64,000 nucleotides of DNA from an uncultured Acidimicrobiia bacterium (lineage in GTDB: Bacteria > Acidobacteriota > Terriglobia > Versatilivoradales > Versatilivoraceae): positions 1,312,001-1,376,000 of the forward strand of contig CAWBAT010000005.1 in the NCBI GenBank assembly GCA_963786955.1, given 5' to 3'. This document shows, one piece after another, positions 1 through 64,000 of this stretch. Below the pieces are notes generated by a model. That model was not told the origin of the DNA. It ran no database searches and worked only from the letters and a program-made list of their open reading frames with translations. The stretch's first letter is position 1. Every line of letters begins with the position of its first letter. Made by a program: the position numbers and the translations under genes.

Positions 1-1
1 A

Positions 2-529
2 TTGGTTTACTTTCTTTGCGGTAAATCGGCGGCCCTATCTGCGCTTTTTCCCATCGGTTATTCCTATTTCATGATCCCTCTTCCTTCTATCGTTTTCAGT
101 AACATTGCTTTACGCCTGCAACTGCTTGACGCCAAAGTGGTTGCTGTGGTTGCTTCCCTTCTAGGTGTGCCAGTCTTCCGAGAGGACTTCATCCTCCATC
201 TCCCTGAGATTTCACTCAAAGTGGCCGAGGCGTGCGGCGGTGCTTTTTCCGTTATAGCATTCCTCGCCCTTGGGGTTTTTTACACTCATGAATTGAAATT
301 GAAGCGGCCCGCCAAGATCTTCCTCTGGCTGCTGTTGATACCGCTGGCTGTTTTTTCCAACATCATTAGGATCTTGGTGATTGTGCTCGTGTCGTACTAC
401 TCTGGTAGTTGGGTTCTACGTTCGAGTATTCATCTCCTCTCGGGTGTTTTCAGCTTCTTGGTTGATTTCGGAGCTTTGGTATTCATAAGTAAACTCTTGG
501 AAAAATCACCGAAACAAGATCATTCGTAA
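2..529 (+). CDS. Exosortase (EpsH/XrtA family), 5' truncated by window edge
   Basis: Multi-TM protein with VAEACGG (Cys), NIIRI (Arg) and IHL (His), the exosortase triad; followed by an EpsI-like gene. Confidence 0.85.
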   Translation: MVYFLCGKSAALSALFPIGYSYFMIPLPSIVFSNIALRLQLLDAKVVAVVASLLGVPVFREDFILHLPEISLKVAEACGGAFSVIAFLALGVFYTHELKLKRPAKIFLWLLLIPLAVFSNIIRILVIVLVSYYSGSWVLRSSIHLLSGVFSFLVDFGALVFISKLLEKSPKQDHS

Positions 530-532
530 GAA

Positions 533-1183
533 ATGAGTCCAAAAGCACATTTGCAATGGTGGATGGCGGTAATTATGTTGGTTGCCGCCAATCTTTATGT
601 TCACACGGGAGACGATAACACGTCGAATACCCGTCCCCCAGATGTTCAGTTATTCCCCGCAAGACTTGGCGCTTGGAACTGTGTTTCCTCCGAGGGGACG
701 AAATCGGAACACGAAGACCAAAATGTTGATAAGTTCTGGAAAGCAAAATGCCAGAAGGGAGCCAGCCAACCCCTAGACGTATTCATCGGCTATTCTTTTC
801 ACGCTGGTAAGAAAGGGAGGCTCCCGCCCCCGTTAGTGTACTTCGGGCAGCAAGAATGGGATTTCCCTACAAACCAGTCTGTCTCTATTGACGATGAGAA
901 CCAAAAAGGAAGAAAACTCAACCTAATGCAATGCCTGCTCAGGAACCCCCAAGGATCTAAAGTCGCATTGAGCTATTGGTACCAGTTATCGGGGAATTCC
1001 TATGCGAGCGACTACGGTTATCGATGGGCCTTGATTCTCCGTCGATTGATTCGTCAACCTGTTCGTGGCCAGATCGTACGGATAACTTTGCCTGTAGAGG
1101 GATTGGCCCAGCAGGAAGCCTTTGAGCTTGAAAAGGAGTTGGGATTGGAACTTTGGACTTTGGTTCAAGCCGAACTCCGTTGA
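533..1183 (+). CDS. Exosortase-associated EpsI family protein
   Basis: N-terminal TM, FPARLGAW, LDVFIGY and LSYWYQ motifs; 3 bp after exosortase. Confidence 0.75.
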   Translation: MSPKAHLQWWMAVIMLVAANLYVHTGDDNTSNTRPPDVQLFPARLGAWNCVSSEGTKSEHEDQNVDKFWKAKCQKGASQPLDVFIGYSFHAGKKGRLPPPLVYFGQQEWDFPTNQSVSIDDENQKGRKLNLMQCLLRNPQGSKVALSYWYQLSGNSYASDYGYRWALILRRLIRQPVRGQIVRITLPVEGLAQQEAFELEKELGLELWTLVQAELR

Positions 1184-1541
1184 GGACCTGTATGGCAACA
1201 AATTCATGGAACATTTGGAGGCAGAATGGAGCTGACCTCGATTTCTTGCCGGGAATTGTTTAGGTCTGTTTTTCCCCGCATTGCTTTTGCTAGACCAAAG
1301 ATCCTCTTCTCCGAGAAAGTCCATAATCGTTGCCCGGTTGATCTCATTTGCCGAAAATTCAGCGCAGGATCCGACCAAATACAGTTCAAGGGAATTAAAT
1401 TACACTCTTGTTACTAGGTTATCCACCTGCAATCTTTCCCGCCGCAGAGATTTTCACATTAAAAATAAGAATAAGACCTAACGTATTCTTAATAATTAAA
1501 TTAGATCTGAAGTCGTGCCCCGATATGAAAGTGCAGGCAAT

Positions 1542-1557
1542 TGGTCAGACAGTTGCA
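1542..1557 (+). promoter_or_regulatory. Candidate sigma-54 (-24/-12) promoter
   Basis: TGGTCAGACAGTTGCA = GG-N10-GC with TTGCA, about 50 bp before ATG 1609, AT-rich upstream. Confidence 0.4.
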
Positions 1558-1608
1558 TTCCCAGTTCCTGCTGGCATCAGCCACAAATCTAAATTAGGGC
1601 AAGTCTTC

Positions 1609-2793
1609 ATGCTAAGTAGAAATACCAGCCCAATCATTAGAATCGCGGCCCTTTTGGTTCTCATATTTGTATTCAAAGGGGCCGGAAATGGTTTTGCAGG
1701 CTCCTTGTCAATTTCCTGGACTCCGATCCAAGACAGTCTCTTAGCAGGATACAAGATCAAATTTGGCACGACCTCGGGAATTTATTCGCAATCGGTGAAT
1801 GTCGGAAACGTCACCAGCTATGTCGTGCCGAATCTCACCGATGGAACGACGTATTATCTCATCGTCGTTGGATACGACACCAGCCAAGTTGAGGGCCAGG
1901 CCTCAACCGAAGTATCAGGAGCTGTCCTCGCATCCACTGCGGTTGCCGCATCTTCCATCACAGCCAATGGGGCGGTCATTATCTGGACAACAAATAAACC
2001 AGGTGACAGCCAGACCGATTATGGAACCACGACAACCTATGACGCGAGCACATCTCTGGATCCCACTCTAGTGACAAGCCATTCCCAATCGCTGGCGAAC
2101 CTGAATGCAGGTACGACTTATAATTACCGGATCCGCTCCAAGGATGCCGGCGGTTCCGTGACCGTTTCTTCAAACTTCTCGTTCACGACGCAACAAGGGC
2201 CGGACACCACGCCTCCCGGAGATGCGACCAACTTCACGGCGGTGCCTGGCAACACCATAATTAACCTTAATTGGACAAATCCCACAGACCCCGATTATAA
2301 AGGGGTCATGATTCGCTACCGAACAGACGGCGTGTACCCGACCAGTAATGCTGATGGAATGCTTGCGATGGATCGCGTCGAAGTTGCCGGATCAAATGAT
2401 TATTTCGTCCACTCGGGATTGTCGAACGGGACCACTTATAGTTATTCAGCATTCACTTATGACACCACAGGTAATTACTCGCACACCGCGCATATTCAGG
2501 CCACGCCAGCCAATCTGTCAATTACATCAATTTCCCCGATTAAAGGGCTGACAGGAACCACAGTTGTAATCTCGGGCACTGGTTTCGGAACTGCTCAGGG
2601 GAGTAGTAAAGTGACTTTCAATGGACTGACTGCCACCGCGAGTGCTTGGAGCGACACTTCAATCACGGTTACTGTTCCCCAAAATGCCAAGAGTGGCAAT
2701 GTCGTTGTAACGGTTAACGGGGTGCAGACCAATGGGGTCTATTTCAAAGTTGGCAACGGCGTTGGAAAACCCCCGAAAGTGAGAGTCTTTTAA
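1609..2793 (+). CDS. Secreted fibronectin type III / IPT-TIG domain protein
   Basis: Signal peptide from ATG 1609 (ORF-track start 1408 is likely too long); FN3-like repeats (YKIKFG..LTDGTTYY, YNYRIRS) and an IPT/TIG domain (ITSISP..GTTVVISGTGFG). Confidence 0.8.
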   Translation: MLSRNTSPIIRIAALLVLIFVFKGAGNGFAGSLSISWTPIQDSLLAGYKIKFGTTSGIYSQSVNVGNVTSYVVPNLTDGTTYYLIVVGYDTSQVEGQASTEVSGAVLASTAVAASSITANGAVIIWTTNKPGDSQTDYGTTTTYDASTSLDPTLVTSHSQSLANLNAGTTYNYRIRSKDAGGSVTVSSNFSFTTQQGPDTTPPGDATNFTAVPGNTIINLNWTNPTDPDYKGVMIRYRTDGVYPTSNADGMLAMDRVEVAGSNDYFVHSGLSNGTTYSYSAFTYDTTGNYSHTAHIQATPANLSITSISPIKGLTGTTVVISGTGFGTAQGSSKVTFNGLTATASAWSDTSITVTVPQNAKSGNVVVTVNGVQTNGVYFKVGNGVGKPPKVRVF

Positions 2794-2833
2794 GCTAGAA
2801 AGCTAGCACAAACTTCCCGCCCCCAAGCCCACC

Positions 2834-2874
2834 AAACGGCAGCCAGCAGAAACCACTGGTTGCCGTTTTTTTTT
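2834..2874 (+). terminator. Rho-independent terminator
   Basis: AAACGGCAGCCAG-loop-CTGGTTGCCGTTT followed by a T run. Confidence 0.8.
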
Positions 2875-2890
2875 CCTATTCAATCTGTTT

Positions 2891-3019
2891 GGTAGGGCGC
2901 GCTCGCTGAGCGCGCCGAAGCTTGAGGGCGGTCTCAGCGAGACGCCCTACCGACCCCCTTAAGTCCCCCTTAACCAAGGGGGACAATTCCCACGGTGGTC
3001 TAAGCGAGACCGCCTTATC
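2891..3019. repeat. REP cluster (GTAG family) with nested GTCCCCCTT..AAGGGGGAC hairpin
   Basis: GGTAGGGCGCGCTCGCTGAGCGCGCCG; GCGGTCTCAGCGAGAC(C)GCCCTACC; CCCCTTAAGTCCCCCTTAACCAAGGGGGAC. Confidence 0.85.
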
Positions 3020-3329
3020 AATCCGACCTAATAAATACTAATTATGTAGTTTTATTACTAAAGCCAAATTTACGACCAAAGATTCCATCGGTACGCAATT
3101 AGTTGTATTCCAAATCCTCCAAAGTGATTACTAGCCACTACCCAATGGGTATTAGAACATGGTTGACCGCGCAATCACAAAATTGTCATGAAACATCTTT
3201 ACTTAATATATATTATGGCAATTTTACCATCACGAATTTGATGTTTAATTGATTATAAGTGTTTGTATATCAATAGCTTTGATAAAATATGAGAAATAAT
3301 TTCATATAGGAAAACTTTACCCTCATTAA

Positions 3330-3345
3330 TGGAGTGATGGATGCT
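3330..3345 (+). promoter_or_regulatory. Candidate sigma-54 (-24/-12) promoter
   Basis: TGGAGTGATGGATGCT = GG-N10-GC, about 40 bp before ATG 3386; IHF-like TATCAATAGCTTT at 3268-3280. Confidence 0.35.
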
Positions 3346-3385
3346 CTTCATGGGCTGGGATATTCCAAAACGAGGGTTAGGGATC

Positions 3386-5635
3386 ATGCGTAATTACCTA
3401 AAATCCATCATACTTTTTTCAGGCATTTTACTAAGTTTGTCGTCGGCTGCATTTGGACAAACCGGCAACGTCACGGTTTCTTGGGATCCTATAAAAGACC
3501 CAGACTTGGGTGGATACACGGTTCTCTGGGGGACAGCTTCAAAGAGTTATACAGGCTCCCAAAACACGGGGATGACGACTACTCAATCTAACGTATCTCT
3601 CCCTGGCGGGAAGACCTATTATTTTGCTGTCCGGGGGTTCGATCAAGCTGGTGTGCCGGGGGAATTGTCTGATGAGGTTTCTGCGATTGTTAAAGGCAGC
3701 GACACCACACCTCCGGTTATTTCCGGCGTTTCAGCCAGCAACATCACCTCTTCAGGCGCCACCATTTCATTCAGCACCGACGAAGAGGCTTATGTCCAAG
3801 TTGCGTACGGAACAAGTTCCGCACTGGGGGTGTATACAGGCCTCACAAATGTTTCCTCGAAATCGCACCAAGTTGTTTTGAGCAGCCTATCCGGTTCTAC
3901 AACGTATTTCTTTCAAGCAGTCGCCAAAGATCTTTCTGCAAACCAAGCTCTTTCCCAAGTCTTATCGTTCAAAACGCTAGCGGGTCCTGACAAACCTCCG
4001 GACCCTGACAATCCTCCGGACCCGAATGCCGCGATCAAATTTATTCAGATCACTCTGACAAACGTAAGCAGTAATTCAGTATCGATCAATTGGACAACTG
4101 ACAAGTGGACCACGGGGTTTGTTCAGTACGGCTTGGATACCAATTTGGGGATGAGCGTCTCCGATCCAAACTCTCTTTCGAATCACCTCACGGAACTGTC
4201 TTCCCTGACTCCATCCACTCTTTACCGGTATCGAATTACGGCGATGGACACAGAAGGTCACCAGGCCGTTTCAGGGGTTCTGATGTTTAAGACTGCGGAC
4301 CGCGTCAGCCAGCCAGCGCGGCCTTCATCACAAGCAATCTTTATTCCGTCGATTGTTGAAAACAGCCGATTCAGAACGAATCTTGGCATCAACAATGAAA
4401 CCGACACGATAGCCAATGTCAGTCTGACGCTCGTGGACAAGGAGGGGATTGTCCTTGGCGGAACCACCTTGACCGTGGAACCCATGGGGCTGAGACAAGT
4501 CAACAGTGTTGCTCGGGTCCTGTATCCAAACGGCTTTGGGAATGACATAGAAGGCAACCTCTATCTTGAAAGCGACCAGAATATTAAGGCTTGGGCGTCT
4601 CAGATCAACAATGCGACCAATGACCCCAGTCTCTTACTGAGTAAGCAGTCAGGCTCAACGAAACTGCTCATTCCTTCTTCAGCCAACATTGGAAAATTTA
4701 CGTCCTCGCTCGTATTGATGAATATTGGATTATCCACCGCTCAGGTAACCATGAAATCTTACGGGACCTCGGGGCAAGTTCTTGGGCAGACCCGGGAACC
4801 ACTCTCCATTCCGCCCAATGGAATCCTTAGTTTTGACAATGTGCTGGATACTCTTGGCGTAAAGGATAACTACGGCCCGATTGAAATTATCTCCATCAAC
4901 GATGTGCCCATCATTGTTAGTTCGCGCGTCTCCAATGCAAACGGAGCAGGTGGGTTTTTTGAGGGCTTGGATTATGTGAATGCTTCCACTCTTCAATACA
5001 TTCCTTACGTCCTTGATACCAGTGCGACTCGCACTAACCTGGGGATTAATAACGTAACCGAATCTGCCGCAACGGTAAAGATTCGATTGTTTGATCAGCA
5101 TGGAAGTCTCGTGGCCTCGAAGCAAGTTTCGGTAGCACCGAGAGGTCTGACGCAGATCAATAACATTGTTCGCTTTATGATCAACGCGACTGACGTCACG
5201 AACCGGGAAGGGTATTTACAGCTGGATTCTGATCAGCAGATATTTGGCTGGGCGTCTCAGATTGACAACACCAGCAACGATCCCGGGTTTGCCGTGAGCA
5301 AGGGGACCGGTTCGACCCATCTCCTGGTGGACTCCACGGCCAATGTGGGGAGCTTCAAGTCCAGTCTGGTAATTGTCAATGTCGGGGATTCGGATGCGCT
5401 TGTAGACATCGTGTCTCGCAATATCGAAGGAGATATACAAGGCGAAGCCCGCGGGGTACTGATATCGAAGGGTGGCTTCTATAGTACGACCAATATCCTT
5501 GAAACCTTAGGGGTTCACTCCAGCTATGGGCCGGTCGAAATCCTTTCGACAAATGGCAAGCCTCTTTTAGTGACCTCTCGGGTCTATAGCGATTCTGGTA
5601 CGAGCGGGTTTTTTGAAGGACAGTCGATAGATTAA
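3386..5635 (+). CDS. Secreted FN3-domain protein with two C-terminal ~215-aa repeats of an uncharacterised beta-rich domain
   Basis: Signal peptide MRNYLKSIILFSG..AFG; three FN3-like modules, PDKPPDPDNPPDP linker, two repeats RTNLGINN..NDP..GFFEG (ORF-track start 3341). Confidence 0.8.
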   Translation: MRNYLKSIILFSGILLSLSSAAFGQTGNVTVSWDPIKDPDLGGYTVLWGTASKSYTGSQNTGMTTTQSNVSLPGGKTYYFAVRGFDQAGVPGELSDEVSAIVKGSDTTPPVISGVSASNITSSGATISFSTDEEAYVQVAYGTSSALGVYTGLTNVSSKSHQVVLSSLSGSTTYFFQAVAKDLSANQALSQVLSFKTLAGPDKPPDPDNPPDPNAAIKFIQITLTNVSSNSVSINWTTDKWTTGFVQYGLDTNLGMSVSDPNSLSNHLTELSSLTPSTLYRYRITAMDTEGHQAVSGVLMFKTADRVSQPARPSSQAIFIPSIVENSRFRTNLGINNETDTIANVSLTLVDKEGIVLGGTTLTVEPMGLRQVNSVARVLYPNGFGNDIEGNLYLESDQNIKAWASQINNATNDPSLLLSKQSGSTKLLIPSSANIGKFTSSLVLMNIGLSTAQVTMKSYGTSGQVLGQTREPLSIPPNGILSFDNVLDTLGVKDNYGPIEIISINDVPIIVSSRVSNANGAGGFFEGLDYVNASTLQYIPYVLDTSATRTNLGINNVTESAATVKIRLFDQHGSLVASKQVSVAPRGLTQINNIVRFMINATDVTNREGYLQLDSDQQIFGWASQIDNTSNDPGFAVSKGTGSTHLLVDSTANVGSFKSSLVIVNVGDSDALVDIVSRNIEGDIQGEARGVLISKGGFYSTTNILETLGVHSSYGPVEILSTNGKPLLVTSRVYSDSGTSGFFEGQSID

Positions 5636-5639
5636 CTTC

Positions 5640-5833
5640 AGGTACGGCGGTTTCGCTGAAGCCAACGTCTTAAATTAGTGCTGCCAAATAACTCGGCGGT
5701 CTCAGCGAGACCGCCCTACCTTGTGATGCATATTCCCCGAACGTTATTCATCGACGTTGTTGGTAGGGCGCGCACACCGTGCACGCCGCAAAGCTAGAAT
5801 CAGGAACAGCGGTCTCAGCGAGACCGCCCTACC
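5640..5833. repeat. REP/BIME cluster (GTAG family)
   Basis: Alternating GGTAGGGCG.. and ..GAGACCGCCCTACC palindromes with spacers shared with the 8503-8801 cluster; overlaps the wecB stop. Confidence 0.85.
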
Positions 5834-7086
5834 TTTTTGACCAACTCCCGGATTAGGATCTTGACAATCCGCTTCCCAGCTTTTCCATCCCAATAGCGTG
5901 GTTCGCGCGATCTTCTTTTCTTTTTGATCTGTGACAAAGCGCAATGAACAATATCTTTCTTTTTCGTCCCCGCCAGCACGTTTGTCCCTTCGGAAATGGT
6001 TACAGGCCTCTCCGTATTCTCTCGGAGTGTTAGACATGGGACGCCCAAGACCGTCGTCTCTTCTTGAATGCCTCCGGAGTCAGTCAATACCAAACGAGCG
6101 TTGGACATAAGACAGAGGAAATCCAAGTAACCCAGTGGGTCAATGCAACGTACGCCTGATTTTCCGGTTGGAGTCGATGGCCCTTCCAGACCGAGCTGGA
6201 AATAGCTCTCCAATTGGAATTCCTTGATACGATTCAAAGTTCGAGGATGGACTGGAAACAGTATTGGAATCTTGGTGGCGATCTTGGACAAAGCCTGGGC
6301 AATTTCCTGGAAGGCCTCCCGATCATCGACATTGCTGGGACGATGCAATGTCACTAGCGCGTAGTCAATACAGCTTTTACTGTTAGACTCATGGTTGGAA
6401 TGACTCTCTTCATTGTTTGCCAGTCCTATAGGGGTTGGCTGTTTTAAGAGACCCAATTGAACGAGGATTTCAGATTTTTCTGCTCTGGACCGATGCTTCA
6501 GCAGCGTATCTACCATGGTATTCCCGACCCAAAAGACCTTTTTGGAGGTAACGCCTTCCCGCGTCAAATTCTTGGTCGCTCCTTTTTCAGTTACGAAATG
6601 CAAGTCGGAAATGGCATCCGTGAGCAACCGGTTGATTTCTTCCGGCATGGATCGGTCGAAACTTCTTAGCCCAGCCTCAACATGAGCGATAAGCGGACGA
6701 ACCCGGCTGGAGAGGCTAGCTGGGTAAATGATCTTAGCAGCGACCAGGGAACAGGCAATGGTTGAATTCACATCGCCGACTACCAGCACAACATCAGGAA
6801 GATGAGACATCAAGACCGACTCAAATCGCTTCATGATCTCAGCGGTCTGCTGAGCATGAGAACCCGAACCGACCCCTAGATCTACATCCGGCTTTGGAAT
6901 TCCCAAGTCCTGGAAAAAGGTGGTCGACATCATTGCATCATAGTGCTGACCCGTATGCACGATCAGCTGGTGGATCTTAGGTTTATGCTCAGAGTTGTTA
7001 TAGGCGGTCACAGCATCAGAGATCGACGCAATTTTCATGAAATTGGGGCGTGCCCCAGCTACAAGCATCAGTTTTAGCGTATTCAA
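5815..7086 (-). CDS. wecB: UDP-N-acetylglucosamine 2-epimerase (non-hydrolysing)
   Basis: GARPNFMK, HTGQHYD, HVEAGLRSFD, TDSGGIQEE, RENTERP motifs. Confidence 0.93.
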   Translation of the reverse strand: MNTLKLMLVAGARPNFMKIASISDAVTAYNNSEHKPKIHQLIVHTGQHYDAMMSTTFFQDLGIPKPDVDLGVGSGSHAQQTAEIMKRFESVLMSHLPDVVLVVGDVNSTIACSLVAAKIIYPASLSSRVRPLIAHVEAGLRSFDRSMPEEINRLLTDAISDLHFVTEKGATKNLTREGVTSKKVFWVGNTMVDTLLKHRSRAEKSEILVQLGLLKQPTPIGLANNEESHSNHESNSKSCIDYALVTLHRPSNVDDREAFQEIAQALSKIATKIPILFPVHPRTLNRIKEFQLESYFQLGLEGPSTPTGKSGVRCIDPLGYLDFLCLMSNARLVLTDSGGIQEETTVLGVPCLTLRENTERPVTISEGTNVLAGTKKKDIVHCALSQIKKKRRSREPRYWDGKAGKRIVKILIRELVKKVGRSR

Positions 7087-7134
7087 ATTCCCGGATCCTC
7101 CGATTTCAAAATTGTAGTTCGACTACGATGGGAA

Positions 7135-7217
7135 GAGACCGCCCTACCGACACCCCTTAAGTCCCCCTTAACCGAGGGGGACGCTTCCCACGGCGGTCTC
7201 AGCGAAACAGACCTACC
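7135..7217. repeat. REP-hairpin-REP composite
   Basis: GAGACCGCCCTACC + CCCCTTAAGTCCCCCTTAACCGAGGGGGAC + GGCGGTCTCAGCG; same layout as 2928-3019 and 12321-12413. Confidence 0.8.
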
Positions 7218-8486
7218 TTACTGTGTCACACGCTCTATATCGGCTCCTAGCTCTTTGAGCTTTTGCTCGATTTTCTCGTATCCTCGGTCGAGATGGTAGA
7301 CACGGTCAATGACTGTTTCGCCTTCTGCTACCAGACCCGCCAGGACCAGTGATGCACTTGCTCGGAGATCAGAAGCGATCACTTTCGCCCCCGTCAATTG
7401 AGTTTTGCCAATAACGATAGCCCGATTTCCTTCCACCTTGATGTTCGCCCCCATTCGGATCATCTCGCTGGCATGCATGAACCGGTTCTCGAAAATGGTT
7501 TCGGTGACAATGGAAGTCCCTTCGCTTTGAGTCATCAGTGCCATGTACTGTGCTTGCATGTCTGTAGCAAATCCCGGGTATTCGGCAGTAATGACATCTT
7601 GTGACTGTATCCCGTTTGGAGTGCTCACCTTGAGCTCCGATGAAGAGATTCTCTCTACTTGCACCCCTACCTCTTCAAGTTTCTCAATCACCGCCGAGAG
7701 GTGATCGGCCCGACAGGATTGAATCGTAATCTCGCCCTGACTGAGGGCGCCAACTACCAAGAAGGTCCCAGTCTCAATCCTGTCTGGGACGATGGAATGT
7801 TGAGCACCATGAAGTTTGGCGACACCTTGGATTCGAATGGCACTCGTCCCATCTCCCGTGATTTTGGCTCCCATGGCCCGCAACAAATCTGCCAAATCAC
7901 TGATTTCAGGCTCGCAAGCCGCATTATGGAGCACGGTATCTCCATCAGCTAGTATGGCTGCCATGATCAGATTCTCGGTTCCTGTCACCGTAATTCGGTC
8001 GAAAAAAATCTCAGCGCCTTTTAGTCGGGTTACTTTTGCCTCAACATACCCATGTTCAATCGTAATGTTGGCTCCTAATTTCTCAAGCGCCTTAATGTGC
8101 AAGTCAATGGGTCTGGCTCCAATGGCACATCCTCCAGGGAGTGACACTCGAGCGCTTCCAAAGCGAGCTAACAGAGGGCCGAGGACCAGCACCGAAGCCC
8201 GCATAGTTTTCACCAGTTCGTAAGGGGCTTCCCAAGAGTTCAGTTGACGCGAACTGAGGGTGCAAATATTTGAGTCCGATACCTTTTCCAAGTCGACTTC
8301 ACACCCGAGTTCCTTCAGTAGTTGCCCGGTTGTTTGAATATCCCTTACACAGGGAACATTCAATAGGGATAATGGGTCTTCGGTCAGCAGCGAAGCGACC
8401 ATGCAGGGCAGGGCGGCGTTTTTTGCTCCACTGATGCGAACCGTTCCATGGAGCGGTCGTCCACCTCTGATGATGATTTTATCCAT
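7218..8486 (-). CDS. murA: UDP-N-acetylglucosamine 1-carboxyvinyltransferase
   Basis: SGAKNAALP, LPGGCAIGARP, DLRASA, HLDRGYE. Confidence 0.97.
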   Translation of the reverse strand: MDKIIIRGGRPLHGTVRISGAKNAALPCMVASLLTEDPLSLLNVPCVRDIQTTGQLLKELGCEVDLEKVSDSNICTLSSRQLNSWEAPYELVKTMRASVLVLGPLLARFGSARVSLPGGCAIGARPIDLHIKALEKLGANITIEHGYVEAKVTRLKGAEIFFDRITVTGTENLIMAAILADGDTVLHNAACEPEISDLADLLRAMGAKITGDGTSAIRIQGVAKLHGAQHSIVPDRIETGTFLVVGALSQGEITIQSCRADHLSAVIEKLEEVGVQVERISSSELKVSTPNGIQSQDVITAEYPGFATDMQAQYMALMTQSEGTSIVTETIFENRFMHASEMIRMGANIKVEGNRAIVIGKTQLTGAKVIASDLRASASLVLAGLVAEGETVIDRVYHLDRGYEKIEQKLKELGADIERVTQ

Positions 8487-8502
8487 TTATTTTGTTTTTC
8501 CT

Positions 8503-8801
8503 GGGTAGGGCGCACACGCTGTGTGCGCCGGAAAACAAAGAACTGAGGACGGGGGTCTCAGCGAGACCACCATCCCTTGCGATGCTAATTCCTCAAACGC
8601 TATTCATTGACGGTGTTGGTAGGGCGCGCTCGCTGAGCGCGCCGCAAAGCTAGATTCAGGAACGGCGGTCTCAGCGAGACCGCCCTACCTTGTGAAGCAT
8701 ATTCCCCGAACGTCATTCATTGACGGCGTTGGTAGGGCGCGCACGGCGTGCGCGCCGCAAAAAAAGAATTCAGAATAGCGTCTCGGCGAGATCACCGCAC
8801 C
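8503..8801. repeat. BIME-like array of about six REPs, period about 110 bp
   Basis: Three GGTAGGGCGC.. and three ..GTCTC(A/G)GCGAGA.. units with conserved short and long spacers. Confidence 0.85.
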
Positions 8802-8811
8802 AACAAGCACT

Positions 8812-9993
8812 TTACCCGCGTCGAAACATGAGCCGTCCTTCGCAAAAAGTCATTTGCACATTCAACTCATCGTCCAACAAGACTAAATCTGCATCGAGGC
8901 CAGGTTCGATACTTCCTTTTAGGTTGGCAATGCCTATGGACTGAGCCGGATTCCGGCTGGTCATAAAGGAGGTTTCGGCCAAGCTCGCCTTTGTCCACCG
9001 CATCATGTTTTGAAGAGCACGATCTTGAGTGAGGGTACTCCCAGCCAGTCGTCCTTCGAGGTTGCGGCAAACTCCTTGGGTAACCGTAACTCGTAGTGGT
9101 CCAACCTGATACTCTCCATCGGGTTGGCCGCAAGCGCTGATGGCATCGGTGACGAGCAGAATCTTTTGAGGCCCTTTGCATCTGAGTAGAATCTCAACAA
9201 CCATAGGATCAACGTGTACCCCATCGGCGATCAATTCTGCCCAGATACGATCGTCTGACAAAACGGCTCCCAAGATTCCCGGATCGCGGTGATTGAATTC
9301 TCGCATGGCGTTAAATACATGGGTGGCATTGGTGATACCCGCTTCAATGGATTCTTTTGCCTCATTAAAAGTTGCATTGGAATGCCCCATAGATACCAGG
9401 ATTCCCATGGACCGTGCATGGCGAATGAATTCCAATCCGCCGGGGACTTCCGGAGCCATTGTGATCACCTTAATCTGATTGTTCGACCACTTGACGAATT
9501 CATCGAGAGTGGGAATAGATGGATTGCGAATATATTCAGCCGGGTGCACCCCCCTTTTCATTTCACTAATGAAGGGGCCTTCTAGGTGTAGTCCCATGAT
9601 TCTCGCGCCGCCTGTTTCCTCTGGGATCAGCCTCCCCAAGCTTTCGACGGCCTGCAAGGTGGCAAAGGGTGAAGCGGTAACCGTGGTCGCAAGATAAGCA
9701 GTTGTTCCATGGCTGGCAAGAAATCGAGAAATCACTTCAACGGCTTCCCGGGTTCCCTCCATGACATCCCGGCCATCACTGCCATGAACATGAACGTCTA
9801 TGAAACCCGGAAGCAGAGTCAAGTTTTCGCAGTGATAAATCTCAAACTCGCGCTCATCAAAGTGAACCGTAAAGCGTTTATTGACTTCGAGTATCTTTTT
9901 GCCTTCAATGAGGACAACCCCTTGCGGAATTACTCTTTCAGGTGTTATGACTTTTTTTGTAAATATTGCCAGTTTGTTCATAAGTAGTCTCAC
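8812..9993 (-). CDS. nagA: N-acetylglucosamine-6-phosphate deacetylase
   Basis: PGFIDVHVHG, HLEGPF, HVFNAM, DGVHV, LAGSTL. Confidence 0.95.
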   Translation of the reverse strand: MRLLMNKLAIFTKKVITPERVIPQGVVLIEGKKILEVNKRFTVHFDEREFEIYHCENLTLLPGFIDVHVHGSDGRDVMEGTREAVEVISRFLASHGTTAYLATTVTASPFATLQAVESLGRLIPEETGGARIMGLHLEGPFISEMKRGVHPAEYIRNPSIPTLDEFVKWSNNQIKVITMAPEVPGGLEFIRHARSMGILVSMGHSNATFNEAKESIEAGITNATHVFNAMREFNHRDPGILGAVLSDDRIWAELIADGVHVDPMVVEILLRCKGPQKILLVTDAISACGQPDGEYQVGPLRVTVTQGVCRNLEGRLAGSTLTQDRALQNMMRWTKASLAETSFMTSRNPAQSIGIANLKGSIEPGLDADLVLLDDELNVQMTFCEGRLMFRRG

Positions 9994-10123
9994 GCCTCAC
10001 AAATCTAAATTGTCAAGGCTAGACGCCAATGGATTGAACAGCCGTCTCGGCCAGCAACCCCGGTCCCAGAAATCATAGCTATCTGAATCGGAGAGGCATT
10101 TCAGCGCCCGCCGGGCGATGGCC

Positions 10124-11047
10124 TTAGCGTTTTGACCGGGATCTTGATTTCGATGACGTCTTATCCAATCGCTCCCCTAAAGCAGCACGCAAGTCATGAT
10201 GGGCCTCTTTTAACCTTCTCAGAGCTTCGACACGGCCTAACCCGCATTTCGACATAACCACTGCCAGTTTAAGATTTCCTCTTGCTTCAGCCAAGGTTTT
10301 GCTCGCCCTTTCATAATTCATACCCGTTGCCGCCATGATGATTCTGCATCCGCGCTCCCGTAACTTCTCGTTCTGCATTTGAACATTAATCATCAGGTTA
10401 CTGTATACATATCCCATTCGGATCATTGCGGACGTAGAAATCATATTGAGAACGAGCTTCTCCGCTGTTCCGGCTTTCATACGAGTTGATCCTGTGAGAA
10501 TCTCCGGTCCAACGACCGGAGCGATAGATACGTCAGCAATTTTCGCCATCCTTGAACTTGGGTTACAGCTAATACTGATCACTTGGGCGCGAATGGATTG
10601 AGCATACTTCATTGCCCCCATCGTGAAAGGTGTGTTTCCGCTGGCAGCAATACCTGCGACCACGTCATTTGAACACAATTTTCTGCGTTTCATGGCAGTC
10701 GCACCTGCTTTTTCATTATCTTCGACTGCCTCTACAGATTGAAAAAGGGCTCTTACGCCTCCTGCAATAACTCCTTGCACTCGCATTGGGCTGACGTCAA
10801 ATGTCGGCGGGCATTCACTTGCATCAAGCACGCCCAGGCGTCCGCTCGTTCCGGCTCCAACGTAGATCAACCGTCCGCCCTTTTTGAAGGCCGCTACGAG
10901 CAAATCAACTGCTCTGACAATTTGAGGGATCTCACGGGCCACAGTCGAAGCAACAATCTGATCTTCGCGATTAATCATTCGCAAGATTTCTTCTGTAGAT
11001 TTGAGGTCGATCTCAAGGGAATTCGGGTTTCGATCTTCAGTTAGCAA
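10124..11047 (-). CDS. murQ: N-acetylmuramic acid 6-phosphate etherase
   Basis: GAGTSGRLGVLDASECPPTF, GPEILTGSTRMKAGTA; start set at TTG 11047 because the ORF-track extension to 11143 reads through a REP. Confidence 0.92.
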   Translation of the reverse strand: MLTEDRNPNSLEIDLKSTEEILRMINREDQIVASTVAREIPQIVRAVDLLVAAFKKGGRLIYVGAGTSGRLGVLDASECPPTFDVSPMRVQGVIAGGVRALFQSVEAVEDNEKAGATAMKRRKLCSNDVVAGIAASGNTPFTMGAMKYAQSIRAQVISISCNPSSRMAKIADVSIAPVVGPEILTGSTRMKAGTAEKLVLNMISTSAMIRMGYVYSNLMINVQMQNEKLRERGCRIIMAATGMNYERASKTLAEARGNLKLAVVMSKCGLGRVEALRRLKEAHHDLRAALGERLDKTSSKSRSRSKR

Positions 11048-11107
11048 GTTATCGGGCCTTTGTTTAGAATATAGCTGGATCCTTATACAGTGCTTAGGGA
11101 ATGGTCG

Positions 11108-11214
11108 GGTAGGGAGTGCTCGTTGAGCCCGCCACAAAACCAAGAATTGGCAAGGTGTCTTAGCGAGACCGCCTTACCAACAACTGTCCTACCAACAATC
11201 ACCTTACCGACGAA
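11108..11214. repeat. Degenerate REP doublet plus three 15-bp tandem copies of the REP end
   Basis: GGTAGGGAGTGCTCGTTGAGCCCGCC..GAGACCGCCTTACC; units CGCCTTACCAACAAC / TGTCCTACCAACAAT / CACCTTACCGACGAA. Confidence 0.7.
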
Positions 11215-11230
11215 CCGCCCGCCTATGGCA

Positions 11231-12274
11231 TTAGAGTGTCTTTGTAACTTTTTGTAATGATCGGGGTCGGTCTGGGCTCAGTCCTTTAACCTCTGATAGA
11301 AATGCCGCAAAAAGTTGTCCCGGAACAATGTAAGGGATTGGCGAAAGAAATTCATTGATCTTTTGAGGCACCCGAATTTCACGGGTAGCCAGTTTCAAAA
11401 TAGACGGTTCACTCGAAATGATGAGGGTCTCTGCTCTAAGCCGCCGGAGTTGTTGAGAGAGTGTGAGCATATTACTGTAGGTCTTCCCGGGAGGCGCGAA
11501 GACAAAGACAGGAAAACCCTTCTCAATCATGGCTACGGGCCCGTGCTGAAAGTCGGCAGAAGAGAACCGTTCTGAAATCACGTAACAGGTTTCCATTAGC
11601 TTGATGGCCAATTCATACACATTCGCATAGTTCAGCCCTCTACCCACGACAATGCAATGGTCCATGAAACGATAGCGTTCGACGATCGACTCAATCTGAG
11701 GGGACAATTTTAGAACTTCGGATGTCATCTCAGGAATGCGCTGCAAACGATCCACGCCTTTACCATTCTGCAGTGCCGAAGCTAAAAGATAAAAAATAAG
11801 AAGCTGCGCCGTGTAAGTCTTGGTAGCCGCCACGCTAAGCTCCCTTCCGGCCCGAATCAGAAAGAACTCATGCACAATCTCACAAATCGGTGAATCGGCT
11901 TCGTTGGTAATCCCCAGCGTCATTGCACCGGAATTTCGGGCACTCTCCAAGACATAGTTGACATCGGTTCCTTCCCCTGATTGGGAGATTCCCACGACGA
12001 GCGCGTCTTTCATTCTTAACTTTGAATGGTAAAGAGTGTGAACCGACGGGGCGGCCAGAGAGACTGGAATTTTCAAAGCAATCTCAAGCAAGTATCTCCC
12101 AAACAACGCGGCATTGTCTGAAGAACCGCGCGCGACCAGGACAATCAAACGGATATCACGAGACGAGAGGAATTTTCCGAACTGGAGCACTTTTCTGGTT
12201 TCCAATTGCAAAGTTCGAGCGAGTGCCTCCGGCTGCTCCGCAATTTCTTTCAACATGAGAGACGATATCTTCAT
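11231..12274 (-). CDS. SIS-domain protein, probable glucosamine-6-phosphate deaminase (GlmS isomerase-like, NagB-II type)
   Basis: EIAEQP, ARGSSDNAA, ISQSGE, VAATKTY, HGP, C-terminal LQKVTKTL; no glutaminase domain; next to murQ and nagA. Confidence 0.8.
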   Translation of the reverse strand: MKISSLMLKEIAEQPEALARTLQLETRKVLQFGKFLSSRDIRLIVLVARGSSDNAALFGRYLLEIALKIPVSLAAPSVHTLYHSKLRMKDALVVGISQSGEGTDVNYVLESARNSGAMTLGITNEADSPICEIVHEFFLIRAGRELSVAATKTYTAQLLIFYLLASALQNGKGVDRLQRIPEMTSEVLKLSPQIESIVERYRFMDHCIVVGRGLNYANVYELAIKLMETCYVISERFSSADFQHGPVAMIEKGFPVFVFAPPGKTYSNMLTLSQQLRRLRAETLIISSEPSILKLATREIRVPQKINEFLSPIPYIVPGQLFAAFLSEVKGLSPDRPRSLQKVTKTL

Positions 12275-12291
12275 TTAATAAAAGTCCTGTT

Positions 12292-12413
12292 GGTAGGGCG
12301 CGCTCGCCGAGCGCCCGGCAGTCTCAGCGAGACCGACCTACCAACCCCCCTTAAGTCCCCCCTTGGCGAAGGGGGACACTTTCCACGGTGGTTTCAGCGA
12401 GATCGCTTCACCT
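12292..12413. repeat. REP doublet, hairpin and REP composite
   Basis: GGTAGGGCGCGCTCGCCGAGCGC; GTCTCAGCGAGACCGACCTACC; CCCCTTAAGTCCCCCCTTGGCGAAGGGGGAC. Confidence 0.8.
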
Positions 12414-15239
12414 GTGCTTCTTTGAGCTAGCCTCAATTACTTTGACGACTGCATCGGAAAAATGCCGACGAAATTCTCGAATGGCGTTGTTTTTTCGAGA
12501 TGGATAGATTCGATTCGTGAGGAGAACCATGAAAAGTTCCCGAGAAGGGTCAATCCAAATCGAAGTCCCCGTGAACCCCGTGTGGCCGAATGCATTTGAA
12601 GAAAGTAGGTTCCCTGCAGAGCTCCCTTCCGAAGGGGTATCCCATCCCAGAGCGCGACTGCTGTTGGCCGGTTCCCTCTGCCGAGCCGTGAATTTCTCGA
12701 GCGTGCTTTGGAAAACCACCCGATGGTGATCGTAAACTCCCCCGTTCAGTATCATCTGGCAAAAAATGGCCAGGTCTCCGGAGGTTCCGAACAATCCGGC
12801 ATGGCCAGCAACTCCTTCCATAGCAAAAGTGTTCTCGTCGTGAACTTCACCTTGAAGCAAACGTTTTCTCCACGGGTCGAGCTCAGTGGGCGCTATTTTG
12901 GATTTCAAGTTAGCGGGAGGGTTAAACAGAGTATGGCACATTCCTAGCGGCTGAAAGATTCGCTCGAAGGAAAGGGTGTCCAGCGTCATCCCGGTTAATT
13001 TTTCGATGATATCACCCAGCAGGATTATTCCGAGATCACTGTATACTGCTTTGCAGCCTATCTTAAACTCTAAAGGGAGATTGAGAATCTTTTTAACCAT
13101 TTCCTGTTTTCCGCAAACGCGGCGATATAAAGGCCGGTGTGCAGGCAATCCCGACGTGTGCGTCAGCAGGTGAAACAAAGTAACCTTTTCTCTTCCACCT
13201 CCTGTGAATGATGGGTAAAAGCGGATGAGCGGATCGTCCAACTTCAATTGTCCTTGTTCGAAGAGTTGCATTGCGAGAGTCGTTGTAGAAACGACTTTTG
13301 TCAGCGAAGCCAGATCATAGAGGGTGCCCGCTGTCACAGCAGGGCTTTTCGCGGAGTAGGAAAACTTGCCATAGCCGTGGTGAAAAACGAGGCTGTTGCG
13401 GTATCCAATAGCCACCGAGCCCCCCGGAAAGGATCTTTTTTCGATTTCCTGTTGGAAAAGATTACCCAGTGTCTCCTGAAGGGCTGAGCGCCATGCTAAT
13501 AACTCTTTCGAAGTACCTTGACTCTTTGCTGATGATAAACCTGTCAAACGCATTTCGATCCTGTTGCGAAGGATTCCTGTGCCTAGTTCCGCGATCTTGG
13601 GGATCGAAATTGGCAGCCTTCCACCCGTGTCAATCTCACCCAAAAGGGCTTTGACCGCCGAACGCTGGGAGACATCTGCGTTGCTGAATGTGCACAGGTA
13701 TAAAGGAATTTGGGGGAATCCCTCAATAATGTAAGGGTTTCCAAATGCAATGGTGGCGACGGGTTGATTCAGTGACGAAAGTCTTTGAATCCAATTCGCC
13801 AGATTCTCTGGCAGTCCGACCGTGCCGGTCGCCGTGACCACCCTCGCAAACGCGGCACAAATGATGAAGTCTGCTTGAGCGGCAGATTGGTAAGCTGCCT
13901 CCATTTCAGACCGTGTTGATGATGAGGAAATTCGTGAAAAGGAAATTCGCTCGAGCCGACTTTTCAATTCTGTTTCGAAAACACCGGTCTCCTCTTGTGC
14001 TCCTCTCCCCAAGACAAGACTGACATGCACCAACCGTAGACGGCGAACGTCCACCGGAACAATCTTGCATTGGTCGCGGACCAGCGTCACGGAGGCATCC
14101 GAAAACTCTTGCACTTTTTCCTGCAATCTCGGGTTATTGATCACCCGGCTGACCTGTCGCAAGGTGAAGCGAGGTCTTTTGGTCAACCCTAACCAGGCTT
14201 TGGCGTTCAAGATTTTGTTGACAGAATGGTCAATTCGATACGGATCAATTTCCTTCCTGCGCACCGCACTGAGCAGCGCTTCGTAGACAACGCCTGGAGT
14301 CGGGGGGTCAAGCAAAACATCTACCCCGGCATTTACAGCTCGAACCGCTGCATCTCCCACCCAATAGTTTTCGGCAAGTCCAGACATGGTCAAGGAGTCC
14401 GTCACGATAATATTTGAAAAGCCCAATTCCTTTTGGAGGATATCCGTCAGTACTCGTTTTGAAAGCGTTGCAGGAAGTCCCGGAGTTGGCTCTATGGATG
14501 GGACACTGACATGCGCCGACATGACTGACCAAACACCAGCCCGTATTGCTTCCCTGAATGGAGTCCACTCGACCGATTCAAGTCTTTTTCGCCCGGCATG
14601 AATGACAGGCAGTGACAAATGGGAATCAACACTGGTATCACCATGCCCGGGAAAATGCTTGGCGGTTGCCAGGATGCCGGTTTCCTGTACCCCTCGAATG
14701 AATGCGACGCCCAAACGGGCCACTAATTCAGGATTGCCACCGTAAGATCGAATGTTGATCACCGGGTTGGCGGGGTTGTTGTTGACGTCCAGCACCGGTG
14801 CAAAAATCCAATTCACCCCTAGGGCCCGAGCTTCTTGCCCGGTGAATTTGCCCTGAAGATAGGTCCACTCTTCCGAACCGGTTGCCCCAATGGCCATGTT
14901 CCAGGGAAGTGAAAGGGTATTGCGGATTCGGAAACTGGCTCCCCTTTCAAAATCAGAGGAAATAAAGAGAGGTATTCCAGCAACTGTCTGGAGCCGGTCG
15001 ATCAATACAGCGGATTCATAAACGTCACCGGCATACAAAATGAATCCACCGACATGGTAATGCGTGATTTGACGTTTGAGTTCAAGGAACTCTGGACTTG
15101 ACGAACTCAGGTAGATCCCTCGGAAGGCTGGCATGATCATCTGCCCGACCTTCTCTTCAAGCGATAGCTTTCGAAAAGTCTTTTTGACCCAAGCCAAGTC
15201 TAGGGACTTCCTGGAGTTAATTTTCTTGTTAGGAACCAT
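12408..15239 (-). CDS. GH3 beta-N-acetylglucosaminidase fused to a beta-lactamase-fold serine hydrolase
   Basis: KHFPGHGDTSVDSH (NagZ signature), SDFERG; C-terminal ASLTK (SxxK), YSD, GHTGFTGT. Confidence 0.9.
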   Translation of the reverse strand: MVPNKKINSRKSLDLAWVKKTFRKLSLEEKVGQMIMPAFRGIYLSSSSPEFLELKRQITHYHVGGFILYAGDVYESAVLIDRLQTVAGIPLFISSDFERGASFRIRNTLSLPWNMAIGATGSEEWTYLQGKFTGQEARALGVNWIFAPVLDVNNNPANPVINIRSYGGNPELVARLGVAFIRGVQETGILATAKHFPGHGDTSVDSHLSLPVIHAGRKRLESVEWTPFREAIRAGVWSVMSAHVSVPSIEPTPGLPATLSKRVLTDILQKELGFSNIIVTDSLTMSGLAENYWVGDAAVRAVNAGVDVLLDPPTPGVVYEALLSAVRRKEIDPYRIDHSVNKILNAKAWLGLTKRPRFTLRQVSRVINNPRLQEKVQEFSDASVTLVRDQCKIVPVDVRRLRLVHVSLVLGRGAQEETGVFETELKSRLERISFSRISSSSTRSEMEAAYQSAAQADFIICAAFARVVTATGTVGLPENLANWIQRLSSLNQPVATIAFGNPYIIEGFPQIPLYLCTFSNADVSQRSAVKALLGEIDTGGRLPISIPKIAELGTGILRNRIEMRLTGLSSAKSQGTSKELLAWRSALQETLGNLFQQEIEKRSFPGGSVAIGYRNSLVFHHGYGKFSYSAKSPAVTAGTLYDLASLTKVVSTTTLAMQLFEQGQLKLDDPLIRFYPSFTGGGREKVTLFHLLTHTSGLPAHRPLYRRVCGKQEMVKKILNLPLEFKIGCKAVYSDLGIILLGDIIEKLTGMTLDTLSFERIFQPLGMCHTLFNPPANLKSKIAPTELDPWRKRLLQGEVHDENTFAMEGVAGHAGLFGTSGDLAIFCQMILNGGVYDHHRVVFQSTLEKFTARQREPANSSRALGWDTPSEGSSAGNLLSSNAFGHTGFTGTSIWIDPSRELFMVLLTNRIYPSRKNNAIREFRRHFSDAVVKVIEASSKKHR

Positions 15240-15301
15240 CAGAACGTCAGGACTACTACAGACAAAATAAGAATCCCAATAAGGCTGACTCGCCTATCCA
15301 T

Positions 15302-16276
15302 TTATCGAAATCGAGGTAAATGGACCACATCTTCAGTTGGGACCAACTCGAGTGGTTTTCCAGAGCGCTGCCAAGCCGTGAATCCCCCTTCGATGGCATA
15401 GGCATTGTATCCATTCTCCCGGAGAATATACGCCACACGGGCGCTGGTTGCTTCGCGCAGTCAGGTGCAATACAAGTAGATTTCTTTATCTTTCGACAGC
15501 TGGTGCATTTCATGCGGGAGACTGTTTGGCTCAAGGCGAATCGAACCGGGGATCCTCATGGCTCCAACATCATAGTACCCGTGGCTTCGCGTATCCGCGA
15601 CAATGACTTTTTCCTTGCTCTCTTGCGAGTTCAACTTCTCTGCCAATTCCTTTACTTGAATTCTAGGTACGTCTCTAAATCGTCGACTTTTCCTGTAGTT
15701 GCGGAGTCGTTGGATGAGATAGAGCGTCAGGCAAAACAACAGTATCCATTCGACTACCTGCGTGTACGACGTAAAGCCAAGAAGGATTTCAGTCAGTAAA
15801 TGGCTGAAGAAGAATCCGAGGCCGAAGAAAGGGAGAACATAGAGGCAAGATGCCAGGATGTCCCAGCCAAGGAACTCCAGCACCCTCATGTTCATACTTC
15901 CCGCCATCGGAGGAGCCATGGTATTCACTGCCGGGATAAACTTGGAAAACAACAAGGTCAACCGGCCATGTTTGTAGAAAGACTCGGCAGATCTTAAGAT
16001 ACAATCTTCGGGGTTGTCAAAAAAGCGACAAAGAAAACCCAGGATAGCCCAGCCTGTATAGCGGCCTGCCAGAAAAAGAAGGAAATCTCCCAATAACATG
16101 GACACGATAGCGAGTGGAATTACCTTGGAAAATGCGAGTGTTCCAAATGCACAAGCCGCTCCACCGGCCACGAGTATCGGCACAGCAGGCAATGGGAGTC
16201 CAATGGCTTCAAGAAATACGTTGAAGAATATGATCCAGTATCCGTAGTGCTTGAGGAGATTGCCGACCTCTAGCAT
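15302..16276 (-). CDS. DedA/VTT-rhodanese fusion, probable selenoprotein (in-frame UGA at 15461-15463)
   Basis: DedA motifs (GLPLPA, GDFLLF..GRY.G, SKFIPAV); ORF stops mid-rhodanese at YLYCT-UGA and the same frame continues LREATSARVAYILRENGYNAYAIEGGFTAWQRSGKPLE..TAA at 15302. Confidence 0.8.
15424..15460 (-). promoter_or_regulatory. Putative bacterial SECIS element
   Basis: Hairpin GCGCC-CGUGU-GGCGU (15444-15430), apical loop 21 nt after the UGA and containing GU; possible lower GAA/UUC stem. Confidence 0.55.
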
Positions 16277-16492
16277 ATCCTGTCATCCTTAACTATTGGC
16301 TGATCTGCCCTGCTTCCGAATGAAAGTAGAAAGGAAAACTATTTCATTGTAACTGAAAACCTTGACAGATGAGGGGAAGAATTCATGAGCCTTAGAGAGG
16401 CGTTTCGGGGCACTCTTTGAGTTTAAAGGTCTTTTGGTGTGATGGGAAGCGGGTCAAGCTATTCGCTCCTTGCCAGGGGCAATCCCACGGAG

Positions 16493-16930
16493 TTAGTAAC
16501 TCCCCCCGGCAATGTAAGATTCCAGTTGCTCAATCATAAACTCCTGATCAGAGATGATCGCTTTTACAACATCGCCGATTGAGATAAGCCCGATGACACG
16601 CCCTCCCTCTAGGACGGGAAGATGCCGGATATGTTTGTCAGTCATTCGCGCCATGCAATCTCTCACGGAATGGGAAGGACTGACACAATCGACTTTCTCA
16701 GTCATGATCTCGCAAACAGGCGTGTCTTTGGAGGATTTTCCATGGAGGATGACTTTTCGGGCATAGTCCCTTTCTGAAAAGATACCCCTTAGTTCTGCAC
16801 GTTCAAGCACAACCAAAGCCCCTACATTCTTTTCCGCCATGACTTGTAGAGCTTCAAAGACACTTGATTCCGGGGTAACCGACCAAACAGCAGATCCTTT
16901 AATTTTCAGAAGTTGATGGACAGTCATCAC
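16493..16930 (-). CDS. CBS-domain protein
   Basis: Two CBS motifs: GIFSERDYARKV, IRHLPV..GLISIGDVVK. Confidence 0.9.
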   Translation of the reverse strand: MMTVHQLLKIKGSAVWSVTPESSVFEALQVMAEKNVGALVVLERAELRGIFSERDYARKVILHGKSSKDTPVCEIMTEKVDCVSPSHSVRDCMARMTDKHIRHLPVLEGGRVIGLISIGDVVKAIISDQEFMIEQLESYIAGGSY

Positions 16931-17168
16931 GGGTACCTCCCCTAAAGATAAAATTGAGTCCGTACAATCTCAGGCCCGCCGACGGCTGTATGCCGTTTGT
17001 CATCTCGTCTACTGGAGTCCTGTCGTGAGACAATTCAGTTGAATCTGTGATTGGTTCTTAGGATAACCCTTTGGGCGAAAAGAAGCAATACGGATTTGAC
17101 AAGTTAGGGGAAGGGATTTCTCCGCCCCGGAGTAACTCGCATCAGTAACGTAAATTCACTGAATCGAC

Positions 17169-17996
17169 TTATTTCTCCCCATAAATCGACCCCTCAGCTT
17201 TCGGCTGGGCGCTCACTCCTCCGCGTACCTTATTCAGCAAGTCGCTGGCCGCACTCTTCATCATGCCCAGCTCCGTGTTGGCTTGAAAAAACCGGAACCC
17301 CTCTGAGACTAATTGTTTGATTTCTTCAGGGTTCCCGCTTGGATAACCGACAGGGACACCATATTTCTTACCGGCAGCCAACACCTTCGAGACGGCTTCC
17401 TTTACTAGAGGATGATGGCGCTGACCGCCAACGCCTAATGAGTAAGACAAATCGCTTGCTCCGATGAAGAGCACATCGATACCCGGGACGGAGGCAATCT
17501 GTTCAATATTCTCCACAGCTTGCTTTTGTTCGATGATCGTGATTACCAGAACATTCTCATTGGCAAATTGCGTATACTCCTGCCCCACATAGTCCCAACG
17601 AGGGATCGCTAAACTGGGCCCAAATCCTCGGATCCCCAAGGGCGGATATTTGCAGGATTGGACGGCCTGTTCTGCCAGCTCCCGTGTGCTTGTAAAAGGG
17701 AAGCAGACGCCGAGGCTTCCGATATCCAGAACACGCTTTGCCATCCAAGGCTCATTTACCGGGACCCGTGTCATCGGAACGGCCTGCATCCCACGGGTTG
17801 CCAGGATCATGGAGCGCACCGTTTCAAGAGTTACTGGACTGTGTTCCATCTCGATCCATAGAAAATCAAACCCGCTGCTTGCCAATGTGGCGGCGACATC
17901 CGGGCTAGCTATCGTAATCGTGGCGCCGATCACCGGTTTGCCCTGCTTGAGTGCCAACTTCATAGGGTTTTGGAAAATCATGTTTGCATCAGTCAT
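17169..17996 (-). CDS. HpcH/HpaI family class II aldolase
   Basis: GFDFLWIEMEH, YPPLGIRG, IDVLFIGASDLS. Confidence 0.85.
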   Translation of the reverse strand: MTDANMIFQNPMKLALKQGKPVIGATITIASPDVAATLASSGFDFLWIEMEHSPVTLETVRSMILATRGMQAVPMTRVPVNEPWMAKRVLDIGSLGVCFPFTSTRELAEQAVQSCKYPPLGIRGFGPSLAIPRWDYVGQEYTQFANENVLVITIIEQKQAVENIEQIASVPGIDVLFIGASDLSYSLGVGGQRHHPLVKEAVSKVLAAGKKYGVPVGYPSGNPEEIKQLVSEGFRFFQANTELGMMKSAASDLLNKVRGGVSAQPKAEGSIYGEK

Positions 17997-18195
17997 TGTC
18001 TTTGTCAGTAACCTTTCAATATTGAGGTGATCTGGAACAAATGAATTTGATAAGATTCTCTCAGCTTTCGACTATCTTAACAGAGGCCCCTTCTTAGCTC
18101 ACCTCTAATCTTTTTTTCGTTTGGGACATCCGAGGGAATGCTTTCCATCATTCGTATTGGAATGTGGATTATCGCGGCTCCTGAGTGAACTTTCG

Positions 18196-19227
18196 TCATT
18201 GCGTTCGAATGTTATAGACGTAGGTAAGCTGCACAGTAATGAGTTCCCCTTTGAAAGCAGCTGGGAAACCTGGGAATGGCTCGGAGAGTTTCACCGAAGA
18301 AATCGCCGCCCGATCATAAGGAGAAAGGCCGGAACTCCTCAGCACCTCGAGGTTATCAATTCGACCGTTGTTGCGAACATCGAAAATAAGAACCACCCTG
18401 CCTTTAGTCCGAGTCCGGATCAATTCAGGAATGACCGAAAACCAATTGTCTCGAACTCGGTAATAGATCAGATGCAGCCAGGGAGAGAAATCAACACCCT
18501 GAGTATCGCTAACGATCGCTGGTTGTTCAACTGAAAAGTCCGGGTTGCGATGATCAAAGTTATGGGTGGAAATACCTCCTGCCCCACCCTGGCCGTAATT
18601 CCCGCTCTGCCGAGCCTTTTCTATGGCGCTTTGAATTGAAAAACCTGGAGATTCCAGGCTCTCATTGATTTCACGCAGACTCCGTGGAGTGGGTCTTGCA
18701 GACGCACCAGAAGGCTGAGTTGATTGTAACGCTGAGTCCTGCTTCACCTCAGTTTCGTCGGACCGGCTTGACGGTTGTCCTCCGGTAACATTCGGGGTCA
18801 ACGGAGAGGGCGACACCGCAGGGGGTGTCGGCTCAAATTTCGAAAGGCCTGGAGAAGGTGATCGTTCCGGTCCCGGGGTATTTTTCTCAGGATAAGGAGC
18901 GTGCAGCTTTTTGACTTCTAACCCTGGTGACTTAGCCTTAATGGTGTGGTCTTGATCAGGGAGGGGAGGGGTCTTTGATTTTTGCACATATTTCTGGTAA
19001 TCCTGGCTCAAAGCCAGCAGCCCAAGAGGTTTTGAGTCTTCCAGGCCGGCGGGAGTACTCCGAACCAAGCGCTTCTCATCGGTGCGGGTCAGAATTTTGG
19101 GACTCACCAGGATGAAAATAATGAGGAGCAAATGCAGAACCAAAGAAGCCAGATAAGCTTCTCGCCTTCTGTGGGAGGCTTTATCATCTTCAAAGCGGAA
19201 GGTTAATAACTGAAGATCATCACTCAT
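18196..19227 (-). CDS. TonB/TolA family energy transducer
   Basis: N-terminal TM SLVLHLLL, Pro-rich linker, C-terminal RSSG..YDRAA..PFP domain. Confidence 0.8.
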   Translation of the reverse strand: MSDDLQLLTFRFEDDKASHRRREAYLASLVLHLLLIIFILVSPKILTRTDEKRLVRSTPAGLEDSKPLGLLALSQDYQKYVQKSKTPPLPDQDHTIKAKSPGLEVKKLHAPYPEKNTPGPERSPSPGLSKFEPTPPAVSPSPLTPNVTGGQPSSRSDETEVKQDSALQSTQPSGASARPTPRSLREINESLESPGFSIQSAIEKARQSGNYGQGGAGGISTHNFDHRNPDFSVEQPAIVSDTQGVDFSPWLHLIYYRVRDNWFSVIPELIRTRTKGRVVLIFDVRNNGRIDNLEVLRSSGLSPYDRAAISSVKLSEPFPGFPAAFKGELITVQLTYVYNIRTQ

Positions 19228-19465
19228 GAGGCTGGGCCACTGACATGGTAGGGGAAAAGCATTATTCAGGAGGGAAGGGAATTACCTTGGTGTCCCTTAG
19301 TGAACGCCAATCCTAATTTCGGTGATTTCTTCCCACCCTCTGGGGAATCATGTCGAGAGACTCATGGGGTTTGGCTTCCATCCTCCCAACCGCTCCGTAG
19401 AGGAGAAGGGGCGAAATCCGAGTTTCGTTTGCAGGCATCCAGCCAACTTGAACAGATGGCTCTGG

Positions 19466-20443
19466 TTATTCCTTCCTCCCGACCGAAAGAGGCCAAGGCA
19501 AATGCTGCGAATGTTCACGGATCTTGTGTACAACCCAATGAGCCAACTGCAAAGCTTCTCGACTGCTTTCCGGTGACACTTCTGGGCGACTTCTAGATCG
19601 AACAGACCTCAGGAAGGATTCGATTTCTGCCCGAAGTGGTTCTACTCTGTGGGTCTCCACTCGTCTCGGAGTGATGATGGGTACACGGTCGCCCTCCCCG
19701 GGTTGCACAGCGAGAACGACAACATCCTGACGGGAGTAATCCACCGAGATGTATTCATTGGGCTGGAAAAATCTCATTTTCCGCACTTTTTCTGTGCTGA
19801 CCCGGCTGGCCGTCAAATTGGCCACGCATCCGTTTTCAAATTCGATTCTGGCGTTGGCGATATCAATTTTGTTGCTCAAGATCGGGAGCCCGACAGCGCT
19901 CACCGTCTTGACCGGTGATTTCACGAAATCTAGAACGATATCGAGATCATGGATCATGAGATCCAAGACAACATCGATATCTAGACTGCGGGAAGTGAAG
20001 ATTCCCAGGCGATGAATTTCAAAAAACATCGGTTGATGAGCGATTCTTCGAGCAGCGCAAATGGCCGGGTTAAATCTTTCGAGATGCCCGACCTGCAAGA
20101 CCCGCTCATGCTTTGTGGCTGTGTCGATCATGATTTCCGCTTCAGCCACTGAAGACGCCATCGGTTTTTCGACCAGCACATCAATCCCACGGCTTAGCAA
20201 CTGGCAGCAAACAGCGGCGTGATCTGTTGTCGGAACAGCTAGACTGACTGCGTTTGCTTTGTCTAGGAGCGGGGAGAAATCAGGATAAGCATGGGTGTTA
20301 AATTCATTGGCAACGGACTCTGCTGTAGCAAGATTCTTATCCACGACTCCCAGCAGTTCCACCGATTCGTTTTCGGAATAAATCCGCACATGCTGTCGCC
20401 CGAGATATCCTACGCCAATAACGGCAACCTTTATCTTGTCCAT
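19466..20443 (-). CDS. Gfo/Idh/MocA oxidoreductase (GnnA-like)
   Basis: VIGVGYLG, VEKPM, GHLERFNPA, DLMIHDLD; directly after lpxA-lpxI. Confidence 0.85.
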   Translation of the reverse strand: MDKIKVAVIGVGYLGRQHVRIYSENESVELLGVVDKNLATAESVANEFNTHAYPDFSPLLDKANAVSLAVPTTDHAAVCCQLLSRGIDVLVEKPMASSVAEAEIMIDTATKHERVLQVGHLERFNPAICAARRIAHQPMFFEIHRLGIFTSRSLDIDVVLDLMIHDLDIVLDFVKSPVKTVSAVGLPILSNKIDIANARIEFENGCVANLTASRVSTEKVRKMRFFQPNEYISVDYSRQDVVVLAVQPGEGDRVPIITPRRVETHRVEPLRAEIESFLRSVRSRSRPEVSPESSREALQLAHWVVHKIREHSQHLPWPLSVGRKE

Positions 20444-20548
20444 AGGTTTTTGACTCGCGGCCGAAAATCAGTGCCAAAGCATGAGACCCCGTTGCTTAAC
20501 GATCAACACTAGCTACAATACCGAAACCAGGAATCAATGCCTTTGTGG

Positions 20549-21397
20549 CTATTCAAGTTTGTTCTCCACCTGCGTCTCCATTTCAGTCTCCGGTCTATAG
20601 GCAGATATGCTAATTCCATGCTCATTGGCGAAGTGGAGAAGTTTTTCCTGGTCGAGAACTAACGTCTTGTAGGCATCGATCGCAAGGGCTGAGGCATTCA
20701 CCGTGGCCATCAATTCAACAGTCGGTAAACCGATCACTGGCACGTCAAAACGCATATCTTGTTTGGGCTTGCTGACCTTGACCACCGTGATTCGTTGATT
20801 CCCAGTCACTTCGGCAGCGCGCCGGATCACGGCATCCGTTCCTTCCATTGCTTCCACAGCTACACAAGCTTGCTCTCGCACGACGACAGATTGGCCAATA
20901 TCTAATCGAGCAATTTCTCTGGCGATCCGCCGTCCATATTGAATATCCTTACTCTCTTCTTCATTGGGTGAGCGAAACGTCAGTACCCCCGGCTGAGGCA
21001 AAAGCGGCCCGAGAAAGGTCGTAGAGTCGATCAGGGTAATGCCTTCCTCTTCCAAAATCCTGGCAACCGCACCGATCAGCGCATCCGTATTTCTCGACTT
21101 CAGGCTTGCCAGGAGTTTCAACATCTTCAGATCAGGCAGGATGGTACTGAAGATCTGTGAGTGTTTCACCTGGCCTGCCATGATGGCTTGTGTAACCCCC
21201 TCTTGCTGGAAGATTTTAATGAGTTTTCCCAATTGTCCGAGGCTGATCCAATGGACCGTAGTTGCACAGGCTTCAATTTCCTTGAATGTCTCTTCCAAGA
21301 TGGCTACAACAACCATCTCTATTCCACGACTTCGGGCTGCTTCCAGGATTAGGAAAGGAAACTTTCCATTTCCAGCGATTAAACCATAACGAGTCAT
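20549..21397 (-). CDS. lpxI: UDP-2,3-diacylglucosamine diphosphatase LpxI
   Basis: GLIAGNGKFP, DIGQSVV, EAMEGTD, QDMRFDVPVIG. Confidence 0.9.
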   Translation of the reverse strand: MTRYGLIAGNGKFPFLILEAARSRGIEMVVVAILEETFKEIEACATTVHWISLGQLGKLIKIFQQEGVTQAIMAGQVKHSQIFSTILPDLKMLKLLASLKSRNTDALIGAVARILEEEGITLIDSTTFLGPLLPQPGVLTFRSPNEEESKDIQYGRRIAREIARLDIGQSVVVREQACVAVEAMEGTDAVIRRAAEVTGNQRITVVKVSKPKQDMRFDVPVIGLPTVELMATVNASALAIDAYKTLVLDQEKLLHFANEHGISISAYRPETEMETQVENKLE

Positions 21398-21492
21398 CGA
21401 TTTAATTTACCATTTTCGCAGCCAGGCGTTTGAGCGTCATAAAAGGCGTTTTTGTCAATCTGCCAACTACTGAAGAAAGGTCAGACGGTTAT

Positions 21493-22269
21493 TTACTTAA
21501 TGATGCCCCTCTCGCTTTGCTCGATAAAATCTACCAGCGGCTGAATGTCCAAGTGATTCGGAAATCTCTCTTTCAGGACGCTCAGAGCCTGAGAAGTATT
21601 TAATTTGGACTGCAAAATAATGCGAAACGCTGCCCGGAGGTCATGGAGAGATTTCTGTGAAAATCCTCTACGTTCCAGCCCAATGGTGTTTATCCCGTAA
21701 TTTCCTGTGTCCCTCGCGCTAACAGTCTTGGAGTAAGGAAGAACATCCTTGGTTATTACGGAATATCCTCCCACAAACCCATGGACCCCCACTCTACAAA
21801 ATTGATGGACACCAGAAAAGGCTCCGATTGTTGCGTAATCGGAAATGGTCACATGGCCAGCCAGCGTAGCCGCATTGGCCAAGATGACATGGTCGCCTAC
21901 AATACAGTCGTGAGCGATATGGGCATAGGCCATAACCAGAGTGTGATTGCCAATAACCGTGCGGCCTCCCCCGGCCGGAGTTCCGCGATGAACGGTGACG
22001 TACTCACGGAAGATATTGGAGTCGCCGACGATAAGCTCGGTCAATTCCCCTTTGTATTTTAGGTCTTGAGGAGGCAAGCCGATGGATCCAAAAGGAAAGA
22101 AATGACAACTCCTTCCAACTCGGGTCGGCCCTTGGATGACCACATGCGAGTCCAAAATACAACCATCCCCAAGAACTACCGAGTCGCCGATCACTGAATA
22201 TGGCCCGACGACGACGTCGGCTCCCAAAAGTGCCGAAGGACTGATAACGGCGGTTGGGTGAATCTGCAT
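21493..22269 (-). CDS. lpxA: Acyl-ACP--UDP-N-acetylglucosamine O-acyltransferase
   Basis: Hexapeptide repeats, PQDLKY, HIAHDC, LAGHV, VHQF. Confidence 0.95.
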   Translation of the reverse strand: MQIHPTAVISPSALLGADVVVGPYSVIGDSVVLGDGCILDSHVVIQGPTRVGRSCHFFPFGSIGLPPQDLKYKGELTELIVGDSNIFREYVTVHRGTPAGGGRTVIGNHTLVMAYAHIAHDCIVGDHVILANAATLAGHVTISDYATIGAFSGVHQFCRVGVHGFVGGYSVITKDVLPYSKTVSARDTGNYGINTIGLERRGFSQKSLHDLRAAFRIILQSKLNTSQALSVLKERFPNHLDIQPLVDFIEQSERGIIK

Positions 22270-22710
22270 TTACGCGCTCCGATCCACAATGGTAGAGAAG
22301 ATTTCTGCTTCGGCCACCAATTTCTCTTTCACGTATGCCTCCGCCTTCAATTTACCATGGCGGGGTCGCATTTTGATGACCTCTACCACGATCCGGATTT
22401 GGTCCCCGGGGACTACCGGTTGGCGAAATCTTGCCCTGTCAATTCCGCTAAAGTACACGAGCTTATTTTCCCGATCTGCAATTTCCTTTAGTACCATCAC
22501 CGCCGCGACTTGGGCCATGGCTTCCACAATGAGAACACCAGGCATGACTGGGGCTCCCGGGAAATGGCCCTGAAAGAAGGGTTCATTGATACTGACATTC
22601 TTAATCCCGACGATTTTACGCGCCGGATCTAGTTCCAGGATAGAATCTACCAGAAGAAACGGGTAGCGATGGGGGATAATTCGCTGTATTTCATTCACAT
22701 CCATTAGCAT
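22270..22710 (-). CDS. fabZ: 3-hydroxyacyl-ACP dehydratase
   Basis: IPHRYPFLLVD, FFQGHFP, PGVLIVEAMAQ. Confidence 0.96.
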   Translation of the reverse strand: MLMDVNEIQRIIPHRYPFLLVDSILELDPARKIVGIKNVSINEPFFQGHFPGAPVMPGVLIVEAMAQVAAVMVLKEIADRENKLVYFSGIDRARFRQPVVPGDQIRIVVEVIKMRPRHGKLKAEAYVKEKLVAEAEIFSTIVDRSA

Positions 22711-22728
22711 AAGGTCATCCTTAAAGTG

Positions 22729-22772
22729 AAAAGGGAAGGTTGGCTCCAGATCGAAAAAGCAACCTTCCCTTG
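22729..22772 (-). terminator. Terminator-like hairpin between skp and fabZ
   Basis: Minus strand AAGGGAAGGTTG..CAACCTTCCCTTTT. Confidence 0.55.
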
Positions 22773-22803
22773 TTGATCAAAGAATACAGGAATCCGGGCT
22801 ACT

Positions 22804-23478
22804 CTAATTCTTCTGGGGAGGTGTGACTGGGGCCTTCCCGGCAGTGCCTGGCATTTTATTGGGTTGGGCTGTGGTCGCGCTCTTCTGGCTCTGGGCAGCG
22901 GGCTGCTTTGGAGTCGCCGGGGCGGCGCCTTTTTGGGAGACCTGCAAGCCATCGTAGCGTTTAATGATACTATCAGTGACGTCAAGGGCCGGATCGACGT
23001 AAAAGAGTTGACCGGTTTGGCTGGAATAATCCAGGAGCAAAGTAAAGTTCTTCTCTTTGGCATATTGATGCACGATAGGTGTCATCTTGGTTCCGATCCG
23101 ACTGAAGATTTCATTTCGTAGATTCGTAAATTCTTTTTCAGCATCATCCTGAGAACGCTGGAAGGCCGTTGTCTTTTGGTCGATAGTTCGAGCTAGAGCA
23201 GCTCTTGCCTCCTCTGACATTGTGGTTCCCTGGGTAGTGAGCTGCTGTTGCAGATCCTGCAATTCTTTCTGCATTTTCGCCAATTCGTCCCGTTTTGCAT
23301 CATATTTCTTTTGAAAATCAGCATTGGCCTTCTGGCCTTCGGCACACTCGGCAATGGCCCGCAATACATTGATGATGGCTATCTTCTGGTCTACGGCTTG
23401 AGCGGGCAATGGCCTGGGCACGGCAAGAAGTGAAACCAGCAGGAAAGACGAAATTAATCTCATCATGTTGTTAGACAC
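22804..23478 (-). CDS. skp: OmpH/Skp periplasmic chaperone
   Basis: Signal peptide, KIAIIN, long coiled coil, DVTDSIIKRYD; lies in the bamA cluster. Confidence 0.85.
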   Translation of the reverse strand: MSNNMMRLISSFLLVSLLAVPRPLPAQAVDQKIAIINVLRAIAECAEGQKANADFQKKYDAKRDELAKMQKELQDLQQQLTTQGTTMSEEARAALARTIDQKTTAFQRSQDDAEKEFTNLRNEIFSRIGTKMTPIVHQYAKEKNFTLLLDYSSQTGQLFYVDPALDVTDSIIKRYDGLQVSQKGAAPATPKQPAAQSQKSATTAQPNKMPGTAGKAPVTPPQKN

Positions 23479-23484
23479 TCCTTT

Positions 23485-25161
23485 CTACTGAAGGCCGACG
23501 GCCTCCAGAAACCCTCCTGTATTACTTGTGCTTTCCACAAGAGAGACAACCACTAACTGCTGCAGATTTGGAGATGTAATCGCCAGTGGGCCAAACTTCC
23601 CAGTCAGGCCCATATCGGCCAGGATGTTGTTGCTCAGGTAAAAGCCGCCCACGGGCACAAAAATATCAGTCTTGGTAGCCAGCACTTCACCGGTAACAGG
23701 ATCATATGCCGTCAGAGAAGTGGCCCCAATCGCGTTCCCCAAGTTGAGGATGCACAATTTCGAGCTGAAACTACCCACGTTCGTTGCTGCATCCAATACA
23801 AGGCTCGTATAACCCGCTGAACGGCCTACTTGTATGGCGGGATCATTGGTTACATTATTGATTACCGAGATGAAACTTGAGAAAGGCTGATCAGAGGTTA
23901 CTCGCACAGATCCAATAGTATTGGTGGCTTGGGAAGATCCGAGAATATATCGGTTGACGTTGTTAACCTGCAGAAAACCGTGGGCAGCAACCTTGGCCGT
24001 ACTTTTTCCCAAAGACTTTCCATCTTTGTCAAATAGCTCAAGCTGGAAATTTCCTCCTACTGTACTGATGTTGGTTATCCCCACATTCGACCTGTAAGTA
24101 TTGTCGTCTATAGCCAAAGGCAAATAGTTAATAAACCCCAAACTATTAACGTATAGGATGTCATTCGTCGGGCTTACAACCAATGCGGTATTATTGGAAC
24201 CATTGACAGCCACGCCATTGGGAGTATCCCCCACATTCGTGTTAATGACAGTCGGAATGACCGTATTGTCAGCTAGATTGATCAAAGGCATTGAGCTGGT
24301 GTCACTGGATGTGACCGCGCCGACATTGGTATTCGGGTCGACGCTAACACCAGAAGGGGGTACCCCCAAGTTGATGGATGCCGTCACAGGGCTTCCCGTA
24401 ACCGGCAAAAGTTGTGTCAGGTCAATCACCGAAACACTTCTCGATCCTGAATTTACCACATAGGCCTTGTTCGTTGCTAAGTTCAGCGAAATATCTACCG
24501 GGTTGATTCCCACGGCGAAGGCTCGAATCAAGACCCGATTCGGAATGTTGATCACGGTGACATCATTGCTATTGTAGTTTACAACCAGGGCGACATTTTG
24601 GGCAGGATAGTAGGCCACACTTATCGGGCTGGTTCCTGCTCGAAGTTGGTCCGGCAAAATTGAGGTGTTCGTGTTCAAATCAATGATGGAGATTCCCCCG
24701 CCATTCAGGTTAGCCACAATTGCTAAATTGTCGGCTGTGTCGATGGCCACTGCCCGCGGACTATAGTGAAAGTTCGGGTCCGTCGTGCTTTTGGCGCCAA
24801 CCAATACCGTGGCCACGACGGACTGTGACCCCAGATCGATGATCGAAACCGTATCGTCTCCGAAATTCGTGACGACCGCGCGGTTGGTTACGGGATTAAT
24901 CGCGACACTCGTCGGTGCGAGTCCGACAGCTATGGTCGTCTTCACAGTACCTGTGCTTAGGTCGACAATCGATACCGAATTCGAATTTCGATTGGCGGTC
25001 ACCGCAATACTGGTTTCAGGAATCACGGCGACATCAAAGGGACCGCTGCCTGACGGCAATGGGATCTGTTGTGCCGGCAACTTGACCACACCCAACAATA
25101 TGAAAGCTGCCAAAAACCAAAACCTACGTTTCATCCATCCGTCCATTCGTAATGAGTCCAT
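23485..25161 (-). CDS. Secreted YVTN/YncE-type beta-propeller protein with a C-terminal domain shared with CDS 3386-5635
   Basis: Repeats AVTAN..SVSIVD / VVTN..TVSIID / AYVVN..SVSVID; C-terminal RSNVGITN..NDP..GGFLEA. Confidence 0.8.
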   Translation of the reverse strand: MDSLRMDGWMKRRFWFLAAFILLGVVKLPAQQIPLPSGSGPFDVAVIPETSIAVTANRNSNSVSIVDLSTGTVKTTIAVGLAPTSVAINPVTNRAVVTNFGDDTVSIIDLGSQSVVATVLVGAKSTTDPNFHYSPRAVAIDTADNLAIVANLNGGGISIIDLNTNTSILPDQLRAGTSPISVAYYPAQNVALVVNYNSNDVTVINIPNRVLIRAFAVGINPVDISLNLATNKAYVVNSGSRSVSVIDLTQLLPVTGSPVTASINLGVPPSGVSVDPNTNVGAVTSSDTSSMPLINLADNTVIPTVINTNVGDTPNGVAVNGSNNTALVVSPTNDILYVNSLGFINYLPLAIDDNTYRSNVGITNISTVGGNFQLELFDKDGKSLGKSTAKVAAHGFLQVNNVNRYILGSSQATNTIGSVRVTSDQPFSSFISVINNVTNDPAIQVGRSAGYTSLVLDAATNVGSFSSKLCILNLGNAIGATSLTAYDPVTGEVLATKTDIFVPVGGFYLSNNILADMGLTGKFGPLAITSPNLQQLVVVSLVESTSNTGGFLEAVGLQ

Positions 25162-25182
25162 GTCTCTGATTCCGCCTGTCCT

Positions 25183-27918
25183 TTAGAAAGTTCGCCCTAC
25201 AGTGAATTTAAACCCCCTGGTCTTCTGGGTGGGATCGTTTGAATAATAATTGTCGCGAAGCGGATAAGGCAGTCCGCCTTCAGGTCGAATAAAGAAACTA
25301 TTCAGGATGAGTGGGTCCCAAAAGTAAATCAAGCGAAAGGGTGCATTGACCACGGGAAGGATCACTTGGAATTCCAAACCCGTGCTGGCCCGCCACATGG
25401 TCGTGACCGGAATGATTGGAAGAGGCTCTCCCGCAGTGTAGGGAACGAAAGCGCCGTTTTCGAACTTATAGAAATTTCCAGCCGATTCAGGTGCCAGTTT
25501 CAGTGAGGATTGCCGCGCGACCCAGGATTTCCCAATATCTAAGAATGGGGCCATCGTGACAGGTCCCATAATGGGGATTCGGTATTCGATGTTAAATACG
25601 ACTTGGGAGTCTCCGCCCACTAGATAGGGGAACGTAGTGTAGAACGGCACACTTTGCACGGTGGCTCCACCGGTCTGTGGATCAATCACCGGATTTCCAT
25701 AGGGATCCTTGACAATACCGTTAACAAAGGTTTTGGTGGTCACTTGTGCTCGGGGACTGATCGTCCTGAAATCAAACCCGCGTATGCTGTCTTCCCCACC
25801 GGTATAGAAACGGCTATAGATGGGGGGTTGTAACCCGCCATAACCGGTGATGAATGAGTAAAGACCGCGGATGCCAAGAGTGTTTCTGCGCTTATTCATC
25901 GGTCTGAAATACTTTGCCTCTACAAAGGGCTCGATGAATCTAACGTCTCCCCCAATTCCCGCCATTCGCAGGAGGAAGGTGACATTCTTCCCGGATCTCG
26001 GCGAATAGGGGTTATCGACGGTGCTGTAGGTTAGGGTTGGAGAGATAATACTCTGCAAAACCCCTTGATAAGTCCCGATACCGGTAAATGTATCGGTGAA
26101 CTGAAAGGCGGTATAAAAAGCCTGATTTTGCGCCGAGGGGAAAACAGTATAAGTTCTTTCCATCGTATAACTCAGCCCGAAGCGTGTGAACGGTCTGACT
26201 GGTTTACTCCCAAAAAGGGTGAATCCCCTGCTGTTTTGGGAAAATAATTCATTCCCGATGGGTTGGTAACCATAATATCCCTGAAATTGGTCGCCTTCGC
26301 GGTAGCTGTATTTACGATAATAAACACTGAAGCCCGTTGTCAGCGGACGATTCCTAAAATAAGGCTCGGTAAAACTAAGTACGTAGGCCGAGTAGCGCGT
26401 TCCTCCCTGGAGCTGGACATCCAGGGTTTCACCGTACCCCATGAGATTATTTGTAGAGTAGTTGACCCCCAGGAAGCTGCCGCCAATGCCGCTGACACCG
26501 CCCGACAATCCTATCGAGTTCTTGCCTTTTTCCTTCACCTTCAGGGTCACATCGACATAGTACTTGCCATCGGATGGATCCGGTTTGGGTTCTGGCTTAA
26601 CCTCCGCATCTTCCTGTTTCAGGACATCAAAATAACCCAGTTGATTGAGGCGGAGCAGGCTGATATCAAATAATTGCGTATTGTAAATTTCGCCTTCAGT
26701 GAGGAGCATTTCTCTGCGAATCACTTTGTCGCGTGTTGTGGTGTTCCCGACAAATTCCAGGCGGCGAAGGTAGTATTGATTCCCTTCTTCGAAGTCAAAA
26801 ACAATGTTAACCGTATGATTCTCTTCATCATAATCCTGACGAGGAATGGGAGTCCAGTTGATATAACCCCTGGACCCGTAGATCTTCTTCAGATTCTCAA
26901 ACCCCTTCCGGATCAGTTCGCCATTGAATACTTCACCCTGCTGCATTCCAAACACACGGACCAATTGGTCTTTGGTGAAGAGATTATTTCCCGTGAAATT
27001 GATTTCACCGACGCGATACTGTTTCCCTTCTTCAAGGGGGATGTCAATGAAGACCCGTTTCCCTTTGGTAGACTTGAATGGAATCGGGAAGAAAGACATG
27101 CTGTTCACGTCTCTGACGTCTACTTTGGGGTCCTCAATGAGGAGTTTAATATACCCTTTTTCGTTGTACTTCGCCCTTACTCCCATCTCGAGTGAGGCTT
27201 CAAGCTTGTTTCGGTCGAAAGTAGATTTTCCGCTAAACATGGAGATTAAGCTCGTTTGTTTGATGTACTTCATGGATTTGCGGAGTTCTTTGGATGAATA
27301 GACCGTATTCCCGTGGAAATTAATTTTCTCAACCTTTACCTTGGGACCTTCGTTAATCAGAAAAGTGACGGCTTTGGAGTTTGGGGGGATATCAGTGGCT
27401 TCGTATTTGATCTCGGCATATTGCCGGCCTTTTTCGGCCAGCAGATCTGACAAAACGGTGATCGCACGGGAAATCTTATTCGGATCGAAAGGGGTTTCAA
27501 TTCCCAGGTTAACTTTCTTATCCTTGTATTTATCGAGAACTTCGGTATTGGTGGCCGACTTAAGCCCTTTGTAAGTAATGCTTCGAATGAGAGGTTTCTC
27601 TTTAACCCAGAAAATCACAATCTTGCCTGTTTTGCCTTGCTCCAAGGTGATCGACAAGTCATCAAAAAACCCCTGTGCCCAGACAGTCTTAAAATCCCGG
27701 CGAAGGATGGCGGGGTCAAATCGCCCGTTCTTCTGGGAAATGATGTGAAATCGGACAGTGTCCTGAGGGACACGGCGTGTCCCTCTAATCTCGATATTCT
27801 CAATCAATTCATCACCCTCAGCCAGAGAAGGCGAAGTGTAAAGAGAGTATGTGAAAATAGACAGGACAGAAATGACAAGGGTAAGAATACCCTTTCTCAG
27901 CATCAAAAGAGCCTCCAC
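25183..27918 (-). CDS. bamA: Outer membrane protein assembly factor BamA
   Basis: POTRA repeats, GNTTTRDKVIRRE, GGEDSIRGF, C-terminal FTVGRTF. Confidence 0.95.
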   Translation of the reverse strand: MEALLMLRKGILTLVISVLSIFTYSLYTSPSLAEGDELIENIEIRGTRRVPQDTVRFHIISQKNGRFDPAILRRDFKTVWAQGFFDDLSITLEQGKTGKIVIFWVKEKPLIRSITYKGLKSATNTEVLDKYKDKKVNLGIETPFDPNKISRAITVLSDLLAEKGRQYAEIKYEATDIPPNSKAVTFLINEGPKVKVEKINFHGNTVYSSKELRKSMKYIKQTSLISMFSGKSTFDRNKLEASLEMGVRAKYNEKGYIKLLIEDPKVDVRDVNSMSFFPIPFKSTKGKRVFIDIPLEEGKQYRVGEINFTGNNLFTKDQLVRVFGMQQGEVFNGELIRKGFENLKKIYGSRGYINWTPIPRQDYDEENHTVNIVFDFEEGNQYYLRRLEFVGNTTTRDKVIRREMLLTEGEIYNTQLFDISLLRLNQLGYFDVLKQEDAEVKPEPKPDPSDGKYYVDVTLKVKEKGKNSIGLSGGVSGIGGSFLGVNYSTNNLMGYGETLDVQLQGGTRYSAYVLSFTEPYFRNRPLTTGFSVYYRKYSYREGDQFQGYYGYQPIGNELFSQNSRGFTLFGSKPVRPFTRFGLSYTMERTYTVFPSAQNQAFYTAFQFTDTFTGIGTYQGVLQSIISPTLTYSTVDNPYSPRSGKNVTFLLRMAGIGGDVRFIEPFVEAKYFRPMNKRRNTLGIRGLYSFITGYGGLQPPIYSRFYTGGEDSIRGFDFRTISPRAQVTTKTFVNGIVKDPYGNPVIDPQTGGATVQSVPFYTTFPYLVGGDSQVVFNIEYRIPIMGPVTMAPFLDIGKSWVARQSSLKLAPESAGNFYKFENGAFVPYTAGEPLPIIPVTTMWRASTGLEFQVILPVVNAPFRLIYFWDPLILNSFFIRPEGGLPYPLRDNYYSNDPTQKTRGFKFTVGRTF

Positions 27919-27997
27919 AAATACATTTCACGATGGCGAGTAGGCACAAATCTCTCCGTAGTTTCTGGACTATCTCTTTGATGCAAGAAATGGGGAA

Positions 27998-30436
27998 CTA
28001 TTTGTATAAGAGAGAGGTTTCAATAATTGATTTCTTCAGATCACGATAATAGAGTCCTTTATCCACTTCGTAGATCTCCAGTTCCGAGCCAGGCGCGACA
28101 TCGCCCTGGATCAGAGCTTCGGATAAAGGGTCCTCCACGTATCGCTGCAGAGCCCTACGCAATGGCCGAGCACCATAAGATCTATCTTGGCAGGTCTTGT
28201 CTAGGATCCAGCGCTTGGCATCGGGTGTGAGGGTAATTTTAACGTTCTTTGAAACCATACTTTCGTTGATTTGAATGACCAGCAGATCGACTATTTTCTC
28301 CAAATCCTCATCAGTTAACGAATTGAAGACAATGATCTCATCCAAACGATTGATGAATTCCGGGTTGAACGCCTTCTTAACTTCAGCGGTTACCAGCTCT
28401 TCCATTTTCTGCTGAGTGGATTCTTCGCTCGACCCGTGAAACCCTAGCTGGTGACGCTTTTCAAGAAAACGGGCCCCGAGGTTGGAAGTCATGATGACGA
28501 TCGTATTCTTGAAGTCGATCGTGTTGCCGAGACCATCAGTCAACTGGCCGTCTTCAAAGACCTGCAGCAAGATGTTAAAAACATCGGGGTGAGATTTTTC
28601 AATCTCATCCAGCAGAACAACCGAATAAGGATTTCTTTTGACTCTTTCGGTTAACTGCCCCCCCTCTTCATAACCAACGTATCCCGGGGGAGAGCCGATA
28701 AATTTGGATACGGAGTGCTTTTCCATATATTCCGACATATCAAACCGGATCAGCGCCTTTTCCGTGCCGAATAAGAAATGGGCCAGCATGCGGGCGACCT
28801 CAGTTTTGCCGACCCCCGTCGGTCCCAGGAAGAGAAAGGATCCAACCGGTCGGTTGGGATTCTTTAAACCCGCCCGTGATCGACGAATAGCCCGTGCCAA
28901 TGCGCTAATCGCTTTATCCTGGCTGATAATCCGCCGATGCAGATGCTCTTCAATCCGCATCAACTTGAGCATTTCTTCTTCTTTGATTGAGGTCACCGGA
29001 ATGCCCGTCCACTTGGCGACGACGTTTTCAATATCCTCTTTCGTGACCATGCCAATGGAATTATCTGTCAGGTTAAATTTCTCTTTGACCGACCGAAGTG
29101 TTTCTAACGCCAGCCGTTCTTCATTCTTATAAATTTCAGCTTTTTCAAACTCATGATTGGAGATGGCCGATTCCATGTGAGAAACAATCACTTTGATTTT
29201 CTTCTGAATCTCGGTCATTTCCTTTGGGAGCCTATCCTGACGAAGTTTCACCCGTGCCCCAGCTTCGTCGATTAAATCGATTGCCTTGTCGGGCAGAAAA
29301 CGGTCAGGAATGTAGCGACTCGAATGATGTACGGAGGTTTCAATCGCTTCGTTTGTATACGACACCAAGTGAAACTTCTCATAACGTTCCTTCACCCCGT
29401 TCAGAATCCGAATCGATTCAGATTCGTTGGGAGGAGGAACCTTGACGGCTTGGAACCGCCGCTCCAAAGAGCGGTCTTTCTCGATCGACTTGCGATACTC
29501 CGCCGGGGTCGTCGCGCCGATACATTGAACTTCACCACGGCTCAAAGCGGGTTTCAAGATGTTGGCTGCATCGAGGGATCCTTCCGCGGACCCCGCACCC
29601 ACCAGAGTATGCAATTCGTCAATGAATACAATGGCATTGGGGTTCTCAATGAGTTCCTTCATGATCGTCTTCAAGCGTTCTTCAAACTGTCCACGATACT
29701 TAGTCCCAGCCACGATCAATGACAGATCCAAAGCAAGAATTCGCTTGTCGGCCAAATAGCTTGGCACATCGCCATCCACGATCTTTTGAGCCAGTCCTTC
29801 CACGATGGCTGTTTTGCCGACGCCTGGTTCTCCAATCAGAACCGGGTTGTTCTTTGTTCTTCGGCACAGGATTTGAATGCAACGTTCAAGCTCATTTTCT
29901 CTTCCAACCAGCGGGTCCAATGAATTTTCGGCCGCCAATTGAGTGAGATCACGGCTGAATTCAGCCAACAATGGGGTGTCCTTCGATCGAGCGGCCGCCG
30001 GTTTTTCCGACTGCGTTCGCATGAGTTCCTCCCGGACTGTATTTAACCGTAACCCGCGCTCATGCAAGATCTCGGCTGCCAGGCACTTGTCCTCGCGTAG
30101 GATTCCAAGCAGAAGATGTTCTGTCCCAATGTGGCGGTGACGCAACCGTTCTGCTTCATCTGCCGAAAAAGCCAGGATTCGTTTGCACTCTGCACTTAGA
30201 GGTAAGTCTATGGAAGTAGATACTTTCTCCCTAATAATCGTTCGCCCTTCGATCTCCTTTTTGATGGATTCAATAGAGGAATGCGAGCGAAGGAACCGGT
30301 TCGTCAGGCTCTTGTCCTCTCGCATCAAGCCCAAAAGTAAGTGCTCGGTTTCGATTGAAGGACTCCCATACTGGCTTGCCTCGTACCGGGCAAAGAAAAT
30401 AACTCGGCGTGCCTTTTCAGTATAGCGTTCAAACAT
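27998..30436 (-). CDS. clpC: ATP-dependent Clp protease ATP-binding subunit (ClpC type)
   Basis: MFERYTEKARRV N-domain, two Walker A motifs (GEPGVGKT, GPTGVGKT), UVR-like middle domain, GARPLRR. Confidence 0.9.
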   Translation of the reverse strand: MFERYTEKARRVIFFARYEASQYGSPSIETEHLLLGLMREDKSLTNRFLRSHSSIESIKKEIEGRTIIREKVSTSIDLPLSAECKRILAFSADEAERLRHRHIGTEHLLLGILREDKCLAAEILHERGLRLNTVREELMRTQSEKPAAARSKDTPLLAEFSRDLTQLAAENSLDPLVGRENELERCIQILCRRTKNNPVLIGEPGVGKTAIVEGLAQKIVDGDVPSYLADKRILALDLSLIVAGTKYRGQFEERLKTIMKELIENPNAIVFIDELHTLVGAGSAEGSLDAANILKPALSRGEVQCIGATTPAEYRKSIEKDRSLERRFQAVKVPPPNESESIRILNGVKERYEKFHLVSYTNEAIETSVHHSSRYIPDRFLPDKAIDLIDEAGARVKLRQDRLPKEMTEIQKKIKVIVSHMESAISNHEFEKAEIYKNEERLALETLRSVKEKFNLTDNSIGMVTKEDIENVVAKWTGIPVTSIKEEEMLKLMRIEEHLHRRIISQDKAISALARAIRRSRAGLKNPNRPVGSFLFLGPTGVGKTEVARMLAHFLFGTEKALIRFDMSEYMEKHSVSKFIGSPPGYVGYEEGGQLTERVKRNPYSVVLLDEIEKSHPDVFNILLQVFEDGQLTDGLGNTIDFKNTIVIMTSNLGARFLEKRHQLGFHGSSEESTQQKMEELVTAEVKKAFNPEFINRLDEIIVFNSLTDEDLEKIVDLLVIQINESMVSKNVKITLTPDAKRWILDKTCQDRSYGARPLRRALQRYVEDPLSEALIQGDVAPGSELEIYEVDKGLYYRDLKKSIIETSLLYK

Positions 30437-31145
30437 TGGTTTGATTGACGACGTGCAAAAATCCGTTTTCTAACCGAAGAATTCTGTTACATCTCAAAGC
30501 TATATTAGCATTGTGTGTTGCCAGGATGGAAGTAAGATTTTTCTCTTGCTGGATTTTACGAAATAGCTCGAATACCCTCAGCCCTGTTTGGGTGTCGAGA
30601 CTTCCAGTGGGTTCATCTGCCAGGATTAGCGCTGGATTATTGACCAAAGACCGGGCAATCGCAACCCGTTGTTGCTCCCCTCCGGATAACTCACCGGGAC
30701 GATGTCTCAACCGGTCGCCTAAGCCTACCAGGGTGAGCAATTCTATTCCCAAAGCCTCGTCTGCCGGATCACCGGCAATAATCCGCGGCATGAGCACGTT
30801 TTCCAGTGCCGTAAATTCCGGCAGGAGGTTGTGAAACTGAAAAATAAACCCAATAGAATGTCGTCGAAACTCAGCAAGGGCCTCCGAGTCCAGGCAATAA
30901 ATGTCGGTTTCCCCAAAATAAACAGACCCGTTGCTAGGACGATCCAAAGCACCAAGAATGTGCAACAAAGTACTCTTTCCGGAGCCAGATTCTCCTACGA
31001 TTGCGATCATCTCGCCTCGATGAGCCGTCAGATCAATCCCTTTCAGGATTTCTAATGGCTCCCCAGTGTTCCGGAACGTCTTCCTTATATCCGTGGCTCT
31101 TACAACATCGGCTATTCGAGAGGGATGATTGTGCTGTTCTGACAT
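30429..31145 (-). CDS. lolD: Lipoprotein-releasing ABC transporter ATP-binding protein
   Basis: GESGSGKS, FQFHNLL, LSGGEQQRVA; follows a LolC/E permease. Confidence 0.85.
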   Translation of the reverse strand: MSEQHNHPSRIADVVRATDIRKTFRNTGEPLEILKGIDLTAHRGEMIAIVGESGSGKSTLLHILGALDRPSNGSVYFGETDIYCLDSEALAEFRRHSIGFIFQFHNLLPEFTALENVLMPRIIAGDPADEALGIELLTLVGLGDRLRHRPGELSGGEQQRVAIARSLVNNPALILADEPTGSLDTQTGLRVFELFRKIQQEKNLTSILATHNANIALRCNRILRLENGFLHVVNQTNV

Positions 31146-31147
31146 AC

Positions 31148-32383
31148 CTACTCATACCTCAAGGCCTCGACCGGATCGAGGGTTGCCGCTTTCTTGGAAG
31201 GATAAATTGTGGCCAAAAGGCTAATCACAATAGCAGCCATTGCCACCCAAAGCCCGTCCCAAGGGTTTGTCTTAAATGGGACATGTGAAATTGAGTAGAC
31301 GTCGGTCTCCAATCTTATTAACTCATACTTATCGCAAACCCAACAGGTTAAGTTCCCCAGAATCGATCCCAACACCGATCCCAATAGCCCAATGACCAAG
31401 CCTTGAAAAACAAAGATCTTACGAATTTGATTTTGCGTTGCCCCCATTGAGATCAAGACCGCGATATCCCGGCTCTTCTCCATCACCATCATGATCAACA
31501 CCGTAATGATATTTAAGGCGGCCACGAACACAATCAGCCCGATCGTGATAATCATGACCAATTTCTCCATCTTGAGAGCATGAAAAATGGATTGGTACTG
31601 CTCAATCCAGTCTTTGGTCACGAAATCTGAACCGACGACCTTCAGAATTTTCTCGGAAATACTCTTGACCTGATAAATATCGGACACTTTGCATTCGATC
31701 AGAGAGACTAGTTCTCCCGTTCCGAATAGTCGTTGGGCCGAAGCCAAAGATGTAAACCCCCAGGAAGAGTCGAAGTCATATAATCCCGAGGAAAAGATGG
31801 CGACGACCTTCAGACGCTTTCTCACCGGAAGAGTTCCGATGGGTGACAACTCCCCTTCGTCGCTGATGACGGACACGTAATCGCCGACAAAAGTGCCTAT
31901 TTTCTTGGCCAGTTCATCTCCTAAAGCAATGCGATCTTTGACGGGATCATCTTTTGTGGCCACCAGGTCCTTGAGATTTCCTGATTTGATTTCAAAAAAA
32001 GTATCCCGAAAAAAAGAAGGGTCATTCACGGCAATTCCCTTTAAGTAGACCGGCTGCTGGCGTCCCGCAATGATGAGAACCACCTGGTAGATGGCAGGCA
32101 AGGCGGTCTGTACCCCGGGGACACTCTTGATCTTTTCGGCGAGAGCAGGGTAATTCGAGATCCCATACCGGATCTCTTTGGGGAGCACATTGATGTGGGA
32201 GGTTCCCCGCAAAAGTTTGTTTTGCAAATCTTCGCGAAACCCGGCACTGATTGAAAGAGCCACGATTAATGCCATGACCCCGGACGTTACTCCCAAGATG
32301 GAGATCACGGTGATCACAGAAATGACAGTCTGTTTTCGTTTAGCTTTGAGGTAGCGAAGCGCGACGAACAGCTCGAACTTCAT
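31148..32383 (-). CDS. Lipoprotein-releasing ABC transporter permease (LolC/E)
   Basis: MKFELFVALRYL start at 32383 (ORF-track start 32620 overlaps lysS), EKSRDIAVL.SMGA, LDPVEALRYE. Confidence 0.88.
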   Translation of the reverse strand: MKFELFVALRYLKAKRKQTVISVITVISILGVTSGVMALIVALSISAGFREDLQNKLLRGTSHINVLPKEIRYGISNYPALAEKIKSVPGVQTALPAIYQVVLIIAGRQQPVYLKGIAVNDPSFFRDTFFEIKSGNLKDLVATKDDPVKDRIALGDELAKKIGTFVGDYVSVISDEGELSPIGTLPVRKRLKVVAIFSSGLYDFDSSWGFTSLASAQRLFGTGELVSLIECKVSDIYQVKSISEKILKVVGSDFVTKDWIEQYQSIFHALKMEKLVMIITIGLIVFVAALNIITVLIMMVMEKSRDIAVLISMGATQNQIRKIFVFQGLVIGLLGSVLGSILGNLTCWVCDKYELIRLETDVYSISHVPFKTNPWDGLWVAMAAIVISLLATIYPSKKAATLDPVEALRYE

Positions 32384-32387
32384 GGAG

Positions 32388-33929
32388 TTACTCTCGTTTT
32401 TCAGGACGCAAGTGAGGAAAGAGAATGACATCTCGTATGGAGCGCGAATTGGTGAAGAGCATCGTGAGCCGGTCGATACCAATCCCTTCACCGGCCGTGG
32501 GAGGCATCCCAAAGCGAAGCGCCCGGAGGTAATCTTCGTCCATCTGGTGAGCTTCCTCGTCGCCTTTCTCCCGTTCGGAAACTTGGGCTTCAAAACGACG
32601 TTGCTGCTCTTCCGGATCATTCAATTCACTGTAGGCATTGGCGATTTCCATGCCGCCCATGTACAGTTCAAATCGCTCCACCATTGAAGGGTCATCCGCT
32701 TTGGTTTTACTGAGCGGGGAGAGCTCGATTGGATAGTCATAAATGATTGTGGGTTGAATCAAATGCCTCTCTACTACCGCTTCAAATAATGCACCCAATA
32801 AAGCCCCGTTCGAAAGGCTTTGGCTTATTGGAATAGTCTCTAGTGAATGGCTCCCCGCATATTCATTCCATTGGCGCGCCCTATTCAACAGAGAACCTGA
32901 AACTTGTAGCTCTTCAGGATTCAGGGAAGGGAGGTGAGGAGAGGGCCAGAAGTGAAGAATGGCTTCCTTTAGCGAGTAGCGCTCCCAATGGAAAAGCGAG
33001 ATGTGCTGACCGTCATACTCAAATTCTTCTTTCCCCAGTAAATTCCGGGCTAATTGCTTTAAAAGCTCTTCCGTGAGATCCATCAGATCCCGATAGTCAC
33101 TATAGGATTGATAGAATTCGAGCATCGTGAACTCAGGATTATGCTGGGTTGAAATCCCTTCATTTCGAAAATTGCGGTTAATTTCATAAACTCGCTCCAG
33201 CTGGCCTACGATGAGTCGCTTCAAGTAGAGTTCAGGAGCAATTCGCAGGAAGAGATCCATGTCTAGTGCATTGTGATGAGTCTTGAAGGGACGAGCCGTT
33301 GCGCCTCCAGCCAGAGGCTGCATCATGGGCGTTTCCACCTCGACGTAACCGCGTGCATCCAAGAAACTCCGGATCTCTTTGATTACTTTGCTGCGAATGA
33401 CAAAAACCTCTCTGGAATCTTTATTGGAGATCAAGTCGAGATACCGCTGCCGATAGCGAATCTCTACATCCGCAAGCCCGTGCCATTTCTCAGGCAACGG
33501 CAAAAGAGACTTGGCAAGGAAAGTAAGTTTCTGGGCATGAACGGTAAGCTCATTGGTTTTGGTCCGGAACAAATACCCTTCAATCCCAATGAAATCGCCA
33601 ATGTCCAACAGCTTGTAAAGAGCGAAGTCCTGCTCTTCAAGATCATCTTTCCGAATGTAGGCCTGAAGGGACACATTTCCATTGGAGATATTGAGGAATC
33701 CGGCTTTTCCTTGCCCACGCATTGCCACGACTCGCCCGCAGACACGCACGATGATTTTCTCGGCTTCGAGGGATTCCTTGGAAGAGTCTTGATACAGCAC
33801 CAAGAGGTGGTCAATGGTGTGCGAGTAGTCGTAGCGATGAGGGTATGCGTGAAAACCCAGCTGCTGGATCGATTCGAGCTTTGAATAACGCTGGGCAACC
33901 AGTTCGGGTTTGTTCTTGGTATCGGACAA
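32388..33929 (-). CDS. lysS: Lysine--tRNA ligase (class II)
   Basis: [38 protein letters not shown]. Confidence 0.97.
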
Positions 33930-33954
33930 TGACCTTATTTCTCCTTCAGTGAAA

Positions 33955-34419
33955 TCAAGACCGATTTGGCTCGAGTGGCGTTTCGACCGGCTCTTTCGCG
34001 GACTGGTCCGGCCCTTCCCGCTCTTTTCGGATGCTGTCCAAAATTCCGTTGATGAAAAGAATTGATTCGTGGGTGCTGAACTTCCGAGCGACTTCCAAAG
34101 CCTCGTTAATCACCACCGCACAGGGCGTTCCGGTTTCATGGAGCAGTTCAAAGGTGGCCATCCTTAAGATGTTCCGGTCAACGGCCGGCATCCGGGGCAG
34201 ACGCCAGTGTTCCGCATGACTCGCCAATAACTCATCTATTCTCTCGACATTTTCAATGGTTCCTTCAACGAGCTGATCCGAAAAACACCGCACGTCGTCA
34301 TCGGCCTCCTTATGGAGTGTCCAGAACGAATCTCGGACATCCTCGTAGGCTTCTTTGGAAAAATCCCATTGAAAAAGCATTTGAAGAGCCAATTCCCGGC
34401 TCTTTCGTCGACCCGCCAT
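33955..34419 (-). CDS. nusB: Transcription antitermination factor NusB
   Basis: [33 protein letters not shown]. Confidence 0.95.
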
Positions 34420-34430
34420 TGCGTGATTCC

Positions 34431-34898
34431 TTAAAGCTGTTTGAGAAGATTCGCCATTTCGACGGCGCTCATCGCCGCTTCAAATCCTTTGTTCCCGGAT
34501 TTCAGTCCCGCCCTGTCGATGGCCTGTTCAACCGAATCTGCCGTCAGAACACCATAAGCGACCGGTATGCTGCCTTCTAAAGAAACCGAAGCAATGCCCT
34601 TTGTGACTTCACTGCTGATGTATTCAAAATGAGGCGTATCCCCGCGGATCAAGGTTCCCAGACAGATTATCGCGTCGTGTTTCTTCGATTCCGCCAGTCT
34701 TTTTGCAGCCAGCGGGATCTCAAATGATCCCGGAACTCGAACCACCGTGATATCTGATTCTGCAGTTCCGGATCTTTCCAGAGCGTCCAGTGCCCCCGCC
34801 AGCAAGCGACTGGTTATAAACTCATTAACGCGGCTGGCAACGATCGCAAACCGTAAACCGCTAGAAGTCAAATTCCCTTGGACTATTTTGGGCGCCAT
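34431..34898 (-). CDS. ribH: 6,7-dimethyl-8-ribityllumazine synthase
   Basis: [29 protein letters not shown]; ATG 34898 with GGAGGT RBS. Confidence 0.95.
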
Positions 34899-35214
34899 AA
34901 AACTACCTCCGCTGAGTGCAGGGCTCAGCAATGAGTTGAGCCCTTAAATCGCCGAAAAGGCCGTTGTAAAGCCAAACCAGCATGATATCAGGTTTTCGAG
35001 GTGAGTCTAGTGGAAATTACTCAGCTAAGATCAACAAGACAAATTGCTTAAGGACGGAGCGACCGGCATTATAGAGCTCGATCAGCCGAGAAAAGACTTA
35101 AAGCGAGAGAGCCAGGGGTTGATAAAATTCACTGCCGGCCTGGCACTGTATTAAAAGTCCCGGCCAGAGGATTTGAGAGTTGTTACCCTGTTATGCCTAG
35201 CTTAAGATAGCCCC

Positions 35215-36132
35215 ATGTTCAGGCAACGATTCAATTGGAAATTCCAGCGCATTCTCCGGGAACTCGAAGAACGCCTGGATACATTTCAGAACCTCTGGCG
35301 AGGGACTCAAGTGAAGAACCGGATGTGTTCTTCTTGCCGAGCACTGGTGGATTCTGATGAGAGGGTTTGTCCCCACTGCCACGAGAGGTTGGGGCGGCGC
35401 ATTGGAGGCGTCGAAAAGCTTCTGCAGAATCTGATTCCGAACTTTGCTCCCGTTTCCTATATTGTGTTGACGATCAATTTTCTTTGGTTTGTCATCATCT
35501 TCGTTTCACAGCGTGAATCCACTGGCCAGGATTTGAGAATGTTTCTGATGGGAGGGAGTGTCAAAAGCATCGTTCAGTGGGGAGGAGATGCTGCGCTGCT
35601 TGTTTCACAAGGCCAGTGGTGGCGTTTGGTTTCGGCCATTTTCGTTCACATCGGGGTCATTCATTTGTTGTTCAACTCCTATGCCCTCATTTTCATCGGA
35701 CCGCTTATAGAAGAGTTGCTCGGTCGAGAACGGTTTCTAGTCATCTATGTTGGAACCGGAGTTCTAGGCTTTGTGTTGAGCAATGTCTATTACCATCCGG
35801 TCCATGTCACGGCAGGGGCATCTGGAGCTATTTTCGGCCTTATTGGCACGGGGATCATCCTTTCCAGAAAGTGGGCCGCGTGGGGAAGCCTATTAAAAGA
35901 ACAACTGGTTCATTGGGCTATCTATGGTCTGGGTTATGGATTATTAGTAGGAGCCAATAATGCCGCCCATATTGGTGGATTCCTCTCAGGCATGGGGATT
36001 GCCTTCCTTCTCCGCAATCCGGCATTGAGTACATCCCGAGAAGAAATCTCGTGGAGAATCCTCTATTGGGTCGTTTTATTGCTGACGATCGCATCCCTCG
36101 TTTTGGCCTTGCTTTCGGGAACCACATCTTAA
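35215..36132 (+). CDS. Rhomboid intramembrane serine protease with N-terminal zinc ribbon
   Basis: WWRL, HLLFN, GASG, AHIGG; CSSC..CPHC. Confidence 0.9.
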   Translation: MFRQRFNWKFQRILRELEERLDTFQNLWRGTQVKNRMCSSCRALVDSDERVCPHCHERLGRRIGGVEKLLQNLIPNFAPVSYIVLTINFLWFVIIFVSQRESTGQDLRMFLMGGSVKSIVQWGGDAALLVSQGQWWRLVSAIFVHIGVIHLLFNSYALIFIGPLIEELLGRERFLVIYVGTGVLGFVLSNVYYHPVHVTAGASGAIFGLIGTGIILSRKWAAWGSLLKEQLVHWAIYGLGYGLLVGANNAAHIGGFLSGMGIAFLLRNPALSTSREEISWRILYWVVLLLTIASLVLALLSGTTS

Positions 36133-36187
36133 ATTTCTGCTCGGGTTTTGAGATTGGGTGGCGAAGCGGAGCATGGCTGCGACAAGT

Positions 36188-37204
36188 CTATAGCGTCACC
36201 AGAACCCCGGCTCCCTGGATCTGCCCGGATCGTAATGCCGAGAGGGCTTCGTTGGCTTCCCTTAGGGGGAAAACAACAACCTCGCATTTTACCGGAATCT
36301 GAAGAGCGAGGGCTAGAAACTCCTGCCCGTCTCGACGCGTCAGATTTGCCACTGAGCGGATGACTCGCTCCCCCCAAAGCAGGGAATAGGGGAAGGACGG
36401 GATGTCACTCATATGGATGCCTGCGCAAACCACGGTTCCACCCTTAATGACGGACTGCAAGGCGAGCGGAACCAGTTCTCCTATAGGAGCAAAGATAATG
36501 GCGGCATCCAAAGGGCTTGGGCAGAGATGCGACGAATCTCCCGCCCAGACTGCCCCCAGTCTGCGAGCATGGGATTGGCTCGCGACATCGCCAGGGCGCG
36601 TGAAAGCGTAAATCTCGCGTCCTTGATAACGGGCCACTTGAATCAAAATGTGAGCGGCGGCGCCAAAGCCATAAAAACCCAGGCGCCTGGCATCACCCGC
36701 GAGCTTGAGCGAGCGATAACCGATCAGACCGGCGCACAAAAGAGGAGCGGTCTGAAGATCCGGGTATCGCGAAGGAATTGGAAAGCAAAAACGCTCATCG
36801 GCGACGGTGTATTCAGCATATCCTCCATCGAGCTGGTAACCCGTGAATCGAGCTTGATCACAAAGATTTTCCCTTCCGTCGGTGCAGAACGAGCAGTGAC
36901 CACAAGTCCATCCCAGCCAAGGGACGCCAACACGGTCCCCAAGTTTGATCGTACTCACCTCCGCTCCCAAGGCCACGACTGTCCCTACAATTTGGTGGCC
37001 TGGAATCAATGGCAATTTCGGCTGTGTCAGTTCTCCATCCACGACATGGAGATCGGTTCTGCAGATCCCGCAAGCCTGAACGCGCAAGAGGACTTGCTTC
37101 GACTCTGGCTTTGGAACGGGGACTTGCTTCGGGACTAATCCCTGGCGAGATTGCGCGAGAACCATTGCCAGCATCGTAGAGCGGATATTTCGGCCCATAG
37201 GCAC
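36188..37204 (-). CDS. Zinc-dependent alcohol dehydrogenase family protein
   Basis: CGICRTDLH, PGHQIVG, CGHCSFC..C, LLCAGLIG. Confidence 0.9.
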   Translation of the reverse strand: MPMGRNIRSTMLAMVLAQSRQGLVPKQVPVPKPESKQVLLRVQACGICRTDLHVVDGELTQPKLPLIPGHQIVGTVVALGAEVSTIKLGDRVGVPWLGWTCGHCSFCTDGRENLCDQARFTGYQLDGGYAEYTVADERFCFPIPSRYPDLQTAPLLCAGLIGYRSLKLAGDARRLGFYGFGAAAHILIQVARYQGREIYAFTRPGDVASQSHARRLGAVWAGDSSHLCPSPLDAAIIFAPIGELVPLALQSVIKGGTVVCAGIHMSDIPSFPYSLLWGERVIRSVANLTRRDGQEFLALALQIPVKCEVVVFPLREANEALSALRSGQIQGAGVLVTL

Positions 37205-37302
37205 GGATTTAAAAGGCGCTTGAATTTGTCACGCAATGGGGGAATGAGGCTTAACTTTGTTGTCGCAGTGATCCCAAATTCCGAAGTAGCTTCAGCGTCG
37301 CT

Positions 37303-37363
37303 AGGTGGAGCGGGCGCTCCCGCGCACGCTCAATGAACGCACGGCGGAGCGTGCGTTCCACCT
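37303..37363. repeat. REP doublet (GTGG family)
   Basis: AGGTGGAGCGGGCGCTCCCGCG..AACGCACGGCGGAGCGTGCGTTCCACCT in inverted orientation. Confidence 0.7.
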
Positions 37364-37475
37364 GAATCTGCAGGTCGTCGGTATACTTTTCCACTTTCTT
37401 GAGCGCCTTGTAAGTCTAAGGAAAATCAGCAATTCGATAGAAATTCCGCCCGCCGAATTTCGGAATTCGGGGTAA

Positions 37476-38120
37476 TTAGCTCTCACAACCACACTTTGCA
37501 CCGCGAATCGCCGCAATGCCTTCCTTTACCATCAATGGAACCATCAGCAACCCGGCGACTGGATCCGCCCACCACCATCCCAGCGAAGCATTCAATGACA
37601 AGCCCGCGAGCAAGATGAGCGACAGATAGGCGCAGAGATCGGACTGGCGAGAATCGGCATGAAGTGCTCGACTGTCAATCTTCACCGCGACCCGGCGCTT
37701 GGCGCGCGCCAATACGGGCATCACAATAAGCGATGCGATTGCCAGGCAGATCCCTACAAGACTGGTTTCAGGAGGCTCACGCTTGAATAGAACTTTTCCC
37801 GATCCCCCTCCAACATAAATGGCTAACACGAGAAAACTGATCCCCACTAAGCGGAGTGCCCGTTTCTCGCGGGTATCATTGTCGGGATGCTCGCGGAGCC
37901 GCCAAATGAGAGCAACTCCAGAGAGACTCTCAATTAAGGAGTCAATGCCAAATCCAATGAGGGAAATACTTCCAGCGGCGAGGCCACTAGACGCAGCAAC
38001 ACATGCTTCGAACAGATTCCACCCGATGGTGAAATATTCAAGCTGCCTCCCACGTTTCATAAAACCAGAGTGCGAAGCGCAGGTCTCTAAAACGGTTTCA
38101 GTCATTGTCTGATTATACAC
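37476..38120 (-). CDS. Cation efflux (CDF-related) membrane protein
   Basis: GSISLIGFGIDSLIE, ALHADS, WWWADP; about 6 TMs. Confidence 0.75.
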   Translation of the reverse strand: MYNQTMTETVLETCASHSGFMKRGRQLEYFTIGWNLFEACVAASSGLAAGSISLIGFGIDSLIESLSGVALIWRLREHPDNDTREKRALRLVGISFLVLAIYVGGGSGKVLFKREPPETSLVGICLAIASLIVMPVLARAKRRVAVKIDSRALHADSRQSDLCAYLSLILLAGLSLNASLGWWWADPVAGLLMVPLMVKEGIAAIRGAKCGCES

Positions 38121-38237
38121 CGGAGTCTGTCTATCCAGAGATTCTGCTAGATGGCAAGGATCATTCTATCTGGCCATGACCGCCCGGTGCCATATCATTA
38201 TGATGAGCTTACCAGCGGAGAACGTCTCCGAGGGAAA

Positions 38238-38276
38238 GGAAAAGGCCGCTCCTCTGCTGCCAGAAAAGCGGCCTTG
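38238..38276 (-). terminator. Rho-independent terminator after the OMP gene
   Basis: Minus strand AAGGCCGCT..AGCGGCCTTTTCCTTT. Confidence 0.65.
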
Positions 38277-38313
38277 GTTTATCCTAAGAGAACCGAATCC
38301 ATACTATTCTGAA

Positions 38314-38961
38314 CTACTTGCCTCCGAAGTAGTAGACGACTCCCGCCGTGTAGCGGAAGTTGTTCTGGTTATTCGTCAGCGTGTAAGGATTGGTGTAGCG
38401 GGTCAATATCCAATCGATTTCTACGGGCCGGATCGCAAAGTTCTTAGAAACTTTCACGTCAAGGCCGCCACCGAACGCCATGGTGAATGGGTGTTGGGTC
38501 CCAGAGGCAACATTCCCCCCCACCCCATTAAAGGCTTCGGCCACGTTGGCGTACGCATTGCTGTTCGAACCTCCGAAGAGCAACTCACCGAAGACATTTA
38601 CTTTCGAGGTGCGATAGGTGATTTGAGGTCCGAATAAATAGGTAAACATATTGCCCTGAGTGGTAATCGGAGCAATTGTTGCAAGACCTCCGCTCCCAGG
38701 GATTGGAGTATTCGCGGGGATGGTGTAGTTGGTGCTGCCATAGCCCATGAACTCGGCTTTGATTCCGATAAAATTGTTGAGATTAAATGTGACTCCGCCG
38801 CCACCGCCGTTGAAGCTGGTGTTGCGGATACCCGGAAGGGTTGGATTAAAGCGAAAATAGGAGTACTCCCCAAAAATTTCTGCCTTGGGCGCGTCATCCG
38901 CGATAGCTGGAACTGCATAAGCACATAAAAGGGCAGCAAGAAGTACTAATTTACTCTTCAT
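38314..38961 (-). CDS. Outer-membrane beta-barrel protein (small, OmpW/Ail-like)
   Basis: Signal peptide, alternating beta strands, FGGGLD, C-terminal GVVYYF; AAGGAGG RBS. Confidence 0.8.
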   Translation of the reverse strand: MKSKLVLLAALLCAYAVPAIADDAPKAEIFGEYSYFRFNPTLPGIRNTSFNGGGGGVTFNLNNFIGIKAEFMGYGSTNYTIPANTPIPGSGGLATIAPITTQGNMFTYLFGPQITYRTSKVNVFGELLFGGSNSNAYANVAEAFNGVGGNVASGTQHPFTMAFGGGLDVKVSKNFAIRPVEIDWILTRYTNPYTLTNNQNNFRYTAGVVYYFGGK

Positions 38962-38982
38962 GTAAAGTATCCTCCTTAAGGA

Positions 38983-39066
38983 TTAGGTACGTTGACATTC
39001 ACTTGCGAATTGTTCGCCTCGGGTAAAACGCAAAAAGGTGTTAGAGTAGATACCCAACACGCTCAA
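38983..39066 (-). CDS. Possible 27-aa leader/small ORF upstream of the OMP gene
   Basis: AAGGAGGTGAAC-TTG start; MSVLGIYSNTFLRFTRGEQFASECQRT; stop 22 nt before the OMP ATG. Confidence 0.3.
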   Translation of the reverse strand: MSVLGIYSNTFLRFTRGEQFASECQRT

Positions 39067-39688
39067 GTTCACCTCCTTCTCCTCGTTGAAATTCTCAAAC
39101 ACAGCCGTAAGTCGTTATGAAATTAAAGCTTACGGAAGAGTTCGACACCCTTTTATTCCTCCCAGCAGCTTAGGCGAACGGCACAGAAAACTCACTACCT
39201 CCTCTGAATCCTATAGATAATGTTAGAGTTGGATCTTTCAGACAGCCTTTCTTCCCTTCTGTTTTATGTCTTATGTCCTGCAGCGGTCACAGGTAGGGAG
39301 GATGCGTTTCGCGGATCGGTGGTTGTCTTCGAGGCTAGCCTTTACTCACAATTTACACTTGGCTAAGGGTTGGACAGCTAATGGGGATATCCTTGATATT
39401 CAATTCGTTGAGAATTGTTTTGAACTGATTACTCCGGCAATCCGAAGGGAATCAGAATCTCAGCGACTGATCTATAAGGATGGGGTAGCGTTCCTCCTTT
39501 TGACAATAGATTTTTGACGCGGTAAACAAAATTCTCGTCATGCACTTTCGCCAGTGGGCTGAAGGGTGCAAGACTTGGAACCAGTAGCCAAGGGCCAATG
39601 ATTCCGAATGTATAGTAACTGATTTGTGGGAGGATTTCAATTTTTTAGATCTGTTCGCGGTTATGCGTTAGTTATCGGGGGAATTTCT

Positions 39689-39742
39689 GGTAGGGCGCGC
39701 TCGCCGAGCGCGCCGCGGACGGCCCGGCGGTCCGTCCCTACC
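39689..39742. repeat. REP doublet (GTAG family)
   Basis: GGTAGGGCGCGCTCGCCGAGCGCGCCG + GGACGGCCCGGCGGTCCGTCCCTACC. Confidence 0.8.
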
Positions 39743-39872
39743 CACTCAGCCGCTACAGAAGCGACAATCTCAAATCGTCACCGAATGCCTTGCCCTTACA
39801 GATTTCCCCCCGTAACTAACGCATTACTGTTCGCGGTCTAATCTGGGGTCTTACCCCACAAGTACCAGCACT

Positions 39873-40061
39873 TCAGCGCACCGCGGATAGTTCCATTTTA
39901 GAAGTGAGAGCCTCCTCCAATTTTTGACCAAGCCCTTCTGCCACGCCCTAGCCATATTGGGGATCAGCCTTGAAGACGTGCTGGATTTGCCGAGCTTGAA
40001 TGTCTCGGGGCACAGTCCACATGCTTGCAACAATGTTTCCGATCAGCCGAGCCTGCGCAGT
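39873..40061 (-). pseudogene. Remnant C-terminus of a monofunctional (KatA-type) catalase
   Basis: Translates TAQARLIGNIVASMWTVPRDIQARQIQHVFKADPQYG*GVAEGLG.., matching the recalled small-subunit catalase C-terminal helices (RL..NI..M..VP..IQ.RQ..H..KADP.YG.GVA..LG); internal TAG at 39948-39950, no convincing start. Confidence 0.75.
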
Positions 40062-40090
40062 ATAACACCTTTAAGACCTATCCTCTGAGA

Positions 40091-42319
<2,229 letters not shown>

Positions 42320-42343
42320 TTATGAGATTTTTTTATTAATGGC

Positions 42344-42850
42344 CTATGATCGCTTCTTTTGTCTTTGCCCTTTGCGCAGGGACGTTGCAGGTTCGGAAGT
42401 TGGGATGGCTCCAGCACAACCCGCACAAGTTCCTCGAAACTGAATTGAGTAATCGGTGAGCTCAAAATCATGGATCAGTGCGTCAGGGAAGGGAAGATTG
42501 TCGAGGCGAGGGTCATCAAGGTCGATCATCCGGCCGCATTGGATACAAACCAAATGGTGATGTCGGTGCGATTCAACCTCAAACCGTGCCGCTGCGCCAG
42601 GGTGGCATACCTTACGAGCCAGGTTGATCCGGACCAGGGTCTCCAGGACCCGGTATACCGTGGTGCGCGATACTCCCGGAAGGAGAATGGCGACATCTTC
42701 AGCGATCTGATCCGCGGTCGGGTGATCGTGGCGATGCAAAAGAGCTTTCAGAATGACCCGGCGTTGCACCGTCAAAGGGATACCGTTCTGACGGCACAAC
42801 TTTTCGAATTCGGCCATCTTCGTGGGTAGACTGATTGGTGCTCCCATCAT
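42344..42850 (-). CDS. Fur/PerR family transcriptional regulator
   Basis: LTVQR, HPTADQI, TTVYRVL, HHHLVCIQCG..C..C; directly upstream of katG. Confidence 0.9.
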   Translation of the reverse strand: MMGAPISLPTKMAEFEKLCRQNGIPLTVQRRVILKALLHRHDHPTADQIAEDVAILLPGVSRTTVYRVLETLVRINLARKVCHPGAAARFEVESHRHHHLVCIQCGRMIDLDDPRLDNLPFPDALIHDFELTDYSIQFRGTCAGCAGAIPTSEPATSLRKGQRQKKRS

Positions 42851-42851
42851 A

Positions 42852-42885
42852 TTGCAACATTATTGCAAAAGATATATTTTGTCAA
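42852..42885 (-). promoter_or_regulatory. Sigma-70 promoter with overlapping palindromic operator
   Basis: TTGACA(42885-42880)-N17-TAATGT(42862-42857); TTGCAA-N5-TTGCAA at 42852-42868; predicted start site coincides with the ATG. Confidence 0.6.
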
Positions 42886-43012
42886 CCGCTACTATTTATT
42901 ATTCCTATTCTTTTTCCTTCCCACCTGGAGGATCACGAATGCGAATCCCTTTGGTTATCAATACGACTCGTCTCGTTGAGTCGCACCCTTTTTGACCCAT
43001 CCTTTTTGATTC

Positions 43013-43041
43013 TTGACAAAGTCCGGGATTATTCTTAAGAT
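43013..43041 (+). promoter_or_regulatory. Sigma-70 promoter of glnA
   Basis: TTGACA-N17-TAAGAT. Confidence 0.65.
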
Positions 43042-43198
43042 TCCGCGCAATTTAGGGATTCATGCGTCGTCGCATGAGGTAAGCCTTGCCTTGGGACCAC
43101 GCAGTGCGGCGTGGGCAGATCTGCATTGCTGTCACTTTTGTCCCCAACTCCCAAACGATTATCCCAATACAAAATTTTTGTAAAAGGAGTGAGTCAGT

Positions 43199-44614
43199 AT
43201 GACCCCGAAAGAAGTTGTTAAATTTGTCAAAGACAAAGGTATCAAGATTATCGATTTCCGCTTTGTCGACATGCCGGGCCTTTGGCAGCATTTCACGATG
43301 AATGCCAAAGAACTCGAAGAAGATATGTTTGAGGAAGGAGTCGGTTTCGACGGATCGAGCATTCGAGGTTTCCAGAAAATTCAAGAAAGCGACATGCTCC
43401 TCATCCCCGATCCCAAGAGTGCTTTTGTGGACCCTTTTAGTTCTTTCCCACAGCTCAACCTCATCTGCAACGTCAAAGACCCCGTCACTTTGCAGCCATA
43501 CTCGCGTGACCCCCGGTACATTGCGCAAAAAGCCGAGAATTACCTCAAGTCCACGGGGATTGGCGACACCTGCTATTTTGGGCCGGAAGCGGAATTCTTC
43601 GTGTTTGACGATATCCGTTTTAATCAGTCCCAAAACGAAGGATTCTATTTCATCGATTCAAAGGAAGGGTTCTGGAATGCAGGCCGTGATGAGAAACCCA
43701 ACCTCGGATATAAGATCCGTTATAAAGAGGGATACTTCCCGGTGCCTCCGGCTGACAGCCTGCAGGATCTCCGTAGCGAAATGATGCTGACCATGGAGGA
43801 AATTGGTGTTCATGTGGAAGTGCACCACCACGAAGTGGCCACCGCAGGCCAATGCGAAATCGATATGCATTTTGATACGCTGACGGTCATGGGTGACAAC
43901 CTCCTCAAGTACAAGTATGTAGTCAAGAATGTAGCTAACAAACACGGAAAGACAGCCACCTTGATGCCGAAGCCGCTCTTCATGGACAATGGATCGGGAA
44001 TGCACGTTCACCAAAGTATTTGGAAAGGCGGGAAGAACGTATTTTACGAAGCGGGAGGCTATGCGGATCTGAGCAAGTCTGCCATCTATTACATCGGCGG
44101 CATTTTGAAACATGCACCTGCATTGCTGGCTTTCTGTGCTCCGACCACGAATTCTTACCGCCGACTTGTTCCGGGTTATGAGGCCCCTATCAATTTGATT
44201 TATTCGCAGCGGAACCGCAGCGCCAGCGTCCGCATCCCGGCGTACTCCCGCAGCGAGAAAGCCAAGAGAATTGAAGTACGATTCCCCGACCCTTCCTGCA
44301 ACGGGTATTTAGCGTTTAGTGCCTTGCTGATGGCAGGTCTGGACGGAATTCAGAATAAAATTGTTCCCCCCGATCCGATTGACAAGGATCTCTATGACCT
44401 CGAGCCGGAAGAGAAAGCTCATGTGAAATCAACTCCAGGAAGTTTGGAGGAAGTTCTTAACTCCCTCGAACGAGACCACGAGTTCCTGTTGAAAGGGGAT
44501 GTTTTCACGAAGGATGTGATTGAGACTTGGATTGACTACAAGCGGACTAAGGAAGTGGACGCTATCCGGTTGCGGCCACATCCATACGAGTTTTCACTTT
44601 ACTACGATATTTAA
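43199..44614 (+). CDS. glnA: Glutamine synthetase type I
   Basis: [43 protein letters not shown] adenylylation site. Confidence 0.97.
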
Positions 44615-44701
44615 GGTCAGCACGGGGTTAGAGCATGTATCGACTGGTGTTTCTTGAAAAGGTAGATGCAAACCTCTAGATAGGATTGTAGGTCTTAACA
44701 T

Positions 44702-44739
44702 AACGCGGACTCCGAATTCTTTCGAGTCCGCGTTTTTTT
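44702..44739 (+). terminator. Rho-independent terminator after glnA
   Basis: AACGCGGACTC..GAGTCCGCGTTTTTTT. Confidence 0.8.
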
Positions 44740-44897
44740 CTGGGCGGGCATTCTGCAAAGAACCGAGAACCTCCCTCGACTAGAATTCCTTTCAAGCCCC
44801 ATGAGTCGCTATGCTATGATTTTTTTGGAGAGGCGCAATGACCCTTCAAATCTAGTCTGGATGAACCTTTTCAGACAATAGGAAAATCGAAAAGCTT

Positions 44898-45836
44898 ATG
44901 AGTGCCAGGATGATAGATGGAATAAAGCTGGGGAAGGAAATTCGGGAAGAAGTGCGTTCTGAAGTCGGTGAATTGAGTCGGCAGGGGATCCAGCCGGGTC
45001 TCGCAGCCGTGCTGGTGGGGAACAATCCAGCCTCCCAGGTGTATGTGAGAAGCAAAATCAAGGCCTGTGAAAACCTAGGGATCTATAGTCAGGGAATTTA
45101 CTTGCCGGAAGATACACCGACCGAAGAATTATTGAAAACCGTTCAGGAACTCAATCAGAACTCCAAGATCGACGGAATCTTGGTCCAACTGCCTCTGCCC
45201 AAGCAAATCGATGAACAGAAGATTTTGCTGGCCGTCGATCCTGCCAAGGACGTCGATGGCCTTCATCCCATGAATGCCGGGTATCTCGCTTTAGGCCGCC
45301 GGTCTCTCCAACCGTGCACTCCATCCGGAGTCATTGAAATCCTGCGCCGCGAGCATATTCCGATGAAAGGAGCTCAAGCGGTTGTGATCGGCCGAAGCAA
45401 TCTGGTTGGCAAGCCGCTGGCTTTGTTGTTGCTACAGGAACATGCCACGGTTACCATCTGCCACTCCCGAACGCGAAATTTACCCGAAGTCGGACGCCAG
45501 GCCGACATCCTTATTGCTGCCATTGGGAAGGTAGGACTCATTACAAAAGAATTTGTGAAACCGGGAGCGGTTGTCATTGACGTCGGCATCAATAAGATCA
45601 GTGGCGATCAGTTGCCTCAGATCTTAGAATCAGACCCGTCCCTCCGCCCCCAATATGAGAAGAACCGAAGTGAGAATAAGGATTACGTGCTTACGGGAGA
45701 CGTGAATGTATCCAGCGTCAAGGAACTGGCTTCGGCAATGACACCGGTCCCGGGTGGAGTCGGGCCTCTAACCATCGCCATGTTAATGAAGAACACGGTG
45801 CTGGCCGCTAGAATGCGAAGAGGGTTAGCCCAATAA
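44898..45836 (+). CDS. folD: Methylenetetrahydrofolate dehydrogenase/cyclohydrolase
   Basis: GILVQLPLP, KDVDG, GRSNLVGKP, TPVPGGVGPLT. Confidence 0.96.
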   Translation: MSARMIDGIKLGKEIREEVRSEVGELSRQGIQPGLAAVLVGNNPASQVYVRSKIKACENLGIYSQGIYLPEDTPTEELLKTVQELNQNSKIDGILVQLPLPKQIDEQKILLAVDPAKDVDGLHPMNAGYLALGRRSLQPCTPSGVIEILRREHIPMKGAQAVVIGRSNLVGKPLALLLLQEHATVTICHSRTRNLPEVGRQADILIAAIGKVGLITKEFVKPGAVVIDVGINKISGDQLPQILESDPSLRPQYEKNRSENKDYVLTGDVNVSSVKELASAMTPVPGGVGPLTIAMLMKNTVLAARMRRGLAQ

Positions 45837-45859
45837 TAGAGATAGCCGGCTGAACGGGT

Positions 45860-46477
45860 ATGATGAGAATTGGATTAACCGGAGGAATTGCGAGCGGCAA
45901 ATCAACGGTCTGCGACATTCTCCGGGGAAAAGGCTGTCAAGTCATCGACGCCGACAAGGTGGCTCATGAACTGATACGCCGAGGACGAAGCTGTTACGGT
46001 CCCGTGATTGAGAAATTTGGAGATGCTATTTTGGATTCTTCCGGAGAAATCGACCGGAAAAAGCTGGGTGCGATCGTCTTCGAAGATAGAACACAGCTTG
46101 AAATCCTTAGCATGATCCTTCATCCCGAAGTCATACGAGCGGTTCTGATGAATCTTGGAGAAATTGAGAAACTGAATTCGAATGCCAGAAACATCGTGGA
46201 GGCATCCATGATGATTGAGTCGGGATTTCACAAGAGTTTTCGGCGATTGATTCTAGTGACTTGCACTCCGGAACAACAGATCGAACGGCTGATGAACCGA
46301 AATGGTTTGTCCCGGGAACAAGCCAACAAACGGATCGCATTGCAGCTGCCTCTTGGCGAGAAAGTTCGTTTCGCCGATTATGTCGTTGAGAACTCCGGAA
46401 CACTGAAGCAGACCGAAGAACAAGTCCACCAGCTATTCCAAGACCTGGAAGAAACCGTATGGAAAATGTTTCCCTAA
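45860..46477 (+). CDS. coaE: Dephospho-CoA kinase
   Basis: IGLTGGIASGKST, IDAD, IDRKKLG. Confidence 0.93.
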   Translation: MMRIGLTGGIASGKSTVCDILRGKGCQVIDADKVAHELIRRGRSCYGPVIEKFGDAILDSSGEIDRKKLGAIVFEDRTQLEILSMILHPEVIRAVLMNLGEIEKLNSNARNIVEASMMIESGFHKSFRRLILVTCTPEQQIERLMNRNGLSREQANKRIALQLPLGEKVRFADYVVENSGTLKQTEEQVHQLFQDLEETVWKMFP

Positions 46478-47172
46478 TCTCCGCATTCCTTGCAGGCCTC
46501 CTCTCGTTTGTCTCGCCTTGTGTTCTTCCTCTGGTCCCTGCTTACATTTCTTTCATCTCCGGCGTGTCGCTGGAAAAACTGAGGGAAGGGGGCAGTGGAG
46601 GAATTCGCCGGAATGTCATTCTCACGTCGATATTATTCATCGCCGGATTCTCGACGATTTTCATATTGCTGGGCGCGTCGGCCACCTATGCCGGTCAATT
46701 TCTCTTGCAGAACAAGATTCTCTTCAATCGGATCGCAGGCATCATGATTATTCTTTTTGGCCTGCACGTGGCGGGTCTATTTCAAATCAAATTTCTCAAC
46801 TACGAAAAACGTTTTAGTTTTGACCCCCAGAAACCCGTGGGGATCCTTGGAACATATCTGGTAGGATTAGCCTTCGCTGCAGGATGGACCCCCTGTATCG
46901 GCCCTATCCTTGCGGCTATTTTGGTAGTGGCCAGTAATCAGGAAAACAGCGGCCAGGGAATGATCTTGCTGGCCAGTTATTCTCTTGGGTTGGCAGTTCC
47001 TTTTTTTCTCACGGCGCTTGCAATCAACGTGTTTTTCAATTTTTTCAATTGGGTCAAGCGACATTATCGTGTCATCGAAATGATCAGTGGCGCTTTGCTC
47101 GTAATCTTGGGTTTTTTGGTGATGACGAATCAGTTATCTCGACTTGCCAAGTATTTCAACTACACCTATTAG
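46459..47172 (+). CDS. ccdA: Cytochrome c biogenesis CcdA/DsbD-type membrane protein
   Basis: SFVSPCVLPLVPAY, GWTPCIGPIL. Confidence 0.9.
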   Translation: MENVSLISAFLAGLLSFVSPCVLPLVPAYISFISGVSLEKLREGGSGGIRRNVILTSILFIAGFSTIFILLGASATYAGQFLLQNKILFNRIAGIMIILFGLHVAGLFQIKFLNYEKRFSFDPQKPVGILGTYLVGLAFAAGWTPCIGPILAAILVVASNQENSGQGMILLASYSLGLAVPFFLTALAINVFFNFFNWVKRHYRVIEMISGALLVILGFLVMTNQLSRLAKYFNYTY

Positions 47173-47347
47173 GGCTGCTTCAATGGCGGATCCGGTAGCC
47201 CGCTGGAGTGGACTTTTGGCCAAGCCGCGAATTCGCGCGACCGCTTTGTGGTGAAGATGTCCTGCCGACTGGCTCATTTTGGCTTTAGCGGACTCTAGGA
47301 TGACTCGATTGAAGACTGATCAAGAAATATCATTTTCTCGAGGTCTT

Positions 47348-47860
47348 ATGAATGACGATCGTATGAGAATTGCCCTCCTGTCTATATTATTAGCGGCTGC
47401 TACCCTGGCTTCGGCTTGTTCATCCGATAGCAGGAAGCCGGCGGGCGCCTTGAAGCCGGTTCCGCAATTTACTCTTTCCAGTTTGGACGGGAAGACGGTC
47501 GCGATGAAAGACCTTTCCAACAAGGTCGTCGTGATTGACTTCTGGGCAACCTGGTGCGGACCTTGTCGTGAAGAGATCCCCCATTTGAATAAGCTCTACT
47601 CCAATTACAAAGGTCAAGGGCTGGAAATCATTGGGATTTCCATGGACGACGGGCCCGACGTCGTTAAGGAATTTGCGAGGGAATTGCGAATGGAATACCC
47701 TCTTGTAATGGGAAACGACGAGTTGGCTGACCAATTTGGAGGCATTCTGGGCTTGCCGACCACATTCATTGTCGATCGCAAAGGAAACATCGTAAAAAAA
47801 TTCGTTGGGCTGCCCCCTGCGGAAGCGCTCAATCGCATCGTTCGCGAATTGGTAGGGTGA
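47348..47860 (+). CDS. TlpA/ResA thiol-disulfide oxidoreductase, lipoprotein
   Basis: LASAC lipobox, DFWATWCGPC, LPTTFIVD; start uncertain. Confidence 0.88.
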   Translation: MNDDRMRIALLSILLAAATLASACSSDSRKPAGALKPVPQFTLSSLDGKTVAMKDLSNKVVVIDFWATWCGPCREEIPHLNKLYSNYKGQGLEIIGISMDDGPDVVKEFARELRMEYPLVMGNDELADQFGGILGLPTTFIVDRKGNIVKKFVGLPPAEALNRIVRELVG

Positions 47861-48066
47861 TGACGAGCGAATTTGGTTTTGGGAAACTCGCTTCTAGCCG
47901 ATCGAAAAGGCTGTATGCCTGCAAACCAAATCTAAATTGGAATGATCCGAAAAAAGATTGGAACCTCCCCAAGGCGTAAAGCCTAGCCAGGTCTTTCGGT
48001 TTTTGTTTGTGCTGAAGCAGGGTTAGATCTTGTCCCCTCCGTTTGATGAAATGAGCTGTTATTACA

Positions 48067-49248
48067 ATGCTAAGTACGACGATTACTTTCCGGCTAAGAA
48101 CTCTCTTAATGATACTGACCTTGACCATAGTGGCAACCTGGGCTGGGAATCGGCTGCTGCAGCGGCAAAAATCTCCTGCCCCATTCTCCGTGGAAAGTTC
48201 TTCTGCCGCGGCAGCCGACAAGCTCTATGTGCCGGCTAACGACGACGAAGCCAATAGTATTGATATTTACAAGGGGGTCAGTCCGGCGGTCGTTAATATC
48301 ACTTCGACCACCATCGACTTCGATTTTTTTTTCAACGCCATGCCGAAGCAGGGAGCTGGGTCCGGTTCGCTGATCGATGCCGAAGGGCATATTCTGACCA
48401 ATTACCATGTCATTGAGAACGCACGGATGCTCGAAGTCACACTCGCAGACCAGCGGAAATTCAAGGCCAAGGCGGTGGGTGTGGATCTCTCCAATGACTT
48501 GGCGGTTATCAAAATCGATCCCGGCAAGAAACCCCTTCCGGTGGTTCCGATGGGGAGCTCTTCAAACCTTCAGGTTGGACAAAAGGTTCTAGCCATCGGG
48601 AATCCGTTCGGATTGGAAGGGACTCTCACGACAGGAATCATCAGTTCATTGCGGCGAACGATACGGGCCGAAGATGGAAAGCTCATTGATGATGTCATTC
48701 AAACTGACGCTGCGATCAATCCGGGCAACTCCGGTGGCCCCCTCCTGAATTCTCATGGGGAAATGATTGGAATCAATTCACAGATTGTCTCGCCCAGTGG
48801 CAGTGGAGGGAATGTCGGGATTGGATTTGCAATTCCGGTCAATACAGCTAAAGCCATTATTCCCGATTTGATCTCGGAAGGGCGCGTCCGCAGACCCTAT
48901 GCGCGAATCTCCGGATATGAAATCACACCGGAACTGACGGAGATTTTGGATTTGCCGGTGGACCATGGAATCTTGGTGGCCAGAACTCAGCCGGATGATT
49001 CTTTTGCGCAGGCTGGGATCCGGGGTGGTCGGCAAACCTATCTCATTGGTAATTCGCCCATGATTCTCGGCGGGGATATCATCGTCGATGCCGACGGACA
49101 ACCGGTGCACAATATGTATGATCTGGATCGCTTGGTAGACAAAAAGAAGCCCGGCGAGACGCTCACCCTGAAAATCTTTCGGGGGAAACGCGAAATGGTA
49201 GTGTCGGTACTTTTGATTGAGAGGACTCGCCCCGGGGTCCGTTTATAG
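48067..49248 (+). CDS. HtrA/DegP-like serine protease with one PDZ domain
   Basis: LTNYHV, DLAV, IQTDAAINPGNSGGPL, C-terminal PDZ. Confidence 0.92.
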   Translation: MLSTTITFRLRTLLMILTLTIVATWAGNRLLQRQKSPAPFSVESSSAAAADKLYVPANDDEANSIDIYKGVSPAVVNITSTTIDFDFFFNAMPKQGAGSGSLIDAEGHILTNYHVIENARMLEVTLADQRKFKAKAVGVDLSNDLAVIKIDPGKKPLPVVPMGSSSNLQVGQKVLAIGNPFGLEGTLTTGIISSLRRTIRAEDGKLIDDVIQTDAAINPGNSGGPLLNSHGEMIGINSQIVSPSGSGGNVGIGFAIPVNTAKAIIPDLISEGRVRRPYARISGYEITPELTEILDLPVDHGILVARTQPDDSFAQAGIRGGRQTYLIGNSPMILGGDIIVDADGQPVHNMYDLDRLVDKKKPGETLTLKIFRGKREMVVSVLLIERTRPGVRL

Positions 49249-49307
49249 TTCAAGTGACGAGGGTGGGTTGTGAAATTTATTGAGGCGACACCCGCAGTAG
49301 TTAGTCC

Positions 49308-49718
49308 TTGCCAAATACGGTTGCGAAAATGGGATTTCGAAAAGATTTTCTCCAGCGTCCTCCATTTCTGTTTGCACTAGGGGCTGTTGTCATTGTTCTC
49401 CTCCTCTATCGTTATGGGAACATTCGGGAAGAGTGGGTGGTGAAACGCTTCTTGCAGGAACTGAAAGCGGCAGAGTATCAAAAGGCCTATCAAACGTGGG
49501 GGCCCACCAGTGGATATTCTTACCCGGATTTCATGGCCGATTGGGGTGGAAACGGCTACTACGGCAAGATTCATGAGTTTAGAATCGCGCGCTCAAAATC
49601 TGAGGGCACGGGAGTGATTGTCGAAGTTGAATTCTCCCATCTGAAATACCCTGTCTACTTATGGGTTGAACGCAGAAGCCATACACTTGGGTTCTCCCCG
49701 ATTGAACAACTGCAGTAA
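49308..49718 (+). CDS. Hypothetical membrane-anchored protein
   Basis: N-terminal TM, plausible small alpha/beta domain; collinear with htrA. Confidence 0.6.
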   Translation: MPNTVAKMGFRKDFLQRPPFLFALGAVVIVLLLYRYGNIREEWVVKRFLQELKAAEYQKAYQTWGPTSGYSYPDFMADWGGNGYYGKIHEFRIARSKSEGTGVIVEVEFSHLKYPVYLWVERRSHTLGFSPIEQLQ

Positions 49719-49740
49719 ACTTGGTGCTTCTTGAAATTGA

Positions 49741-49868
49741 GAGCCTGCCTGAGAGTGGGAGGCCGTCTGAGTGTGGAAGCCTGTCTGAAAGTGGGAGGCT
49801 GCCTCCGGCAGGCGATGATGGATTCAACCAACACAGTCGCCGGTGAGGACACCACCTCCCACCTTCGA
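49741..49868. repeat. Left RAYT-flanking module: 18-bp tandem array plus GTGG REP doublet
   Basis: Three 18-mers ending GTGG, then GTGGGAGGCTGCCTCCGGCAGGCGA..TCGCCGGTGAGGACACCACCTCCCAC. Confidence 0.85.
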
Positions 49869-49906
49869 ACAGCCCTCCCGAATTAGGATTTACTGCTGCA
49901 AATTTT

Positions 49907-50422
49907 ATGTGCTCAACTAACCCTCCACCGCATTCGCGAAATCTCAGACTACACCGTCAAATGGAAGGACCTGGGACCTTTTTTGTCACCAAATGTCTGG
50001 AGCCTCGGAAACAAGTCATTGGTGAGCAAGTTGCCTCCAAAGTGGGCTCAGCTTTGTGCTTTTATGCGGAGAAGAAACTCATCTATCTGGCAGCCTTTGT
50101 GGTCATGCTGGATCATTGGCATGTCGTGCTGGCCACAGCCGATGGCAAGCCTGTATCGCAGCGAATGCAAAGTTTGGGACGATGGCTAGACAGAAACTGC
50201 GGTTCCATTCTCTCTGTCCAAGGTTGTGACTGGCAGGACGGTTTCCATGAAACCCGGATCCGTTCGGCCAAACAGTTTCAGTTTGTCTGTATCTATATCG
50301 AGGAAAACCCCGTCCGGGCGAGGCTAGTCCAGTCCCCCTCAGAATGGAAATGGTCATCCGCTCATCCGCGCTATCAATCTTACTTGACCAAACCTTGGCC
50401 TTGGAGTTTTGAGAAGGATTAG
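49907..50422 (+). mobile_element. REP-associated tyrosine transposase (RAYT, Y1 HUH family)
   Basis: FFVT, VVMLDHWH (HUH), WQDGFHE, YIEENPVRA.LV..EWKWSS; REPs on both sides. Confidence 0.88.
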
Positions 50423-50446
50423 CAAACCACCTTTAGTCTAATATGG

Positions 50447-50595
50447 GAACCTGCGTGAATGTGGAAGGCTTCCTGAGAGTGGGAGGCCATCTGAGTGTGG
50501 AAGCCTGTCTGAAAGTGGGAGGCTGCCTCCGGCAGGCGACAAATAGGTCCTCAGTCACCAAGGTCGCCGGTGAGGACACCGCCTCCCACCTTCGA
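50447..50595. repeat. Right RAYT-flanking module, direct repeat of 49741-49868
   Basis: Four 18-mers ending GTGG plus the same REP doublet with a different spacer. Confidence 0.85.
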
Positions 50596-50596
50596 G

Positions 50597-52960
50597 CTAC
50601 TCTTTGGTTTGCGGCAATGCAAAACTGTAAATGACACGGCCCGCAGAGATCGCTACATATTGGCGTCCTCCGACGGCATAGCTCATCGGAGATGAGTGGA
50701 TTGGTGCCCCGGTTTGGAATCTCCAAAGCAACCGACCATTGCGGGAATCGAGTGCAGTTAAGTGGCCGTCGCGGTTGGCAGCGAAGAGAACTCCACCGCC
50801 GGTAGCCAAGACTCCAGCGGAATTGGTTCCAATAAAGAATTTGTATTCCCACTCAATGTCCCCGTTCTCCGGATTAATAGCTTTCACACCTCCCCATTCA
50901 CGTTCTTGGAGTGGGACAAACTTCCCCCCCCAACAAGCCTTCCCAACAGGACAATCCGCCGCCTCTTTGAAGTAACGGTCCCCTGTCTCCCTGAAAGTCA
51001 GATAGAGCCAGCCGGTTGATGGGTCGTAGGAGGGCGCCTGCCAGTTTGTCGCCCCGGCCACCCCGGGATAATTAGGCTGGCCTTCCACACTGGATTCGAA
51101 GCCAGGCTCCAAGATTGGTTTACCTTGTTCATCCAGCCCCTTGGCCCAGCTTTGCCGGGCAAAAGGTCTACCAAGCAGAAACTTGCCGGTTACCCGGTCG
51201 AGGACATAAAAGAAGGCGTTTCGGTCAGCGTGGAGGAGTAGTTTCCTCGGCTTGCCCTGGAACACTCGATCCACTAGAACCGGTGTTTCGTTGGAATCCC
51301 AGTCGTGAGTGTCATGCGGAGTGAATTGGAAATACCATTTGAGTTTTCCTGTCTCGGCCTCCAAGGCAACCATAGAACAGGTGAAGAGATTATCTCCCTT
51401 ACGGAGATCGCCATTAAGATCAGGAGAAGGGTTCCCGATGCCCCAATAAAGCATGTCCAGGTCGGGGTCGTAGGTTCCTGTCATCCAGGTCGAGCCTCCG
51501 CCTCGCTTCCAGCTATCCCCCTCCCAAGTCTCGTGACCTAGCTCTCCTGGCCCGGGCACAGTCTGAAACCTCCAGATTCGTTTTCCGGAAGCCGGGTCGT
51601 AGGCATCGATGAATCCGCGAATTCCAAATTCGGCGCTTGAAATCCCACAGATAATCTTATCTTTGAGCGCGAGAGGAGCGACAGTCGCACCATATCCTTC
51701 CAGTACGTCTGCCATTTCCGTCTCCCAAAGCAAGCGGCCTGTCTTAGTGTCCAGAGCGACAAGATACGCATCAATTGTGCTAAAGAACACTCTTTCTCCG
51801 AGAATGGCCACTCCACGATTAACGTTGTCCGCAACCGTCGGCTTATTCCCCTTAATGCGATGTTGATACTGCCAAATGAGGTTCCCGGAGGCAGCGTCCA
51901 GAGCAAAGACATGACCGGAAGGCCCAATAGCATAAAGGATACCATCCACGACCAGAGGAGTTGCTTCTAACACTCCTGTCCCTGGAAACTGGTAGGCCCA
52001 GGCTGCTTGTAACGAATGGACATTCTGTCGACTGATTTGACTGAGCGGCGCGTAATGCCTCCCTTGATAATCTCCCCAGTAGGTCAGCCAATTCTGCGGT
52101 TCTCGATTGGCGTTTCTCAGGCGTTCAAAACTCAGGCCTTTTTCCAGGGGTACCCTGGCGACTTGGGTCAAATCGCGCTGGCGAAGAGTCTTCAAATAAG
52201 CGATTAAGTTCTGCAATTCGTCCGGGGGTAAGCGATTGCCATAGTCTGATGGCATCAGCGATTCCGATGCATAGGTGAGGCTCGCCAAATCCTTCTTCTG
52301 AAACAAGTGAATCTGATCGTGTTCGTCCATGAGTTGAATGGAAAAAGTGTCTTCGTTCCGGCGAACACCACGAATATCCTGTCCGTCATTGGTCTTAATT
52401 GTGATGACTTCGGGTCGCTGGGTGGCGCGACTGTTTGGATGGATAATCGCATCGCGCAAACCTCGCGAAGTCCATAGACCCACCGTTGACAAGTCAGGGC
52501 CAACTCGACCACCACGCCCGTTGATCTGATGACAACGCCCGCAATTGGCTTTGCCTGAAAAAATTTTCTCTCCTGCAATCGGATCACCGGGTACTTGTTC
52601 TTCCTCCCCGGAGGGGTTCAAAGTGTGCAAATAACTCACGAGTTCCCAGATCTGGTCTTGACTTAATTCAAATGGAGGCATCGGAGTGCCTGGAATTCCC
52701 TGCCGAATGGTTTGATACAGCGGCCAGTCTTCCTTGCCAGACTTGAGATTTGGGCTGGCGAGTGAAGGCCCTCTGCCTCCCAGGCCATCACCGCCATGGC
52801 ATGCTTGGCAGTAATTTGAATACGACTTTTTGCCGGATTCAATAGCGTCCGGATGTCCTTCGAAAGGATTCTTATTCGACGTCTGTGCTAGACCCGGGGT
52901 GATTGAAAGAACGAGGGCGAGAAGGCTTTTCAAAACTGGGTTTTTGGAAGAAACCATCAA
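50597..52960 (-). CDS. PQQ-dependent dehydrogenase with two N-terminal c-type haem domains
   Basis: Signal peptide, CQACH, CGRCH, W-motif PQQ propeller, SAEFGIRG, YWGIGNP, TPHDTHDWD. Confidence 0.9.
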   Translation of the reverse strand: MMVSSKNPVLKSLLALVLSITPGLAQTSNKNPFEGHPDAIESGKKSYSNYCQACHGGDGLGGRGPSLASPNLKSGKEDWPLYQTIRQGIPGTPMPPFELSQDQIWELVSYLHTLNPSGEEEQVPGDPIAGEKIFSGKANCGRCHQINGRGGRVGPDLSTVGLWTSRGLRDAIIHPNSRATQRPEVITIKTNDGQDIRGVRRNEDTFSIQLMDEHDQIHLFQKKDLASLTYASESLMPSDYGNRLPPDELQNLIAYLKTLRQRDLTQVARVPLEKGLSFERLRNANREPQNWLTYWGDYQGRHYAPLSQISRQNVHSLQAAWAYQFPGTGVLEATPLVVDGILYAIGPSGHVFALDAASGNLIWQYQHRIKGNKPTVADNVNRGVAILGERVFFSTIDAYLVALDTKTGRLLWETEMADVLEGYGATVAPLALKDKIICGISSAEFGIRGFIDAYDPASGKRIWRFQTVPGPGELGHETWEGDSWKRGGGSTWMTGTYDPDLDMLYWGIGNPSPDLNGDLRKGDNLFTCSMVALEAETGKLKWYFQFTPHDTHDWDSNETPVLVDRVFQGKPRKLLLHADRNAFFYVLDRVTGKFLLGRPFARQSWAKGLDEQGKPILEPGFESSVEGQPNYPGVAGATNWQAPSYDPSTGWLYLTFRETGDRYFKEAADCPVGKACWGGKFVPLQEREWGGVKAINPENGDIEWEYKFFIGTNSAGVLATGGGVLFAANRDGHLTALDSRNGRLLWRFQTGAPIHSSPMSYAVGGRQYVAISAGRVIYSFALPQTKE

Positions 52961-53043
52961 GCTTCCCCTTTAAAATTTCGCTTGGGTGCGTCAAGTCCGG
53001 CGTTCGGCTGGCTTTTTTCGACTCCTTGCCGATACTCCTCTTT

Positions 53044-54045
53044 TCAGGGGCCGTCGGTTTCGAGGTTCTGAATGACTCTGCTCAACTCTTCAGCCGCCAC
53101 CGCATACGTTCCCGGATGACTGACTGCGAGGGCTGCCGCGAGGTTGGCGAGCAAAGCCGCATCATTTAAATCGGCATTGCAGGAGAGTGCAGCGGCCAGT
53201 GTGGCCAAAACCGTATCGCCTGCACCCGTAACGTTCTTGGGAGCCGTGCATAACGCGGGGAAGGATTGAGCAACCCCTGCAGCAGTGGAAACCGCCATCC
53301 CCTTTTCTGCGAGTGTCAACACAACGTTCAAGGACAAAATTTGCCCCAACTCCCGGGCTAATTCAAGACTCTCACTCGGGCAGGAAGAGCCAGTCCGCAG
53401 CTGGGAATACAGATTCTTGGCTTCGTCTAGATTTGGAGTGATGCAATGAAGGCTTCGCCATTGTCTGATATTTTGAGGCTTGATATCCCCCAAGATTCTT
53501 AGCCCCCTAGATCCCGCCATGGATTCCAGAGTATTCACAAAACCGTTCTTAAGCGTTCCTTTGTCATAATCAGACACTAAAAGGAGTTGAGATCTTTCCA
53601 TTGCCTCAGACAATGTTTGCGACAAGGCTTGAATCTGATGGCGATCCAGAGGCGTCGTGTCCTCCTCATCCAATCGAAGATAATAATGGCCGCTCGCTTG
53701 GACACGAGTTTTTCGTGAGGTTGGCGATTGGGTCCCTAAGGGATGAAATTCAATTCCCGCTTCCTCCACGAGGCGATGGAGTATTTCACCTTCTCTGTCG
53801 ATCCCGATCATTCCTACCAGAATTGTTTTGACTCCTAGTCGGGCTAGGTTATGCGCCACATTGGCGGCGCCTCCAAGGGCATGAGCCTGACCCGATATTT
53901 CCAAAAAAGGGACTGGGGCTTCGCTAGCTACCCCGACAGCCCGGCATTCCAAGTAGGTATCAAGAATGAGATCTCCGACAACAAGGACGTGAGCTTTTGG
54001 GAACCCCTCGACGAGCCGCAGAAGTTTTTGAGTGAGAATAGACAT
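53044..54045 (-). CDS. Heptose-7-phosphate kinase (HldA / HldE domain I, PfkB family)
   Basis: VVGDLILD, SEAPVP, GGAANVA, SDYDKG, TPN..E, VTGAGDT. Confidence 0.8.
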   Translation of the reverse strand: MSILTQKLLRLVEGFPKAHVLVVGDLILDTYLECRAVGVASEAPVPFLEISGQAHALGGAANVAHNLARLGVKTILVGMIGIDREGEILHRLVEEAGIEFHPLGTQSPTSRKTRVQASGHYYLRLDEEDTTPLDRHQIQALSQTLSEAMERSQLLLVSDYDKGTLKNGFVNTLESMAGSRGLRILGDIKPQNIRQWRSLHCITPNLDEAKNLYSQLRTGSSCPSESLELARELGQILSLNVVLTLAEKGMAVSTAAGVAQSFPALCTAPKNVTGAGDTVLATLAAALSCNADLNDAALLANLAAALAVSHPGTYAVAAEELSRVIQNLETDGP

Positions 54046-54054
54046 TGAGACCTG

Positions 54055-55584
54055 TCAGCTAAGAGGGTGTGCGAATTGCTTCTCTAATAACTCACAAATG
54101 ATGTGAACCACTGCCAGATGTGACTCCTGGATGCGTGGGGTATTGTCCGAGGGAACACGGATGCAGATGTCGCATAATCGTGGAAATTCACCGGCAGTAT
54201 TGCCTGTGAAGCCAACCGTGCGGGCGCCCTTAGTCTTTGCCAGTTCCAGGGCCAGCACGACATTTTTGGATTTGCCGCTGGTTGAGAAAGCCACGACCAG
54301 ATCTCCTGCCTTGACGAATGCGTCCACCTGCCTGGCAAACGTGTTCTCGTAACCATAATCATTGGCGATGGAAGTCATTAAGATTTCATTGGCGGAAAAG
54401 GAAACCGCAGGGAAAGCCTTCCGCTCGATTTGGAATCTTCCAACCAGTTCCGTGATGAAATGGTTGGCATCAGCCGCACTTCCCCCATTTCCAAAGGAAT
54501 AAACCGTTTTTTCATTCTGGTAGGTGTGGATAATGGTCTTCACCAAGTCTTCGATCGCGGGCAACTGTTCTTGAAGCAATCGCTGTTTGACGCTCATACT
54601 CTCCATGAGCAGGTGACTAATTTCGTAATGAAATAGATTCATTAGTTCCCCAGGAGTAACATAGGCAATTCCCGGCTTGGCGACGACAATGCCAGCGGCT
54701 TTGTTGGCCAGTTCAGCCGCTTCGATCAATGGGATACCTGCCGCCAGGCAAAGGGCCAGAACCGCAGTGACGCTATCTCCTGCGCCAACTCGGTCGGCCA
54801 AGGGAACACGCGTTGCGAGGATTTTCTGAGCCGGCTTCGTTCCTTCCAGAATCAACATTCCCTCAGCTCCCTGTGTGATCAGGACATCGGACTCGAGCTG
54901 ACTGCGCAACACGTCTCCCGCTTCTTCCACGGTCCGGGCCGATTTCCCTAGGATTTGAGCCGCTTGCAAACTTTCATCTGCATTGAACGTGTAGAGAGCG
55001 GCTTTCCCGTACCAGGAAACATGGTTGGGATTCGCATCAATAAAGAGCTTGAGTTCTTTTGCCCGAGAGAGGTGCCCGAGAGTTTCTATGAGTCGTTGAT
55101 TGACAAAACCATATCCCTGGTCATACACGACTAGAACTTTCCCTTGGATTTCGCCTGCGTCCTTCAGCTCTAATACGGGAGGCAAAGACGGGATTTCCGC
55201 GGGATCCATGGTTCGATGGAACATTTGCAGGAGTTGTTGGTTTGCCGCGAAAATGCGATATTTTTCCGGCAACCGGTAATTGGAGGGGGCCAGGTTCAGT
55301 AATTTAATGTTCTCACTCGGCAATTCCCGCGCCATCTCTTGAGAAAGGGGATCATCGCCAAAAAGGCCAAGGAGCAAGGCTTTACCCCCCAAAGAGGAAA
55401 TATTCTTTGCGACGTTGGCTGCGCCGCCCGGGACCGTTCGTCTGGAATTAATTTTAACAACAGGAACGGGGGCTTCTGGGGACAATCGCGTCACATTCCC
55501 GTATAGTTCCCGGTCAAGGTACGTATCCCCGGTGACAAGGATAGATTGAGACGCAAACTGATCAACGATATCTTGAACGAACAC
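54055..55584 (-). CDS. Fusion of HldE-type kinase domain and sedoheptulose-7-phosphate isomerase (GmhA)
   Basis: N-terminal RLSPEAPVPVV, GGAANVA, GAGDSV; C-terminal FGNGGSAADA.H, NDYG, STSGKSKNV, RIQESH. Confidence 0.85.
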   Translation of the reverse strand: MFVQDIVDQFASQSILVTGDTYLDRELYGNVTRLSPEAPVPVVKINSRRTVPGGAANVAKNISSLGGKALLLGLFGDDPLSQEMARELPSENIKLLNLAPSNYRLPEKYRIFAANQQLLQMFHRTMDPAEIPSLPPVLELKDAGEIQGKVLVVYDQGYGFVNQRLIETLGHLSRAKELKLFIDANPNHVSWYGKAALYTFNADESLQAAQILGKSARTVEEAGDVLRSQLESDVLITQGAEGMLILEGTKPAQKILATRVPLADRVGAGDSVTAVLALCLAAGIPLIEAAELANKAAGIVVAKPGIAYVTPGELMNLFHYEISHLLMESMSVKQRLLQEQLPAIEDLVKTIIHTYQNEKTVYSFGNGGSAADANHFITELVGRFQIERKAFPAVSFSANEILMTSIANDYGYENTFARQVDAFVKAGDLVVAFSTSGKSKNVVLALELAKTKGARTVGFTGNTAGEFPRLCDICIRVPSDNTPRIQESHLAVVHIICELLEKQFAHPLS

Positions 55585-55786
55585 TTATGATTACCCTGAA
55601 ATTCGAATTTTAGGACGTTTTCGAAGTTCTATTCTAGCGCAACTTTTCGGGTTCCTCGATGCCTTTCTTTTCAATCAAAAACGTCCACGATAAGGTCACA
55701 TCACAGGGGGGCCGCCGCGGACGGTCAAGCAGTGGTGGTCACGGAGAGTGTTTTTCTCGCCGTGGGCTTTTCCGCACTGTCGGAAC

Positions 55787-55827
55787 ATAGCCACAACAAA
55801 TTTAGAAAGCGAATTTGTCGTGGCTAT
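55787..55827. repeat. 16-bp inverted repeat in a divergent intergenic region
   Basis: ATAGCCACAACAAATT .. AATTTGTCGTGGCTAT (one mismatch). Confidence 0.6.
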
Positions 55828-55959
55828 CCAATGAGTATGATATGTCAGCAGAACATATGACTTTGCGGAATTGAATTTTCTTGTCGCTGTTGGGCTCACT
55901 CTGTTAGAGTCACTGGTTTCTCGAACCTCAATCCGTGTGGATTTCGGAAGAACCAGATC

Positions 55960-56688
55960 ATGAAGCTTAAGGACAAAATTGCCATTGTCACGGGTGCTGG
56001 GACCGGTATCGGCAGAGCGATTGCCATCTCATTTGCGCAAGAAGGGGCGGCTGTTGTCCTGGCAGGCCGGACGGAAGAACGATTGCTCGGCGTGGCGAAC
56101 GAAATTAAGAGTTCGGGGGGAGATGCCTTTCCTCTGCGCGCCGACGTTTCCAACCCTGCAGAAGTTCAGCACTTGGTAGAATCGGCCGCGCGCCATTACG
56201 GGAAGATCAATATTTTGGTCAACAACGCCGGGGTCTTCATATACAAGAATCTTATGGAGCTGACGATCCGCGAATGGGACGAGACGATTAACACCAATCT
56301 AAAAGGGATCTTTCTTTGCTGTCAGGCCGTATTGCCAAGCATGATCCAACAGAAGCAAGGGAATATCATTAATATCTCATCGATTCACGGCAAAATCGGA
56401 GATGCAAATCTGGCGGCGCATTGTGCTTCAAAATTTGGCGTCATCGGATTGACTCAAGCGTTGGCCAAGGAAGTCATCGAGCACAATATCAATGTGAATG
56501 TCATTTGTCCGGGTCAAGTCAGTTCCCGCTGGGTTGAGGAAGAGACATCCGCGGTGGCTCCCCTTTTAACCCATTTGAGGCCCACCGATGTGGCTGGGGT
56601 TGCTGTCTTTCTGGCTTCGCCGGATTCGGCCATCATGACTGGGGCCGTCATTGACGTCTTTGGAGGCACAACGGTGAAGATTCATTAA
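55960..56688 (+). CDS. SDR family oxidoreductase
   Basis: TGAGTGIG, NNAG, NISS; HCASK in place of YxxxK. Confidence 0.88.
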   Translation: MKLKDKIAIVTGAGTGIGRAIAISFAQEGAAVVLAGRTEERLLGVANEIKSSGGDAFPLRADVSNPAEVQHLVESAARHYGKINILVNNAGVFIYKNLMELTIREWDETINTNLKGIFLCCQAVLPSMIQQKQGNIINISSIHGKIGDANLAAHCASKFGVIGLTQALAKEVIEHNINVNVICPGQVSSRWVEEETSAVAPLLTHLRPTDVAGVAVFLASPDSAIMTGAVIDVFGGTTVKIH

Positions 56689-56736
56689 CGAACAAACTTT
56701 GGACCGCCGGTCGATAAGAATGGGCTCACTTCCCTC

Positions 56737-57921
56737 ATGACAAAAAAATCTCCTCTGGTCATCATTTTTGTAACCGTTTTGTTAGATCTGATTGGGTTCG
56801 GAATTATTTTGCCCATGCTCCCTTTTTATGCGAAGAGCTATGGAGCCACCGCGTTGCATGTAGGCCTGCTCTCGACTTCCTATTCCTTAATGCAACTGCT
56901 TTTTGCACCGGTGTGGGGGCGTTGGTCCGACAGAATAGGGCGTCGTCCCATTATTTTGTTGGGGCTGTTCGGATCGGGACTCTCCTATCTTGTTTTTGGG
57001 CTCGCGGACTCTTTAATGATCCTGTTTGTGTCCAGAATCTGTGCGGGAATAGCCGGAGCGAATATCTCAACGGCCCAGGCCTACATTGCCGATTCAACCA
57101 GCAGTGAGAATCGTGCAAAGGGAATGGGGCTTATTGGAGCGGCCTACGGCCTTGGATTTATTATTGGGCCCGCCATCGGGGGCATTCTCAGCAAATACAG
57201 TTATAGTACCCCTGCTTTTTTCGCTTCCGGACTCGCGTTTGTGAATTGCCTGGCGGCTTTTTGGCTTCTTCCGGAATCTTTGAATCCGGCGGCTCGTAGC
57301 CATCACCCGGGAAGAGAGTTAAATTGGGGGAATCTGAAAAGCGGGCTGCGCCATCCTGAAATGGGCGTTTTTCTGATCTTGTTCTTTATCTCTACCTTCG
57401 CTTTCGCAAACCTGGAGGCGACTTTCGCATTGATGACCGCGAAGAAGTTTGGTTTCGATGCCCATCAGAATGGATACTTGTTTGCCTACATTGGAATTTT
57501 GATCACGGTGATGCAAGGTGGATTAATCGGTTACCTTGTCCGAATCTTTGGAGAAAGAAAGTTGGTCGCGTCTGGGTTGTTCTGTATGATATTTGGCCTC
57601 AGCCTGTTACCCTATTCGACAAATCTGAGGATGTTATTGCTGGTCCTGGTTATCCTGACATTTGGGAATGGCGCGACCAATCCCTCGATTTCGAGTCTAA
57701 TCTCTCGGGCTGCCGGTCCGGAGGATCAGGGCGGCATTTTGGGAGTTGCACAATCTATGGCGAGCTTGGGGAGGATCGTCGGCCCGATTTGGGGTGGATT
57801 TGTTTTTGATGCCTTTGGTTATCAATATCCTTATCTAACAGGCGGAATCTTTATGGCGTTGGCGTTTGGTCTCAGCTTGAGCACGCTCAAACCGAAAGTA
57901 CTTACCCGGGGGATGGCATGA
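56737..57921 (+). CDS. MFS transporter (TetA/DHA1-like)
   Basis: GRWSDRIGRRP motif A, GFIIGPAIGG motif C, about 12 TMs. Confidence 0.9.
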   Translation: MTKKSPLVIIFVTVLLDLIGFGIILPMLPFYAKSYGATALHVGLLSTSYSLMQLLFAPVWGRWSDRIGRRPIILLGLFGSGLSYLVFGLADSLMILFVSRICAGIAGANISTAQAYIADSTSSENRAKGMGLIGAAYGLGFIIGPAIGGILSKYSYSTPAFFASGLAFVNCLAAFWLLPESLNPAARSHHPGRELNWGNLKSGLRHPEMGVFLILFFISTFAFANLEATFALMTAKKFGFDAHQNGYLFAYIGILITVMQGGLIGYLVRIFGERKLVASGLFCMIFGLSLLPYSTNLRMLLLVLVILTFGNGATNPSISSLISRAAGPEDQGGILGVAQSMASLGRIVGPIWGGFVFDAFGYQYPYLTGGIFMALAFGLSLSTLKPKVLTRGMA

Positions 57922-58871
57922 CGCTGAATTTGATGTTTCATGATAACTGTTTTGATGGCACCGCGTCCGCCGCGGTCTTTCTCCGATTTTTCCTGGAGAA
58001 TATCCGCCCCCATGCGGATGTCACTTTGATCGGGATGGCTCACCAGGCAGGTCCGCAGTTCCATGATGGATTGTTTAGTGCGGAAGAAAACGCGATTGTT
58101 GATTTCAAGTATGCCAGCACCGATCGCCTGACCTGGTGGTTTGACCATCATCACAGCGCCTTTCTAACCCCCCATGATGAAAGCCATTTCCTCAAGGATC
58201 ATACGGGTAAAAAATTCTATGATCCTTCATTCAAGTCGTGCACGAAACTCATCGCTTCAGTTACGGCGAAGCAGTTTTCTTTTCAGGCCAGCACTCTCGT
58301 TGAGCTGATTCACTGGGCAGACATTATCGATGGAGCTCTCTACCAAGACGCCAAGACTGCGGTCGAGATTGAAGAACCCGCTCAGAAGCTGGCTACAGTG
58401 ATCGAGGCGACGCGTGAGCCGGAGTTCATTCATCGCCTGATCCGCCAGCTCGCATTTCATCCTCTGAACCAGGTTGCAACCCAAAGAGCCGTCACGGATC
58501 GATTTGAGCCTTTAATCGAACTCCATCAGAAGAACATTGGTATCATCCGGGAAAACGCCCATTCTTCCAACGGCGTCATGTACTTTGATCTCACGGGGTA
58601 CCAGCTGGAAGGGTATAACAAATTCATCCCCTACTATCTTTATCCGGAGATTCGCTATTCTGTGAGCCTGCTCCGGAGTTCGAAACGCGTCAAAGTCAGT
58701 GTCGGATGGAATCCGTGGAGTACAGCCAAGCGCGAACACAACCTTGCCGCTCTATGTGAGAGGTATGGGGGTGGAGGACACCCGGTCGTGGCGGCTATTT
58801 CCTTTGAACCTTATGCAGAAGAGCAAGCGCGAACCGCAGCTCACGAAATTGTCGCGGAATTGAGGCGATAA
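57918..58871 (+). CDS. DHH family phosphoesterase
   Basis: FHDNCFDG, IVDF, WFDHH, C-terminal GGGHP. Confidence 0.8.
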   Translation: MTLNLMFHDNCFDGTASAAVFLRFFLENIRPHADVTLIGMAHQAGPQFHDGLFSAEENAIVDFKYASTDRLTWWFDHHHSAFLTPHDESHFLKDHTGKKFYDPSFKSCTKLIASVTAKQFSFQASTLVELIHWADIIDGALYQDAKTAVEIEEPAQKLATVIEATREPEFIHRLIRQLAFHPLNQVATQRAVTDRFEPLIELHQKNIGIIRENAHSSNGVMYFDLTGYQLEGYNKFIPYYLYPEIRYSVSLLRSSKRVKVSVGWNPWSTAKREHNLAALCERYGGGGHPVVAAISFEPYAEEQARTAAHEIVAELRR

Positions 58872-59000
58872 TCTCCCATGCCGCTCGAAGCCGGTGGAGT
58901 GTGCCTCCAAGCCCTTCATCTGCAGAATCCCATTCTTTGGTTCAGTCCCGATTCCTGATTTCCGAGATTGAAGTTGCATTAATCAGTCCCCGATTTCATA

Positions 59001-59969
59001 ATGCCGCAGATGAGCCGATACCCTTACCAGCCCATTGATTCCTCCGCCATCCGCACCCGCCCCGCCGCCGATAGGCTGACCAAGGTCTCAGCCGCTGGAT
59101 TTGCAAGGGTCTATCAAAAAGGAAGCGGCGTTTCCGGTCTTATCGACACACTGCCCGGAATTCTTGCGGGCAGTTCCTTCCGGAAAGTTATCGAAGCGCT
59201 GCGATCGGCCAGAGCTCACAGCCGGGTAATCATTTGGGGGCTTGGAGCCCACGTCATCAAATGCGGACTCAATCCCGTCTTGATTGATTTGATGCGGCGG
59301 GGCTATGTCAATGCAGTGGCCTTGAACGGTGCGGGCGCCATTCACGACTTGGAAATCGGTATGACAGGCGCCACTTCGGAAGACGTTGAGAAGGAACTGG
59401 AAAGCGGGCAGTTCGGAATGGTTCAGGAAACCCCTCTCTGGATGAATGAAGCGATCCGGAGTGGGAGTGTGCAAGATCTTGGCATGGGGGAATCCCTGGG
59501 TGGCTACGTTCTCGAACATCAGGATCACTTCCCGCATCGGGCTGTAAGCCTTCTGGCGAATGCCTACGAGCTTCGCATACCGGTTACGATTCATGTCGCA
59601 ATTGGGACCGATACCATTCACAATCATCCTTCCACGGATGGTGCCACTCTGGGCAAGACCAGTCTCCAGGATTTTCGCTTATTCACGGCGATCGTCCGAG
59701 ATCTCGATGAGGGGGGAGTCTACCTCAATTGTGGGTCTGCAGTGATCCTGCCGGAGGTATTCTTAAAAGCGGTCAGCCTGGTGCGGAACTTAGGGGATCC
59801 GCTTGGAAATTTTACAACCGTCAATCTGGATTTCTTTCAGCACTACCGTCCATACCAGAATGTTCTGAGACGTCCTACTATCCAATCGGGCCAGGGGATC
59901 TCCCTGACCGGACACCACGAAATCCTTTTACCTTTACTGGCAGCGGCTCTGATTGAGTCTGAAACTTGA
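59001..59969 (+). CDS. Conserved hypothetical protein, possibly deoxyhypusine-synthase-like fold
   Basis: GAHVIKCGL, NGAGAIHD, HVAIGTD, GSAVILPEVFLK, GHHEIL; in operon with its neighbours. Confidence 0.6.
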   Translation: MPQMSRYPYQPIDSSAIRTRPAADRLTKVSAAGFARVYQKGSGVSGLIDTLPGILAGSSFRKVIEALRSARAHSRVIIWGLGAHVIKCGLNPVLIDLMRRGYVNAVALNGAGAIHDLEIGMTGATSEDVEKELESGQFGMVQETPLWMNEAIRSGSVQDLGMGESLGGYVLEHQDHFPHRAVSLLANAYELRIPVTIHVAIGTDTIHNHPSTDGATLGKTSLQDFRLFTAIVRDLDEGGVYLNCGSAVILPEVFLKAVSLVRNLGDPLGNFTTVNLDFFQHYRPYQNVLRRPTIQSGQGISLTGHHEILLPLLAAALIESET

Positions 59970-60775
59970 TGAACGACAGCTTTGACTCCCCCCCGACGCA
60001 AGAACCATTTATCCCGCAGGCTGTTGTCAGCCTTCCAGCGAAAGCGTTTCCAGTCTGGTCCGGGTGGGATGTGATGTTTCTGTTTTTCTTTAGTTCTTTT
60101 TCTGCCATCGTTTTTGCCACCCTCGGAAATTCCATCAGCCATTTGCTCCAGATCAAGTTCTCTTTAGCCCGTGCGCTGCTGCATTCCGATAATGAAGGAA
60201 TTTATCTCATCTTCTACCAAGCCATCCTGGACGGAGTGATTCTACTCTTCATCTATTTCACCATCACTCTCAAATACAACTCCCCATTCTTAAAGTCTAT
60301 CAAATGGAAGTCGAGGCCTTCTCTTCGCCTTGCGCCGTTCTTTCCACTGGGGATCTTGCTTGCGCTGGCGGTTGTGGGTGTTTCCGCCCTTTTCCCGCCC
60401 CCAGCGGATCTACCCATTGAAAAATTGTTGAAGCAACCCTACGCCGCATTCTTTTTTGCCTCGCTTGGAATTGTTGTGGCACCTTTTGTCGAGGAGGTCG
60501 TTTTCCGAGGGTTTATCTTTCCGGTGGTGGAACGGCGGGTGGGAACTCTCGGGGGGATTGTTGCTACGGCGATACTTTTCACTGGGGTTCACGTCGCCCA
60601 GCTCTGGGGGAGCTGGCCTGCGATTGCCTTGATCGCAGTGGTCGGCCTGACCTTATCTCTCATCCGTGCCCAAACAGACTCTCTGTTTCCAAGCTTTATC
60701 GTCCACCTAGCCTACAACTCCACAATTTGTCTTCTGTTTCTTGTCGGAATTTTTGTGGGCGGATTTCCTGCCTAA
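59966..60775 (+). CDS. CPBP (Abi/CAAX) intramembrane metalloprotease
   Basis: APFVEEVVFRG, F..H, H..YN. Confidence 0.88.
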   Translation: MMNDSFDSPPTQEPFIPQAVVSLPAKAFPVWSGWDVMFLFFFSSFSAIVFATLGNSISHLLQIKFSLARALLHSDNEGIYLIFYQAILDGVILLFIYFTITLKYNSPFLKSIKWKSRPSLRLAPFFPLGILLALAVVGVSALFPPPADLPIEKLLKQPYAAFFFASLGIVVAPFVEEVVFRGFIFPVVERRVGTLGGIVATAILFTGVHVAQLWGSWPAIALIAVVGLTLSLIRAQTDSLFPSFIVHLAYNSTICLLFLVGIFVGGFPA

Positions 60776-60851
60776 GAAGCTTAACTGAAGAAAAATTGAA
60801 TTCGTAGCGCGTATTTGCTTTCTGAGTCTGCGGCTGGAGTTTGAACAATTG

Positions 60852-60938
60852 TGCAGTCCAGAGGCCCACGCCACAATCTTGTGGTGCAGCCGTCCCGACT
60901 GCTGCAGGCTGGCGGAGCGCGCGTCCCAGCCGGAACCA
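60852..60938. repeat. Degenerate GTGG-type REP cluster
   Basis: TGCAGTCCAGAGGCCCACGCCACA / TGTGGTGCAGCCGTCCCGACTGC back to back. Confidence 0.45.
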
Positions 60939-61064
60939 ACAGATCATTCACACACTTTCTGCCCTCCCCCGGTGAGCGGCCGGCAAACTCTGCTCAGTTC
61001 AGTGAAAAGAGAGAAATTGCGCCTGCCTCACTTCCGAATTCAAAATCAATCTTAAAAGAAATAC

Positions 61065-61098
61065 TTGACATTTTCAAAAACGTGCCATATTTTGCACG
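61065..61098 (+). promoter_or_regulatory. Candidate sigma-70 promoter with palindrome
   Basis: TTGACA-N17-TATTTT; CGTGC-N8-GCACG (61081-61098) spans the -10 element. Confidence 0.4.
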
Positions 61099-61378
61099 AC
61101 ATTTACTTAATCAACTTTAGGCTGTTTGGATAAAACGACCCGGAGTGTCGGCGTCTGATCCAAGGTTGCATTCGAATCGTAATCAAAACCCCTGGAAGGG
61201 CAAATCTACCTCTTATCGCCTATCTACAGGGATTTCAGCGTATCAGAAGGGCGAGCCGATAGACCGTTAACTGGGTAATAGGATAAACGGAATTAAGGGC
61301 TTCGTCCGATGGGAATTTGCGGTAGTGAAGCTCTAGCAAATTTGGAATGCGCCATAAACAGCATCTAGGAGTGATTCC

Positions 61379-62350
61379 ATGCAAATATCACACCCCTTTG
61401 CTTCTATTCTCCGTGTTACCGCCCGGTGGATGTTGGCCCTATTTCTAATTTCCAACGTATTGTTCCAGATTAGACTCTTCTTCTTTGAAGAAACAAATTC
61501 AAACTTTCAAGCCCAAACGGCGGCATTGCACCCCATTTTTGAGGGATGGTATTCGAACGAAGATGGAGCCACGTGTAGCTTGGATTTTGGGTATAAGAAT
61601 GACAATGCTGTGACCGTTTCTGTTCCCATCGGCGGAAACAATTTTTTCAGGCCGAGCCCGCAGAATCAAGGTCAGCTAACAAACTTTCCTCCGGGAAGAC
61701 AGCGCCACGTCTTTCGCATCATCGTCCCGGCCAATTATAGTGGGAACAAGCTATGGACTCTGGCCTATGCCGGCTCACGAGAAACGTGCACTGCATTGCT
61801 GAATCCTGCATTGAAGATTGAACCGATTAGCGTCAACGCGGGGCCGGACCAGACCATTACGCTGCCCGCAGCAGCACAACTCCAAGGAACATACACGGAT
61901 GCCGTTCCCGGAGGGACCCCTGTCATCACCTGGAGTACGGTAAGTGGACCGGGAACAGCTTCTTTTCTTCGGACGGATATTCCGGCAACTTCCGTGAGCT
62001 TCTCATCTCCCGGAGACTACGTTCTTCGATTGACCGTTGCCCATGGGCAAATCGTTCGCAATGACGACATTGTCATCAAGGCCAATCCCGCAAATCGGGC
62101 GCCGCAGGTGAATGCCGGGCCAGACCAAACCCTGACCTTGCCAAATGCAGCCTCATTAACCGGTTCTGCCACTGACGACGGACTGCCTGCCGGGTCTACC
62201 CTTACTTTTAACTGGAGTGTCATGAGCGGACCGGGAGCAGTCATCTTCGGCAATTCTGGAGCAGCGGTCACGACGGCTTCTTTTAGCGTCGCAGGTAATT
62301 ACGTGCTCAAGCTGACGGCCAGTGACACTCAACTCGACGAGCGCCGATGA
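61379..62350 (+). CDS. N-terminal part of a large secreted protein (signal/TM plus two PKD/Ig-like repeats), ended by a frameshift
   Basis: VNAGPDQT..W..SGPG..G.YVL.LT repeats; second repeat is cut at SDTQL. Confidence 0.75.
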   Translation: MQISHPFASILRVTARWMLALFLISNVLFQIRLFFFEETNSNFQAQTAALHPIFEGWYSNEDGATCSLDFGYKNDNAVTVSVPIGGNNFFRPSPQNQGQLTNFPPGRQRHVFRIIVPANYSGNKLWTLAYAGSRETCTALLNPALKIEPISVNAGPDQTITLPAAAQLQGTYTDAVPGGTPVITWSTVSGPGTASFLRTDIPATSVSFSSPGDYVLRLTVAHGQIVRNDDIVIKANPANRAPQVNAGPDQTLTLPNAASLTGSATDDGLPAGSTLTFNWSVMSGPGAVIFGNSGAAVTTASFSVAGNYVLKLTASDTQLDERR

Positions 62351-64000
62351 TGTGGCCATTGTGGTCAATCCGGCAGGGCCTGTATTGCCACCTGACCCGT
62401 CCACCGTGGCTCCACCCATAAACCGCACCATGATCATTACCGTAGCGCATGCCACCGAGTTTCTTTATACGGGTGAGAACCCTATCCAGACAGGAATTAC
62501 TCCTGGCGCTATCGAACCTGTCAGAGCCGCCGTACTGCGGGGAAAAATCATTCAACGAGATGGCTCGCCGCTCCCCGGTGTCAAGATTCAAATCAAGGAT
62601 CATGCCGAGTACGGGAGCACTCTGAGCCGTGCCGATGGCATGTTTGATTTGGCCGTCAATGGTGGCGGGCTTCTGACGGTCAACTATGAGAAGGCGGGCT
62701 TCCCGTCACTCCAACGACAGGTCAATCCTCCCTGGCAGGACTATGGGTGGCTCCCACAAGTAGCCATGATTCCGTTTGACTCTCAAGTTTCTACGGTCCA
62801 AGTGGGTCCAAGCTCACCTATTCAGATTGCCCATGGAAATCTTGTTGCCGATGAGAATGGAAGTCGCCGGGCAACCTTGTTATTTCCCGCCGCCGTTTCG
62901 GCAAGCCTGGAAATGTCCGACGGGACCAGCCAACCTTTAAACACCCTGAATGTCCGCCTGACGGAATACACCGTAGGACCGCGCGGTCCGATGGCCATGC
63001 CGGGGACTTTGCCCCCACAAAGCGCCTACACCTACTGTGTCGAACTCAGCGCGGATGAAGCGGTTGCCGTCGCCGCCAAATCCGTTCACTTCAGCCAGCC
63101 TGTGATCCAATACGTTGACAACTACCTGGGATTTCCGGCAGGCGCCAGTGTTCCCCAGGGATATTATGACCGCGACAAAGCTGCATGGGTCGCTTCAGAA
63201 AACGGTCGTGTGATTCACATCCTTTCGATCATAGATGGCCAGGCTGTTCTGGATGTCGAAGGGAATAACACTGCTGCTACACCGGAAGCTCTGGCTGCCC
63301 TAGGGATTACCGGTCCGGAACAACAATCTCTGGCAAGTCTCTTCCAGCCCGGACAAAGCTTCTGGAGAATCCCGATCCCACATTTCACCGCCTGGGACAG
63401 CAATTGGGGAATAAAGGTTCCAGAAGATGCAACGGCGTCTGGTGCAGGATCGCCGAAAGTAATGGCCAGGGTCAATAAGCCGGACTGCGTGAGAGGCTCC
63501 ATTATCGAATGCCAGAACCAGGTGCTCCATGAAAATCTCCGAGTGACGGGCACTCCTTTCAGTATTCATTATGCCAGCGACCGTGTTCCAGGAAGAAAGT
63601 CTGCCAAGACGTTGGAAATCCCAGTCAGCGGTCCGACTGTCCCAGGCAGTCTGAAACGGATCGATGTTGTCATTGAAGTTGGCGGTCAGCGGCATGTTTC
63701 GGCCGATGGACTCTATGATTATAACTACGGCCAACCTCTGGCCGGGAGTTTTCAACCGCTTCCCAATCAGAAGTTGACCTTTACCTGGGATGGGAAAGAT
63801 GGGTATGGCAGGACTGTACAAGGGAGCCAGCCCGTTCGTGTTCGCGTGGGCTACGCTTACGATGGGGTTTATGAAGGAGTCAATCGTTTTGGATACAATG
63901 GTGCAGGTACCCCCATCACATTCGGGAAGACACTCCAGGAGGTGGTTTTGTGGAAAGAGTGGCAAAGCGTCCTGAGTTTGGAAGACAACGCGCTAGGAAC
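62337..64000 (+). CDS. Teneurin-like protein body in the +1 frame, open to the window end
   Basis: About 554 stop-free codons: RAAVLRG..PLPGV..YGSTLSRADGMFDLAVNGGG, then QNQVLHENLRVTGTPFSIHYASDR..TFTWDGKDGYGR..VRVGYAY. Confidence 0.8.

Follow-up and report, generated by a model that had tools for sequence, protein, structure and literature searches.

The fused gene and its domains

The window, by which we mean the whole 64,000-nucleotide stretch that was analysed, carries on its minus strand a predicted complete selenoprotein gene (15302..16276) that begins with an ATG (16276..16274), comprises 324 sense codons, one of them a UGA predicted to specify selenocysteine (Sec), and ends with a TAA (15304..15302). 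Read conventionally, the open reading frame (16276..15461, minus strand) encodes 271 amino acids, its product ending in EIYLYCT, and is closed by a TGA at 15463..15461. Past this codon the same frame stays open for 52 sense codons (LREATSARVAYILRENGYNAYAIEGGFTAWQRSGKPLELVPTEDVVHLPRFR) until the TAA is reached, for a total of 324 residues, and homologues span residues 1-324 of this longer product. A first-pass annotation of this DNA had described a frame halting at YLYCT-TGA in the middle of a rhodanese domain and continuing for another 52 codons, and had read it as a 324-residue DedA-rhodanese fusion with a C-T-U motif; both parts of the frame are present on the minus strand, and the Pfam domains and the location of the UGA on a Cys column agree with the fusion.

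The N-terminal portion of the protein contains a DedA/VTT membrane domain (15815..16192, minus strand; residues 29-154) which is matched by the Pfam model PF09335 at 41.8 bits against a cut-off of 33.9, the same protein scoring 44.9 bits in the search of the genome. Within this domain there is a pair of cysteines, Cys83-x8-Cys92 (16001..16030, minus strand), that is invariant in 90 aligned sequences of the fused subfamily and is found in none of the genome's six other DedA paralogues. The C-terminal portion is a rhodanese domain that spans the UGA (15365..15643, minus strand; residues 212-304). Its match to PF00581 reaches 42.7 bits against a cut-off of 22.2 and covers positions 2-101 of the 102-position profile; rhodanese structures in the PDB match this domain as well. 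Read-through of the TGA would restore the full domain, and the 52 post-UGA codons (15305..15460, minus strand) encode its C-terminal part, with an ATSARVA helix, a GG..AW motif and a VP..D.V.LP tail. At the junction stand the invariant cysteine of the C-T-U motif, Cys270, whose TGC codon (15467..15469, minus strand) was located by reading the codons and by homologue alignment, and the in-frame TGA (15461..15463, minus strand), the predicted selenocysteine codon for residue 272, on the Cys column of the full-length homologues.

Contigs assembled from four runs (three metatranscriptomes and one DNA) contain sequence that is 95-99% alike over 15562-15712, 15748-16011, 15766-15953 and 15976-16172; their reach excludes 15306-15560, where the TGA and the hairpin lie, and the presence of a sequence in an RNA library is not proof of its transcription.

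Conservation of the TGA and of the sequence beyond it

In the public databases the gene appears as a 'VTT domain-containing protein' of 271 residues, both the gene callers and NCBI ending it at the TGA. This is what would be expected if the TGA were a true stop, the protein a 271-residue DedA with a non-functional rhodanese stub and the 52 following codons the decaying remnant of a pseudogenised fusion. Furthermore, the organism routinely uses TGA to terminate translation: of the long open frames in the window, 9 of 30 close with it; a genome-wide reassignment of TGA was rejected on the same grounds. The orthologue in one related genome (G002) also looks broken elsewhere in the gene, by a TAG and a change of frame, and the hairpin that follows the TGA is thermodynamically unremarkable, as detailed below.

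Against the true stop stands the precision with which the TGA is positioned and maintained. Among the 120 database homologues listed, predictions of 271-272 residues (57-94% identity) end exactly after YLYCT. Those of 323-324 residues read YLYCTC, and it is with the second Cys of this motif that the TGA aligns; these Cys forms show 50-56% identity along the entire protein. The first-pass annotation had given a Cys-type motif with the UGA on a Cys column, and the homologues do read YLYCTC-x-x-[ED]-A-T-S-A. When 80 loci from species-level genomes of Acidobacteriota are compared, the TGA keeps this position in 75, and TGC or TGT stands there in the remaining five. A homologue was also found in 14 of 41 related genomes, with TGA in 13 of the 14, whose identities range between 29% and 94%; these genomes are kin, and the TGA counts are not independent. 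The TGA is clearly not peculiar to this assembly, which answers a check that the first-pass annotation had proposed. The genome G032, which carries the TGC form, is the sole one among the 41 without a detected selA. Cys codons at this column also occur in L034 and L039. The column alternates between TGA and Cys codons only, and TGG was never seen. In a tree of these loci, from which L037, L038 and L040-L042 (each a duplicate or a half of a locus in the set) and a spurious antisense regular-expression match in L118 were left out, the Cys forms are nested inside Sec clades at no fewer than four places, and at least one Cys form retains the hairpin. Such nesting makes the family a compact system for studies of the exchange between selenocysteine and cysteine.

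The segment beyond the TGA is also constrained. Over 50 codons past the TGA, dN/dS is 0.11 in comparison with the congener L024 and 0.17-0.34 in comparison with 10 more distant relatives, for which dS is near saturation. In L069 and L076 dS is saturated, and the ratios of 0.5-0.9 obtained for L032, L033, L035 and L036, which were compared ungapped despite indels, are not meaningful. The length of 52 codons after the TGA is identical in 64 of 86 relatives. By these measures the segment past the TGA is under purifying selection, and there is no sign of the neutral decay for which the first-pass annotation had proposed to look. Since the TGA column has been kept in 75 of 80 loci and the downstream segment has been so constrained, chance is ruled out as the source of this arrangement. 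A decaying remnant would have had to preserve an open frame, a constant length and low dN/dS ratios (0.11-0.34) in lineages down to 29% identity, with its stop always on the Cys column and with the synonymous sites of the adjacent hairpin frozen in the TGA forms only. We thus regard a true stop as exceedingly improbable.

The hairpin and the decoding of the UGA

The hairpin (15430..15444, minus strand) consists of a 5-bp stem, GCGCC/GGCGU, and a CGUGU loop (15439..15435) that begins 21 nt past the UGA, and is thus present just as the first-pass annotation had drawn it. Its consensus among the relatives is GCGCC-CGUGU-GGCG(U/C), and RNAalifold returns it as the sole consensus structure across 79 distinct Sec-form sequences, with a consensus energy of -8.8. 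In these 79 sequences the third-codon positions that fall in the stem have an entropy of 0-0.10 bit, against 0.6-1.8 bit for the other third positions; in Cys forms the values for these stem positions rise to 1.4-1.8 bit, a contrast drawn from only seven Cys sequences, the antisense match in L118 having been removed from that set. The second position of the loop is an invariant G, which is followed by U or G. Conservation of the stem is partly confounded with that of the peptide S-A-R-V-A which it encodes. There is one compensatory change, from G-C to A-U, that keeps the stem and alters the peptide from SARVA to STRLV; this covariation amounts to one event, shared by two related sequences. Taken as they stand, the alignments indicate that the hairpin is conserved at the RNA level, its synonymous sites being essentially frozen only in the TGA forms.

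The significance of the hairpin lies in this conservation and not in its stability. Folded by itself, the 19-nt hairpin has an energy of -7.2 kcal/mol (z = -1.94), and when it is placed in a wider context (z = 0.20 for 44 nt, 0.64 for 71 nt) it is no better than shuffled sequence. Thermodynamic stability was accordingly rejected as evidence for the hairpin. A longer SECIS helix was also rejected, the pairs that would extend it, 24-42 and 25-41, being unpaired in 41 and 53 of the 79 sequences, respectively; the 5-bp core alone is supported. The searchable text of a 2026 selenoproteome review gives a model of the bacterial SECIS element (bSECIS) with a loop of 3-9 nt, a stem of 4-16 bp, a G in the first two loop positions, a spacing of 16-37 nt and a minimum free energy of at most -7.5 kcal/mol (PMC13188914). 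The 5-nt loop, the 5-bp stem, the G at loop position 2 and the 21-nt spacing are all within the limits of this model as stated there. The energy falls just short of the -7.5 kcal/mol threshold because the closing pair of the window's hairpin is G-U; in most relatives it is G-C. The fit in loop size, loop G and spacing, together with the conservation at the RNA level, supports the SECIS-like nature that had been ascribed to the hairpin.

The genome that contains the window is equipped to decode such a signal. It has selD (382 bits), selA (540 bits) and selB (364 bits), each above its curated cut-off, as well as a tRNA-Sec gene (selC) that scores 68.7 bits with the Rfam model, above the cut-off, and is called SeC with the anticodon tca by ARAGORN. 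All four of the sel genes, which the first-pass annotation had named as a check on its claim, are therefore accounted for. The genome also has an FdhA-type gene whose TGA occupies the classical SCNRT-U-HAPS site; after this TGA comes a hairpin of 7 bp, with GGUCU as its loop.

These observations bear on a second alternative, that the UGA is indeed read through but that a residue other than selenocysteine is inserted, either by near-cognate decoding as Trp or Cys or by some other programmed read-through stimulated by the hairpin. In its favour, the assignment of Sec to residue 272 is made from sequence, and the hairpin is short. However, the genome possesses the complete machinery for selenocysteine and a classical Sec site in FdhA with a similar hairpin, the only relative without a detected selA has the TGC form alone, the critical column holds TGA or Cys codons and never TGG, and the geometry and loop G of the hairpin match the bSECIS model. 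Read-through of this other kind seems to us very improbable, and the in-frame TGA most likely encodes selenocysteine.

The reading that we favour, to which we assign a probability of about 0.88, is that the locus encodes a 324-residue inner-membrane selenoprotein, in which a DedA/VTT domain is joined by a linker to a rhodanese with the motif Cys270-Thr-Sec272, and that its UGA is decoded by way of SelB and the hairpin. The protein would begin with a domain of the DedA/VTT transporter type and end in a rhodanese that presents the Cys270-Thr-Sec272 loop, with a juxtamembrane linker of positive charge between them. During translation SelB, charged with Sec-tRNA(Sec), would bind the hairpin (5-bp G/C stem, CGUGU loop, 21 nt past the UGA) within the coding sequence, selenocysteine would be inserted at the UGA, and the ribosome would proceed to the TAA 52 codons further on. 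In the folded protein the selenocysteine would probably sit in the catalytic loop of the rhodanese, either at the canonical position of the nucleophile or two residues beyond it. There it could act as the nucleophile of a sulfur- or selenium-transfer or a thiol-redox reaction at the cytoplasmic face of the membrane, and a selenenylsulfide could form between it and Cys270. Delivery or removal of the substrate might be the task of the DedA domain, with its own invariant Cys83-x8-Cys92 pair.

Kinship and possible function of the fusion

The rhodanese part has relatives among the selenoproteins already known. Its top NCBIfam match is NF041203 (rhodanese_LYCAU; E = 5.5e-24), which aligns over model positions 15-124 of 126 with residues 198-310 at 84.2 bits (79.8 in the genome search), under the curated cut-off of 115. 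The two have in common the rhodanese fold, a Cys-x-Sec motif within the active-site segment (LYCTU in our protein and, to judge from the name of the model, LYCAU in NF041203) and a UGA with a hairpin downstream; NF041203, with its 126 model positions, is a stand-alone family, whereas here the rhodanese is the C-terminal domain of a polytopic DedA membrane protein of 324 residues. In the searchable text of the 2026 review this family is catalogued as the rhodanese-like selenoprotein of 'form 3', with a CxU motif (PMC13188914). The DsbD-like rhodanese selenoprotein is also membrane-linked, but its membrane partner is DsbD-like and its motif, as far as the available text describes it, is UxxxxU with two Sec residues; the rhodanese part of our protein matches the model for it at 25.6 bits against a cut-off of 805. 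At the head of the rhodanese active-site loop stands either the Cys or the Sec. In the five PDB alignments shown, Sec falls on the catalytic Cys in three, which are gap-free, and Cys270 falls there in the other two, which are gapped.

The two-domain architecture is itself not new. It is noted in the accessible text of two papers (PMC10127716, PMC12893004) and is shared by Cys-type DedA-rhodanese fusions such as those of COG0586 and Pseudomonas aeruginosa PA1209 (PF09335 and PF00581), the latter likened to our protein by architecture alone; these have Cys where Sec is predicted here, and the accessible text gives them no function. The 2026 catalogue has five rhodanese selenoprotein forms in its searchable text, none of them fused to DedA, and that text contains no mention of DedA, VTT, SNARE or PF09335 (PMC13188914). 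We found no description of a DedA/VTT selenoprotein in the searchable full-text literature. The first-pass annotation had called the selenoprotein 'hidden', which holds in that the public annotations end at 271 residues, and does not hold in that CxU rhodanese selenoproteins had been catalogued before. What appears to be new, as measured against the searchable papers, is the DedA fusion as a selenoprotein; CxU rhodanese selenoproteins as such are known from NF041203.

The TGA form is the majority form of this protein in the Terriglobia sampled, and the family is systematically mis-annotated in an abundant soil phylum, because 75 of the 80 Acidobacteriota loci sampled are of this form. Routine annotation would thus present as a truncated protein what is most likely a selenium-containing family of enzymes, common among the Acidobacteria of soil. 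Its recognition would add a polytopic membrane selenoprotein to the selenoproteome and raise the known use of selenium by the Acidobacteriota.

As regards function, the first-pass annotation had implied a link to the flipping of undecaprenyl phosphate (UndP) and had suggested that the gene may head a peptidoglycan-recycling operon. Elaborated, this becomes an UndP flippase of the UptA/COG0586 type at the head of such an operon, the rhodanese-Sec domain serving to regulate the recycling of the lipid carrier. The 62-bp gap that had been claimed between the end of the read-through frame and the next gene on the same strand is real (ATG at 15239), and a consensus scan of the minus strand over these 62 bp gave no terminator-like match. 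The downstream genes do resemble those of amino-sugar and murein recycling: they encode a GH3 domain fused to a beta-lactamase fold, two SIS proteins (one of them MurQ-like), an amidohydrolase and an enzyme of the MurA type. Of 80 related loci, 48 carry a gene for a polyprenyl synthetase upstream of the fusion gene and on its strand, and a review of the DedA family, in the text available, places rhodanese fusions in COG0586 (PMC10127716).

The proteins most closely concerned are the canonical DedA flippases for UndP (UptA and the YghB/YqjA type), with which our protein shares E23, the first of the acidic residues, and a PF09335 match above the cut-off. The NCBIfam models for UptA, however, score it at only 37.4 bits against 250 (NF052604) and 34.6 bits against 300 (NF052605). 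When the protein is aligned by MAFFT with the genome's six DedA paralogues, E23 is kept, K112-x5-N118 takes the place of R-x5-R and the re-entrant loops align poorly; V32 stands where L127 has the second acidic residue. Counterparts to the signature's second acidic and second basic residues are thus apparently missing here, as far as this paralogue alignment can tell. The residues described as essential for UndP flipping, in the portion of the review at hand, are Glu39 and Asp51 of YghB together with Arg130 and Arg136 at the tips of the re-entrant loops, and V32 and K112...N118 appear to replace the counterparts of some of these (PMC10127716). The same text calls the connection between rhodanese and UndP unclear (PMC10127716). 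Our protein has, in addition, the invariant CX8C pair and the Sec-rhodanese domain, which the canonical flippases do not share. The predicted Sec in the catalytic loop, the invariant CX8C and the apparent loss of the Arg/Asp signature point away from simple UndP flipping and toward membrane redox or chalcogen chemistry.

The gene neighbourhood does not help the operon either. Of the 96 related loci, three have the GH3/beta-lactamase gene adjacent, and these three come from the two congeneric genomes. In a tblastn search of the 96 loci with six neighbours from the window, the GH3/beta-lactamase, CBS and HpcH neighbours turned up in the congeners' loci alone, apart from one additional GH3 match in the locus L059, which is weak and differently placed; outside the genus the neighbours differ. 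An operon link was accordingly rejected as a feature of the family, its adjacency being confined to the genus, and even the neighbours that are conserved among related genomes may reflect shared ancestry. These results weaken the implied link to UndP flipping and do not support the position at the head of a recycling operon, and a flippase that heads such an operon is in our estimation quite unlikely.

A more speculative extension of the selenoprotein reading, which we put forward tentatively and consider doubtful, would have the DedA transporter, which carries the Cys83-x8-Cys92 dithiol, chemically coupled to the cytoplasmic Cys-x-Sec rhodanese, so that cargo is captured or reduced on the selenol while it emerges from the membrane domain; the DedA/VTT superfamily would then have its first selenoprotein. 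Candidates for such cargo would include lipid-linked substrates and chalcogen oxyanions (selenite and thiosulfate, for instance). Ledgham et al. reportedly dealt in 2005 with DedA and selenite resistance. If true, coupled transport would give the DedA-rhodanese fusions a function and the DedA proteins a redox-coupled mode of action.

A TGA codon within the rhodanese domain

On the minus strand, the open reading frame that begins with the ATG at 16276 reaches a TGA at 15463..15461, and its 271-aa conceptual product ends in KDKEIYLYCT. When this TGA is read through, the frame continues for 52 further sense codons, LREATSARVAYILRENGYNAYAIEGGFTAWQRSGKPLELVPTEDVVHLPRFR, to a TAA at 15304..15302, and the resulting protein is 324 aa long. 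Pfam locates within it, both on the minus strand, a VTT/DedA domain (residues 29-154; 41.8 bits against a cut-off of 33.9) and a rhodanese domain (residues 212-304; 42.7 bits against 22.2); the latter match is full length (profile positions 2-101 of 102) and extends across the TGA. We consider this to be a genuine selenoprotein gene, with a probability of about 0.9. The first-pass annotation had described the stop at YLYCT-TGA, the 52-codon continuation, and the position of a downstream hairpin, all of them correctly.

Among the best 120 matches of a protein database search, there is a short class of 271-272 aa (57-94% identical) that ends exactly after YLYCT, and a long class of 323-324 aa (50-56% identical) that reads YLYCTC-x-x-[ED]ATSA and continues through the remainder of the rhodanese domain; the same pattern was seen in an alignment of 90 sequences. 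Because the short homologues stop after YLYCT and the long ones read YLYCTC, the TGA corresponds to the second Cys in an invariant C-T-C, which bears out the earlier proposal that it occupies a Cys column. At the DNA level (E <= 1e-40), a homologue is present in 14 of 41 related genomes and 13 of these have TGA at this column, with protein identities that range from 94% down to 29%; the fourteenth (G032) has TGC. A second, independent sample, the best 80 loci from species-representative genomes (nearly all labelled Terriglobia or Acidobacteriota), contained TGA in 75 and TGC or TGT in 5, and the conservation in relatives that the first-pass annotation had proposed to check is found in both samples. 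The DedA-fused CxU rhodanese selenoprotein is widespread in the Terriglobia and is systematically annotated as truncated; a 77%-identical orthologue, for example, is named "VTT domain-containing protein" by NCBI and given a length of 271 aa. A genome-wide reassignment of TGA is ruled out, since this codon closes 9 of the 30 long open frames within the window and is therefore an ordinary stop in this organism.

The segment following the TGA is exactly 52 codons long in 64 of 86 relatives, and its peptide retains throughout the ATSARVA helix of the rhodanese domain as well as the GG..AW motif. For the first 50 of these codons, dN/dS was 0.11 (dS 1.08) against the locus of a congener (L024) and 0.17-0.34 against ten more distant relatives, for which dS is near saturation; the ungapped ratios of four very distant relatives are not meaningful because of indels. 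There is thus no sign, in the comparisons with the congener and the ten relatives, of the neutral decay that had been named as an argument against the selenoprotein reading. Antisense to the gene, a plus-strand ORF of 159 aa (window 15320-15799) spans the region of the TGA and the hairpin. Most probably this is a spurious shadow ORF, though gene-calling software that has truncated the real gene could be misled by it.

Selenocysteine machinery and the candidate SECIS

The genome of the window (93% complete, 9 contigs) contains each of the sel genes whose presence the first-pass annotation had made a point of checking: selD (382 bits), selA (540 bits), and selB (364 bits), all above their curated cut-offs, and a tRNA-Sec (selC; Rfam 68.7 bits; ARAGORN SeC, anticodon tca). 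It also has a second selenoprotein gene, for an FdhA-like molybdopterin enzyme (L132, G000:C5:622222-622785, minus strand), with an in-frame TGA at the classical ...SCNRT-U-HAPS... site and a 7-bp hairpin whose GGUCU loop lies 18 nt downstream of the UGA, so that this organism does make use of Sec decoding. Among the 41 related genomes selA was detected in 40, the sole exception being G032 (listed as 100% complete), which carries only the Cys form, a single case that is consistent with expectation.

The loop of the hairpin GCGCC-CGUGU-GGCGU (15444..15430, minus strand) is separated from the UGA by 21 nt. The 19-nt hairpin has a folding energy of -7.2 kcal/mol (z = -1.9), and folding in longer contexts is not better than that of shuffled sequence; stability alone does not identify it as a SECIS, and its support comes from comparison. 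From 79 distinct Sec-form sequences of 72 nt each (mean column identity 85%), RNAalifold predicted a single 5-bp helix, which is this hairpin. The synonymous third positions of the stem codons AGC, GCC, GUG, and GCG have an entropy of 0-0.10 bit in the Sec forms, against 0.6-1.8 bit for all remaining third positions there and 1.4-1.8 bit for the same four positions in 7 Cys forms. Since these positions are frozen in the former and free in the latter, the constraint acts at the RNA level and is limited to genes with the TGA codon. A compensatory exchange of G-C for A-U in two related sequences keeps the stem and changes the protein from SARVA to STRLV, but as this is a single event the covariation support is thin; two candidate stem-extension pairs are unpaired in most sequences. 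Loop (5 nt), stem (5 bp), and spacing (21 nt) lie within the bacterial SECIS model as given in a 2026 review (PMC13188914), and the invariant G in second place of the loop, with U or G next to it, fits the model as well. The window's hairpin, closed by a G-U pair, falls just short of the energy criterion of that model (<= -7.5 kcal/mol), and the consensus, at -8.8, lies below that value. The SECIS-like hairpin first proposed from the sequence is thus present and conserved as RNA, and SelB decoding at this site is well supported.

Active site and DedA half

The best NCBIfam match is NF041203 ("rhodanese_LYCAU, rhodanese-related (seleno)protein"; E = 5.5e-24, model positions 15-124 of 126), with a score of 84.2 bits (79.8 in another search) that is under the cut-off of 115. 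The review distinguishes five rhodanese selenoprotein forms, the third being the NF041203 CxU type, and its text makes no mention of DedA, VTT, SNARE, or PF09335 (PMC13188914); the window's protein is a DedA-fused variant of that type. No description of a DedA-family selenoprotein was found in full-text searches of the literature, though the family may already be listed elsewhere. Five alignments to solved rhodaneses were compared: in the three without gaps (6mxv domain 1, 3foj, 3iwh), U272 falls on the loop Cys and S278-A279 on the conserved S-A, whereas in the two with gaps (6mxv domain 2, 3nta) the IYLYC strand is matched and C270 falls on the loop Cys. We take this loop Cys to be the catalytic one in all of these chains. 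Both classes of alignment put the predicted Sec into the catalytic loop, with an invariant Cys two residues away. Both the chemistry and the substrate are what we infer: the U272 selenol would be the nucleophile and could form a selenenylsulfide with C270.

The suggestion that the DedA half might be linked to the flipping of undecaprenyl phosphate (UndP) finds no support at the family level. Models of the UndP transporter UptA, with cut-offs of 250-300 bits, give scores of 35-37. A DedA review holds two acidic and two basic residues (the R-x5-R pair) to be essential for UndP flipping, and the basic pair is said to bind the UndP phosphate. An alignment with the six other DedA paralogues that this genome encodes indicates that the first acidic residue is kept (E23), that V32 stands at the position of the second acidic residue of a paralogue, and that K112-x5-N118 (window 15923-15943, minus strand) replaces the R-x5-R of the paralogues, K-x5-N/S/G being found across the subfamily. 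This departure from the signature is suggestive rather than firm. Cys83-x8-Cys92 (LCR....PE.C; window 16001-16030, minus strand) is an invariant pair of the DedA domain: all 90 DedA-rhodanese proteins in the alignment have it, and none of the six paralogues does. It might act as a redox partner for the C-x-U site. Beyond the last hydrophobic stretch comes a strongly basic segment, RLRNYRKSRRFRDVPR, which by the positive-inside rule would place the rhodanese domain on the cytoplasmic side.

Gene neighbourhood and history of the family

The gap of 62 bp between the read-through gene and the next ATG (15239) was confirmed. This ATG opens a gene for a 943-aa protein in which a GH3 (NagZ-like) glycosidase is fused to a beta-lactamase/transpeptidase fold (12408-15239, minus strand), beyond which come, on the same strand, two SIS-domain proteins (one MurQ-like), an amidohydrolase, and a MurA-type enzyme; a CBS protein and an HpcH-type aldolase lie upstream of the feature. 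The downstream cluster looks like amino-sugar or murein recycling genes, and its earlier description as peptidoglycan recycling is reasonable, but of the 96 related loci only 3 show the adjacency, all of them belonging to the two congeners, and the operon link is unsupported family-wide. The commonest same-strand neighbours in the 80 loci are polyprenyl synthetase (48), a CYTH protein (47), DUF520 (46), and TatD (42), and in 42-48 of these loci (L040-L119) TatD, DUF520, and polyprenyl synthetase precede the DedA-rhodanese gene and CYTH follows it, with a GAF/HD-domain protein after CYTH in 18. As the genomes are related, this may be inherited synteny. The arrangement has been lost in the window's genus. 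Metatranscriptome contigs cover part of the gene, the TGA region lying outside, and are uninformative on read-through or co-transcription.

A quick maximum-likelihood tree, built from 83 Sec and 7 Cys sequences (90 in all) with the Sec/Cys site masked, requires at least four Sec/Cys changes, and the Cys forms are nested within Sec clades. The window's protein belongs to the main clade of the family, and a second, deep clade shares about 30% identity with it; Sec forms occur in both, with nearly the same hairpin nucleotides. The deep, paralogous clade (~30-36% identity) includes L039 (G001:C22) and L034 (G032:C65), has both Sec and Cys forms, and shows the motif LYC[ST][UC]PNEA[TS]SA...RPLxGG. 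One related genome, G001, combines a main-clade TGA form with a distant Cys paralogue (L039) of the deep clade. The same-genus orthologue in G002 (L030 and L038, G002:C9:82190-83057) is split into two overlapping segments that lie in different frames, and a TAG occurs close to residue 36. Both the TGA and the hairpin are still there, and the copy is either decaying or misassembled. Another genome (G003:C34, about 206-217 kb) has two copies ~10 kb apart (L029 and L037), both with TGA, identical over most of their length and different at their N-termini, which looks like a recent duplication. A TGA form from a record labelled Candidatus Baltobacteraceae, a different phylum (L107), was placed inside an Acidobacteriota clade, which could be due to horizontal transfer or a mis-binned contig. 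Finally, at least one Cys-form (TGC) gene (L104:3805-3876) has a hairpin, GCGCC-AAGGU-GGCGC, that is still intact, consistent with a recent Sec/Cys change.
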